DNA of 64,000 bases, taken from contig NC_043009.1 of the NCBI RefSeq assembly GCF_006345805.1, positions 21,824,001-21,888,000 on the forward strand. The letters are read 5' to 3'. The translations under genes and the position numbers were made by a program. The notes beneath the pieces are model-generated. The model searched no databases, was not told the origin of the DNA, and was given only the letters and a program-made list of their open reading frames with translations. This stretch comes from Octopus sinensis. Lineage: Eukaryota. This document shows positions 1 to 64,000 of this stretch, in pieces; within the stretch, counting starts at the first letter, position 1; every line of letters begins with the position of its first letter.

Positions 1-1077
1 AACCAAGCTGAGGCACCATCTTGAACAAATCAACCCCAGGAATTTTTTTTTTCTTTCCTACTCTAGTCACAAGGCCCAAAATTTTTGGGGAGGGGGCCAG
101 TCAATTAGATCAACCCCAGTATGCAACTGGTACTTAATTTATTGATCCCGAAAGGATGAAAGGCAAAATCTACCTTGGCAGAATTTGAACTCAGAACAGA
201 CAAAATATCGCTAAGCATTTCGCCCGGCATCCTTAAAAAAAAATGTTTCAGCCTGAAGGCTGCGGCCATGCTGGGGCACCACCGCATGCTAACATTTCTG
301 CAAGCTCACTGCCATTTTTTTTTAAAGCCAAGTACTGTCGAACTGCTAAGTTATGGGAATGTAAACATACTAACACCAGTTGTCAAGTGGTGATGGGGAG
401 ACAAACCACACAGACATACACACAACGGGCTTCTTTCAGTTTCCATCTGCCAAATCCACTCACAATGCTTTGATTAGCCCAAGGCTTTAGTAGATGATGT
501 GCCATGTATATATGTACACATATATATAATTTCTTATATATCTCTCACATCTTTTTCTTGCTCATTCTGTGTCACAACTTTCCCTTTAGTTGCCTGGAGC
601 TCCAGTGCTCATGCACGTGTGTGTGTAGTGGTGGGGGATGTAACTAGTGATTTTCAACAGCTGCAGAGGAATAGCGTCAGCAACCGACCAGCCTACAGAT
701 GTGTGACAAAATATGAGAAAAAATTTTGACACCTGTAGTTGTGATACCAGTGCCAGTGGCACGTAAGAGAACCATCCGTTCGTGGCTGTTGCCAGCCTCG
801 CCTGGCCCTCATGCCGGTGGCACGTAAAAAGCACCATCCGATCATGGCTGTTTGCCAGCCTCGTCTGGCACGTAAAAAGCACCCACTACACTCATGGAGT
901 GGTTGGCGTTAAGATGGGCATCCAGCCGTAGAAACATTGCCAGATCAGATTGGGCCTGGTGCAGCCTTCTGGCTTCCCAGACCCCAGTTGAACCGTCCAA
1001 CCCATGCTAGCATGGAAACCGGACGCTAAACGATGATGATGATGATGATGATGATTAGCATAACTAACAAAAACAAA

Positions 1078-1432
1078 AATAAGAGCACTTGGAGAGCACA
1101 AACCTCCTCCAAGATAACACTGACGACCTCTCAATGATTGGCCAGAGATGATTTTTAAAATGAGAATATCTGAAATAACCTCAACTGCTCTCACAAATGA
1201 GAATACTAAAAATGAACCTGACCACTCTCAAAAATAAAGTAAAAAAAACCAAAAAAAATCCAGAATCTTTGTCCAGTACAGGATCGATCCCAAAATCTAA
1301 TCAGCTCGTGGCAGTTATGAGGCCAAATATCCCTGAAAGTTTCATTGGAATCCATCCAGCGTTCTTGAGATATCTTATCCATGGACAAACAAACAACTGG
1401 AAACAATACCTCTGCTAAGGCAGAGGTAATAA
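1078..1432 (+). mobile_element. Helentron/HINE-like non-autonomous element
   Basis: Ends in a (CAAA)n microsatellite and the perfect 3' stem-loop ACCTCTGC-taag-GCAGAGGT (1408-1427). A related motif aacctcctccaag lies near the 5' end. Confidence 0.55.
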
Positions 1433-2109
1433 ATAGGTATGAATGTGTGTATGTGGCTATTATGAATACAACCCATGATAGACAATTGTTTCAGGTTTAG
1501 AATCTCAAATCAAGTCACCAAACAAGTATAACTTTGAAATATGTGCATGTGTTTTGTCTTTTTTTTTATTTGTTTTTGTTTTTTTGTTTCAGCTATTCAA
1601 TTGTAACGATATATATGTGTGTGTGCGTTTTATAAACGTATATGATACAAATTGCAGGTGATCATAAAAATAATATACATATATAGATAGATAAGTTAGG
1701 TAGATAATCTTTTACTTGTTTCAGTCATTAGACTGTGGCCATGCTGGGGCACTGCTTTAGTCATTTGACTGCAGCCGTGCTGGAGCACTACCTTTAGTCA
1801 AGCAAATCAACACCAGGGCTTATTCTTTGTAAGCCTAGTACTTATTCTATTGGTCTCTTTTGCCAAACAGCTAAGTTACGGGGATGTAAACACACCAGCA
1901 TCAGTTGTCAAGTGATGTTGGGGGGACAAACACACACACGTACATATACGATGGGCTTCTTTCAGTTTCCGTCTACCAAATCCATTCACAAGGCTTTGGT
2001 TGGCCTGAGACTATAGTAGAAGACACTTGCCCAAGGTGCCATGCAGTGGGACTGAACCTGGGACCATGTGGTTGGTAGGCAAGCTACTTAGCACACAGCC
2101 ACTTCTGTG

Positions 2110-2161
<52 letters not shown>

Positions 2162-2695
2162 TCTTATTCTATTGGTCTCTTTTGCAGAACTGCTAAGTTA
2201 CAGGAACGTAAATACACCAACACCAGTTGTCAAGCATTGGGGAGGACAAGCACAGACACACACACACACAACAGGTTTCTTTCAGTTTCCATCTACCAGG
2301 TCCACACACAAGGCCTTAGTCAGCCTAAGTCTATAGTAGAAGACACTTGCCGAAGCTGCCATGCAGTAAGACTGAACCCAGAACCATGTGGTTGGGAAGC
2401 AAACTACTTACCACACAGCCACACCTGCATTATATATAATTTCTTTTTTTTTTACAAATATTTTGAAGAAAAACGAATGGGAACTTATAACTGATTGTTT
2501 TTGCATTTTTTTCTTTGTTATTAAAATTGAATAAAATTGAACTGCAAGTAATTTTGTGTGTGCGCAAAATTGCATTGGACCCCCTGGCCAATAACTGATG
2601 AAGAGTTGGTGACCTGTGTCTGTTTGTACCCTTAAGTTTTGTTACCTTTACACATACATATATATATTTATTTATTTCTTTTTCTGTATTTCTAG

Positions 2696-2779
2696 GGAGA
2701 TCAGTCTACTTAAACAGCTCCACCATAAGAACATCATTAAATTGATTGATGTTCTTTACAATGAAGAGAAACAGAAAAT
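2696..2779 (+). CDS. STK11: STK11/LKB1 coding exon 2
   Basis: Acceptor tctag. Translates [27 protein letters not shown](M), matching human [28 protein letters not shown]. 84 bp, as in human exon 2. Donor GTATCCTT. Confidence 0.97.
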
Positions 2780-3489
2780 GTATCCTTCTATTCATTTGCC
2801 AGCATCTTGTATGTTTTTCTGTTTTTTCTTTCTTTTCATTTCTTTCTCAACTCTTCTGCCAGCAAGCAGGCTAGTTAAACTATTAGTTAAATCTGAGCTA
2901 CTTTAATCAATGTAGTGGGCCAAAAAGTTTTTTAATCAGTTAAAGTTACACCCATAACAAAAGAGAAGTTAGTGTTAGTAACAATTTTTGTCAAGAGGGA
3001 CAAAAGGAGAGAATTCTGAAATTTAAACTGATTAAAAATTAAATGGATTTAAGCAGTTAACTTTAGGTTGTGTCTAATATTCAGAACTATCTGATGATGT
3101 CTAAACTTTTCTTTTTATTATTGTCTGATATAAGGCAACAAGCTGGCAGAATCATTAGCACTCCTGGTGAAATGCTTAGTTGTATTTCGTCAGCCAGTAT
3201 GTTCTGTGTTCAAATTCTGCTGAGGTCGACTTTTCCTTTCATCCTTTTGGGGTTGATGAAATAAGTACCAGTTATGCACTAGGGTTGATATAATCGATGA
3301 GCCTACTTCCCCCAAAATTTTCAAAGGCCTTGTGCCTAGATTAGAAATGATTACTGTTTAATATAGTTTTGTTTAGATCATTTTATCAGTGTGAGTTTAA
3401 AGATTGAGGGCAACTGACAACTGAAACAAAGAGCCGTGTGTTTTATATTGCAATGAGCTCAATCACTGGTTTACATCATTTATGATGTA

Positions 3490-4015
3490 AACCAGGCAGG
3501 ACAAGTGAGCCCAGCCCACTTATGCATGCCTTTCCTCCCTTGGACACAAAGACCTGTTGAGGCAAGCGAAGTCGATATCGAACCTCATCCGACGACAGGC
3601 ACCCATGCCAACCCCCTTTGCTTGCGAAGACATGTTGGGGCAAGTGAAATCGAAATAATCCTATGACTGGCACCCGGCAGATGCCAGGACCCCTGGACTG
3701 GTGGTACATAAAAAGCACTATCCAAATCGTGGCCGATGCCAGCGCCGCCTCGACTGGCTTCTGTGCCGGTGGCACGTAAATTGCACCAATCCAACCGTGG
3801 CTGTTGCCAGCCTTGCCTGGCACCTGTGCGGGTGGCACGTAAAAAGCACCCACTACACTCACGGAGTGGTTGGCGTTAGGTAGGGCATCCAGCTGTAGAA
3901 ACATTGCCAGATAAGACTGGAGCCTGGTGCAGCCTTCTGGCTTCCTAGATCCCTGGTCGAACCGTCCAACCCATGCTAGCATGGAGAACGGACGTTAAAC
4001 GATGATGATGATGAT
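3490..4015 (+). mobile_element. RTE-like LINE 3' end (from the ORF2 stop to the tail)
   Basis: Starts caggcaggacaagtgag, the same ORF2 end as 60041-60060 on -. Ends gacgttaaacgatgatgatgatgat. Further 3'-end copies at about 735-1054(+), 5190-5370(-), 6853-7140(-), 9960-10410(+), 15520-15710(-), 23640-23935(-), 37310-37490(-), 38775-39060(-), 58890-59196(-) and 63590-63860(-). Confidence 0.85.
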
Positions 4016-6339
4016 AACCAAACTGACAAGGGAGTGTGTATAACTCAGTTCCGAACAAATATTTTTAAAAAAAGTAGTAGAATTTCTTTTGCTTTTCTTG
4101 TTCAAAATTTACCTCCTTCATTGAAAGATGGGCTTCCTTGTAATTTCCATGTGCCAAGTTCTACTCACAATATATTGGTCAACTCGAAGCTACAGTAGAA
4201 GATAATTACCAAAAGGCATCATGCAGTGAGATTGAACCCAGAACTACTTAGTTGAGAACTGAATATCTTAGCCACTTAGCTATGCCTATTTTGTGACATT
4301 TTTTTGTATGCTTTGTTCAGATGTCTGAAATGTTTCACATTTGCAAAGGTCAGTGTTAATGAAATTCATAAGGTTCTTGACATCCACAAATTATATTATT
4401 ACTTTTAATCGCTTTCAGCTGCTTGACTTTATTGTGGTTGTTATTGTTGTTGCTGCAGCTAGCTGCTATTGATTAAATTGTTTATACAAACATTTGATTA
4501 TTATTAGTATTAAGGCAGTGAGCTGGCAGAATTGTTAGCACACTGGACAAAATGCTTAGCAGTATTTTGCCCCTTTGCTACGTTCTGAGTTCAAATTCTG
4601 CCAAGATCAACTTTACCTTTCATCCTTTCTTGGTCAATAAATTAAGTACCAGTTGAGTAATAGGGTCAGTGTAATTGACTATTACCCTCCCCCAAATTTC
4701 AGACCTTGTGACTATAATAGAAAAGATTATTATTATTTAGGCAATGAACTAGCAGAACCATTAGCATGCCAGGCAAAATGCATAATGGCATTTTGTCCAT
4801 CTTCGCATTCTGAATTCAAATTCCGCCAAGGTTGACTGCTTTTCATCCTTTCAGGGTTGATAAAATAAGTACCAGTTGAGTACTGGAGGTTGATGTAATC
4901 GATTTATTCCCTCCTTGAAATTGTTGGCCTTGTGCCAGAATTTGAAACCATTATTATTATTATTGCATCATCAATCTAGTCCGATTATTTTATCTGTACA
5001 TGTAATTGCTTCTAGTCCCTCACAGAGAGTCTACACTAACTTTGAAAAATCCTCCTACTGTCATTACACGATCATGATAACTCTATAAATAACACTCTAA
5101 CATTTAACTTTTTACTAGATATGTTTCTTGTTTAGGCCTCATCTTCTCTGTTGGATTCATTTTCATCATCTAACATTCATTTTCATCATCTAACATTCAT
5201 TTTCTATGCAGGCCTGGGTTGGATGATTGGCAAGAGCTGGCAAGCCAGAGATCTGCACCAGGTTCCAGCTGTCTGTTTCAGCAATGTTTCTACCGCTGGA
5301 TGCCCTTCTTTATGCCAACCACTTTACAGACTGTACTTGGGTGCTTTTATTGTGGCACCAGCACAAAATTCATCTCAAACTCTCCTTCTCTGCTCTGCAG
5401 TTGTCTAACACAAAATTTTTTTCACTCCTTCAACCATAACAGGGTTTTTGGTCCTGATGAGGTTCTTTTCATTATCCTCAAGCCAGGGTATGAGATCTCT
5501 TGCCACAGCTATTTTGGTACCACTTATTGGGCATTGCTGATTCAACACTAACTTGACATCAGACATTTTAATGTTTCTCTCTCCCTCCCTCTCTTCCTCT
5601 CTCTCTCTTCCACCCCTCTCTCTCGCCATCCTTATCTTTCTCAGTCACTCTATCTGTATGTTTATATTTCTGTGCATTCATGTGTGTATGTCTGTTTGCC
5701 TACAGTGCCAAAAAGTACTTTCATCAAAACAGGTTGAATGTCCAGTCAGCCATGTCAATCATCAGCATCCTAACAGCTGTACCCAGTTGTCTCATTCTGC
5801 TCAATCCATGCTTCAGAGCCTCCTGCTGCTTATTCTCATTAAATTCATCAATCTTTCCCTCCATTGGGATACAGCCAATCTGTCAAACCACTTTACAGTA
5901 TGATCCATTCTCAAAAAGGGCTCTTTCTCTGACTGACCATTACTGGCTATCTCTATCCCCTCTTCTCTCATTGTTGACAGAAACAGTCTTAAATAAATCA
6001 TTTTGTCCAACTTCTGTCACTCTCTCTCTCTCTCTCTCTCTCCTTTCTCAGATACAGCTAATATGGTTTCTGCAGGACTGGTTTTAGTAGGGACCTTACC
6101 TCCTGAGAATATAGGTGAAAGCAGTGTTGCCCTTCACATGAGTACAACCTTTGATGCTTCTTGGGAACCTCCTGGAATGGTACTGCTACACATACACAAG
6201 CATGTAGTTATACTAAAGGGACAGAGGATGTTGAAATATTAAAATTACAGTGATACCTCACCATACAAGATTAATTTCTTCCATGACCAAGCTCATCTTA
6301 CAATTTATGCGTTTTACAAATCAACTTTCCCCATTGAAA

Positions 6340-6438
6340 TTAACTACAATGTAATTAATCCATTTCAGCCTCCAAAAACCACTCAATAATTTTTTTATGG
6401 GTTTTAAAACAGAAAAAGTAAAGTTACAATGTAGTTAA
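6340..6438. mobile_element. Small MITE-like inverted repeat
   Basis: ttaactacaatgtaa ... ttacaatgtagttaa, 14 of 15 bases complementary. Confidence 0.5.
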
Positions 6439-6749
6439 ATGGCAATTATAAAAAAGATAATGCAAAAGAAATATGTAAACTGGTTTTATTAACTGAATTA
6501 CCTTAGAGATGGGACAAATTGTGTACTCATCATACTGTAAGACAAAAATTCACACATGTCTCGGCTCGTACAGCAAATTACTCATACAATGAGACCCTTG
6601 TATTGTGAGGTTCTGCTGTATTTGATTCCCCAAAGTCAACTTTGGTCAGGTGTCAAAACATAAGGCATGGGGAAGTGGCAGGCCACTGTTAGGCAGGGGA
6701 GAAATTTCTATCATTTTTGAATGTTTGTTCTTTAACTAAGATATCACAG

Positions 6750-6839
6750 GTATATGGTGATGGAGTTCTGTGTCGGCGAATTGCAAGAGATGCTTGAAAA
6801 TACTCCAGAGAAAAAGTTTCCAGTTTGGCAGGCCCATGG
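6750..6839 (+). CDS. STK11: STK11 coding exon 3
   Basis: Acceptor cacag. [29 protein letters not shown](G). 90 bp, as in human exon 3. Donor GTGAGT. Confidence 0.97.
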
Positions 6840-7452
6840 GTGAGTATGAGGTCATCATCATTTAACGTCCGCTTTCCATGCTAGCATGAGTTGGATGATT
6901 TGACTGAGGTCTGGTGAACCAGATGGCTGCACCAGGCTCCAGTCTGACCTGGCAGAGTTTCTACAGCTGGATGCCCTCCCTAACGCCAACTACTCCGAGA
7001 GTGTAGTGGGTGCTTTTATGTGCTACCGACACAAGAGCCAGTCAGGTGGTACTGACAATAGCCACACTCAAATGGTACTTTTTATGTGCCACCTGCACAG
7101 GAGCCAGTCCAGCGGCACTGGCAGTGACCTCGCTCGAGGTTTTATAATATAGATATTTCTGTTTGCTGTTAAGCTTTCTTTAAAACTGGACCAAAAAGAT
7201 ATTGTAGACTGGAATTCATTTCATATATTCTTTTATTTGTTTCAGTCATTTGAGTGTGGCCATGCTGGAGCACTGCAGTCAAACAAATCAACCCCAGGAC
7301 TTATTCTTTGTAAGCCTGGTACTTATTCTATCGGTCTATTTCGCCAAACTGCTAAGTTACAGGGACGTAAGCACACCAACAGCAGTTGTTAAGCAATGGT
7401 GGTGGTGGGCGGGGGGGCAAACACAGACACACTAACATATATATACATATAC

Positions 7453-7488
<36 letters not shown>

Positions 7489-7655
7489 GACAGGCTTCTT
7501 TCAGTTTCCATTTACCAAATCCACTCACAAGGCTTCGGTCGACCTGAGGCTATAGTAGAAGACAGTTGCCCTAGGTGCTACGCAGTGGGAATGAACTTGG
7601 AACCATGTGGTTGGTAAGCAAGCTACTTACCATACAACCACTCGTGCGCCTATAC

Positions 7656-7686
<31 letters not shown>

Positions 7687-8163
7687 TATATACATATATA
7701 TATATATACACTCATACACACACATATATACATATATATACACACACACACATGTGTGTGCATGTAGATGTGCATGGCTTAGTGGGTTGCACCAGTGATC
7801 ATAGAATTGTGGTTTTGATTCCTGGAGCAGGCAATGTTCTTGAGCAAAACACTTCATTTCACATTACTCCCATCCACTCAGCTGGCAAAAGTGAATATTT
7901 CTGTGGTAGACTGGCATCCTGTCCAGGGAAGAATATGTATAGGCCACAGAATCCAGTAAACTAACCTTACAAGCCATAGCTTAAAAAAGGTTTTTATCCT
8001 TTAGATACAGGTGTGTGTGTATAAACATTGAACAATGAGAATGTGCGTTCACCATCACATGGATGTATAAAATTTCTTTGTGTATTGAGACTACTATTGG
8101 TTTCATGTTAAAATATCTTAATATCTTTCTCTCTATATATATGTGTGTGTGTGTATATATATG

Positions 8164-8220
<57 letters not shown>

Positions 8221-8654
8221 CTTTTTCTCTTTGTCTGTCTGTTCCTTATGCATTCTCAAATGACTCCACCAAATCAAATCAAATTTTACAAAGTAATAGT
8301 TGTTACACCCCATGAGTGTTGACATGTAATTTTGTATATGAGTGTGTATGTATCTGTGAGTGTATGTGTATTTGTTTGTTCATTGCTTATAAGATAGTAA
8401 AGGACATTTTATACCACGACGATGACACATCTCTATCATTCTCTCTTCATTCTGTCTAGCATTTACTGTTGTAACAATGTCTGGTACCAAAAAAATTATT
8501 TTAGCTACTTTCATTGTTTACAATCTTCTGTACCAGTGTATTTGTGAACACCAACTCATAGAATGTTAGAAAGGCTAAAAGGTCAAACAAAAACATTGTA
8601 CCGGTGTATTTGTGTATCAGTAAATAACCATGGGTAAATATTTTGTAAAGAACC

Positions 8655-9242
8655 TGTTTGTTTAAGACAAGCAGGAGGACCCAGTTTCACTCAGGGGTGA
8701 ACCTGTTTGTACCTCAGTGTGAAATTATTTTTTTCTACAGGTTTTTTTTTAGTGCATTCAATGTATCTGACCTCCAAACTCACTGCAAGCCACTCTTTTC
8801 CCCAAAAAGAATGTGGGGAGGGGTCAAAAAATTATTTCACAGCGAAACATCAGCCGGTCCTTTATCACAAATAGCTGTTACGTGGTAGTAGGGCATGCTA
8901 CAAATAGCTGCCAAAATCTTTCCTTTTCTGGAGAAAGAATCCGTTTACATGCGATTTTGATGTCACATTCGTTGAAAGCATGCGAAATAACCTGGGAAAG
9001 AAAAACAAAGACCTGTGAAACAAAACTCTGTTGGTGGGAAACTCTGAGGTCCCCAACACCCCTACACTCCTTCTTTTCCAGAAAACTGTGGCTTGCAGCA
9101 GGTTTGGAGGTCAGATACATTGAATACACTCGAAAAAACTTGTGGAAAAAATTATTATTTCACACCGAGGTACAAACAGGTCCTTTACGAAATATTTACC
9201 CCCCGAGTGAAACCAGGTCCTCGTGCTTGTCTTAAATAAACA
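8655..9242. mobile_element. Fold-back/MITE element with about 150-bp inverted arms (STK11 intron 3)
   Basis: Left tgtttgtttaagacaagcaggaggacccagtttcactc...ctgcaagccac is the reverse complement, with mismatches, of right gtggcttgcag...gagtgaaaccaggtcctcgtgcttgtcttaaataaaca. Confidence 0.85.
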
Positions 9243-9363
9243 ATTTTTCAACGCAGGAGGGATTGGTTTGGTGAGTTGTGTTCTGTCTTGCCTTCGAGGC
9301 GCACTGGAGTCGAACTAGTGACGGCTGATGAAGGGGATTTTTCCTTGTGTGGTTTGTCCTGTA

Positions 9364-9486
9364 CTCTGTTTTTCTGTTGTAAAAAAATGGTTTTTCTGTT
9401 TTCGTTTCTCGTTGAGTTCTGCGTCTCTGTTTTTCTGTTGTGAAAAAGTGTTTTTTCTGTTTTCGTTTCTCGTTGAGTTCTGCGTC
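9364..9486. repeat. Tandem duplication of a unit of about 62 bp
   Basis: ctctgtttttctgttgt(a/g)aaaaa...tttttctgttttcgtttctcgttgagttctgcgt occurs twice. Confidence 0.85.
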
Positions 9487-11214
9487 TAGTTGTGGTGTCC
9501 TGTACTCACGTATATGTGTTTATATATGCATGTATATATGCATGTGGATGTGGGTACGTACATGTGTGTTTGTGTGTATGCATATATTTTATTTATTACA
9601 CTATTGTTTGACAGCGCCCTCGCGTCGGTTCGATTCAATTCGTTCCGTTCTTATTCTCCCAGTACTGTTTTATATATATATGACAAGCTTCTTTCAGTTT
9701 CCACCTACCAAATCCACTCACAAGGCTTTGGTTGGCCTGAGGCTATAGTAGAAGGCACTTGCCCAAGGTGCCATGCAGTGGGACTGAACCCAGAACCATG
9801 TGGTTAGGAAGCAACCTTCTTACCACACAGCCACACCTGGTGATTGTATTTTATTTAATTTAAAGCAGAAGATTCTTTTCTCTAAATAGTTAGATTAATC
9901 TACAAATTATGACATAATTTTTCTTCTTTTTCCTTTTGTGTATGTTACATTACCATTTTTTTTTTTTACATGACTGGCATACATGCTTGTGGATTGCTAA
10001 GATTACCATACGAGCATGATCGTTGCCAGAGCAACAAGCTGGCCTCCATGCCGGTGGCATGTAAAAAGCACCATTCAAACGTGATCATTACCTGCATCGC
10101 CTTACTGGCACCTGTGCTGGTGATACATGAAAAAACAGTCGAGCAAGGTCATTGCCAGTGCCGGCACACAAAAAGCACCATTTGAGCGTGGCCGTTGCCA
10201 GTACTGCCTGACTGGCCCTCGTGCCGGTGGCTTCTGAAAGCACCCACTACACTCTCGGAGTGGTTGGCGTTAGGAAGGGCATCCAGCTGTAGAAACTCTG
10301 CCAGATCAAGATTGGAGCCTGGTGCAGCCATCTGGTTTGCCAGACATCAGTCAAATCGTCCAATCCATGCCAGCATGGAAAGTGTACGTTAAACAATGAT
10401 GATGATGATGAGCACATGGAGGAATGGAGTTCATCTCCGTTTTGGATGAAAACACCCATATATATATAAATGCACAAGTATTTTCAAGCACCAGATGAAA
10501 ATTCTTAAATGTAATAACGTCAATATTGTTTTCTTTTTTCCTTTATTTCGTTCCATTCATCTCCATTTCATTTCCTTAGAAAATCCGAAGACTTTCTGTA
10601 TCTGTATATAAATAAATTCCCTCCTTCATTTCTTCTGACTAACCTCATTATTACTAATATACTATTTTGTACACTGCAAAAAATGTTTTACATATATATG
10701 TGTTCATCTTGTATTATCATCATCATCATTTCTTGGCTAGGTCGCTTGGTTTAACACAAGAATGTTATAATAGCGCTGCCATCATCATCAACAGCTAGGC
10801 TAAGCTAACTCAGCTGAGCTTGTTACATCATCATCACTATAGTCCTCATCTGTTAGCATATCTTTATCACTACAACCATCAAAACTGCACCATCACACCT
10901 ACTTTTCATGTCAGAGGTAACTTGTGCATTTGCGAAATAAGTTTGTTTATTGTGGAGTGCTTAGATTAACCCTCATGTGGCACATCAGAGTAAATCAGGC
11001 TCTTGATTCCTCACAATCTCATTTCCTTTTCTCTGTTAGTCATACGTGTGCTATCACCACTACCACCACCAACTCTCTTACTACTACTACTACCTCTTTC
11101 TCATATTTGTGCTGGCCATCTGGTCGAGTTATATTTGTCCATCTTTCTTCTCTCCTCATCATTTCTTTCCTTGTCTTCATGTTGTTTTAATATTTTTGTG
11201 CTATATATTTGCAG

Positions 11215-11347
11215 ATACTTTGATCAGTTAATTGATGGTCTTGAATACCTCCACAGCCAACGCATTGCTCATAAAGATATCAAACCAGGCAACTTGTTGC
11301 TGACTACTGATGAAACCTTGAAAATATCAGATCTAGGAGTTGCTGAG
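11215..11347 (+). CDS. STK11: STK11 coding exon 4 (catalytic loop [11 protein letters not shown] motif)
   Basis: Acceptor tgcag. [44 protein letters not shown]. 133 bp, as in human exon 4. Donor GTTGAA. Confidence 0.97.
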
Positions 11348-11471
11348 GTTGAACATTTTTTTCTACTTGAAGTTTGATTGATTAATTTTTCTGTTTCTTT
11401 TCCAATCTGATTTTTACTCTTCATTTTATGTTCCACAAAATCAGTAGAATGTTGGAACAACTACCCTTTTT

Positions 11472-12066
11472 GTAATCTTGATCTCCAACCTAAGATGGAG
11501 GTTGTGTTAGAACAGAGAATACTACGTTATTTGCCTTGAGAAGGTCTCTCAAAGACTTGTGGTGCATTAAAGCACTTATAATTATGTCATTGACAGATGA
11601 GAATCATCTGCTATGGCTGTTGGAACTGCCAGATCACATGATTTCACCCTGCTATGGGTTCCTCAGTGACAGCTGTCCATCACTGACATAACAGCTGAAT
11701 CTCCTGTCAACCAAATATAGAATCTCAGTATCTATTCAGGCACTGGTGTTGCAAATATCATCACTATTAATTATTTTTTAATAAACCCACTGGTTATTTG
11801 CAGTCTCAATGCCTAAATAGACACTGAGATTCTATATGACTCTGACAAGAGATCCAGCTGTTATGTTGCTGCTGGACAGCTGTCACTGAAGAATGCATAG
11901 CAGAGTGAAATCATGTGAACTAGCAGCCCTGGTAACTGTAGCAGACAATTGACATCTGTCAACAATGTAATTACAAGTGCTTTTATGCAACACAAGTCAT
12001 TAGATAAATAATGCTGTATTCTATGGTCTAACACAACCTCCACTTTAAGTTGGAGACCAAGATTAC
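11472..12066. mobile_element. 595-bp near-complete palindromic fold-back element (STK11 intron 4)
   Basis: gtaatcttgatctccaacctaag...cagtgacagctgtcc... pairs with ...ggacagctgtcactg...ttaagttggagaccaagattac. The symmetry reaches a short AT loop near 11769. TTTTT flanks both ends. Confidence 0.85.
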
Positions 12067-12429
12067 TTTTTGGAATTAATGCTGTTTCTGTCATGTTTAA
12101 TTACATATTTTGTACTTAGTTTCCTCGATCAATAATCATCAGTAAAATCATTTTAGTCTGCACAAGTGTGGTAGGCAGGGTGTTTGGTTCAGAAGCTTGC
12201 CTCCCAACAGTGTGATCTTGGGTTCAATCTCACTATGCAGCACCATGGGCAAGTGTCTTCTATTATGGCCCCAGGTAGGTCAAAAACTTGTGTCTGGATT
12301 TGGTAGAGAGAAGCTAGAAGAAGCCCATTGTATATGTATGTCTTTGACATCACGTGATGGTGTAAATGAACATCACCATCATATATATATATATATACAC
12401 ACACACATACACAAATGTGTGTGTGTGTG

Positions 12430-12745
12430 TGAAGGCACATGGCTCAGTAGTTAAAGTGTCAGGCTTACAACCATGAGGTAGTAGGTTTGATTCCCAGACC
12501 AAGCTGTGTGTTGTGTTCTTGAGCAAGGCACTTTATTTCATGTTGCTCCAGTTCACTGATCTGTAGAAACGAGTTGCAATGTCACTGATGCCAAGCTGTA
12601 TTGGGCTTTGTTTTTCCTTTGGATAAAATTGATGGGGTGGAGACAGGAAGCTGGTATGCATGGATGACTGCTGGTCTTCCATAAACAACCTTGCTCAGAC
12701 TTGTGCCTCGGAGGGGAACTTTCTAGGTGCAATCCCATGGTCATT
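12430..12745 (+). mobile_element. tRNA-derived SINE family C, representative copy
   Basis: Head catggctcagtagtta...ggtttgattccc, then gtgttcttgagcaaggcactttatttca..ttgctccagttcact. Related copies at about 7783-7965, 45935-46250 and 49965-50215 on +, and 18075-18330, 48110-48260 and 63080-63285 on -. Confidence 0.75.
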
Positions 12746-12752
12746 TTTACCC

Positions 12753-12788
<36 letters not shown>

Positions 12789-13000
12789 TGTGTGTTTGGG
12801 TGTACCCTTGTGTAAACATCACAAAATGATTGCAACCGAGCAGCATAAAGTAAATGCCAAACACCAGTTCTTGATTATTTAAAGAAAAATTAAATGAAAA
12901 AATTGAGATGTGTATTTTGTTACATGTTTGGTCAAAAAGGATTAAAACGATTTTAACCAGTTTTTTTTTCTTTCTCTTTTCCTATTTAAATTCTTCATAG

Positions 13001-13137
13001 GCTGTTGGATGGTTTGCCGAAGATGATACTTGTCATGCCAGTCAAGGATCTCCTGCCTTTCAACCACCAGAGATTGCCAATGGACTTGAAAGTTATGCTG
13101 GTTTTAAAGTGGATGTCTGGTCAGCAGGAGTGACATT
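13001..13137 (+). CDS. STK11: STK11 coding exon 5 (activation loop)
   Basis: Acceptor catag. [45 protein letters not shown](L). 137 bp, as in human exon 5. Donor GTAAAC. Confidence 0.95.
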
Positions 13138-14299
13138 GTAAACTATCTTTATTTATTTATCTATTTATTACTATTACTATCATTATGCTCGTGCATGCTA
13201 ATTTAGTTATCAGGTGTCTTATCTTGAGGTTTGGTGACAACAAGTCTCCTCAAATCTCGTATTATTATTATGGTGGTAAGCTAGCAGAATTGTTACTATG
13301 CTGGGCAAAATGTTTAGCGGTTTATTGTGTCCTTATGTTCTGAGGTCGACTTTGCCTTTCGTCCTTTCAGTGTCGATAAAATAAATGATAGTTGGGCAGT
13401 GGGGTCAATTTAATTGACTAGCCCCCCCTCCCACAAAATTTTAGGCCTTGTGCCTATAGTAAAAAGGACAAGGTGGCAAGCTGGCTGAATCATTAGCACA
13501 CCGGGCAAAATGCTTAGCTGCATTTCATCCTTTCAGGGTCAATAAATTAAGTATGTACTGGGGTCGATGTAATCAACTGGTCCCCTCCCCACAAATTTCA
13601 AGCTTTGTGCCTATAGTAGAAATTATTATTATTATTATTATAGGAAGGCGGCGAACTGGCAGAATCATTAGCGTGCTGGACAAAAATGCTTAGCAGTATT
13701 TCACCTGCCATTGCATTCCGTGTTCAAATTCCGCCAAAGTCAACTGCCTTTCATCCTTTCAGAGTCAATAAATTAAGTACCAGTGAAAGACTGGGGTCAA
13801 TGTAATCAACTAGACCCGTCCCCACAAATTTCAGGTCTTGTACCTGTAATAGAAAGGATTATTATTGTTAATAAGGCGGAATCATTGGCACACCAAGTAA
13901 AATGCTTAGTGGCATTTTCTCCATCTTTACAATTTGCATTCAAATTCTGCCGAGGTCAACTTTGCCTTTCTTCTTTTTGGGGTTCGATAAAATTAGTAGC
14001 AGTGAAACACTGGAGTTGATGTAATCGACTCATCCCCTCCCCCAAAATTGCTGCTCTTGTGGCAAAATTTTAAACCATTATTATTATTGTTGTTATTATT
14101 ATTACTTCAATATGAAAATAAAGTAAGATATAAAAGACACATAAAATGGATAAGAAAATAAATAAAAGAACAAGTATTATAAAATATGAATATATACAAC
14201 AAATAAATCAGTTTTGAATGGCCAGTAGATTTAAGCAAAATCAACTTATATATATTCAATAAATTAACCAATCCAATATGATGGAAAACAATCTATGCT

Positions 14300-14787
14300 T
14301 ATTAATAGTTATCGCCAAGCTAATATGGCAGTCCATAAATATAGGACGAAAGCTGCCATTGATTAGCTCCAAGAGGCCATCGCTTCTAGCTAGCTAAGTG
14401 ACACATGAACCTGTGTCCATTATAACCTTCGAACAGAGGAGGTCAGGTATCTGCAGAGTAGCCGAACCCAGTAAGCGTCGCTACTGACCATCTGTTCGAA
14501 GGATTATTTACCTAAATTCAGTGGAATACATCCACTAGTTTTCAAAAATAGAAATATTATTTCTAAGTCTCTCTAAAGGAGATAAAGGGCAAATACCCTG
14601 AAACTAGTCTGCAGATGCCTGACCAGCAAGGGGAAGTGGCTGACCTCCCCTGTTCAAAGGTTATAATGGGCACAGGTTTGTGTATCACATAGCTAGCTAA
14701 AGGCGATGGCCTTTTGGAGCTAATCAACAGCAGCTTTTGTCCTATATTTATGGACTGCCATATTAGCTTGGCAATAACTTATTAATA
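14300..14787. mobile_element. Fold-back/MITE element with about 150-160-bp inverted arms (STK11 intron 5)
   Basis: tattaatagttatcgccaagctaatatggcagtccataaatataggac...gaggtcag (14300-14446) pairs with ctgacctc...gtcctatatttatggactgccatattagcttggcaataacttattaata (14640-14787). An inner arm pairs 14441-14461 with 14604-14624. Confidence 0.9.
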
Positions 14788-15192
14788 TCCAGTACCGCTG
14801 CTGTAGTCTCCTTTAGACTATGCTTATGTTTACCATGTAAATAATACTTCCAATGCCTGCCATGATGTTGATCCTGTTTGCTACAATTTTGTCATGATGT
14901 TGAACCTGTTTGCCACAATTTTTACACATTTTCCTTTCTGCATTACTTGGTTATGGATGTAATTTTAGTTTAAAAATGCTACAAGGAAAGGTGTATTTCA
15001 AAAATTGTATTTCTTTTTATCTAATTTTTATGTGGATCTGAAATGCTTGGTGGCTTTTACAGCGTGGCATCAATGGCTCTACTTATTTGTGAAATTTTTA
15101 TTGGTTTGGCTTACACTATAACAAACATCTGAAATACTAATGTCTGTTTTATCTATAGTATAACATTAAAATTTTTCTCACTGTTTTTTTTT

Positions 15193-15405
15193 TTAACCCT
15201 TCAGATTACTCTGTCAAATGTAATGCTTACATTATTTTGAATTAATCAGGCATTATCTCATAGCTTTGAAAATTCAACGATATGTTTGTTTATTCTTAGA
15301 ATGACATTGTAGGGTAGGTATGAGAAGCCAGATCTGGCCAGTTCGAACATAAAACAGGTAGAATATTTGGACCTGTTATGGGCAGTTTGAATGCTTAAGG
15401 GTTAA
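15193..15405. mobile_element. Second piggyBac-type MITE family
   Basis: TTAA-CCCTT ... AAGGG-TTAA termini. The interior is unrelated to the 31682 family. Confidence 0.7.
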
Positions 15406-17025
15406 AAATATCCTGAGAGAGAAAGAGAGCTTTCAAATTAATCTCTGGAACTTGCTGTCAAGCATGTTGAGTGATTTAAAAAAACAAAAAAATTTCACCT
15501 AAAGTTGTTTATAACAAATTATCATCATTTAATATCAATGTTCCATGCTAGCATGAGTTGGACAGTCTGACAGGATCCAATGGGTCCAAGAACTGCACCA
15601 TGCTCCAACATCAGCTTCGGCATGGTTTCTATAGTTAGATGCCTTTCCTAATGCCAACCACATTACAGCATGCCCTGGGTGCTTTGTTTATGACACCAAT
15701 TTGTTTGAGGGTGCCGGACCAAATACTTATTTTCTGAGTTCAAATTCTGCTGAGGTCAACTTCATTTTTCATCCTTTCGGGGTCAATGAAATAAGTAACA
15801 TTTGAGCACCGAGGTTGATGTAATCATCTAGCCCCCTTCCCAAAATTTCATGCCTTGCACCCGTAGTAGAAAGGATAATCATTTATTATGAACCCCTTTT
15901 GTAAAATATTTGATTTATCACTATGATTAATTTCCACATAACTAAATATGTAAACCAATAAAATACACTTTTATAAGGACAGATTCCATCACAGGTTATC
16001 ATGAGGTCAGTTATCTGCAATCATTTTAATCACATAAGTTTATTTCTGGATCAGGGAACAACATTATCTCTTGATTGAGGTTTAAGGAGCTTAAGAGGTA
16101 GTCTCAACATGTTCACACATTATAAATTATCACAATCTTCATTTTGTGTTAGATCTGGGTTTTTTTTTTCTTTCTCTATACTGACTTGAGTAAAAGAGAT
16201 TTATAACTCTGAATGCATCAATGCCTTCACCTGTCTCTTTGTTGTTTGTCGCCTTTACTTTATTGATGCATATCATGAGGTACAGGTGTGGCTGTGTGGT
16301 TAAGAAGCTTGCTTCCCAACCCTGTGGTCTTCAGTTCAGTCCCAGTGCATGGCATTATCGGTAATGGGTGTCTACTATAGCCCTGGGTTGACCAAAGGCT
16401 TGCAAGTTGATGTGCTACATGGAAACTGAAAGAAGCCCATTGTATGTGTGTTAACGTCTCTTTGACTTCATGAGACAGTTGTAAATGAACATCACTGTCA
16501 TTCAAGTGGTGTCCTTTGCTTCCAATCTCCCATAAAAATGTCTGGTCACGGGAAAATATTACCTTAGTTGGAAACAGGAGAGTTGGTGATAGGAAGAGCA
16601 TCAAAGTATAGTCTCTAACTCAACAAATTCTGTTTGACTCACGCATGCATGGAAAATTGGACGTTAAACAACAACAATGATGATGATGATGCATGTGTTT
16701 GTGTGTCCCTGTCTCAAGACCTCACGTGATTGTTGTAAATGAGCTGGCTATGGGGGGAAATATAACTTTGCTAGGAAACCAGTAAGGGTTGGTGACAGGA
16801 AGAGCATCTGACTGTAGATAATTCTGCTTGACATATGCAAGCATGGGAAAATGGGCATTAAATGATGATGATCATCATTGTTACCATACATCACTGATTC
16901 GTATATGTTTTTCTTATACCTGCCATGCAACAGCCTTTTACATTACTTATATACATACATACAGATGCACACTGTTACTGATGTAAACTGAGAATTACAT
17001 ACACTGTTCTTTGTTTTTGTTTCAG

Positions 17026-17153
17026 ATATAACATAACGACTGGATTATATCCATTTGAAGGGGACAATATTTACAAGTTGTTTGAAAACATAGGCAAAGG
17101 AAAATATGTGATACCTGATGTTCTTTGCCCGAGTTTAACTGACTTAATACAGG
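17026..17153 (+). CDS. STK11: STK11 coding exon 6
   Basis: Acceptor ttcag. [42 protein letters not shown](G). 128 bp, as in human exon 6. Donor GTAAGA. Confidence 0.97.
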
Positions 17154-18755
17154 GTAAGAAAGAATTGTTTATTTAACCATTTTTTTTTATCATATTTCCA
17201 TTAAATTATGCTGCTTTTGGTTCATTTGATTTCAAGAATAAGGAAGGATTTGCTAAAATAACCTTGTCGTTTTTAATCTGAAGTTTGGAACTAAATTAAC
17301 ATGAAGTTTTGATGGCAGGTTTTAGTTTAGGTCACTTTAAAACAAGAAATTTGTGTCATAAAATCAAGGGTGGACAAAAGGGTCAACTCTTTTGTTACAA
17401 TGTTTCTGTTGAGATGCTCTGTGTTTCTTTCAATTAATTTTAAATATAACAAAGAATTTAGTAAAATAACTTAGTTATCATTCAGCTAATGTTAGGAACA
17501 TAAATTGTGACCAAGATTTTAATTCAAATCTTATGTAAACAAGACGTTTGTACTACAGAGCCAGAGGCGGTTTCAGCCAGGTTGGTATCGAAAGAGTTAA
17601 AACATATCACCATCTGCAGTCGTATTTATTTTTTTCCTGAAATGATATTTTAGATGTAGGCATGGTTGAGTGGTTATGATCACTTCACATCCATGTGATT
17701 TGAGATTCCAACCCATCGTGTGATAACACAAGCAAGTGGCTTTTGCTATAGTCTTGGGCTGAACCAATAACTTCTGAGGGAAATTTAGTAGACAGAAACT
17801 GTGTAGAAGGCGGTGAGCCAGCAGAAATGTTAGCATGCCGGGCGAAATGCTTAGTGGTATTTCGTCTGCCGTTACGTCCTGAGGTCGACTTTGCCTTTCA
17901 TCCTTTCGGGGTCGATTAAATTAGTACCAGTTACGCACTGGGGTCGATATAATTGACTTACTTCCTTTGTCTGTCCTTGTTTGTCCACTCTATGTTTAGC
18001 CCCTTGTGGGCAATAAAGAAATAAACTGTGTAGAAGTCTGTGTGTGTGTACAGGGAGCCCTTAAATTACCTTTACAGGCAACAAGGGTTCCAGTTGATTT
18101 CATCAACAGAACAGCGTGCTCATGAAATTAATATGCAAGTGGCTGAGCATTCCACAGACATGTGTACCCTTAACATATTTCTCTGGGATATTCAGCGTAA
18201 TACAGACTGACAAGGCTGGCCCTTGTGAATTACAGGTGCAACTCATTTTTGCTAACTGAGTGAACTGAAGCTGTGTGAAATAAAGCATCTTGCTCAAGGA
18301 CACTGTGCATCACAGGGAATTGAACTCAGGTCCTTATACCCTAACTCAGCCAAATACCCTAACCGTGAAGCCACTCACCTTTACCACTACACTGAAAGCT
18401 TTAATGGACGATGATATTCTACATGAAGTTTTAAACTCACTTGTTGCAGTTATACATTTATATAATGTGATTTTTGTGTGTGTGGGCACGCAGATGTGGC
18501 TGTGTGGTTAAGAAAAGTTTGTTTCCTAACTACATGGATCTGGGTTCAGTCCTACTATTAGTTTACTGGCTCCCTTATTAGTGTGTGAAGTGGTTGTATG
18601 GGGAAAAGACTGCAGAAAGAAAATTGACTGTAAAAGATTGTAAAGATTTTAACAAATTGATCTGTCTGTTTATGTCCAAAAACTATTTTATGCAAAGGTA
18701 TTTTTAAAAGAAATAAATAAATGTAATCTGTTTATTTTTTCCTTATCTGTTGTAG

Positions 18756-18813
18756 GTATGTTAGAATATGATCCAGAAAAAAGGTTATCTATTCAAAAGA
18801 TTAGAAAACATGG
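18756..18813 (+). CDS. STK11: STK11 coding exon 7
   Basis: Acceptor tgtag. (G)MLEYDPEKRLSIQKIRKH(G). 58 bp, as in human exon 7. Donor GTATGT. Confidence 0.96.
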
Positions 18814-18844
18814 GTATGTGTGTGTGTATTTCGATTTACTCCTC

Positions 18845-18876
<32 letters not shown>

Positions 18877-20392
18877 ACCTACTGCTTTCCTTTCACTTAT
18901 GCTTTATCTCTGTTGCCCTCTCTCTTTTCATCACCCTTCCCTTGCTCCTCTCTTCTCATTTTCTCTTCCCTCTCCCCACTCCTTTCATCTCATCTTCCTC
19001 TTTCTTTCATTTTCCTGTCTTTCCTCTTTGTTTCTCAAAAATACAAAAATATATCCAGTTTCTTCGTTGGAACTTGTGATGACTTAAAGCAGGTTCAGTA
19101 AAGAAGCTTCTCAATGCCATTTGTAAGGGGCTGAAAATAGTGACAACCAGTGTTGTGATGTCTCAGAGTACACACTTGATTGATTTCTCTTTGTAACCAT
19201 GACACTCAGTGGTTATTATTTGTTTTATTTCATTTATTTCTTCTAGTAGGATATGAAAGAAATGGGAAGTTGCTGTGAGGTTCATTCCTTCCTCTGAAAA
19301 CCTAAGTGTAAAGGTACAGCTACAGCTGGAAATATAGTACCTACTGTAAATTTGATTTACTGGGATGTTATAGTCAATGATTTCTTGTCGCTGTTTAATG
19401 CTTCCCACCTATGTCATCTTGGGGCCAGTTCCACTGCAAAGTATCTCGAGCAAGTGTATTCTATAGCCCCAGGTTGATCAATGCCTTGTGAATGGTCATG
19501 TGCACCGTGTAAAAATAAATATCCAAAGAAAGGCATTAGGAAGTTACTTCTGTGTTCCAAAAAAATTCTTTGAGAAGCATGTATTCTCATAGAATTTTCA
19601 TAGAATTATGGTAACCATGATCATCATCATTTATACCCATTTTTCCATGAATGCATATGAAGGAGAATTTATTGAAGCAAATTTTTCTATGGCCAAATGC
19701 TTTCCCCGTCACCAACCTGCATGTTAAGGCAATTACCAGGGACCTATACGTTTCTTTATCATCTGTATCTTCATTTAAGATTCTACAGCTAATTCCATTT
19801 ATTTCTGTCTGTTTCCCATACAACTCAGTGGATTTAATGGAACCATGCTGGTGCCATGTAAAAATCACCCAGTACACTCTGTACAGTATCCAGCCTTAGA
19901 AACCTTACCAAAACAGACAATTTTAGCCTGGTGCAGCTTTCCAGCCTGCCAGCTACTATCAAACCATCCAACCATCCAAATTGGACATTAAGTGATGATG
20001 TCATTCTTCTTGGTTTTCTAATATGCATCTTTCTATTATTATTATTATTATTTCATGTTTGACTTTTGCTTTGCATTTGTATAAATTGGCTCCAAGTCTC
20101 ACCCAGAGACCTCAAGAGACAACAAGTTAGAAGTTCATGTTGGTGTTATGCCTAGGGTGCCATATATTTGGTTTTGTACATATTGTTGTTCTAGAGAATG
20201 TTTAAGAAAACATAGGAAAATTGTTTGTTTTAAAATTTGAGATTACATAGACAGTATTTTACGTAGGATATGGGCAGTTCCCATGAGCACTATCATTTGA
20301 ATTTCTGCCATTTTGGGGTTTCCTGGTATCTGAGCTAGGTAGCAATCAGCCCCTTTTGCTGCTGCTACTGCTATTATTATTATTATTATTAT

Positions 20393-20438
<46 letters not shown>

Positions 20439-21095
20439 ACAGATCTTAGTTATTCATTGAGTGTACATCTATATTGAGGGAAGGAAGAGCAGTGGCTATC
20501 AATAAATTTTGTTGACCTTCTTAGACTGGGGAGATTGATGCAGTTGATGCTTAAGCTGAACATCTGCAAGAAAAAAACATGTAGATAGGTGCTGGCGTGG
20601 ACCTGTGGTAAGAAGTTTCTTGCCAGCTACATAATTCCAGATTTTATCCTACAGCATGACACCTTGGGCACCTTCTACTATAGCCTCAAGCTAACCAAAG
20701 TGAGTGAAGAGAAAGAAGTCCATTGTGTGTGCATGTGTTACTGTCTCCATGCCCTGGCATCCTGTGATAGTTATGTGGAAGTGTTACTTCATGCTTGCAG
20801 CGTCCTCCATTTCCAGTCTTCCATGAACATGTATCTGGTCATGGGGAAATATTTCCTTATTAGGAAGCAGGTGACGGCTGGTGACATGAAAGGCATCCAA
20901 CCATAGAAAAGCCAATTCAACAAATTCTGTCCAACCCATGCAAGCAGAGAAAAGTGAATGCTAAAATGATGTAAATAACGAAAATTGGAGGTTCTTGTTC
21001 ATTTATAAAGATGAATGCGTAAAACTAAAACCTTACTGACAACTCCTCCTCTGACATTTTGGACAATTTCATCAGTTTCTATTTTCTGTTTGCAG

Positions 21096-21274
21096 CTGGG
21101 TACAGAAAAATCATCCACAGACCTGTGAACGGGTGTCACTACCTCCAGCCCCAAATGGTGATACTTTACGCAACATGACTGTTTTATTATATCTTGATGT
21201 CTTACACAATGAAAAGGCAAACAGTGAAGAGGAGTTTGAAGAGGAAGAGGACGGTGATGTCTTGGATCCCGAAG
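21096..21274 (+). CDS. STK11: STK11 coding exon 8
   Basis: Acceptor tgcag. WVQKNHPQTCERVSLPPAPNGDTLRNMTVLLYLDVLHNEKANSEEEFEEEEDGDVLDPE. Conserved W and RNMTVLLYL (human RSMTVVPYL). Donor GTATGT, phase 1. Confidence 0.93.
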
Positions 21275-21659
21275 GTATGTTAGCTTTATATATCTATCCC
21301 ATATATATATATATATATACTTTTAAGGCAGCAAGCTGGCAGAATTGTTACAGCACAGGACAAAATGCTTAGCAGCATTTCATCCAACGGCTTACGTTTT
21401 GAGTTCAAATCCCACCAACGTACATTAAGGTAGTGCTCCAGCATAGTTACAATCAAAAGACAAACAAATAAAAAAAATATCTACTCCATTGATGAATCTC
21501 TTGGGTGTTTTTGCATATAATTGAAGTGAAACTATTATTGGTGTATGTCATCCAAGGGTGTTACCATACTTGCCATGCTTGGCAATTCAGGTTGACAAGC
21601 CCTTTAGAGGGCTTTTACCTCATGTAGAGGTATATCAGGTCTATTCTTTACTGGGTATA

Positions 21660-21877
21660 TGAGTGGGGTGCTGAAAAGTTCCTAGCTTTGGGTAAAAGAA
21701 AATACAGGAGGATCAATTAATTATGATTTTATTCAACATACTCCCCTCTGAGATTCACACATTCATTACAGTAGTCCTTCAGGTTTTTTAAGCCCTATAA
21801 AAGAACTCTAAAGGTTGGGCCTTCAACCAGGCCTTTTGCAATACCCTTAAAGCCAGGAACTTTTCAGCACCCCCTCA
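21660..21877. mobile_element. Tc1/mariner-type MITE
   Basis: About 29-bp TIR TGAG(T)GGGGTGCTGAAAAGTTCCT(A/G)GCTTT with TA on both sides (21658-21659, 21878-21879). Confidence 0.8.
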
Positions 21878-22686
21878 TACACACACATTTAGGACTGTAT
21901 ATATGTCTGTATGCGCACACCAATCTTGAGGGACTGGATTTGATCTTACTATGCAGCACTTTGGACAAGTGGCTTCTGTCACTGCCTTGGGTTGTTGACC
22001 CAAGCTTTGTGAGTGAAACAGGTTAAACAGAAACTGTATAGGATAGCTGTACCCCTAATTGAAAGGTCTAGCTGTATAACATAACTCTTGGGTCTACCTG
22101 AAAGTTCCAACTATCATACAAGAAGACACACACACACATGATGGGCTTTTTTCAGTTTCCAACTACCAAGTCCATTCACAAGGTTTTGGTTGGCCAAGAG
22201 CTCTGGTAGAAATCATTTAGCCAAGTAGCTATGCAGTGGAACTGAACCCAGAGCCATGTGGTCGAAAAACACACTTCTCAACTATTCAGTTATGCCAGCA
22301 CTTTGTGTGTGTGTGTGTGTGTCACTAGTTTGCAGTTGGCCAAATTTGATGTGTGGCGAGGAGAAAGAGAATCCCTGTAAATGTATTGTACAATGTATGG
22401 AAGATAGATTCAAAGTGATTAGCTTTTACAACAACAGGAGCATGTTGTGAGGTTTACAATAGGTGAGAAGCCTACACATAGCAGGATACATTATAGTCAG
22501 TGTACAGTGTGAATCTCCGGTTAGAGGATGGGGTTGTATTGGGAATTCGGTAAGGAATGTAAATGAGTTATATTTTCCTTTAGAAAGGAAGTTGATATAT
22601 TTATGTATGTGTAATAAAACATAGTGATTGTATATATAAATATTGGCATATTGTAAAAATTATATACTAATATGCAATATTCTAGA

Positions 22687-23514
22687 TACCAGCTGACATA
22701 CCCAGTAATTCTCGGGAAAGCGGGGCTTATCCCTTGGTTCTGTTCTCATAATCGTTTCGCTGATCCAATAACAACAATACAAAGTATGTAGCCCTTAAAA
22801 TGGTTTTTGTGCATTTACAGAGAATACTGAACTGTCTTACATAGGATATTGTTTTCAGGAATTCCCAATAAGTTATGAATACCCAAAGTGTGAAATCAGT
22901 TATGTAATAAAATGAAATTAGTTACCCGATAGTAAGAATTCAAATAAAGTAGCCCTGGAAAGGGCTTTAATGCGTTCACAAAGTATATAAAACAGGAAAT
23001 ACCAATAAGGTATGTATACTAAAATTGTGAAGCATGTTATGTAATACCAAGCTAATCAGTTATGAGATAATTCAAAGTAAATAACTCTGAAAAGGGCTTT
23101 TGTGCATTCCCAGAGAATATTACCCTCAGGGGCACTAGTGTTGGTATATGCGTGAATAAGTGACTAACCAAAATATGTGAATCTATTGTTTAGGAAAATA
23201 CTATTTACTTGTTTAAGGGTTGTACTGGATAAATTGCAAAAATAACTCTAACAGTTCAAATATTAAGAAATAAACATAGTCAATTTCATTTTTACCAAAT
23301 AATTTAGGAGAATGACTGGGTTATCTCCTTTGGCTATATATAAGGATCCTTTCCAGGGGCCCTATTTTCTCAACATCCTGAGTATGCCATGAGGTTTCCC
23401 GACAGGAGTTCTACTCACGTGTCAAGTTCCATCAAAATCGATAAAACGATGTAGGAGTTAGCTAACAACTCCACAAACACACTCACAGACAGAATTTCCC
23501 ACATATGTAGTAGA
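22687..23514 (+). mobile_element. Helitron/HINE-like non-autonomous element
   Basis: 5' (t)accagctgacatacccagtaattctcggg. 3' aagttccatcaaaatcgat...cacagacagaatttcccacatatgtagtaga. These resemble Lep1/HINE-type ends. Similar 3' ends occur at about 38060-38128 and 48840-48930. Confidence 0.5.
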
Positions 23515-23964
23515 ATTTGATTGTTTGAATGGTAAAATAGTAATATTAATTTGCAATATAATGCAAAATTGTTTGTATATTTTAAATTAACTCTTTCATT
23601 ACCATCCTACCTGAAACCATCTTTGGTTCTATTATGCAAATTCATTACTTGAAGTCTCTTCTCCATTCTGACATGGGTCGGATGGTTTGACAGGTGCTGC
23701 ACCAGGTCCACGTCATCTATCTTGGCATGGTTTCTATGGCCGGATGCCCTTTGTAATGCCAACCACTTTACAGTGTGTACCGAGTGCTTTTATGTGGCGG
23801 CACAAGTGCTTTTTATGTGATGCCAGCACAGTTGCATTTTATATGGTGCCTTCTATATGACACTAGCACAGGTATTCTTTATGTAGCGCCAGCATGGATG
23901 CTTTTTATGTGGGGCCAGCACAGGTGCCCTTTATAAATTCTGTTTTAAAAGGATCTGAATTAAA

Positions 23965-24190
23965 ACCTATTTCTTTACTACCCACAAGGGGCTAAACACA
24001 GAGGGGACAAACAAGGACAGACAAACGGATTAAGTCGATTACATCGACCCCAGTGCGTAACTGGTACTTAATTTATCGACCCTGAAAGGATGAAAGGCAA
24101 AGTCGACCTCGGCGGAATTTGAACTCAGAACGTAGCGGCAGACGAAATACAGCTAAGCATTTCGCCCGGCGTGCTAACGTGTCTGCCATC
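23965..24190 (-). mobile_element. tRNA-derived SINE family B, representative copy
   Basis: Head gagctggcagaa..ttagcacgccgggcgaaatg, B box GAGTTCAAATTCC, central tttcatcctttcggggtcgataaattaagtaccag and an (ATT)n tail in many copies. Others at about 40-235(-), 3135-3345(+), 4513-4950(+, x2), 13270-14090(+, cluster), 17810-18022(+), 30620-31050(+), 46265-46630(-), 51655-52270(-, x3) and 62455-62650(+). Confidence 0.88.
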
Positions 24191-25722
24191 CATCAAAACT
24201 TCATGCTAATTTATATTCGATACATGAGCTTAATTATGACAGTTATTTTAATAAATTTCTCATTATTTTCAAATTTAATGGAAACGAGCAATTTCAACAG
24301 AAATATCGTAACGTATTTTGCCTTTTTCGGTTTTCCATACATCATGCTCTGATATACCTGGACACATCATCAGTGATGCTTCATGAGGTCATCGAATGTT
24401 TCATGTCTTTCAACATCAGACACCTTCACCCAGGTGACCCAGCCAAGGTTAACCGAACCCCACCTTGTGTCCAGTTAGCCCTACCCCTTCCAAAGCTTGC
24501 CCCCTTCTGATCCACAGCCACCTTGAAGTAACCTCTGCTACCTCCACAGCCAATGTGATGGTTTTCTATTTGCTGACCCCTGCAATGACAAGCAGGTTCT
24601 GGGCTCTACAGAGGGACTGCCCTGCAAACTATACTTTGCTTACCACTCATTGTTTTAGCATGGCTTCACCAACTCCAGAAATCTTTGAAGTGGTGGTTTT
24701 TTTTTTTTTTCCAAACTAATATTACAGGTGTGGCTGTGTGGTAAGAAGCTTGTTTCCCAACCACATGGTTCCGGGTTCAGTTCCACTGTGTGGCACTTTG
24801 GGCAAGTGTTTTCTATTATAGTCTCAGGCCACCCAAAGCCTTGTGAGTGAATTTGGTAGATGAAAACTGAAAGAAGCCCAGCATGTGTGTTTATGTGTCT
24901 GTGTTTGTTCCCCCCCCCATCGCTTGGCACTTGATGTTGGTGTCTTTACATCTGCATAACCTAGCGGTTTGGCAAAAGAGACCAATAGAATAAGTACTAG
25001 GCTTACAAAGAATAAGTCCTGTGGGAGTCGATATTTGTTCGACTAAAGGCAGTACTCCAGCATAGCCACAGTGAATTGACTGAGGCCATGCTGGAGCACC
25101 GCCTTTAGTCAAGCAAATTGACCCCAGGACTTTGTAAGCCTAGTACTTATTCTATCGGTCTCTTTGGATGAATCGCTAAGTTACGGGGATGTAAACACCA
25201 GCATCGGTTGTCAAGCGATGCTGGGGACACACACACACACACAGATATATATATATATATATACGACAGGCTTCTTTCAGTTTCCGTCTACCAAATCCAC
25301 TCACAAGGCTTTGGTCAGCCTGAGGCTATAGTAAAAGACACTTGCCCAAGGTGCCACGCAGTGGGACTGAACCCAGAACCATGTGATTGGTAAGCAAGCT
25401 ACTTACCACACAGCCACTCCTGTAATAGAATAAAATGTCCATTAATATTTGTTCTTAGGTAATGGATAGCTGAATGGTATTTCATCTGTCTTTACATTCC
25501 AACTTCAAATTCAACCAAGATCAACTTCACTTTTCATCCTTCAAGGATTGATAAAATAAGAACCATCTAAGCATAGGGAGTCAATGAAATCGACCCCCCC
25601 ACACACACACACACGAAATTGCCGGCCTTGTGTCAAAATTTAAAAGTAATATTTGTTCTGATATTTAATTTAGATTTTTTTTTTTTTTTTTCAAATTATA
25701 ATTTATATTTTGTCTTTCACAG

Positions 25723-25829
25723 TTCTTGAGAAAGAAGTTGTCAAAGAAGTACCCGAAGAGAAAGTCTCGAAAAAGAAACGGAAGGGAAAAGTACGGCGCT
25801 TTACATTTAATTCTTGCAAGCAATCATGA
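25723..25829 (+). CDS. STK11: STK11 last coding exon with polybasic tail and CAAX box
   Basis: Acceptor tcacag, phase compatible with exon 8. (V)LEKEVVKEVPEEKVSKKKRKGKVRRFTFNSCKQS* with TGA at 25827-25829. Human LKB1 ends KIRRLSACKQQ. Confidence 0.92.
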
Positions 25830-27214
25830 CATTTTGCTCTAGAATCTTTACGGCTACTGTCGTGGAAAACAATTTTATCTCTGTGACTGTCTTGAGCTTT
25901 AATCAGCACCTTCAGCTCTTACATTCAAGAAGTATGACTGCAACCCCAGTCACCCCCTTCTTTTATAAGCACGGGGATTCGCACTTCAAAGGCCAGAATA
26001 CAACCAGTGTAGCTATTCTGCCTGTAGACAGCTTTACTTACTGTATGCCACACTGAGCTCCAATAGTCTTCTAATAATTTATCAGAATCATCTCTAATGT
26101 TCTGTTGGTATTTCCTCAGCCATACGACATGCAGGCCAGTGTTAATATATATATATACAAATGATGACTACAATGCATTTTGTATTATATGCTTTACTGG
26201 CGGATTGGCAGATTTCTTAGCATTATTTAGTATTGCTATGAAAGAAAGAAAGCGAAAAGCAGATGCACTAAACAGGTAAAAACAAAACAAAAAAATTGTT
26301 CAGTAAAATTTGTGTTTTGTCCTTTGTAGCGACATGACTAATGAAGATTCAGTTTGTTTTTTTTTCTTTGGATTTTTTTTTGCTACTTGTGTCAGGAGAG
26401 AGGGTGGGTCCCCATGTCTCTTTCTCTCTCTCAGCTTTTAAACGTTTGACCACAATATTTACCTCCCTTGGCTTGAATTTTGGATTTGTATACGAGATAT
26501 ATGACAAACTGTTAGGAAGAAGATCAAATTTAAAGCAAAAAAAAAACAACACAAAAAGGTGATGAAAATATTTAAAAAAAAAAACGTACATAAGATTTTT
26601 ACGTTAATTAGGACTCAGAACCCTTTCTCCTCCTAATATTGACAGTAAAGTTGATCTTATTTTTTCTGCCCTCCCTTCCTCCCTCACCTGTTTGTAAATA
26701 GAAGTGTCTTTTTTTTTGTTATTTAGGTATTTCTGTAATTTTTTTTTGTTTTTTTATGTCTTGCTCCCTCCCGCAATCTCCCTATTAGAGAAACCAGCTT
26801 ATTTTAATTTATTTTTTCTTACTCTAATTTTTTACAAATGTTTTTCTTTTAAAGTCACGCCTCCTGCATTCCCCTTCCTTCATCAACTGTATAGTGCCAT
26901 TAATTAACTAATTAATTACATAAAATACTGCTTAGAATGGCTTGTAATGCTACTCCTATGGGCCATCTTGAATATGAAAAATGTAACTTTTTCCCCTGGC
27001 TCCCAACCATTTCCTGTCATATCTTGGTGGTGACTAATGATTTTTTTTCTTTTTTTTGTTGAATTTTCTTTACTTTTACAAGACTTTTTCCTCCCTACAG
27101 CCATTGTAGATGTCTTGTATATATATATATTTTTTTGCTTTGTTTGAGATCTCTGCCATGGGCTCTCCATTAATTCCAATATTAGTTGGACAAATTCCTG
27201 TCAGTTTTTTTTTT

Positions 27215-27255
<41 letters not shown>

Positions 27256-28017
27256 ACACATACACACATGTATGTGTCATTTACAAGAAGTTACATTTTT
27301 TTATTATATTTTTACTCATTGATTGGCCATTTGATGCCTGTTGTTATTTAACTGATCTCCTCCTTCCTCAAGCAGCAGCAACAGCAATTAGTACATATGA
27401 AAAAAAAAAAACTTAATTACTTTTCATTCATTCATTCATTCAAAAAAAAAAAACTTTTGCTATCTTGAACTGGGCAGAGTTTCTGCAATTTCAGTTCCAA
27501 AATCACAATGTATCACTGTAATCTGTACAATGTATCAATACAGTTTGGATATGAATTTAACATTGACATACTTTTTTGTCCCCCTCCCACTCTCTACTTA
27601 TTAACAACAAAAACATATTGCAACATGATAATGACTAAGAAGTGTGTATGTATAAGTATGTATGCATGTATGTGTGGTATATGTATTGTATGTGTGTGTT
27701 TGTTTGTTTGTATGTATGTATGTATATCTATACATATATGTGTGTGTGTGTGTGTGGACATACATTTAGTGCAGATGCGTATATTGTGTTTATGTGGTTT
27801 TAAAGTTTTGTGTATGTGTACATATGCTAGACCTTTTTATAATATCTGTATATATATACCAATGTAAGATAAGATACTTTTTGTTTATTGTTTTATATGA
27901 CTATACCAATATTTTTGCTTGACAAGTATGACATACATGTACAAAGACATTGTGCGTTAATGTGAATGTACCTGATGCGTTGCACATAATTACATGTATA
28001 TATGCACACACATGCAC

Positions 28018-28083
<66 letters not shown>

Positions 28084-28150
28084 AGTCTGTATTTATATTC
28101 ATTGTATGCAATTAAGCTTAATTAAACTTTAAAAAAATTAAGAAAAAAAC
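25830..28150 (+). other. STK11: Probable long 3' UTR of STK11
   Basis: Unique U-rich sequence with no SINE copy from the stop codon to about 28640. Candidate ATTAAA at 28121-28126. The end point is uncertain. Confidence 0.45.
28022..28081. repeat. (TA)n microsatellite, about 30 units
   Basis: Direct reading. Similar tracts at about 2113-2158, 8170-8215, 20398-20433, 48505-48552 and 59255-59291. Confidence 0.95.
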
Positions 28151-28776
28151 ATGACACATAAAGACCCTACTATTCTTTTGAGATTTCACGAACAATTGCT
28201 TTTTAATTCTTCTAAAAGAAAGAAAAAAACAAAGTGCACCAAACTTTTTGCCTGACAACATTGAGATAATGTAAAAAGAAAAAAGAAAGAAAAATATAAA
28301 AGTTTTAAAAACAAATGAGGTTTCTACTTTTTTCCACGTTACCATCAGATTTATTCCAACTACTTAACAATGTGTATAAAGTGATAATTTAAATGATTTA
28401 AGGGTAGTTTTGTCTTCACTGATTATTATTATTATTATTGCTTTCATTGGTCTGAAACCCCCTAATTTATTTAGTAAAAGGGCTATTACAAAATATTTCT
28501 GGGCTTATAGCAATTTATAAAATACATTTTTTTTATTGGCTTTAAACTGTAGCCCTTATTGGGTGGGGCCACACAGTTTTCTAAGGTGTTGTTAATTACA
28601 TCTTTCCCCAGCATTTTATTATGTATCAACTTCAGAACGATGAAAGACAAAGTAGAACCAGACAGAATTTGAACTCAGAACCTAAAGGGAAGTAACCATC
28701 AAATACTATGTGCTGTTTTATCTGATGCTTTACAGATTCTGCCCTCAGCCCATCTTTGTCTCTTTCTCTCTCTCAT

Positions 28777-28807
<31 letters not shown>

Positions 28808-31681
28808 TACATTGATCCTCGACATTTTTCTTAAAAGTTTCTATAACAAGCTTTCATGTGGAATATTTTACAGTATTGTAAAAAAAAAAAAACTTGTCTA
28901 TATACAACTTGTTTTTTTCTGTAACAGTATTTTAAAGAATTACTTTTTAAGATTCCCACCTAAAGTGTCTTGTTTTTTTGTCAGTGTAGAAATTTTGTGG
29001 CAAAATTGAGGGTTGGTCTGAATATGATTGCATATTTCTGTTGAGAATTTGGAGAGTGATTTGTTGGAAACAGTTGGCTGATAAACTAACTTTACAAACA
29101 TTTTGCTTGACAAATAAAGTTATTTTTACTTTGGAAAGTCTAAAGTTAAGATGGCCTTTGGCATTTTCTCAACAGCTTTGACTTCAAAATAAAAATTTTT
29201 TTAATATATCAACTTACACAATTTTTGAAATTCACTTTGGCTGCTCTTTTACTTATATATAGAATCTCTGGATTCCATTATGTTTTTTTTTTTTATGACA
29301 GCAAAATTTTGGATTTTAAACTGATTTAAGGCTCTCTCTCTCTCTCTCTCTGGCAACCTTTTTTGTGCAATTGATTGTATGTATATTTCCTTGTCGAACA
29401 TGTGGACAGTATGATACTGTGCCTCTGGACTTTGTTACCTCTTTAATGAATGAACTGGAATTTAAAATGTTCTTGTTGCTGCTAAACTTGGAATTATTTC
29501 ATTGTTATTACTCATTCAGTTTTCTGCTATTCTCAATAAAAAGGGATCAGTGTTTATTCAGCTATTATCATTATTATTTCATATCATTGTTGCCATCCAT
29601 AATGATTTTCCTTTTCCCAAGAATTCTAGGTAATGTACACCGAAACTTATAAACATTTGTTTATGCAACATGGTGTGTATTAACTGATTACATTAAAACA
29701 ATACAAAGGTGCAGGCATAGCTGTGTAGTAGGAAGATTGCTTCCAACCACATTGTTCTGGGTTCAGTTCCACTTTGTAGCACCTTGGGCAAGTGTCTACC
29801 ATACTCTTGGGCCAACCAAAGCCTTGAGTGGATTTGGTAGATGGAAACTGAAAGAAGCCCATTGTGTGTGTATGTATATATATATATATATATATGTGTG
29901 TTTGTCCCACCAACATCGCGTGACAACCGATTCTGGTGTGTTTACACTCCTATAACTTAGCAGTTCGGCAAAAGTGACTGATAGAATAAGTACTAGGCTT
30001 ACAAAGAATAAGTCCTGGGGTTCATTTGCTTGATTAAAGGCCGTGTTCCAGCATGGCTGCAGTCAAAATAACAAACAAATAAAATATATGTGGCTGTTTC
30101 CACCACTACTGTTTGACAACCAGTGTTGGTGTGTTTACATCCTCATACCTTAGAGGTTCAGCAAAAGACACCAATAAAATAAATACTGGGCTTTAAAAAA
30201 AAATAAACAATTGGGTTCAATTCATTTGATTAGAAAATTCTTCAAGGCAGTGCTCCAGCATGGCCACAGACAAATATAAAAGATAAGGATTATTATTAAT
30301 GTAGGCTTGGGAGGGGCTGTGTGGTTAAGAAATTTGCTTTCAAACCACATGGTTCCAGGTTCAGTTTCATTGTGTGGCACATTGCCCAAGTGTCTTCTAC
30401 TATAGCCTCAAACCAACCAAAGCATTGAGTGGATTTGATAGATGGAAACTGAAAGAAGCCCATCATATGTGAGTGAATGTTTGTGCTCCCTTGCCGTGAC
30501 ATTGCATGATTATTGTAAATGAATGTCATTGATTTTTAATATTCTGACCCATGAAAAAATGGATGTGAAACCAATGATGCAAATGTTAAAAATCATCACC
30601 ATTGGAATTATTATTATGGTGATGGTGGCAAGCTGGCAGAATTGTTAGCACGCTAAACAAAATTTACATTCCGAGTTCAAATTCTGCCAAAGTCAACTTT
30701 GCCTCTCATTCTTTCAGGGTTGATAAAATAAGTACCAGTTGAGTTGTGGGGGACTGATATATTTGACTAGCTCGCTCCTCCAAAATTGCTGGCCTTGTGC
30801 CAAAATTTGAAACAATTATTATCATCATGGTGAGTTGGTAGAACTGTTGGCGCACAGCAGAGAAAATGCTTATCAGCATTTCTTCTGGATCTGTAGAGTC
30901 CGAGTTCAAATCTCACTGAGGCCAACTTTACCTTTTTATCTTTTCAGGGTTGATAAAATAAAGTACCAGTTATGCACTGGGCTTGAAATAATCAACTTGT
31001 CCTTTCTCACTGAATTTACCAACTTTGTGCCAAACTTTGAAACTATCCTTATTAGTAAGTTGGAGGGAGATAGTGGCTAAATCATTGGTGCGTCAGACAA
31101 AACAGTTAACAGCATTTCTTCTAGCTCATACCCTAAGTTCAAATTCTGCCAAGGCCAACTTAGCCATTTGATCATTTCAGAATTGCTAGCCTTGTGCCAA
31201 CATTTGAAACTGCCAGGGTTGACTCTGCCTTTCGTTCTTTCGAGGTTGAGCACTGGAGTGTGAAAAAGCGGTGAGCTGGCAGAATTGATAGCTTACTGGG
31301 CAAAATGCTTGGTAGCATTTTGTCAGTCTATACATTCTGAGTTCAAATTCCACAAAGTTTGAAATCGTTAAGTCAATGAGCTAGCAGATTCGTTAGCATG
31401 ATAAACAAATTGCTTTGTAGTGTTTCATTTTGCTCAAATCTCAGCAAGGTCAATTTTGCTTTTCACCAAAAAAGGAGGGAAAAAAAAAGACCAATCAAAT
31501 ACTGGGGGGTGGGGGTAATTAGTTTGCCTTTCTCCTCAAAAGTTATTGGTCCTGTGCCAAAATCAGAATTATTTTCTTTCACTTGCTAAAATATTAGTTT
31601 TTGTTGATGCACAGAAAAAGACCCAACCAAAAGCATTGCTTATTCAAAGTGAATTATTTGCTCTTTTCTTTACTGTCTTTC

Positions 31682-31904
31682 TTAACCCTTTCGATACCAA
31701 TCAGGCTGAAACTGGCTCTGAGTACAAATGTCTTGTTGCCATAAGTTTTCGATTAAAATCTTCCACCAAACTTTAGTCAAAATTTACGTTCCTAACACTA
31801 GCTTAATGATAACTAAGTTATTTTACTAACTTCTTTGTTATATTTAAAATCAATTGAAAGAAACATAGAACATCTCAAAATAAATACAGTAACAAAAGGG
31901 TTAA
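31682..31904 (+). mobile_element. piggyBac-type MITE with TTAA target duplication
   Basis: TTAA-CCCTTTCGATAC ... GTAACAAAAGGG-TTAA. The same family occurs at 60664-60870, 60894-61122 and 17383-17600 (reverse). Confidence 0.85.
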
Positions 31905-33756
31905 ACACTTGGTCTCTTGTCATTAAGCTTGTTTTGTAATAATTAAACATAACCTTGCCATTGGCATTTATAAACAAACTTTTAAGCCATTCCTAAGAAG
32001 AACAGTGACTAACAGCAATTAATTGTTCTCAAATTTATACAGACTTCCTTTCAGATTCCTTGGAGTTAATTATCTACTAACGATTAACATTTATTATTCC
32101 AATTTAGATAGACATTGATATCGTAGTATCATTTTTTTCTTTGCTTTTGTTAGTGTTGAAGACATCTCGTAGTTCATTGATTATAGGTACAAGTGTGATT
32201 GTGTTGTTAGAGAAGTTTGCTTCCCAGCCACATGGTTTCAGGTTCTTATCCACGGCATAACTGACACCTTGGAAAAGTGTCTTCAAGTGTAACCCCAGGC
32301 TGACTAAAGCTTGATGAGTGGGTTTCATTGACAGAACTTGAAAGAAGCTTGTGCTGAGGATGATATACTGTTACTTGTTTCAGTTATTTGTCCATGCTGG
32401 GGCACCGCCTTTAGTCGAACAAATCAACCCCAGGACTTATTCTTTGTAAGCTTAGTACTTATTCTATCGGTATCTTTTTACTTAACCGGTAAGTTACAGG
32501 AACGTAAACACACCAATATCAGTTGCCAAGCGATGGGGTGGGAGACACACACATATATACAACGGGCTTCTTTCAGTTTCTGTCTAACAAATCCACTCAC
32601 AAGGCTTTAGTAGAAGACACTTGCCTAAGGTGCCATGCTGTGGGACTGAACCTGGAATCATGTGGTTGGTAAGCAAGCTACTTACCACACAACCACTCCT
32701 ACACCTATATAATATTGGTATTTGTTTCTTATGCAAGCAAGAAGGTGAAATTTGCTCCTGGTTCACATGGTTTTAACTTCAGCCCTACTGCATGGTGCCT
32801 TGGGCAAGTATCTTCTTTTATAGTCCGTGTGTGTGTATATATTACTTACTTTTAACTCACTATTGTGTATGTTGATTTTTACTGTTGTATACATTTGGGC
32901 ACATGGCATATTCAATTCACATTTGTAAGGTCATGAGTTCAATTTCCGGCAATGTGTTTGTGTCCTTGAGCAAGACACTTTATTTCACATTGCTCCTGTC
33001 CACTCAACTGCCTTGGCCAAGTATCTTAACCCAATTGGATCCAGTTAAACCAACCAACTTGTGCCAGCATGGAATATGAATGTTCAATGATGATGATGAT
33101 TTGAAAAATTTGTGCGAAGTGCACCTTATCGACCTGCACTTCCTTAAAACATATTGTAGCTCTTACTTAACTTAATTATGGCTTCCAAGTTAAAGTTGGG
33201 GAGAGTTAAAAAAAAAAACAAAGTACCATTATTTTCATTTTCTACTTTCCTATGCCTGCAGGAGTCAGACAATTTTGTTGAGGTAGATTATACTACATCA
33301 AGCAGCTCTTCCTGTCATCAGCACTTGTTTCCAAGCAAGTAAATATTTCCCCATGCCCAAACAGGTTTTCACCGAGAACTGGAAATGAACGACACTGCCT
33401 GTACAACAGTGATACTTGTTTACAACTATCCAGTGATGAAATGGACTCCATTCAATTTCCATCAACCAAATCCTTGGTTTGTCAGAGGCTATACTAAAAG
33501 ACAAACTTGCCCAAGGTGCCACACAGGGGACTGAACTAAAAACCACACAGTTGGAAGACACACTTCTTAACCACACAGCCAGTATCATCCCTCTGGAATT
33601 CTCTCCTTACAACTTTGGAAGGGAAATAGTACACTCATTCATCTCCCCAGTTTCAGAAGGCATCCGATGGCCACATGCACAATGCCTTCCTTCTTTGAAA
33701 CCAATCAAAAGAAAGCAAAAAATTCATAATCAAAATAGTTTAAAGAACTGCAGTGG

Positions 33757-33945
33757 TTAACTGCTAGGTTTTAATCGAGTACATACATCACTTGCTTTCT
33801 CTTTTGAATTTTCTAGTTTCGCTATGCGGGATCCAAACTGAATGGCTCTTTTAGGCTGCACAGCAGTCTTAGTGAAACCAAGTTTAAACGAGCATAACCG
33901 TAGCAATAACTTTTCACCAATACCTCGCAGCAGAGTCAGGTCCAC
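33757..33945 (-). CDS. ASNSD1: ASNSD1 last coding exon
   Basis: Acceptor tccag. [62 protein letters not shown], with the conserved GEKLLLR and [13 protein letters not shown]. Confidence 0.96.
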
Positions 33946-34007
33946 CTGGAGAGAAAGAGCAGAGGAAAAAAAAATATATATATATTTGCTATAAATATAT
34001 AAATAGG

Positions 34008-34360
34008 TGCAGGAGTGGCTGTGTGGTAAGTAGCTTGCTTACCAACCACATGGTCCCAGGTTCAGTCCCACTGCATGGCACCTTGGGCAAGTGTCTTCTA
34101 CTATAGCCTTAGGCCAACCAAAGCCTTGTGAGTGGATTTGGTAGACGGAAACTGCAAGAAGCCTGTCGTATATGCATACGTATGTGTGTGTCTGTTTGTC
34201 CCCCCCAACATCGCTTGACAACTGATGCTGGTGTCTTTACGTCCCAGTAACTTAGCAGTTCAGTAAAAGCGACCTTACAAAGAATAAGCTCTGGGGTCAT
34301 TTTGCTCAACTAAAGGCGGTGCTCCAGCATGGCCGCAGTCAAATGACAAACAAGTAAAAG
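34008..34360 (+). mobile_element. tRNA-derived SINE family A (CORE-like), representative copy
   Basis: Head with A box TGGCTGTGTGG and B box GGTTCAGTCCC, CORE-like CCTTGGGCAAGTG, an internal (TA)/(TG) microsatellite and tail ...cagtcaaatgactgaaacaagtaaaaga. Other copies at about 1713-2106(-), 7236-7645(-), 24725-25075(+), 25078-25422(-), 29708-30085(+), 32375-32702(-), 35062-35428(-), 39257-39555(+), 50262-50640(+), 52325-52705(-), 53600-53950(+) and 54620-55030(+). Confidence 0.88.
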
Positions 34361-37300
34361 AGATAAATAGATATAATAAATATATATTATATCTATTGAA
34401 AAAATAATGAGAATATTTTATTTTTTTTACTTTTTCCTTATTCTCTCTCTCTACTCACCCTCTTGTACCTTGAGGGTATATCCTGATGCATCATCACCTC
34501 AATCCTTCCTTCCTTTCCTGCTCAGGTAGCCATGTATCTCCTCAACAGCAAGACACCTATTCCTGTTTCTCTTTCCCACTTTAGCCTCTAACACCTGGCA
34601 CAAAGCTACCTCCCTAAATATTGCACCCCCCCACCACTTTGTGAAGTGGTCTTGTGCTGCATGTTACTTGGTGACTCCTCTAGTGCTGGTGCCACAAAAA
34701 AGCACACAGTGTACTGCAAAGTAGTTGGCATCCAACTGTTGAAACCTTGCCAAAGCAGACAATAGAGACCAACATACCCCAGGTTAGTAGGATCCTGTCA
34801 AACTGTCCAATCCAAGCCAGCATAGAACAAGGACATTAAACAATGGACCCATGGAAATTCCACAGATCAAAAATGATTAAGGGAAGTTATTTGAGAAAGA
34901 AAGGATGATTTGCATTTTATTTTGCTAAGTTATTTCACTTCCAGTCACAATAATGTATTTACAATTTTGAAATTTCCCTCTGCTAAGCACTTTATATTTC
35001 TCTATACCTCTTCAACAAACTTTTTAACTGTAATTCCCCTCTTTCTTTCATTTTTCTTTTATTTGTTTTAGTCATTTGACTGTGGCCATGCTAGAGCACC
35101 GCCTTTAGTCGAGCAAATTGACCCCAGGACTTATTCTTTGTAAGCCTAGTACTTATTCTATCCGTCTCTTTTGCCATGCTACTAAGTTACGGGGACTTAA
35201 ACACACCAGCATCGGTTGTCAAGCGATGTTGGGGGGACAAACACAGACACACAAATATATATACATATATACGACGGGCTTCTTTCAGTTTCCATCTACC
35301 AAATCCACTCACAAGGCTTTGGTCAGCCTGAGACTATAGTAGAAGACACTTGCCCAAGGTGCCATGTAATGGGACTGAACCTGAAACCATGTGGTTCGTA
35401 AGCAAGCTACTTACCATACAGCCACTCCTATGCCTATCTATCTTTCTTTAACCTCACCACCCAGAACATCCCCCTCTGCCAAATATTATATCCTAATCAT
35501 ATCTCTTTCTCTTTACCCTTTCCTTCTCCACCCTACTGCATGTTGTTAACACTTCTCTCACCCTCTTTTCTCTCGTTTTTTGCCTCTTCCTTCAACCAAC
35601 CACATAATGCATTTGGCCTTAGTATATTATTACACTCCTCTCTTCTTTCTTCTCTGCTCACATTCCTCCCTCTCTCTCTCTCATTTTTACTCCACCTCCA
35701 CAACTGGAGTATAACAGGCGTATGAACAAGCAAATTATTATATAGATATTAATACATCTCTTTCAGAGGCTTAAATATCTTTTTACGGGCTTAACTAAAA
35801 GGTAAGCACACACACACACACAACAGGGATTTCAGGCTACCAAATTTTACTCCAATGGCATTGGTCAAGCAGCGGTGTTGATTGAAGAAACTTCTTAACT
35901 ATATTCATATTCATGATGTGTAATATATTTGACTTGTCCTTTTATTGTGTTTGGAAATTTAGTATAGCTAAGGTGCTCTTTAAACCAAGATCTTTGGGCA
36001 CAGTTAAAATTGATTTTGCTAACATTAATAGTGTTTTATTTTATCAATTCCCAGAAGGATGAAAGTCAACTTAACCAAGTTTCAAATGCAGAATGCGTGT
36101 CACCAGACTTGATGCTTTAATGGTCAACCTGTACAACTTAGAAACCAGAGAAAGCAGCAAGAACCAAATTGATGCAATAGATTCTCAAATAAAATGCTTT
36201 TAAATCTTTCTGTTTAATTCTATGAAAGAGAGAGAGGAACACACACAATGGTCATGAATGTAATAAGGTACAGCACGTATTTACTGACCACAGGGTGATG
36301 AGATTGCACCTTATTCATCATAACCATTGCGTTGTCCTTGTAGGTAAGGTATAATATAACTTTTACATGTCTCAGTTGGAGTTTTTTTTCTTGATTAGGT
36401 TCAATACTATGCAAATTATTCCTTTTGATATTAAACAAATATTGGTTTTTATATACCCCAGCTGGAAAGGGTCAGGAACAGGTGCCTTGCTGTAAAGGAG
36501 ATTACATGGCTATCCCAGCTGGAAAGGGAGAAAAGGATGGTGGAAATGAGGTAATACCTTCAAGGCCCCATAGAGGTAGACAGAATGTGAATAGGGGTAG
36601 CAAACTGAAGGTGGGTAGATGGATGGGTCTGAGAGTTTGGAAAAAAAATCCACTTATATTTTTAATATGGGTAAAACTGATGTCAAAAGTCCTAGATGGG
36701 GGATATAGTTCAAATTGTGTGTGTATATATATATATATACCTCAATCTATCTACAGCAATGGTTCACAACCATTTTTTACCTATGGACCCCCTTTGAATC
36801 CTAGTCTATTCTACTGGAGCCCCATAACCATTTGATGTTTAAACAAAATCCTTTTATATTTTTATAATATTATTAGGAATTGCATAAAAAAATTAAAGTA
36901 TCTTATTGTTTGTAGAACCAATTTATAGCACATAAACTTTAGCAACAAAATCATGTGGACCGCCAAGGGTCATATGAACCTCAGATGATAACCACTGATC
37001 TAGGTAAACACATACATATAGCCATATATCTTCTCTACAGAAAGACACATGTTTGTGTCCCTTTATCATATTTCAGCCTCTGAGTATGAGGCATAAAGCC
37101 ATCCCCTTTCAATACTATACCTCCTCCTACTTAGTTTCAAGGTCTTGTTTTTGTGAGCTGTTTGGTGACTTCACTTGTGCCAGTGTCATGCAACAAACAA
37201 ACACCCTGTACACACTGTAAGGTAGTTGGTATTAAGAAGGGCATCGAAAGTAGACATTAGAGTTCAATGCAGTCATGTAGCTTGCCAGCAGAGAAGACAA

Positions 37301-38195
37301 ATGTGAAATGATGATGATATACATCAACATCATTTAATGTCCATTGTCCATGCTGGCATGGGTTGGACGGTTTGACCAGAGCTGGGAAGTGGCACGAGGC
37401 TCCAATCTGATTTGACATGGTTTCTATAGCCAGATGCCCTCCCTAATACCAACCACTCTACAGAGTGTGCAAGGTACTTTTACATGACACCAAACAGGCA
37501 CTTTATAGATATATATATATAGGGGTAGCTTATCCTGTTCAGGCTATATTATTAGCATTATCCTGCATTTGAGAATTTAAAAAATCACTTCTTTAATTTT
37601 CTAAGACATCTCAACGCTTCTAAAGCAAACTTCGTTTGTTTGTTTACGTTCATTGTAATTTGAATTTATATATATATACATACATCATCGGAAATGCCCA
37701 TATTCCATGCTACCATGGGTTGGACATGGATCCAGCAAATTGTACATTCACCCGTGTGACAGCTATGGTTTTTATGTTTCTGTATAATATAAATATACTA
37801 GTGCATGCATATACAGCTGCGTGCATGCGCACATACATGCGAGTACTGTCCAAATCTCCGACCAATCACATTCAGCTAGCTGGCATTCAATTGGCATATC
37901 AAGTTTCGGGCATTTTGATTGGGTTTTGGATAGAAAATTCACAAAAAAGTCACTTCTATTGATTGTTTAATGGCTTTGCGTGGTGACTGGGGAAATGTAA
38001 AGATGTGCACGACCACCCTTGGACGGTTTTGAATGACCATAGAAAGTGCGAGCCCGCTAACTGAAAAATTGTGGATTTGTGTAAAGGATACGCGCACGCA
38101 TACAGACATTTTGCCGTTTATATATATAAGAATTTTTTGCGTAATAAGATAAAAAACCAAGGCTGTGTAGATATTAGAGCATTTATATATAGAAG

Positions 38196-38243
38196 GTCTT
38201 ACAGCTGTTTCTAGGATATTTATTATATCCCTTCATCGGAGAC
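38196..38243 (-). ncRNA. Minimal type I hammerhead ribozyme motif (Penelope/retrozyme style), with variant core
   Basis: Reverse complement gtct-CCGATGA-agggatat-aataa-atatccta-GAAA-cagctg-TA-agac. Stem I GTCT/AGAC, 7-bp stem II, palindromic stem III CAGCTG, cleavage triplet GUA. Core U4 is C. Confidence 0.7.
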
Positions 38244-38253
38244 GGTGTGTGTG

Positions 38254-38294
<41 letters not shown>

Positions 38295-39700
38295 ACCAGT
38301 GTCTTTGAAAGGCTTATTTCTACAAACAAAATAATCCCATTTGATGCATTTAAATCCTTAATCTAGTATTCAGTAGACATGCTTTGTGCAGCTTTTAATG
38401 ATTTACCACCTGTTTGGGCATCATACAAATGAGTCGTGTCTGCACAGATAAAGCAGTATAATGAGGGGTGTCTATTTACTTTTCAGTTGTCTGTGAATGT
38501 ATATATAGGTTCAAAATTCACAACAGCTGTTTCTGCATGGTTGTTGATGAACTAGTCACCTATTTCTACCCGACCTGTTTATCTGCTTAAAATTTACCTG
38601 ATGATGGCATGTTTTTGCCATGATGTAATTTAAGAATGCATCAATAAAATGCTACTGAAACAGATGAGAATTTTTAACCCCACTTGTGTTCTTTTACACA
38701 TACACTACATTTGGAATTATCCCTAGGTGAGATATACAGCTTATATTGGATTGGGTACTTATGTGTATACCTATGTCATCATCATCATCTAACGTCCACT
38801 TTACGTACTGGCATGGGTTAGACAGTTTGACTGGAGATGATAATGGCTGCACCAGGTTCCAATCTGATTTGGCATGGTCTCTACACCTGGATGCCCTTCC
38901 TAATGCCAATCTCTCCAAGAGTATAATGAGTGCTTTTATGTGCCAATTACATGACAACGGCATCGGCCACGACTACAATTTCACTTGACATGACGAGTCT
39001 TCTCAAGCACAACGTATTACCAAAAGTCTCAGTCACTTGTCGTTGCCTCTGTGAGGCCCAGATAAATGTGTGTATTTATATAGGCAGTTTAATACTTACA
39101 GTTTAATACCAATGAATGACAACTATAAGGAGTTGTGCTTCAATGTACTTTTGACTCAATTCTAAGTATTTAACCAATCCTGGTGTTCCACATGATATAT
39201 CTAGATTCTAATGAATCCTGCAAATGATCTATATGTGTATATATATATATATATATGCACAGGAGTGGCTGTGTGGTAAGTAGCTTGCTTACCAACCACA
39301 TGGTTCCAGGTTCATTCCCACTGCGTGGCACCTTGGGCAAGTGTCTTCTACTATAGCCTCGGGCCGACCAAAGCCTTGTGAGTGGATTTGGTAGACGGAA
39401 ATTGAAAGAAGCCCATTGTAACTTAGCCGTTCGGCAAAAGAGACCAATAGAATAAGTACTAGGATGACAAAGAATAAGTTCTGGGGTCGATTTGCTCGAC
39501 TAAAGGTGGTGCTCCAGCATGGCCACAGTCAAATGACTGAAACAAGTAAAAGAATAAAAAAGAAAAAGATATATAAAATCTCTGCTCATGGAAAGCCATT
39601 AACGTTACAAGAAATGGTTCCAACTGAGAATCAAAATCAGAGCACTGGATTAACTTGCAACCAAATCCACAGAATTAATCACCTTAACAAAGGTCTAGAG

Positions 39701-40010
39701 CAATGGTTCTCAACCATTTTTTACCTATGGACCCCTTTGATTACTCTTTTATTCTGGTGGACCCCCATAGCCATTCAATGTTTAAAAACTAGTTTTATAG
39801 AAACCTCTTGTAAAATTCCTATTTTGTTTTACATACATTAACTATGTAAATTGTTAGAGAATGAAACCGAGCTGTTCTTGCAGTACATACCAATACATCT
39901 AAAGCAAAACTTTTTTAGAGGCCTTTAAAATACTATTGCGGGTCCCGAATTTACTATTTCATTGTGTAGATCCCTAAAAATCTTATATGGACCCCAGGTG
40001 AGAACCACTG
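39701..40010. mobile_element. hAT/Charlie-type MITE
   Basis: TIR CA(A/G)TGGTTCTCA(A)CC at both ends. Flanking 8-mers gtctagag and ggctagac fit the Charlie NTCTAGAN target preference. A second copy lies at 36757-36997 (flanks atctacag, atctaggt). Confidence 0.8.
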
Positions 40011-40059
40011 GGCTAGACAAAGGCTTAAAGCAAAACAAAAATACTGTCAGCAAACTTAC

Positions 40060-40150
40060 CTTTTTATAAGCAGGTATTTCAGCAACGAAGTTGATAAATT
40101 TTTCATCCAAATAAGGAAAACGTGCTTCTCTGCCATGGTCTGATATAACA
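40060..40150 (-). CDS. ASNSD1: ASNSD1 exon
   Basis: 91 bp. VISDHGREARFPYLDEKFINFVAEIPAYKK, with the conserved DHGxEARFPxLD. Donor GTAAGT. Confidence 0.96.
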
Positions 40151-40364
40151 CTGTAAAGTTAATGATGACTGCTACAATAATACATATATAAAACACACAC
40201 ACATATTTTTCTTTTATTAAAGCTTGATCACAGGGACATGAAACTCTGAGTCACAGTTTTTTGTGATGTTTTTGCAGCTTTAATAATATTACTCTACCTT
40301 CGGTATTCGAGTACTATTTTTCCCACCTTGTTTTGCATTTATGTACTTACTCGTGTATCATCAG

Positions 40365-40898
40365 TATCAACATCATCCTCATTTAACGTCTGCTTTCTAT
40401 GCTAGCATGGGTTGGGTGATTTGACTGAGGACTGGTGAACCAAATGGCTGCACCAGGCTCCAATCTGATCGGGCAGAGTTTCTACAGCGGGATGCCCTTC
40501 CTAACACCAACCACTCTGAGAGTGTAGTGGGTGCTTTTACGTGCCACCAGCACGAGGGCCAGTCAGGCAGTACTGGCAACGGCCACACTCAAATGGTGTT
40601 TTTTACGTGCCACCTACACAGGAGCCAATCCAATGGCACTGGCAACGACCTCCTCGAATGTTTTTTTCATGTGCCAGTAAGGCGATGCTAGTAACGATCA
40701 CACTCAAATGGTGCTTTTTACGTGCCACCGGCACAGAAGCCAGTCAGTTGCTCTGGGAACAATCACGCTCGGATGGTGCTCTTAGTGCTCCAATAGCATG
40801 GATGCCAGTCATCAAATTTAATTTCGATTTCACTTGCTTCACCAGGTCTTCGCAAGCAGAGTTTAGCGTCCAATGAAGAAAAGGTACGCAGAAGTGGG
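40365..40898 (-). mobile_element. RTE-like LINE 3' UTR copy, head-to-head with the RT-bearing copy
   Basis: catcat tail at the left, tttaacgtctgctttctatgctagcatgggttgg, repeated gtgctttttacgtgccacc units. Confidence 0.85.
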
Positions 40899-42476
40899 TT
40901 AGGCAATAACAGAGGAATTCAAAACAGGATGCCCCTGAGAGCTCCGCTATGCTGATGACCTGGTTCTCATAGTAGAATCACTACTGGAACTAGGAAAGAA
41001 ATTTCGGATGTGGAAGCAAGGGTTAGAATCAAAGGGCCTTAGAGTAAATGTAGCAAAGACCAAAGTTATAGTAAGCAGAAAGGCGAACTCAGCACACACA
41101 CCCTCGGGCAGGTGGCCCTGCTCGATCTGTAGGAAAGGTGTAGGTAGAAACTCCATAAGATACACCCAATGTAAGCTATGGACGCATAAGAGGTACAGCA
41201 ACATCAAAGGGAAATTAACTGATAAGATAGCTTTCATGTGCGGCAGATGCACAGGGACAATAGACACCACAGATACTCAGAAAACAGATTCCATCACACT
41301 CCAGGGGTAGAAACTAGAAGTAGTTGATAGTTTCCGCTACCTGGGTGACCAAGTTAGTAGTGGAGGTGGATGCTCAGAGAGTGTCACCATTAGAATACGA
41401 ATAGCCTGGGCAAAGTTCAGAAAGCTCCTACCCCTACTGGCGACAAAGGGTATCTCGCTCAAAGTGAAAGGTAGATTGTATGACGCATGTGTGCGAACTG
41501 CCATGCTTCACGGTAGTGAAACATGGGCTGTGACTGCAGAGGACATGCGTAGACTTGAAAGGAATGAAGCTAGCATGATCCGCTGGATGTGTAATGTTAG
41601 TGTGCACGCACGACAGAGTGTAAGCACCCTGAGAGAAATGCTGGACATAAGAAGCATCAGATGTGGTGTGCAAGAACGACGCTTGTGATGGTATGGTCAT
41701 GTACTGCGGATGGATGAGGAGAGATGTGTGAAGAAGTGCCACTCCCAAACAGTTGAAGGTATCAGGGGGAGAGGTAGACCCAGGAAGACATGGGATGAGG
41801 TAGTCAAGCATGACTTTAGAGCGTTGGGCCTCACTGAGGCAATGGCGAAGGACCAAGATCTCTGGAAATATGCTGTGACTGCAAAGACCCGGGCTGCTTC
41901 CTGCACCAGTTCCGCATAGCCCCTGCTCATTCAAAGTACCTTGGATTCCAGAACATCCCGCTGTACTTGAGGAGACCTGTTGAGTCAAGTACATGAACAT
42001 CGAAATAAATATCAATGGAAATAGTAGTTGTGATACCTGTGCTGGTGGCACATAAATAGCACCATCCAAACGTGGCTGATGTCAGTGCTGCCTTGACTGG
42101 CTTCTGTGACGGTGGCACATAAAAAGCACCATCCGAACGTGGCTGATGCCAGCGCTGCCTCGACTGGCTCCAGTGCCGGTGACACATAAAAAGCACCATC
42201 TGAACGTGGCCGATGCCAGCGCTGGCTTCCATGCCGGTGGCACGTTAAAACACCAACCGATTGTGGCCGATGCCGGACCCCCCTGGCACCTGTGCAGGTG
42301 GCACGTAAAAAGCACCAACTACACTCGCGGAGTGGTTGGTGTTAGGAAGGGCATCCAGCAGTAGAAACTCTGCCAGATCAGATTGGAGCCTTGTGCAGCC
42401 ACTGGCTTCCCAGACCCTGGTGGAACCGTCCAACCCGTGCTAGCACAGAAAACGGACATTAAACGATGATGATGAT
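40899..42476 (+). mobile_element. 5'-truncated RTE-like LINE: RT C-terminal half, Cys-rich insert, 3' UTR with tandem units and (GAT)n tail
   Basis: ITEEFKTGCP*ELRYADDLVL...LESKGLRVNVAKTKV, then CSICRKGVGRNSIRxTQCKLWTHKR, KGRLYDACVRTAMLHGSETW and GRGRPRKTW. In-frame stops at 41308-41310 and 41686-41688. Ends ttaaacgatgatgatgat. Confidence 0.9.
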
Positions 42477-42478
42477 AT

Positions 42479-43245
42479 TGTTATGAATGGTTAAATTTAA
42501 GGACAGTTGGTTGCGACCTACTTTTGGAATAAATCCATTGTCCTGTCAGATTCAGGTGGACTGATTAGCTCTGGGGAGACCTGCGACCCTTACAGGTGAA
42601 AGAAAGTTCGTTGAAATACACCCCTTAAAAAGGAGGAACTGTGAGCTGTAAACAGTCGGCCGGCAGCTCTACACAGTTGGGGACAGAGCGAGTTAGTGAC
42701 AGGTAGTTTCTGCGATGACAGAGAGTATTACAGAGCTAAGAGAGAGGGACTACGGTATGAGGGCACTTGGCTGTTGTTGATGGTATGTGTTTAATTATGT
42801 TTTGATATGTGAAAAAAAGAAGGAAAAAGAATGTGTTGGAAAAAAAAGAGAATGAAGGAGAGGAAAAAGAAAGAACTGTTAGAGAAAGAAGGAGAAAGAC
42901 TCTAATGTATTGAACTGTATCGTTAATGTGAACGTTATTTGTTTTAATTGGATTTGAACTATTGTCTCTGAACTGTATATTGCATCTGCATGCTGTTGAT
43001 TCTGTTGCTTGTATTTACTTTGATGTACCTGATGTATCACATTGTATTTGTTGTAATATTTGTATAAACTGTTGTTAAATGTAGCCAATTGCCTTCCGCC
43101 GTCTCTCCTTGTGTCTGTATCTCTTGCTGTTGTTGTTGTTGTCATATCTCCGGTCGTCGGTTGTCGTGCTCGCCGCTGCCATCCCCACCGAGTCCTCTCT
43201 GTGTGGCGAATTCTCCGTTCAACTGAGCGAGAGTGGTCCGTAACA
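42479..43245. mobile_element. Solo LTR (Gypsy-like, 4-bp TSD)
   Basis: TGTTA...TAACA termini flanked by the exact ATAT duplication (42475-42478, 43246-43249). CpG-rich, SINE-free interior. Confidence 0.8.
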
Positions 43246-43574
43246 ATATATATACACAATCACACATACATGCATACACACATATACATTTATATATACA
43301 TTTACAGATGTACACACACATATATAAATACATATATGGGCGCTTCTAAACAGTCATTCAATCTGTTAGAAATAGCAACCAAATTTCCCTAAGATTTTCC
43401 ATCATGAAAAACCTTTAGTTACATTTTGTTTCAAATACCTGGTCAATAACATAGTTATTTTACTAAATCCTTCCAACTTCTTGAATATTGTCTATATTAT
43501 TTGAACCACATAGAGATTTCCAACAGAAATATGGCTATGAAAGGGCTAAAGCATCAAGGAAAATGGTAACTTAC

Positions 43575-43658
43575 CGATCATCACGCCCAAGGTTCCGTGC
43601 AGATATACGATTTACTTCAGTTTGCAATTCTTGTATAAGACCCTGCCAGCCATCTTTA
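43575..43658 (-). CDS. ASNSD1: ASNSD1 exon
   Basis: 84 bp. KDGWQGLIQELQTEVNRISARNLGRDD(R), with the conserved RNLGRDDR. Donor GTAAGT. Confidence 0.96.
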
Positions 43659-43954
43659 CTGAACAAAGAACAAATTTTATAATCAGAAGATTAATTAAGT
43701 AATTAATAAGAATGTAACTTTGGAACAAAAATCAAAGTTAGAAAATTACTATTTTTAAATCTCATAATGAGAAATATTCAGAAACAGTACTTTGGAGTAA
43801 AGATTGTCCTAAACCAGGACTGCTAAAGTACTGTTGTGGAATATCTCTCATTGTGAGATTTAAAAATAGTAATTTTCTAATTTATAGATCAGTGACAAGT
43901 CACTTTGAAAACTATATATTTTGAACGGGAATTTGGCAGCACCACCTCTGGCCA

Positions 43955-44015
43955 AACAATTATTCTGTGCTGATGAAGGGAAATAACACGGAAATATCAG
44001 TACACAGATATTGTT
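43955..44015 (+). ncRNA. Degenerate minimal type I hammerhead ribozyme motif
   Basis: aacaat-tat-tctgtg-CTGATGA-agggaaataacacg-GAAA-tatcag-TA-cacaga-t-attgtt. Perfect core and a 6+6 bp stem I. Stems II and III are weak. Confidence 0.55.
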
Positions 44016-45114
44016 TTGAGCTGAGTGGGGGTGCAAGATTCCCTTGTTCGAAAATATAAGGACACAGATCATGTAATATAGCCAGCTGGAGACAATGTCT
44101 TCTGGGGCTAAATTACAGCAACATTTGTCCTAAACCAGGACTGCCATGTTATGTTGGCAAACAATCTTTACTCCAAAAATTAAAGTAGTAAGCAGTTGAT
44201 ATATGATTAAATAACAAAAAATAAATGGTCCATTGTTATTTCAAAATAATTCATTGGAGAGATGAAGGATACAGGCGTAGTTACAAGGTTAAAAAGTTTG
44301 CTTCCCAACTATGGAGTTTCAGGTTCAGTCCCACTGTGTGGCACCTAGGGCAAGCATCTACTACTCTAGCCCTGGGTCTTGCGAATTTATTTGGGAGAAA
44401 GAAGCCTGAAAGTTGCCCGTCATATATGTGTATGTATATCTATCTAGCTATCTATCTCCACACACATGTATATATATGGTTCAAAATTGTACAAAAGCAC
44501 AAGATAGAGACAGGTGAGGAACCAATAAATAAGGTGTATTAATTTGGTAATCAGGAAAAATGGAAGAAACTTTGATGTTTTGAGCCTATACTCTTCTACA
44601 GAAAGTAATGAGAAAAGAAAATGGATGGAGAGCAGGAAAAAAATAAAGGAAATTGAGGAGAGAAAATAAATTAATATGTATGGATTAACAGTTTCACACA
44701 CTGAACTGACCAGAAGGAAAGAACTAGTTGATGGCAAATGAGACAACCAATAATTTATAGAGGCAAATCAATAATGAAGACAAGAAAAGACCAAGGTACA
44801 TTCACAGTGAAAATTATTAGTGTGACACTCAAAGAAAAAAGCAACAGAGTAAAAGTTAAGATTAAAAGCATGATGTTTCAAGCCTAGGCTTTTTGTTGGA
44901 TATACTGGAAAATAGCTCCAGAGAAGAGGAAAAAGAAGGATGTTGTGCATTTGTCTTCCCATGTTGTGGTATTGTTTACATACTTAAAGCATAAAACAAA
45001 ATAATATTTCAATGATTGACGATGCTTATATCTGCTGTAAAAATATGCCCAACTTTGAATTAATTGTCATATAAAAGTCTAAGGGAGTAAATACCTTCCT
45101 GGAAAACAAGTAAA

Positions 45115-45335
45115 AGTTGCAGTTCTATATTTAAGAGATGAGGAATTATGTACATTATTTACATTCGACAGATATCTGTCCAGGTGTCTTGGGGAAATTT
45201 CGAACCTGGGTTCTCATTCCTAAGGTATTTTTCGATGTTATTATTATTATTATTATTATTGTTCAGGTCACTGCTTGGAATCGAATTCGGAATCTTGGGG
45301 TTAGTAGCCCACGCTCTTAACCATTACGCCATATG
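45115..45335 (-). mobile_element. tRNA-headed SINE-like element (fourth type)
   Basis: Reverse complement gggcatatggcgtaatggttaagagcgtgggctactaaccccaagattccgaattcgattccaagc (A and B boxes), then an internal (AAT)n and a unique tail. Confidence 0.6.
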
Positions 45336-45548
45336 CCCGCGGACAATTATGGAGTGAATATTAGGGTTTATAAATCTAATATTTTTCTATCCTTCTACTT
45401 TCTACCAAGTACAGGTTGGTATCAGGAAAAGCATCTTGCCACAGAACACTGCTTCAATAGTTTCTCATCCAGACCATGGAAAAAAACTGGACAAATGTAA
45501 ATACCAACAAATGAAAACATTAAACACATAACAATTTCTGATACGAAC

Positions 45549-45616
45549 CTGAATGAGGATCTATGTCTTGAATAACCAGCAAATAACTCATCTGCTCCCA
45601 TTCCACATAAAATTAC
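45549..45616 (-). CDS. ASNSD1: ASNSD1 exon
   Basis: 68 bp. VILCGMGADELFAGYSRHRSSF(R), with the GADE motif of the asparagine synthetase family. Confidence 0.96.
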
Positions 45617-47161
45617 CTGAAGAAAGATGGAAGAGTCAATGAAAAACAAGAGGAAAGTCAGGCTTAACAAACTTCATTTTATTGAGTCACATAAACAAGG
45701 ATTATCTTCGTATTTTTTTTATTTATTCATCTATATTTACTCAGTGCAGGCATGGCTTCCCAACCATGTGGTTTTGGGTTCAGTCCCAAGTCCCACTGTG
45801 TGGCACCTTGAAAATGTATCTTCTATTGTAGCCTCCGATTAACTGAAGCCCTGTGAGTGGATTTGGTAGATAGAAACTGAAAGAAGCCCATCGTATGTGT
45901 TTTTTGTGTGGATATGTGTGTGTCCCCCTTTGTGAAAGCACACGGCTTAGTGGTTAGGGTATTTAACTCACAATTGTAAAGTGATGGGTTCGATTCTTAA
46001 CAGCACGTTGTGTCTTTCAGCAAGATACTTTATTTCACATTGCTCCAGTCCCCTCAGCTGGCAAAAATGAGTTGCACATGTCATTCAAAGGGCCAGCCTC
46101 GTCACACTTTGTATCACATTGTATCTCCCTATGAACTACATTAAGGGTATGTGTGTCTGTGGAGCACTCAGCCACTTGCACATTAATTTCATGAGCAGGC
46201 TGTTCTGTTGGTCAGATTAACTGGAAGACTCATCATAGCTGATAGAATGCCAGTTTCTTATTTTTTTACTGCCCACAATGGGGCTACACACAGAGGGGAC
46301 AGACAAACAGATTAAGTCGATTATATCGACCCCAGTGCACAACTGGTACTTATTTAATCGACCCCGAAAGGATGAAAGGCAAAGTCGACCTCAGCGGAGT
46401 TTGAACTCAGAACGTGACGGCAGACGAAATACCTATTTCTTTACTACCCACAAGGGGCTAAACACAGAGGGGACAAACAAGGACAGACAAACGGATTAAG
46501 TCGATTACATCAACCCCAGTGTGTAACTGGCAAAGCCGACCTCAGCAGAATTTGAACTCAGAACGTAACATCGGACAAAATACCGTGAAGCATTTAGCCC
46601 GACGTGCTAACGATTCTGCCAGCTCACCGATAGAATGCCAGTTTCTGTCTCCTTGTCTGACTTCATGTGATGGTTGTATATGAGTATCACTGTCATACAA
46701 GCAGTGTCTTTCATTTCAAGTTTTTCCTTGAAAATATGTTAGACTATGGAGAAATATTACCTTACTTGAAAACACGTGAGGGTTGGTGATAGGAATGGCA
46801 TCCAGCCATAGAAAATCTGTCTCAGTGAATTCCATGTGACCCACGCAAGCATAGAAAAGTAGATGTTAAACCAGTGACGATGATGATAACAACAGCAATG
46901 CCCCTGATGGAATAAATGAAGGGAAGAGTGTGTGCATGCATTTTTGTGTTTGTTCATTAATTCAGGGTCACAAAATATTTCTGTATTGAATGAAAATACC
47001 TCATGGTATACCTATCTGTGTTGACTGCCTCTCTTTGGCATGAGTGGTGTGGCTTTTGTCCTTCACTGACAGAGGTCATTGAGAAAATAAGTACATCATC
47101 ATCATCATTTAACATCCGTTTTCCATGCTAGCATGGGTTGGATGGGAAAATATATTATTTG

Positions 47162-47234
47162 CGACCACAATGAGACTCGAACTCGCAATCTTCTGATTTG
47201 AAGTCAGACACCTTATCCATTAGGCCATGCGGCC
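47162..47234 (-). tRNA. tRNA-Arg(TCG)-like gene carrying a TCA anticodon, probably a pseudogene or retrocopy
   Basis: Reverse complement GGCCGCA TG GCCT AATGGATA AGGT G TCTGA CTTCAAA TCAGA AGATT GCGAG TTCGAGT CTCAT TGTGGTC G gives a 73-nt cloverleaf with intact A and B boxes. It closely resembles animal tRNA-Arg-TCG (GGCCGCGTGGCCTAATGGATAAGGCGTCTGACTTCGGATCAGAAG...). There is one C-A mismatch in the T stem and a TTTT run 11 nt downstream. Confidence 0.85.
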
Positions 47235-47344
47235 ATACCAGGGATTAAAAACTGTTTGTAGACAATGCCTCAGCATGGCTACATTCCAATGATTGAAACT
47301 AATGAAAAAATAAATAAATAAAAGAATAATGTTCAACAAATTAC

Positions 47345-47489
47345 CTTAGCTCGACTGTAAAACAGCTTTCCTTTATTGGGGCCATTTCCCAGAATTCCAA
47401 GGCCTCGACTTGCAAACCATATGGCACATCCAATGCTGTCATCTAATACAGAGCACAATGGATAGAGCAAATGGGACACACGTTTCTGC
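47345..47489 (-). CDS. ASNSD1: ASNSD1 exon
   Basis: 145 bp. QKRVSHLLYPLCSVLDDSIGCAIWFASRGLGILGNGPNKGKLFYSRAK, with the conserved VLDDSIGCAxWFASRG. Confidence 0.96.
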
Positions 47490-48498
47490 CTGAAAATAAT
47501 ATTTCATACACATGAAGAAGATTTATAAACTTTGTAAAGTGGTTGGCATTAGGAAGGGAACCCAGCTGTAAAATCCATGCCAAAACAGACAGTGGAGCTT
47601 CGTGCAGTCCTCTGGTTTGCCAGCTCCTATCAAACCATCCAACCCATGCTAGCATGGAAGATGAACATTAATGATGATGATGATGATGATGATGTGTGAA
47701 GTAAAAAAGCTATGGATCGAGTTGTTGACACTAACCCGTCTGAGACTGTCTCTGGTCTTTTGGACATAGAATTTACCTGTTCTAAAGTGTGCATTGCTTT
47801 GTGGATGGATTTTGTAGATATCTAATTCAAAGCTTTTCATAACTTTATGTAAGAACCTGTTGCTAAGTTATATTCTAAACAGCAGTTTCACAAAGAAATA
47901 AAAGTAAAAATGAATTTCTAAAAATACTCCAAATTTTTTATTAATTTTCAAATTGAAGCAAATTCAAAGTCTTACAGAGCCAGTCATCACCTGAAATAAA
48001 TATGACTTGGTGACATGTACCATGCTTTCACTAATTGTTTTAGGTGCCTGTGCAGTCACAAGCAGACATAGAGAGTCTCTTGACTCTCCCATCCTTTTTG
48101 ACCCAGCTGCACATTGAAGGTGTGACAGCTGGTGGGAAAGAAAAGTTGTACCAGCACTCAGCTGGTACTCAGTTCAACTGAGTAGATTGGAGCAATGTGA
48201 AATGAAGTGTCTTGCTCAAGAACACAATGCCACAATTCAATCTAGAAATTGAACTCACAACAGTGTGCATGTATATTTTCAAGCATGTAGGAATGTATAT
48301 ATGTATGTGTTCATTCATTCCTTAAACATCCATTTTTCCATGCTAACATGGGTTTGAATGTTAAGTTATTTGAAGCAGGATTTTACAGCCAAAATCTCTT
48401 CCTGTCATCATGTATGACATACATACATGATGACAGGAAGAGATTGTGTACATGTATGTATGTATGTATGTATGTATGTGTGTGTGTGTGTGTATGTG

Positions 48499-48557
<59 letters not shown>

Positions 48558-49829
48558 GAGCAAAACGCCCCCCTGTTCAATGGATGGTGCTGAGTTGTCA
48601 AACATTTAAACCAAATTTTCTCAAAACAACTTGTCAGACCGTCCCTTTGAGAAACACTGATTTAACCTAAATTTGAGACACCATGCATTTTTCTCGCGTA
48701 CGCGTAGTATCGATTGCAACAGCTGATGTACTTGTGTGTACAAATGCATGTTCCCACGGCTTTATCGATCGCATTCTCACCTGAAATCGATTTTTGTAAT
48801 TTTTTTAAAGACTTATACATGCCCTGATACCGTCGGTATCTACATATCAAATTTGAGCACAATCGGATGGAGGATGCCTGAGATCCTAGAAGACACACAC
48901 AGACAGAATGGATTTTATATAACAGATATACAATACTGCTGGTATAAAAAAAAAGCATCTAGTATAAGCTGTAAAGTGGTTGATGTTAGGAAGGGCATCC
49001 AGCCATAGAAAGCATGCCAAAGCTGACGCTAGAACACAATGCAGTCTCCAAATCCATTGGATCCTGTCATACCATCCAAGCCTGCCAACATGGAACATTA
49101 ATATTAAATGACGATGATGATGATGATTACATATGTATGTATATATATATATCATCACCATCATCTAATGATCATTTCCCATGCTGGTATGGGTTGGACA
49201 GTTTGATAGGAGGTGGCAAGACCAGAGAGCTAGGCCATGCTCCTCTGTCTGTTTTGGCATGGTATCTATTGCTGGTTGCGTTTCCCATGAGTACATTTTT
49301 ACATGGTACCAGCACTGACAGGATCACCAAGTAACTTGAAAGACAAAAAATAAAATAAAAATTATGTAACACTGGATTAAGATATCATCGTCATGGCACT
49401 CTGTCGGTTATGACAACAAGGGTTCCAGTTGATCCAATCAACGGAATAGCCTGCTTGTGAAGTTAACATATAAGTGGCTGAGCACTCCACAGACATGTGT
49501 ACCCTTAATATAGTTCTCAGGGAGATTCAGCATTACACAGAGTGTGACAAGGCTGACCCTTTGAAATACAAGTAGAATAGAAACAGGAAGAAAGAGTGAG
49601 AGAAAGTTGTGGTGAAAGAGTACAGCAGGGATCACCACCATCCCCTGCCGGAGCCTCGTGGAGCTTTAGGTGTTTTCGCTCAATAAACACTCACAACGCC
49701 CGGTCTGGGAATCGAAACCATGATGCCACGACTGAGTCCACTGCCCTAACTACTGGGCCATTGAACCTCCATGGATTAAGATAGATATATATAACATGAA
49801 GTAGAGATAAAAAGAAGTCAGTGTCATAC

Positions 49830-49864
49830 CTGATTTCTTGCAGCTCGTCTTTGGTTACATTAAT
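49830..49864 (-). CDS. ASNSD1: ASNSD1 35-bp small exon
   Basis: INVTKDELQEI(R), matching human INVSMEELQKLR. Acceptor ggtag, donor GTATGA. Needed to keep phase. Confidence 0.9.
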
Positions 49865-50898
49865 CTACCAAAAAATTAAAAAAATATGTTTAATTGTTGT
49901 GATTCTTAACTTCATCTTTAAAGGTGAAAGATTTTTTCTACTGATTAAAAGAGATTATAAATATAACAATCATGATCTAGTGAGTTCAATTCCTGGACTG
50001 GGCTGTATGTTGTGTTCTTGAGCAAGACACTTTGTGTTTCACGTTGCTCCAGTTCACTCAGCTGTAGAAACGAGTTGCAGCGTCAATGGTGCTGAGGTGT
50101 ATTGGCCCCCTTGCCTTTCCCTTGGATAACATTGATGGTGTGGAAAGAGGGGAGGCTGCTTGCTCGGACTTGTGCCTTGGAGGGGAACTTTCTAGGTGTA
50201 ATCCCATTCCTGACCAAAATGGGGTCATCTTCTAAATGTAAATGTGGAGAAAACTACTTTGTAGGAGTGGCTGTGTGGTAAGTAGCTTGCTTACCAACCA
50301 TATGGTTCCGGGTTCAGTCCCACTGCAAGGCACCATAGCAAGTGTCTTCCACTATAGCCTTGTGAGTGGATTTGGTAGATGGAAACTGAAAGTAGCCCAT
50401 CGTATATATATATATATGAGTGTGTGTGTGTTTATATGTTTGTGTGTCTGTGTTTGTCCCCCCATCATCGCTTGACAACCAATGCTGGTGTGTTTACGTC
50501 CCCGTAACTTAGTGTTTTGGCAAAAGAGACTGATAGAATAAGTACTAGGCTTACAAAGTCCTGGTGTCGATTTGCTCGACTAAAGGTGGTGCTCCAGCAT
50601 GGCCACAGTCAAATGACTGAAACAAGTAAAAGAGTAAAAGAGTGTAAAGAGAGTATGAAATTAAGGTTAATGGTTGGGAGAAATATGTTCTTATTAACAG
50701 CAACACTTAATGAAGAGAATTGGAGGGATCTCCATCTATTGACAAAGATGATTCAGTTATTCAATCAACCATATTACCTGCTCACTGGATTAACATGTAA
50801 GCATGGCTGAGCATTCACAGAGCAGGAGAGAGAGGGGGGAAGAGAGATTGAGATACATAAAGACAAAGTGAAAACAGGGAGCATTTCTAGTAACTTAC

Positions 50899-51016
50899 CT
50901 CAATAAAGTTCCATTTTCTACGAGGGTTAAGTTCTTCAAGGGCAGTGTAACCAGTCAATCGATCAGGGACTAAGAAAGGGTTTTTATCAGCAGATGTTGT
51001 ATGATCATCTCCTAAT
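50899..51016 (-). CDS. ASNSD1: ASNSD1 exon
   Basis: 118 bp. [39 protein letters not shown], with the conserved VPDRxTG and WNFxE. Donor GTAAGT. Confidence 0.94.
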
Positions 51017-52783
51017 CTTAAGATAAAAAGGAAAGAAAAAATATATCACTGTTTTTAGTTTGCATTATCATAAAGAAAGGAAGTAAAATAGAATAAAAAG
51101 GAGGCACAGATTAACAAATTAATGAAATTATAAAATTCTAAATTTTACAGTTGTTGTTGTTTAGCCTCAGCTCAGGCCTGATCAACTGTAAAATATGACC
51201 AATCTTTCTTCCACACAATGTTGGTTTCAAAATTTGGCACAAGGCTAGCAGTTTCAATTACATCAACCCCAGTGATAAACTGGTACTTATTTTATAAACC
51301 CCATGAGGATGAAAGGCAAAGTCAATCTTGGTAGAGTTTGAACTCAGAACATAAAGACAAATGAAAGGCCACTAAGCAGGTTGCTCGGTGTGCTAATGAT
51401 TCTGCCAGCTCACTGCCTTCTTCCCCATAATGTTGACCTTCTGGAACTCCCATCCTGCTCATTGTGTCTTTTCTGCAGGTGTTTAATTTGTAGTAGTTTA
51501 CGCAAAATATTAATGGCATCAATTTTGCCAATCTCAGAGGGCCTGTAAAAGCCATGGGTACTGCCCCTTACTCCAGACCCAACAAGTAAAATAGGAAATA
51601 ATGCCCAGAAAATAAAAAAAAAAAAACAGCCCAAGTTTTGACTCAATCCATTCTACTATAGGCACAAGGCCTGAAGTTTGGGGGAGGGGGATAGTCGATT
51701 ATATCGACTCCAGTACACAACTGGTACTTCATATATCAATCTCGAAAGGATGAAAGGCAAAGTCGACCTCGGCAGAATTTGAACTCAGAACGTAGCAGTA
51801 AATGAAATACCAATAAGCATTTTCCCTGGCATGCTAACGATTCTTTTTTTTACTCTAGGTACAAGGCCCGAAATTTTTGGGGTGGGAACCAGTCAATGAG
51901 ATCAACTCCAGTACGCAACTGGTACTTAATTTATCGATCTCGAAAGGATGAAAGGCAAAGTCGACTTCAGCGGAACTTGAACTCAGAACGTAAACACAGA
52001 CGAAATACTGCTAAGCATTTCGCCCGGTGGGCTAATGATTCTTATTTCTTTATTACCCACAAGGGACTAAACATAGAGGGGACAAACAAGGACAGACAAA
52101 AGGATTAAGTCGATTACATCGACCCCAGTGCATAACTGCTACTTAATTTATCAACCCCAAAAGGATGAAAGGCAAAATCGACCTCAGCAAAATTTGAACT
52201 CAGAACGTAAAGACAGACAAAATACCACTAAGCATTTCACCCAGCATGCTAATGATTCTGCCAGCTCACCACCTAAGACTGAGGCTAAACAATAACCTGG
52301 GATTGAATAATTACTCTATTACTATTTTACTTGTTTCAGTCATTTGACTGCGGCCATGCTGGAGCACCGCCTTTAGTCGAGCAAATAGACCCCAGGACTT
52401 ATTCTTTGCAAGCGTAGTACTTATTCTATTAGTCTCTTTTGCCGAATCACTAAGTAACAGGGACGCAAACATGCCAGCATCGGTTGTCAAGTGATGTTGC
52501 GGGGAGAAACACAGACATACAAACACACACACATATATATACACATGACAGGTTTCTTTCAGTTTCCGTCTACCAAATCCACTCACAAGGCTTTGGTCGG
52601 CCCAAAGCTATAGTAGAAGACACTTGCACAAAGTGCCTTGCAGTGGGACTGAACCTGGAACCATGTGGTTGGTAAGCAGGCTACTTACCACACAGCCACT
52701 CCTGCGCCTATAAGAACAGCAACAAAAGATTTTTTAAAATGATGTAAAAAAGAAAATAAGAAGCAGTTAGAGAATCATCTTAC

Positions 52784-52894
52784 CCATTGTTTCTTTTATC
52801 TTTTTTTTTCTTCTTCTGTTGTTGTTGTTGTTCTGAACCAGGTGAAGCAAATGCAACATTGAGTAAATCAATAGATTTTTCTGGATCTACATAT
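52784..52894 (-). CDS. ASNSD1: ASNSD1 exon
   Basis: 111 bp. YVDPEKSIDLLNVAFASPGSEQQQQQKKKKKDKRNN(G), with the conserved IDLLNVAF. Acceptor tacag, donor GTAAGA. Confidence 0.94.
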
Positions 52895-55077
52895 CTGTAA
52901 TGAAATTATATAGACCTATAATAAAATATGCGTATGTGGTGCATACACACAAACATATAAATATACACACATTTTCATATATGTGTGTATAAATATATAG
53001 TTGTATATATTTAGTTTTACTTGTATCAATCATTAGACTGTGGCCATGCTGGGGCACCACCCAGAAAAATTTTTAGGTGAATCAACCCGTGTACTTATTT
53101 TTTTCTTTTTATAAGCTTGTTACTTATTTTATTGACCTCTGGTTTGATGATGTTGGATCACAAGTGAGATCACATTAAGGACACTGGTGGTGAAGTGCTC
53201 CCCTATGTGCCATCAAGCACATGATAGACTGAACAAGTGATTGACTAAATTAAAATAGAAACAATCATTCCATTGCTATATTGCCTGCCAACATCATCAT
53301 CACCACCACCATCATCATTAGCATCACTGTCAGCATTGCTATCATCATTTTCATCATCTCCTCCCTCCTCATCATCATACACAAAAAGAAGAGGGCATCT
53401 GCTTGATCACTGGACCTTTTAGAAACAGCAGTAAATTTCTCTTAAATCACATCCCTACCTCCTTGAAAACAAAAAAAGGATACTTTGGACAAAACAGCTG
53501 CTGATATACGAAAAAGACACAATGGTCATGGTTAGAATGTTTTTCACCGTAGGTCTAGTCAATCAGCAACATCATTATTTTACCATGTTGTCATTGATTA
53601 GGTGTGGTTGTGTGGTAAGTAGCTTGCTTACGAACCACATGGTTCCAGGTTCAGTCCCACTACGTGGCACCATGGACGGGTGTCTTCTTGTGAGTGGATT
53701 TAGTAGACGGAAATTGAAAGAAGCCCATTGTACATATGTATATACATATGTATGTGTGTGTATATGTTTGTCTCCCCCCAACATTGCTTGACAACCGATG
53801 CTGGTGTGTTTACGCACCCATAACTTAGTGGTTCAGCAAAAGAGACCAATAGAATAAGTATTAGGCATACAAAAAAATAAGTCCTGGGGTCAATTTGCTT
53901 GACAAAAGGTGGTGCTCCAGCATGGCCACAGTCACATGACTAAAACAAGTAAAAGAGTATATCAGACAGATTTCACTGCTCCAAAGATTTTCTATTCCAG
54001 ATGCCCTTCCTGTCACCAACCCTCACCTGTTTCAAAGCAAGGTATTACTTGCCCATGGTTGCACAATATGCTTTCAAAGAATGGAAGTGAAGGACACTAT
54101 TTGCAAGAGAACAATCCTCGTTTACCACTATCACACATTGTCAAGACAATAAGATTCACAGACATATACAAACACACACACAGAGTTTCATAGAAACTGA
54201 AACTGAGCATTGTCTTACAACTTGGGTTTAATGCAAGAACTATTACAATTTTATTGAAAATCACAATGGCATGAAACTTGTGCCATGAGAAAACTTCTCA
54301 TTTTCCATTTCAATCACAAAACCATACCTTCTATGACAGGTATTGAATACTTCTCTCTTGTTCATTCAACATAACCAACATCTGTGTGTGTGTGTACATC
54401 ACATGCTTTTTTAAGTTTCTGGTGACCAAATTCACTCACAAGGCTTAGGTCAGCTTAGGGATTATAGCAGAAGACCCTTGCCCAATGTACCACACAGTGG
54501 GACTGAACCTGAAACCATAAAGCTGGTAAGCAAACTACTTAACCACATAGCCATAACTACCCAAACTCAAAATGCAAAGAATGAAAAATGTTGCCAACAA
54601 ATTAAGAAAAACAATTTGGTACAGGGATGCTGTGTGGTAAGAAGCTTGCTTCCCAACCACATGGTTCCATGTCCAGTCCCACTACATGGCACCTTGGGTA
54701 AGTGTCTTCTAGTATATACTCAAGCCAACCAAAGTCTTGTGAGTGGATTTGGTAGACAGAAACTGAAAGAAACCCATTGTGTGTGTGTGTATATATATAT
54801 ATATATAAATGTATGTGTGCATGTTTGTGTCTATGTGTGTGTGTTTGCACCCCCACCTCATCACTTGATAACTGGTCTTGGTGTGTTTATGTCTCTGTAA
54901 CTTAGCGCTTCAGCAAAGAGACTGACAGAATAAGTACTAGGCTTAAAAGTAAGACCTGCGGTCTAATTGTTCAATAAAAACACTTCAAGGCGGTGATCCA
55001 GCATGGCCACAGTCAAATGATTGAAACAAATAATAAGAAAAAAAAATAGAAACTAAAATCACAAATCATTTCTTTAC

Positions 55078-55826
55078 CGATCAGCAAGAGCTGCAATAAC
55101 AGCGGCGTCAAGACCACCAGAGAACAGAATGGCAACATTAGCATCTCCTAAGTAAATTGTCGGTTTGTGAAGATCAATTACTTTGGTCTCAGATGAAATA
55201 TGTTCGGAATCACAGCTATTATTCTCCTGCAATGGCAGCGATTCTTCAGAAACAACCAGATGGTCTGGATTCGATTCTTCAATTGAATGTAATTGTGAAA
55301 CGGAATCAGTTCCACAATGCAAATTAGAAAATGGTTCCATTACATCTCCAGAAGAGCATGTCTTGTATGAAATGTTATATTTCGACAAAGTATTAAAAGA
55401 TAAATTTTTGCTACTTAATAGAGAATTTGGGATTTGATTTAAGATACGAGTATTTACAGATTGTCCTAAAAAGTCAATTAGTTTCTCAGCTTCAGTTTGG
55501 AGGCCCAAGTCTGATTTCAACAAAAAGTCTAAATAAGAAACATCTAATTTATCTGTTGGTGGATGCTCATAGTTTGAAGATGGCATGTCTTTACAAATTG
55601 AAGGTAAGAATGTGTTTGTTGTTGGTGAAGAAATTTCTAATATTTCTGGGTGTAGTCCAGAGATAATGTTTGGATTTGATTGTAAGACATCGTCAAGGTT
55701 TTCCCCAGTCATTGGCCAAACAGCTTCTTTCCAAGGATGAAGAATTAATTGGTATGGTAAGGTCTTCAAATTCAAATTTTCAAATTTCATACGGAAAATT
55801 CCTACAGCTGGAATTTCTGTGTATTT
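55078..55826 (-). CDS. ASNSD1: ASNSD1 large exon
   Basis: 749 bp open frame from KYTEIPAVGIFRMKFEN to ANVAILFSGGLDAAVIAALAD(R), containing the PP-loop SGGLD. Acceptor ggtag, donor GTAAAG. Confidence 0.95.
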
Positions 55827-56172
55827 CTACCAAAAAAAGAAACAAAAAGTATAAACAAAATTATATCAATCAATATTGCTGTAAGGTGGATGATAGTGGT
55901 GAGCATGGTCTGAGTAAACGGACCTGCTCTGGGCATGCACTTGCAAATTAGAGAAAGGACAATAGGGTGAGGGTACTTTGCCTTAGTCGTCAGGGTAATG
56001 ATGGTTTTGTAGGGTTCCTACAATTACCCCTTAGACATTTCACCAACTCCTTCAAAGAAATTTTCTTTGTTTCATTTTTTGCCTTTTGTTTTTCTTATTG
56101 CCCATCTTTACATATTTTTATTATGTAATCTCACACTGTATCATACAGTACCATCCTCAGTCTTCTTATACA

Positions 56173-56213
<41 letters not shown>

Positions 56214-57099
56214 CTATCTCTATATATAAAACTGAAATGCGTTTTTACCGCTTGGATCACTTTCAATGCCACTACGACCCGTCCGATTCGCTCCAAAATT
56301 TACAGGGACATGTAGAATGAGGTGACGATGCCAGTGGGCTACCTTAGAAATCCCTATCTTAAAAAGTGTGGTTGCTAGGGGCCATCTTCCTCACTCACGT
56401 TATTTCCTATATTACCCTCTCACTCCCCTTCATTCCACTCCCGTTATTTAATGTAAGAACATTTTCACTCACTCTATCTCTTAGCTTCCCATAATTTTTA
56501 CTCATGTATCTCTATACAGAGAAATAAATATTCCATCGCCATCGCATTCTATTGTCTACCTGTCAACGCGCCCATCGACCAAATACAAACAGAACACACC
56601 AACGAGCATTTATATACATGTGTGTGTGTTCTATATATAAATATGTATATATAATGTATATATACAAAGTGTATATATCTGTATTTATGTATATTAAACT
56701 TTTTAATACTTTTTGATAGTTACGTAAAGGGAACTGGTTGCTTCTTTACATTTTTTGGGTGCAACTTGAGTGCGAGACAGATAATTTTCTCTGTTAATTA
56801 CGTGACCAACAGGGGTCTAACAGGGGGAAATTATGCCTACACATGAGCGCAGCGCATGTGAACATCCGACGTGCTTTGAGTCGGGAGAAGAATTGAGCTG
56901 ACGCAGACGTGTTGCAAAACAAGGGAGTACACGTGCAGAACAGAGGTGCATGAGTGCAATAGGGCTTGCTAGGCTGAAATACAGTGTACAGTATTGAATA
57001 TCCCAGTGATTAATGCGGTAAGGCTGAGGCTGCCAGCCAGTGCTTGAGCTATTATATGCCTCGGTCATGCAGGAACAAAAGTGTGGCATGCTGGCGCGT

Positions 57100-57578
57100 T
57101 GTAAGGGACAAACAACTTTCTCTATGTATGCGTGACCGACCTAGGGCCTTACAGAGATGAGTTGTGTTTACAAGGGCACATTGAGCATGGAAAACAAGCG
57201 AGAAAGGCATGTGTAGCGTATGAATGTGACAGAGATAGCATTTGTGTGTGTATTAACTATGTGTGTTCGTGTGTGCGACAGAAGTACAAACCAAGTGTAT
57301 GCGGGCAAAACAAAATACAGCGCATAGGAAAAGTCTCTCAGGCTATTTCAGACAAGATGGAGTTAATTTACCAGTTCGTAGTAAAGTACATAATAGCAGT
57401 TCGTAGTAAAGTACATAATAGCAGTTCGTTCTGTAACAGGATATTCGGATCACAAGTGCAGATGCCGGTTGAACACATGTCGTGTAGTGGTTGTGGCTTC
57501 AATGCTGTGCCAGGTTACATTGGTACAGAAGATCTCGCAGGTAGTGCTGTGCTGTTAACCTCGGTGAAAATCATAACA
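57100..57578. mobile_element. Solo LTR (Gypsy-like, 4-bp TSD)
   Basis: TGTAAGGG...CATAACA flanked by the exact direct repeat GCGT (57096-57099, 57579-57582). Internal 25-bp tandem duplication near 57373-57427. Confidence 0.75.
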
Positions 57579-57874
57579 GCGTGAAAGCTACACCTGAATG
57601 AGTGCTATGTACATATTAGTGTTGCTGGAGATGAAGGCGACGGAGATGGAGACGACGTGAAGGTGAAGGACGACGATGGTGATGGCGACGTTGAGATGAA
57701 GGCGTCGGTGGCGTTGCTGGTGTATGTTAGTGTCGTCATTGGCTGGAGCAGGAACATGACTGGATGGTCTGGTCGTCTGTCGCTGGAACTGGAACATGGT
57801 TGAGTAAGCTCTGTGTGGATGAAGACTGCGGCAGATTGATTGGTTCAGACTAGGTAGAAACTAGATTTTAGCTA

Positions 57875-58213
57875 AGTGTTCTATGGTCTATGACCAGAAC
57901 TCGGGAAACTTGCTTGAGTGTTCTATGGACTATGATCAGAACTCGGGAAACTTGCTTGAGTGTTCTATGGTCTATGACCAGAACTTGGGAAACTTGCTTG
58001 AGTGTTCTATGGTCTATGACCAGAACTCGGGAAACTTGCTTGAGTGTTCTATGGTCTATGATCAGAACTCGGGAAACTTGGTTGAGTGTTCTATGGTCTA
58101 TGACCAGAGCTCGGGAAACTTGGTTGAGTGTTCTATGGTCTATGACCAGAGCTCGGGAAACTTGGTTGAGTGTTCTATGGTCTATGACCAGAACTCGGAA
58201 AACTTGGTTGAGT
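57875..58213. repeat. 42-bp minisatellite, about 8 copies
   Basis: Unit TCTATGGTCTATGACCAGAACTCGGGAAACTTG(C/G)TTGAGTGT, head-to-tail with no spacers. Confidence 0.97.
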
Positions 58214-59253
58214 CCTCATCTTATAAAATGTGGCCTCAGTAGACCCAAATGAAATCGGGTTATATTAACCAAAATGTGAAAAGGGGTCTAAATAGGGCTG
58301 GAAGGGGATTAAAATTTAAAGGAGCGGGTGTTTAGCAATTCTCTGTTACATCAAGCTAAAAAATTTGCGCCAGCCTTTTAATCGTCAATGTGTTGCCGTC
58401 CATGATGAAGAAGTTTTGAATGCTTGCCATCGTGAGTCTACTGTCGTGAGAAAGAATCAATTCAAAACTTGGTTTTTAGGGATTTTCTTTTACATCAAGT
58501 TCATAATTTTACGCCAGCCGTTGAACTGTCAATACGTTGCTGTCCGTCGTTAAGAAATGCCAGCCATGGTGACTCTACTATCCTCAAATTCTATTCCTTC
58601 AAACTTTGGTTTCCAATATTTTATTATTTTTATTCAGCTCGCAAGTTCGTCTGTCCTTTTAAATGTTAGTGTTTTGCTCTCTGCCTTGAAGCAGACCTTT
58701 CCGTTGTTACTGCCTGATATTCATGATTGATCTTTCTAAATATTTTATTTCTCAACTTACTCAAGATCTTTTGTTGTTTATAAATGGGAGAGAGATAGAT
58801 AAAGATAGAGAGTAAGAGAAAGCGAGGGAGAGTCCGAGAGAAAGGAAGAGTAAGAGAGTGGGAAAGTGAGAGAGAAACAAAGAGGGAGAATCATCATCAT
58901 CATCGTTTAACGTCCGTTTTCTGTGCTAGCACGGGTTGGACAGTTTGACAGGGATCTGGGAAGCCAGGAGGCTGCACCAGGCTCCAGTCTGATCTGGCAG
59001 TGTTTCTACCGGTGAATGCCCTTCCTAACGCCAACCACTCTGTGAGAGTAGTGGGTGCTTTATCGTGCCGCCAGCACAGGTGCCAGGGGGGATGGCAGCG
59101 GCCACGATCGGTTGGTGCTTTTTACGTGCCACCAGCACAGAAGCCAGTCAAGGCAGCGATGCATTCCACCACGTTCGGATGGTGCTTTTTACGTGCTGAA
59201 AGGAAGCAACAACCATACTCTTACCCGCGCGTAGAGCGGGTCACCTTCAGCTA

Positions 59254-59293
<40 letters not shown>

Positions 59294-59574
59294 TGTTACA
59301 AAGGACATCCAGTCACAGAAACCATGCTAAAACAGAGAATGGAGAACCTGGTGCAACTCCAGGCCTTGTCATCCAATGCATGCCAACATGGAAAACAGAC
59401 ATTAAATGATGATGATGTTGTTGATGAATGTATGAATATTGCAATCTTCCATGAAATCATGTCCAGCTATTGTCCTGTTCATGTGTTCAGAAAACTAGGG
59501 GAAATTTTACCTTACATGGAAACAGATAAAAGTTGGTGACAGGAAGAGGACCTAACAAAATTTCATCTGACTCA

Positions 59575-60479
59575 AATCATCATCATCATCATTTAGCATC
59601 CGCTTTCCATGCTGGCATGGGTTGGACGGTGCAACTGGGGTCTGGCAAGCCAGAAGGCTGCACCAGGCATAGTCTGATCTGGCAATGTTTCTACGGCTGG
59701 ATGCCCTTCTTATTGCCAACCACTCCATGAGTGTAGTGGGTGCTTTTTACGTGCCACCGGCACAGGTGCCGGACAAGGCTGGCTATGGACATGATCGGAT
59801 GGTGCTTTTTACATGCCACCGGCACGGAAGCCAGTCGGGGCGGCGCTGGCAACAGCCACATTCGGATCGTTCACTTATGTGCTACCGGCACTAGTATCAC
59901 AGCTACAATTTCCATTGATGTTGATTGATTTTGATTTTGATTTTTGATTTTCACTTGCCTCAACAGGTCTTCACAAGTAGAGTTTTGTGTTTCAAGAAGG
60001 AAAGGTATGCATAAGTGGACTGAGGCCATGGGTTATGGTCTCACTTGTCCTGCTGGGTCTTCTCACGCACAGCATACTTCCAAAGGTCTCGGTCTCTAGT
60101 CATTTCCTTGGCGAGACCTAAAGTTCGAAGGTTGTGCTTCACCACCTCATCCCAGGTTTTCCTGGGTCTACCTCTTCCACAGGTTCCCTCAACCGCTAGG
60201 GTGTTGCACTTTTTCACACAGCTGTCTTCATCCATTCTCACCACATGACCATACCAGCGCAAACGTCTCTCTTGCACACCACAACTGATGCTTCTTAGGG
60301 TCTTTCCCTGTCTTCATGCTTCTAATTGCCTTAACTACCAAGGAACTGTCAACTCGGATAGCTGGTCCCTCAGTTGGGTCGACAGTTAGACCTTCCCTTG
60401 ACGTTGCTGCACCTCTTATGTGTCCATAGCTTACACTTGGTGCATCTTATAGAGTTTCTACCTATGCCTTTTCTACAAG
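59575..60479 (-). mobile_element. Rearranged 5'-truncated RTE-like LINE with ORF2 end and 3' UTR
   Basis: Minus strand CRKGIGRNSIRCTKCKLWTHKRCSNVKG ... QERRLRWYGHVVRMDEDSCVKK...GRGRPRKTWDEVVKH...TQQDK*, followed by the 3' UTR and a (GAT)n tail at 59575-59592. Confidence 0.88.
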
Positions 60480-60663
60480 AATGAAAATAGAAAAGTGAAT
60501 GTTAAAAAGATTATTATTATTATTAAAAAGTTTGTACTGGGTACAAAAAAAAATGACTCAGTACACAGAGTAAAGTGGCTGGCATTAAAAAGGCATCCAG
60601 CTGTAGAAAACATGTCTAGCAAACATTGGAATACAATGTGGTTCTTAGACCTGTCAGTTCCTG

Positions 60664-61122
60664 ATAACCCTTTGAACTGGGCTGAAACCGGCTCTGAGTA
60701 CAAATGTCTTGTTTTGAATTAAAATCTTCCACCAAACCTTAGTCACAATTTATGTTCCTAACACTAGCTGAATGATAACTAAGTTATTTTACTAAACTGT
60801 TTGTTATCTTTAAAATTAATTGAAAGAAACACAGAGCATCTCAACAGAAATATGGTAACAAAAGGGTTAAAATATATAATAGAGAAACAATTCTTAACCC
60901 TTTTGTTACCAACCCGGCTGAAACCGGCTCTGGCTCTTTAGTAGAGATGTCTTGTTTTCATAAGTTTTGAATTAAAATCTTCCACCAAACCTTAGCCACA
61001 ATTTATGTTCCTAACACAAGCTGAATGATAACTAAATTATTTTACTAAATTCTTTGTTATATTTAAAGTAATTGAAAGAAACACAGAGCATCTCAAAATT
61101 AAAACAGTAACGAAAGGATTAA
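60664..61122 (+). mobile_element. Two adjacent copies of the piggyBac-type MITE
   Basis: Copy 1 ends aaaagggTTAA at 60870. Copy 2 runs TTAAccctttt (60894) to aaaggaTTAA (61122). Internal sequences are nearly identical. Confidence 0.85.
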
Positions 61123-61437
61123 ACTGTCCAACACATACTTGCATGGAACATGGACTTTAGACGGTGATGATGATGATGACAACGATGATAATTATCATGA
61201 TGATGATGGTGACAGACAGATAAAATGTGTGAGTGTATAGATGAGGAATAGCTAAACAAAATTATCTTATACGATTTGGCTTCAGTTATATTCCTTTATG
61301 CTTGGATGGACTTAGTCATTCATTTCTAATAAAATCTAAAAACTAAGAACCAGAAAAATTACTGGTGGAATTGATATAATTGACTGAATTCTTTGTAAAC
61401 CAGTGCAAGAATAAGAAAAATATCATATGTAACTTAC

Positions 61438-61557
61438 ATGCGAACCAGCTTTGATAGAACTTAAGATGAAAAAATCCTCCAAAGATTCCGGGAGATGCCA
61501 CAAAAGACTTCTTCGTCCTAAAACATCACGTCCGAACCACAGTTGCTTTCTTTCAAC
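61438..61557 (-). CDS. ASNSD1: ASNSD1 exon
   Basis: 120 bp. VERKQLWFGRDVLGRRSLLWHLPESLEDFFILSSIKAGSH, with the hallmark LWFGRDxxGRRSLLW. Acceptor gtaag, donor GTAAGT. Confidence 0.96.
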
Positions 61558-62115
61558 CTTACAAAATAAGGAATCATTAAAAATAATTGAGTAGAAAATA
61601 TTAAGCTTTGAAAAACAGTGAATCAATTTACATCGTTTCTTTTTTTTTTATCATAACTTTTAGCATCCAATTTTTCATGCTTGCATGGGTCAGTTAAAGC
61701 AGATTTTCTACAGCTGGATGCCCTTCTTGTCACCAGCCCTCACCTGGTTCCAAGTAAGATAAACATTACTCTATGGCCAGACATGTTTTCACAGAATTTG
61801 AAAGGTATAACTTGTACGAGAGTGACACAGGTGTGTATGTGTGTGTGTATGGGGGGGGGGGTAGGAAGAGCATCCAGCCACAAAAACCATACCAAAACAG
61901 ACACTGAAACCTGGTGCAGTCTTCTGTCAAACCATCTAACCCATGCCAACATGGAAGGCAGATGTTAAATGATGATGATGATGATGACTGGTGTTTTTCA
62001 ATTACCATCCACCAAAGTTATTGTAGAAGTCATTCGCCCAAGGTGCAACACAGTGGGATGGAGGGAGGGAGGAAGGTGCTATTGTTGCTTATAACAAACA
62101 GAAACAAATACTAAC

Positions 62116-62238
62116 TTGCCAATAAATAAAAGCCCAAGGGCCCTGTAGATGTGAGAGCACAGACAAGATCTCCTCATCGGTGTGACAGTGTGACAGGGCT
62201 GTTAGCAATGCTTCAGTGTCATTGTCATCTTCTTGTAA
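62116..62238 (-). CDS. ASNSD1: ASNSD1 exon
   Basis: 123 bp. LQEDDNDTEALLTALSHCHTDEEILSVLSHLQGPWAFIYWQ. Acceptor ttcag, donor GTTAGT. Confidence 0.95.
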
Positions 62239-63328
62239 CTGAAAAGGAAAAAAACGATGACATAACAGCAATTATCACAGCAGTTATTTCTCTCTCCATC
62301 TTTCTCCCACCCCTTCCTTTATTTTGTCTTACAGTTTCTCTTTCATATATTTAGAGTAGGTGGCTGAACTAACAGTCAAGTCAGTTCATTACTTCAGTAC
62401 ATGATTGCCCTTAGAGATGGTGTGAGCACTGACTGAGCTATAAGGTGGGGGAGGGGGGCTGGCAGAATCGTTAGCACATTGGACAGAATGCTTAGCAGCA
62501 TTTCATCCATCTTTACATTTTGGGTTCAAATTCAGCCAAGTTGCCTTTCATCCTTTCAGAGTTGATAAAATAAGTACCTGTTGAGCCTTAGAACTGATGA
62601 AATCAGCTACCCTCCCACTCTTCCAAAATTTCAGGCTTTATGTCTATAGTAGATATTATTATTAGTTTCAGCTATATCAAATTAGTTCTCTTGGCTAACT
62701 ACAGGTCCCTTTTATATTCCTTAAGAAAATCAACCTTTGGTACAACACTGGTACACATTTTCTGGTGCTTGAAAAATTAATGGCAAAGATTACTCAGACG
62801 AGGAGAATTTAGCTGCTCTTTCTTGTAGACTGATTGAATGACCACATAGAGGCTCCTGTGTTAGTGTAACAAACCAATGAACCAAAAGTGAGTGGTATCA
62901 TGAAAGAGAAACAATGAAATAGTAAGGTAAGGTATGGCATAGTACATAGTATTACGTGCTACATAACACAGTGGGGTTCATAGTAGAATTATTTCTTTCT
63001 GGACTCTCCTCTCATAAAAGACAGATAAGGGTTCTGCAATTTCTTGCTGAACAGCCTAAACAAATCATTTGCTTATAGTGATGAAATTTTTGAGCTGTAC
63101 ATTAGTTCATTCTCTCCATTGAATTGACATTACCTGTACAGACACCTGGTATGCATCAAAGTGACTGTAGAGCAATGCGAAGTGAAGCGTTTTGCTCAAG
63201 AACACAATGCACCACCTGGTCCAGGAATTGAAACCACAATCTTGTGATTATTAGTGCAACACCCTAACCACAAAGCTGCACACCTTCAATTCATGCCAAA
63301 CATAGTATAATGGAATATAACAACTCAC

Positions 63329-63529
63329 CTCTGGTAAACCATCAAATATCTCTCCATTCCATAACAGTATGTTACCATTTTGGTCGGTCAGTGGTTGCAT
63401 GGTTAGCTGACCCCTTAGATGAAGAACAAAGCCATACAGGGTTGCACTGATTTCCTCAGACACACTGAACGATGTCCAGTTGGAAGCATCTGGACCACGG
63501 TGACTAATGTGTGATTCCAAAACCAAATT
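63329..63529 (-). CDS. ASNSD1: ASNSD1 exon (N-terminal glutamine amidotransferase-like domain), first coding exon in the window
   Basis: Acceptor ggtag, donor GTGAGT, 201 bp. NLVLESHISHRGPDASNW...VLHLRGQLTMQPLTDQNGNILLWNGEIFDGLPE, with the ASNSD1 motifs RGP, VLHLRG and LWNGEIF. Confidence 0.95.
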
Positions 63530-64000
63530 CTACCAAAAGAATTAAAAATATATATAATAGTGTGTGTGTGTCTATATATATATAAAATCATCATCATCAT
63601 CATCATTTAATGTCCAATTTCCATGCTGGCATGGGTTAAATAGTTTGACCAGAGCTGGTAAGCTGGCGAGTTGCACCAGGCTCCAGTCATCTATTTTGGA
63701 ATGGTTTTTATGACTGGATGCCCTTCCCAACTCTAACCACTCTACAAAGTGCACTGGGTGTCTTCTACATGGGTGCCTTTTACATGTCGCTGGCATGGGT
63801 GTCTTTCATGTGTCACCAGCACTGGCCACAGCCACGATTTTACATCTTCATTTGATTCAAAAACTAAATATTGCCAGAAGAAACATAAATATATAAAATT
63901 ATGTATAAGTACAACCAATATGTCGTGGATGACATTAGGACAAGGTATGTATGTTTGCATGTACATACATAGTCATACATACATATGGACATTTTCAATC

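What the first reader, a model, noticed from the sequence alone, without database searches (positions are those of the whole stretch)
47090..47234. tRNA-Arg-like gene with a UGA-reading TCA anticodon, fused through its T4 trailer to a LINE 3' tail
Seen: on the minus strand a complete 73-nt tRNA-Arg(TCG)-like cloverleaf has the loop CT-TCA-AA. It is followed by CAAATAATATA-TTTT and then immediately by the last ~50 nt of the local RTE-like LINE (ccatccaacccatgctagcatggaaaacggatgttaaa) and its (TGA)n tail. It lies in an ASNSD1 intron, sense to that gene. Established: U6-L1 chimeras arise when LINE machinery joins a Pol III transcript ending in oligo-U to a LINE 3' end, and SINEs are typically a tRNA head plus a LINE tail. 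tRNA-Arg-derived SINEs (OR1/OR2) are described in octopus. Inference: this is either a pre-tRNA/LINE retro-chimera (a proto-SINE) or a tRNA locus hit by a very short LINE insertion. Most differences from Arg-TCG are CpG-type transitions, including TCG>TCA, which favours decay. However, the A box, B box and terminator are intact, so an opal-suppressor-like transcript cannot be excluded from sequence alone.
Basis: partly seen in the sequence, partly recalled or inferred. Interest (0 to 1): 0.72.

Follow-up and report, generated by a model that had tools for sequence, protein, structure and literature searches.

The report
Decayed arginine tRNA beside SINE fragment
An arginine tRNA gene inside an intron has lost five of its eight CpG sites to ordinary mutation, one of which changed its anticodon to a stop-codon-reading one, and a short piece of a common mobile element later landed just behind it, so this is ordinary genome decay and not a newly born mobile element.

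Summary
A 73-nt tRNA lies on the minus strand at 47234..47162 with anticodon TCA (Rfam 58.5 bits). It is followed by a 15-nt trailer ending in TTTT, then a 52-nt repeat tail ending in (TGA)4.

The tRNA is a tRNA-Arg(TCG) derivative. All 143 close relatives found in metagenomes carry TCG. The nearest differs at exactly five positions, all CpG transitions, and one of them makes TCG into TCA. A37 is ancestral. One change leaves a C·A mismatch in the T stem.

The tail is the 3' end of an abundant SINE-like repeat with 24 other copies in the window. No coding LINE is present. This copy is 5'-truncated.

A 7-bp target-site duplication, TATTTTC, flanks the tail alone (empirical P about 0.005). Nothing flanks tRNA plus tail together. 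That supports an independent insertion into the tRNA's terminator and contradicts a pre-tRNA/LINE chimera or proto-SINE.

The locus is an intron of a GATase_7 + Asn_synthase gene, consistent with ASNSD1, in strongly CpG-depleted DNA (o/e 0.37). Two distant relatives lack the tRNA in the same intron.

Suppressor activity is unlikely but cannot be excluded from sequence. Interest is low.

The parts
47162..47234 (-). 73-nt tRNA gene, a tRNA-Arg(TCG) derivative with anticodon TCA. It lies in the host intron, sense to the host gene.
   Evidence: ARAGORN. Rfam RF00005 at 58.5 bits against a gathering score of 29. It is 68/73 identical to a natural tRNA-Arg(TCG) such as L014:1989+.
47199..47201 (-). 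Anticodon TCA (positions 34-36). A36 at 47199 corresponds to G36 in every relative and is a CpG transition.
47169..47171 (-). A64 (47171) and T66 (47169), two of the five CpG transitions. G64A creates the C50·A64 mismatch in the T stem. C66T together with G7A (47228) keeps pair 7:66 as A-U. The fifth change is C25T (47210), which gives G10·U25.
   Evidence: classification of the differences; Rfam marks the non-standard pair; G64A alone costs about 5.4 kcal/mol of cloverleaf stability.
47147..47161 (-). 3' trailer CAAATAATATATTTT. The T4 at 47150..47147 is the presumed Pol III terminator.
   Evidence: Read directly from the sequence. Natural relatives have T runs 3-12 nt after the tRNA. The terminator function is inferred.
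47146..47152 (-). 5' copy of the target-site duplication, TATTTTC.
   Evidence: 7-bp exact repeat, empirical null P(k>=7) = 0.0053. The final C is unique among 25 family copies at that column (A 20, T 3, G 1).
47094..47145 (-). 5'-truncated copy (52 nt) of the 3' module of the SINE-like family, including (TGA)4TG.
   Evidence: 24 other copies in the window at 79-94% identity. The other copies have at least 125-260 nt of conserved body upstream that is absent here. It differs from the family consensus only at 3 of 4 CpGs.
47090..47093 (-). Four bases, TACT, between the microsatellite tail and the 3' copy of the duplication.
   Evidence: A comparable 4-nt AACC lies between (GAT)n and a candidate 9-bp duplication in copy p3961+ (suggestive only).
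47083..47089 (-). 3' copy of the target-site duplication, TATTTTC.
47345..47489 (-). Upstream exon of the host gene (GATase_7 + Asn_synthase, ASNSD1-like). It ends AAG|gt, 110 nt before the tRNA.
   Evidence: The same exon and splice donor are present in L121 and L127.

Best explanation
Two unrelated, ordinary events lie side by side.

(1) A tRNA-Arg(TCG) gene copy sits in an intron of an ASNSD1-like gene. It has lost five of its eight CpG dinucleotides to C>T / G>A transitions and has no other change. One of these transitions (G36A) turned the anticodon TCG into TCA. Another (G64A) left a C·A mismatch in the T stem. This is the pattern expected for unconstrained DNA that is methylated in the germline, so the gene is most likely decaying or already a pseudogene.

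(2) A retroposon copy was then inserted by target-primed reverse transcription into the T-rich terminator region just behind the tRNA. Only its last 52 nt were copied (5' truncation), and the insertion duplicated 7 bp of target, TATTTTC. Before the insertion the site read ...GGTCG-CAAATAATATATTTTC-TCAATGACC...

Shown: the tRNA's identity, the five CpG changes, the truncation, the duplication around the tail only, and the CpG depletion of the locus.

Inferred: germline methylation as the cause, target-primed reverse transcription as the mechanism, and loss of function.
For: Identity of the tRNA:
- All 143 relatives have TCG.
- The nearest differs only by G7A, C25T, G36A, G64A and C66T, each a CpG transition. 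That is 5 of 8 CpGs lost and 0 of 57 other positions changed.
- A37 is already present in that relative and in 50 of the 143.

Decay context:
- Window CpG o/e is 0.37 and TpG+CpA o/e is 1.31, rising to 1.48 around the locus. Neutral SINE copies in the same window have lost 25-100% of their CpGs.
- The attached tail has lost 3 of 4 CpGs with no other change.
- In Octopus bimaculoides, methylated CpGs cluster on the bodies of constitutively expressed genes (PMC9476566).

Structure:
- The cloverleaf is -15.8 kcal/mol here against -24.1 for the TCG relative, and 4.6 kcal/mol above this sequence's own minimum free energy. Most of the loss comes from G64A.

Insertion:
- The tail matches 24 other copies that all carry a conserved body upstream; this copy does not.
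- The 7-bp duplication flanks the tail only, with an empirical null of 0.0053.
- The C at 47146 matches the 3' copy of the duplication and not the family consensus.

The tRNA is not an old resident of the intron:
- The orthologous intron is 398 nt with no tRNA in L127.
- There is no tRNA in the first 450 nt of the intron in L121.
Against: - A 7-bp AT-rich duplication offset by 4 nt from the microsatellite is short. P of about 0.005 is good but not overwhelming.
- Target-site duplications could not be demonstrated convincingly for other family copies in the window, so the family's usual duplication length is unknown.
- The junction falls exactly at the end of the T run, which is also what a chimera with a Pol III transcript would predict.
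- Zero non-CpG changes in the tRNA could reflect residual constraint instead of youth. My estimate from the in-window SINE calibration is about 1-2 expected changes, so zero is not informative either way.
- The A box, B box (including C61) and T4 are identical to those of functional-looking relatives, so transcription is not excluded.
- The TCG 'ancestor' is a metagenomic relative, not a tRNA gene from this genome.
- No orthologous site from a close relative could be obtained.
Confidence: 0.75

Rival explanations
1. Pre-tRNA/retroposon chimera (proto-SINE). During target-primed reverse transcription of a LINE or SINE RNA, the reverse transcriptase copied 52 nt of the 3' end. It then switched to the oligo-U 3' end of an unprocessed pre-tRNA-Arg transcript, and the joint cDNA was inserted into the intron as one unit.
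For: - The tRNA is 5' of the tail and sense to it. The junction lies at the end of the T4 run. This is the arrangement known for U6/LINE-1 chimeras (bioRxiv 10.1101/2025.02.02.635956).
- The tRNA is absent from the orthologous intron of two distant relatives, so it arrived in this lineage by some route.
- The tRNA and the tail show similar CpG loss, 5/8 and 3/4, which is compatible with equal age.
Against: - The defining criterion, a duplication flanking both components together, fails. No repeat of 5 bp or more was found with the 5' end free from -30 to +3 and the 3' offset from 0 to 12. Under that geometry 39% of random placements give one.
- A 7-bp duplication flanks the tail alone instead, and this model cannot produce that.
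- The C after T4 matches the target copy. It does not fit a U-ended transcript or the repeat consensus.
- There is no sign of a 5' leader boundary.
- Known human tRNA/LINE-1 chimeras are mostly half-tRNAs in antisense orientation.
Confidence: 0.07
2. Live opal suppressor. Whatever its origin, the gene is still transcribed by Pol III and processed. The product is charged with arginine and reads UGA at a low level.
For: - G36A alone converts 5 of the 6 human tRNA-Arg(UCG) genes into active, high-fidelity UGA suppressors. The one silent case is explained by a B-box C61T change (PMC12361112).
- Here the A box, the B box (C61 kept) and T4 are unchanged relative to natural relatives.
- Pair 7:66 stays paired as A-U and 10:25 as G·U.
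- The loop has A36-A37-A38.
Against: - The anticodon change is one of five CpG transitions. This is the same kind and extent of loss seen in neutral repeats of the same window, so no selection needs to be invoked.
- The C50·A64 mismatch next to a G·U leaves three contiguous T-stem pairs and puts the cloverleaf 4.6 kcal/mol above the minimum free energy.
- A fixed genome-wide UGA suppressor would be expected to be deleterious (general knowledge).
- There are no expression data.
Confidence: 0.08
3. Member of a tRNA-Arg-derived SINE family (head plus LINE-like tail), such as the octopus tRNA-derived retroposons, here in a short form.
For: - Head, short linker, LINE-like tail and simple-repeat tail resemble SINE modular structure (PMC3531059).
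- tRNA-derived SINEs are described in octopus (Ohshima and Okada 1994, cited in PMC4824008).
Against: - The head occurs once in 64 kb while the tail family occurs 25 times.
- No other tRNA-like sequence appears in the window even at E<=10.
- The head is 93% identical to a real tRNA and differs only at CpGs. It has none of the characteristic substitutions that mark a SINE source gene.
- A T4 terminator between head and tail would stop Pol III before the tail.
- No duplication flanks the whole unit.
Confidence: 0.03

Closest known systems
Natural and engineered tRNA-Arg(UCG) G36A variants (tRNA-Arg-UCA), as studied for the six human isodecoders (PMC12361112)
   Same: The same isoacceptor body and the same single change at the CpG of the anticodon (TCG>TCA). 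The paper notes that a natural human G36A allele exists and is silent.
   Different: - This copy carries four further CpG transitions, including a T-stem mismatch.
- The silent human case is explained by a B-box change (C61T) that is not present here.
- Nothing is known about expression of this copy.
5'-truncated non-LTR retroposon insertions made by target-primed reverse transcription
   Same: An intact 3' end with a simple-repeat tail, a missing 5' part, a short duplication of an AT/T-rich target, and many sibling copies nearby.
   Different: - The truncation is extreme, with only 52 nt retained.
- The duplication is short (7 bp), and 4 extra bases separate the tail from it.
- The partner LINE was not identified.
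U6/LINE-1 and tRNA/LINE-1 chimeric insertions (bioRxiv 10.1101/2025.02.02.635956)
   Same: A Pol III RNA gene sequence lies 5' of, and sense to, a retroposon 3' end, with the junction at the oligo-T.
   Different: - Those chimeras are flanked as a unit by 8-20-bp duplications. Here the duplication flanks the tail only.
- Human tRNA/LINE-1 chimeras are mostly half-tRNAs in antisense orientation.
Octopus tRNA-derived SINEs (OR1, a CORE-SINE, and others; Ohshima and Okada 1994, cited in PMC4824008)
   Different: - This is a single copy in the window.
- The head is a near-perfect tRNA gene with its own terminator.
- There is no body or CORE domain.
- I could not read the 1994 paper, so the claim that these SINEs derive from tRNA-Arg is unverified.

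Membership tests
Cytoplasmic tRNA-Arg(TCG) gene | Canonical 73-nt cloverleaf scoring above the tRNA model threshold | tested here: met
   Rfam RF00005 at 58.5 bits against a gathering score of 29, with one non-standard pair. ARAGORN also calls it.
Cytoplasmic tRNA-Arg(TCG) gene | Body sequence of the Arg(TCG) isoacceptor | tested here: met
   68/73 identical to a natural tRNA-Arg(TCG). All 143 tRNAs sharing its D and anticodon arms are TCG.
Cytoplasmic tRNA-Arg(TCG) gene | Anticodon TCG | tested here: not met
   The anticodon is TCA. It is therefore a derivative, not a functional member.
Cytoplasmic tRNA-Arg(TCG) gene | Internal A and B boxes and a downstream T-run terminator | tested here: met
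   Positions 8-19 and 52-62 are identical to the natural relatives. T4 lies 12 nt after the 3' end. Sequence match only; function was not tested.
tRNA-Sec (ARAGORN's label) | About 90 nt with a long variable arm and an extended acceptor stem | tested here: not met
   73 nt, 5-nt variable loop, 7-bp acceptor stem and 5-bp T stem. ARAGORN's label rests on the anticodon alone.
Opal suppressor tRNA-Arg(UCA) | UCA anticodon in an Arg(UCG) body with an intact Pol III promoter | tested here: met
   C61 is retained, unlike the silent human TCG-6-1 (PMC12361112).
Opal suppressor tRNA-Arg(UCA) | Stable cloverleaf | tested here: inconclusive
   C50·A64 mismatch. The cloverleaf is -15.8 against -24.1 kcal/mol for the relative, and 4.6 above this sequence's own minimum free energy. 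In-silico energies do not settle folding of a modified tRNA.
Opal suppressor tRNA-Arg(UCA) | Expression, aminoacylation and UGA read-through | not testable with these tools
   Needs tRNA-seq and a reporter assay.
RNA/LINE template-switch chimera (U6/LINE-1 type) | A target-site duplication flanking both components as one unit | tested here: not met
   No repeat of 5 bp or more under a loose geometry. A 7-bp duplication flanks the tail alone. The criterion comes from bioRxiv 10.1101/2025.02.02.635956.
RNA/LINE template-switch chimera (U6/LINE-1 type) | Small RNA 5' of, and sense to, the retroposon 3' end, joined at the RNA's 3' end | tested here: inconclusive
   Orientation and position fit. 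However, the base after T4 is C. It matches the target copy and does not fit a U-ended transcript.
RNA/LINE template-switch chimera (U6/LINE-1 type) | A parent gene elsewhere with the same trailer | not testable with these tools
   No genome of this organism is searchable here.
SINE (SINEBase definition, PMC3531059) | [quoted passage not shown] | not testable with these tools
   Only the window is available. It holds 1 copy of the head and 25 of the tail.
SINE (SINEBase definition, PMC3531059) | [quoted passage not shown] | tested here: met
   93% over 73 nt. That is also what a plain tRNA gene gives.
SINE (SINEBase definition, PMC3531059) | Pol III transcription from the head through the body and tail | tested here: not met
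   A T4 run lies between head and tail. This is a sequence-level test, and read-through is not excluded experimentally.
5'-truncated retroposon insertion by target-primed reverse transcription | Intact family 3' end with a simple-repeat tail and a missing 5' part | tested here: met
5'-truncated retroposon insertion by target-primed reverse transcription | A target-site duplication directly flanking the inserted piece | tested here: met
   TATTTTC at 47152..47146 and 47089..47083, with an empirical null of 0.0053. Caveats: it is short and offset by 4 nt.

The most novel reading that the evidence does not exclude
The gene is still transcribed and yields a low-level, arginine-inserting UGA suppressor tRNA that is fixed in a cephalopod lineage. 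It would have been produced by CpG deamination inside a methylated gene body and tolerated, or even used, by the animal.
Probability: 0.06. Interest if true: 0.6.

Novelty: new member of a known kind. Interest (0 to 1): 0.15.

Why it matters
As it stands it matters little. It is a clear example of two routine processes. The first is CpG decay of a tRNA gene lying in a probably methylated gene body, which incidentally creates a stop-reading anticodon. The second is a severely truncated retroposon insertion into an oligo-T terminator.

It is a useful warning for annotation in two ways:
- ARAGORN labels the gene tRNA-SeC from the anticodon alone.
- A tRNA next to a retroposon tail can look like a SINE being born.

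If the tRNA proved to be expressed and charged, it would be a naturally fixed animal opal suppressor of the same type now being engineered for therapy, and that would be of real interest.

Tried and rejected
- tRNA-Sec, ARAGORN's label: rejected on architecture.
- A37 as an adaptive change creating the A36-A37-A38 motif: rejected. A37 is ancestral in 50 of 143 relatives and in the nearest one.
- The G7A + C66T pair as evidence of compensatory selection: rejected as uninformative, because both are CpG transitions in a locus losing most of its CpGs.
- Orthologous sites in close relatives:
  - The exon peptide found only two distant relatives.
  - Exact look-ups of two window ORFs were not on record.
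  - The 238-aa exon ORF found a 79%-identical relative, but only on ~1.1-kb contigs that do not reach the tRNA.
  - The junction-spanning 52-aa ORF found nothing.
- Cephalopod DNA among the 123 fetched loci: none carries the SINE module.
- Naming the SINE family by searching papers for its sequence strings: no hits.
- Target-site duplications of other family copies: the automated scan was dominated by chance and low-complexity matches. One candidate 9-bp duplication, for p3961+, is not significant after multiple testing.
- A tRNA-like head for the SINE-like family: Rfam finds none at E<=10.
- A 107-aa ORF overlapping the start of the main ORF in L124-L126, considered as the known ASNSD1 upstream ORF: the sequence is low-complexity and only weakly conserved, so no claim is made.
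- PDB search with the host ORF: no match.
- The bacterial promoter/terminator scan is irrelevant to a Pol III gene.
Full report
**1. What is in the sequence**

On the minus strand, 47234..47162 is a complete 73-nt tRNA. ARAGORN calls it with anticodon tca at position 34. Rfam's tRNA model scores it 58.5 bits against a gathering score of 29 (E = 4.6e-10), with one non-standard pair in the T stem. The anticodon loop is CT-TCA-AA. After the discriminator G come, in order:
- CAAATAATATATTTT (47161..47147);
- a C (47146);
- CCATCCAACCCATGCTAGCATGGAAAACGGATGTTAAA(TGA)4TG (47145..47094);
- TACT, then TATTTTCTCAATG...

**2. What the tRNA is**

I scanned public metagenome contigs with the tRNA's D arm to anticodon arm, leaving the anticodon free. 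This gave 143 full-length tRNAs, and every one has TCG. The loop is CTTCGGA in 93 and CTTCGAA in 50. So this is a tRNA-Arg(TCG) body, and the A at position 37 is a normal variant and not a second change.

The nearest natural sequence (seven copies, for example L014:1989+) differs at exactly five positions: G7A, C25T, G36A, G64A and C66T. Each is a C>T or G>A change at a CpG of the relative. That is five of eight CpGs lost and none of the 57 other positions changed.

The consequences for the structure are as follows:
- Pair 7:66 goes from G-C to A-U.
- Pair 10:25 becomes G·U.
- The anticodon becomes TCA.
- Pair 50:64 becomes a C·A mismatch.

The canonical cloverleaf is the minimum-free-energy fold of the relative at -24.1 kcal/mol. 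For this sequence it is -15.8 kcal/mol, 4.6 above its own minimum, and reverting A64 alone recovers about 5.4 kcal/mol. The A box and B box are identical to those of the relatives, including C61. ARAGORN's label 'tRNA-SeC' comes from the anticodon alone. The molecule has none of the selenocysteine tRNA architecture.

**3. What the tail is**

The 52-nt tail matches 24 other places in the 64-kb window at 79-94% identity, on both strands. The tRNA part matches nowhere else. In the other copies the module is preceded by at least 125-260 nt of conserved sequence, with variable numbers of a ~65-nt internal unit. Some copies reach 450-600 nt. None of that body is present next to the tRNA, so this copy is 5'-truncated to its last 52 nt.

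The family looks like a SINE, but two things remain unverified:
- Rfam detects no tRNA-like head in it even at E<=10.
- The window holds no ORF of 130 aa or more that could be a reverse transcriptase.

'RTE-like LINE' is therefore unverified. A LINE partner sharing this 3' end may well exist elsewhere. SINEs and LINEs each make up about 12% of the Octopus vulgaris genome (PMC13282606).

**4. How the two came together**

This was the central question. A chimera made in one retrotransposition event must be flanked as a whole by one target-site duplication. That is the criterion used for U6/LINE-1 and tRNA/LINE-1 chimeras (bioRxiv 10.1101/2025.02.02.635956).
- No direct repeat of 4 bp or more flanks tRNA plus tail with the 5' boundary free by ±6 nt.
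- None of 5 bp or more appears with the 5' boundary free from -30 to +3 and the 3' offset from 0 to 12. Under that geometry 39% of random placements in this window give one.
- The 7 bp immediately before the tail (TATTTTC, 47152..47146) recur 4 nt after the microsatellite (47089..47083). With the same geometry at random positions in the window, a repeat of 7 bp or more occurs in 0.53% of trials.
- The last base of the 5' copy, C at 47146, is not what the repeat family has at that column (A in 20 copies, T in 3, G in 1). It is also not what a Pol III transcript ending in U would contribute. It is what the 3' copy has.

The simplest reading is that the site once read ...GGTCGCAAATAATATATTTTCTCAATGACC..., and a severely truncated retroposon copy was inserted into the oligo-T region with a 7-bp duplication. 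The T4 run then remains a terminator between the tRNA and the tail, so the pair is not a transcription unit and not a proto-SINE.

Caveats: the duplication is short and AT-rich, 4 extra bases separate it from the tail, and I could not establish the family's usual duplication length from other copies.

**5. Context**

The tRNA lies 110 nt into an intron, sense to the host gene. The upstream exon is 47489..47345 and ends AAG|gt. Ten exon-like segments on the window's minus strand are collinear with a 206-kb contig from a distant relative (L127). Their concatenated translation hits GATase_7 (E = 7.7e-9) and Asn_synthase (E = 2e-19). This fits ASNSD1, although no database name confirmed it.

The intron is about 1.73 kb and mostly repeats. 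The tRNA, its trailer and its immediate flanks are unique in the window. In L127 the orthologous intron is 398 nt and has no tRNA, and neither does the rest of that 20.5-kb locus. In a second distant relative (L121) the first 450 nt of the intron have none. So the tRNA is not an ancient resident of this intron. How it got there is unknown, and I found no duplication around the tRNA itself.

**6. Why CpG decay**

The window has CpG o/e 0.37 and TpG+CpA o/e 1.31, rising to 1.48 around the locus. Eighteen aligned SINE copies, which serve as neutral markers, have lost 25-100% of their consensus CpGs. The tRNA's 5 of 8 and the adjoining tail's 3 of 4 sit in the middle of that range.

In Octopus bimaculoides, methylated CpGs are concentrated on the bodies of constitutively expressed genes (PMC9476566). 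An intron of a housekeeping-type gene is where methylation-driven C>T change is expected. That link is my inference.

From the SINE data, going from 25% to 62% CpG loss adds only about 1-2% non-CpG divergence. By my estimate that predicts one or two non-CpG changes in the tRNA. Finding none is unremarkable and argues neither for nor against constraint.

**7. Could it work as a suppressor?**

Mechanistically yes. G36A alone makes five of the six human tRNA-Arg(UCG) genes efficient, high-fidelity UGA suppressors, and the silent one is explained by a B-box change (PMC12361112) that is not present here.

Three things count against it:
- The change is one of five of the same mutational kind, in DNA that is visibly losing its CpGs.
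- The T stem is damaged.
- A fixed suppressor would be expected to be harmful.

I put about 6-8% on a live suppressor. Only expression data can settle it.

**8. Verdict**

The headline interpretation (retro-chimera or proto-SINE) is not supported.

This is a new instance of known kinds: an anticodon-mutated, decaying tRNA gene and a 5'-truncated retroposon insertion. Interest is low.

The decisive test I could not run is the orthologous intron in closely related species. No genome of this organism or its close relatives was reachable with the tools.

Noticed in passing
window 47109-47145 and 47635-47671: The tail next to the tRNA and another copy of the same SINE 3' module form an inverted repeat of 37 nt, 86% complementary, with 489 nt between the arms. 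The arms enclose the tRNA and the exon at 47489..47345. In the pre-mRNA they could pair across the exon, the sort of arrangement that can favour RNA editing, exon skipping or back-splicing. A weaker inverted copy lies at 46839-46885.
   Followed up: partly
window 48396-48442: A perfect 21-bp palindrome with a 5-nt loop (CTCTTCCTGTCATCATGTATG...CATACATGATGACAGGAAGAG). Rfam picks it up on both strands as weak mir-4716-like hits, 33 bits against a gathering score of 76. Its nature is unknown.
   Followed up: no
window, 25 sites (e.g. 3421-4017, 59630, 992, 58944, 42425): An abundant SINE-like family with a constant 3' module (…ACCGTCCAACCCATGCTAGCATGGAAAACGGACGTTAAACGA(TGA)n), a conserved ~125-nt body and variable numbers of a ~65-nt internal unit. 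Rfam detects no tRNA-like head at E<=10. Copy p3961+ may be about 600 bp, with a candidate 9-bp duplication AACTGACAA at 3412 and 4021.
   Followed up: partly
window 33772-63529, minus strand: Ten exon-like segments of a GATase_7 + Asn_synthase gene are collinear with the distant relative L127. The intron that holds the tRNA is about 1.73 kb here and 398 nt in L127. The difference is almost entirely repeats.
   Followed up: yes
whole window: Strong CpG depletion (o/e 0.37) with TpG+CpA excess (1.31) at 38.5% G+C.
   Followed up: yes
L124 50-373 (also L125, L126); window 56065-55790 minus strand: In a 79%-identical relative, a 107-aa ORF overlaps the start of the main ORF by 4 nt. It aligns at 48% with the region just upstream of the window's long exon. 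It is low-complexity. It could be an upstream ORF or just conserved 5' sequence.
   Followed up: partly
window, many sites (e.g. 7644-7775, 8133-8203, 38230-38312, 48468-48538): (TA)n and (TG/TA)-rich microsatellites produce dozens of sub-threshold miRNA-family hits (mir-297, mir-1277, mir-3149 and others) in the permissive Rfam search. These are low-complexity artefacts.
   Followed up: no
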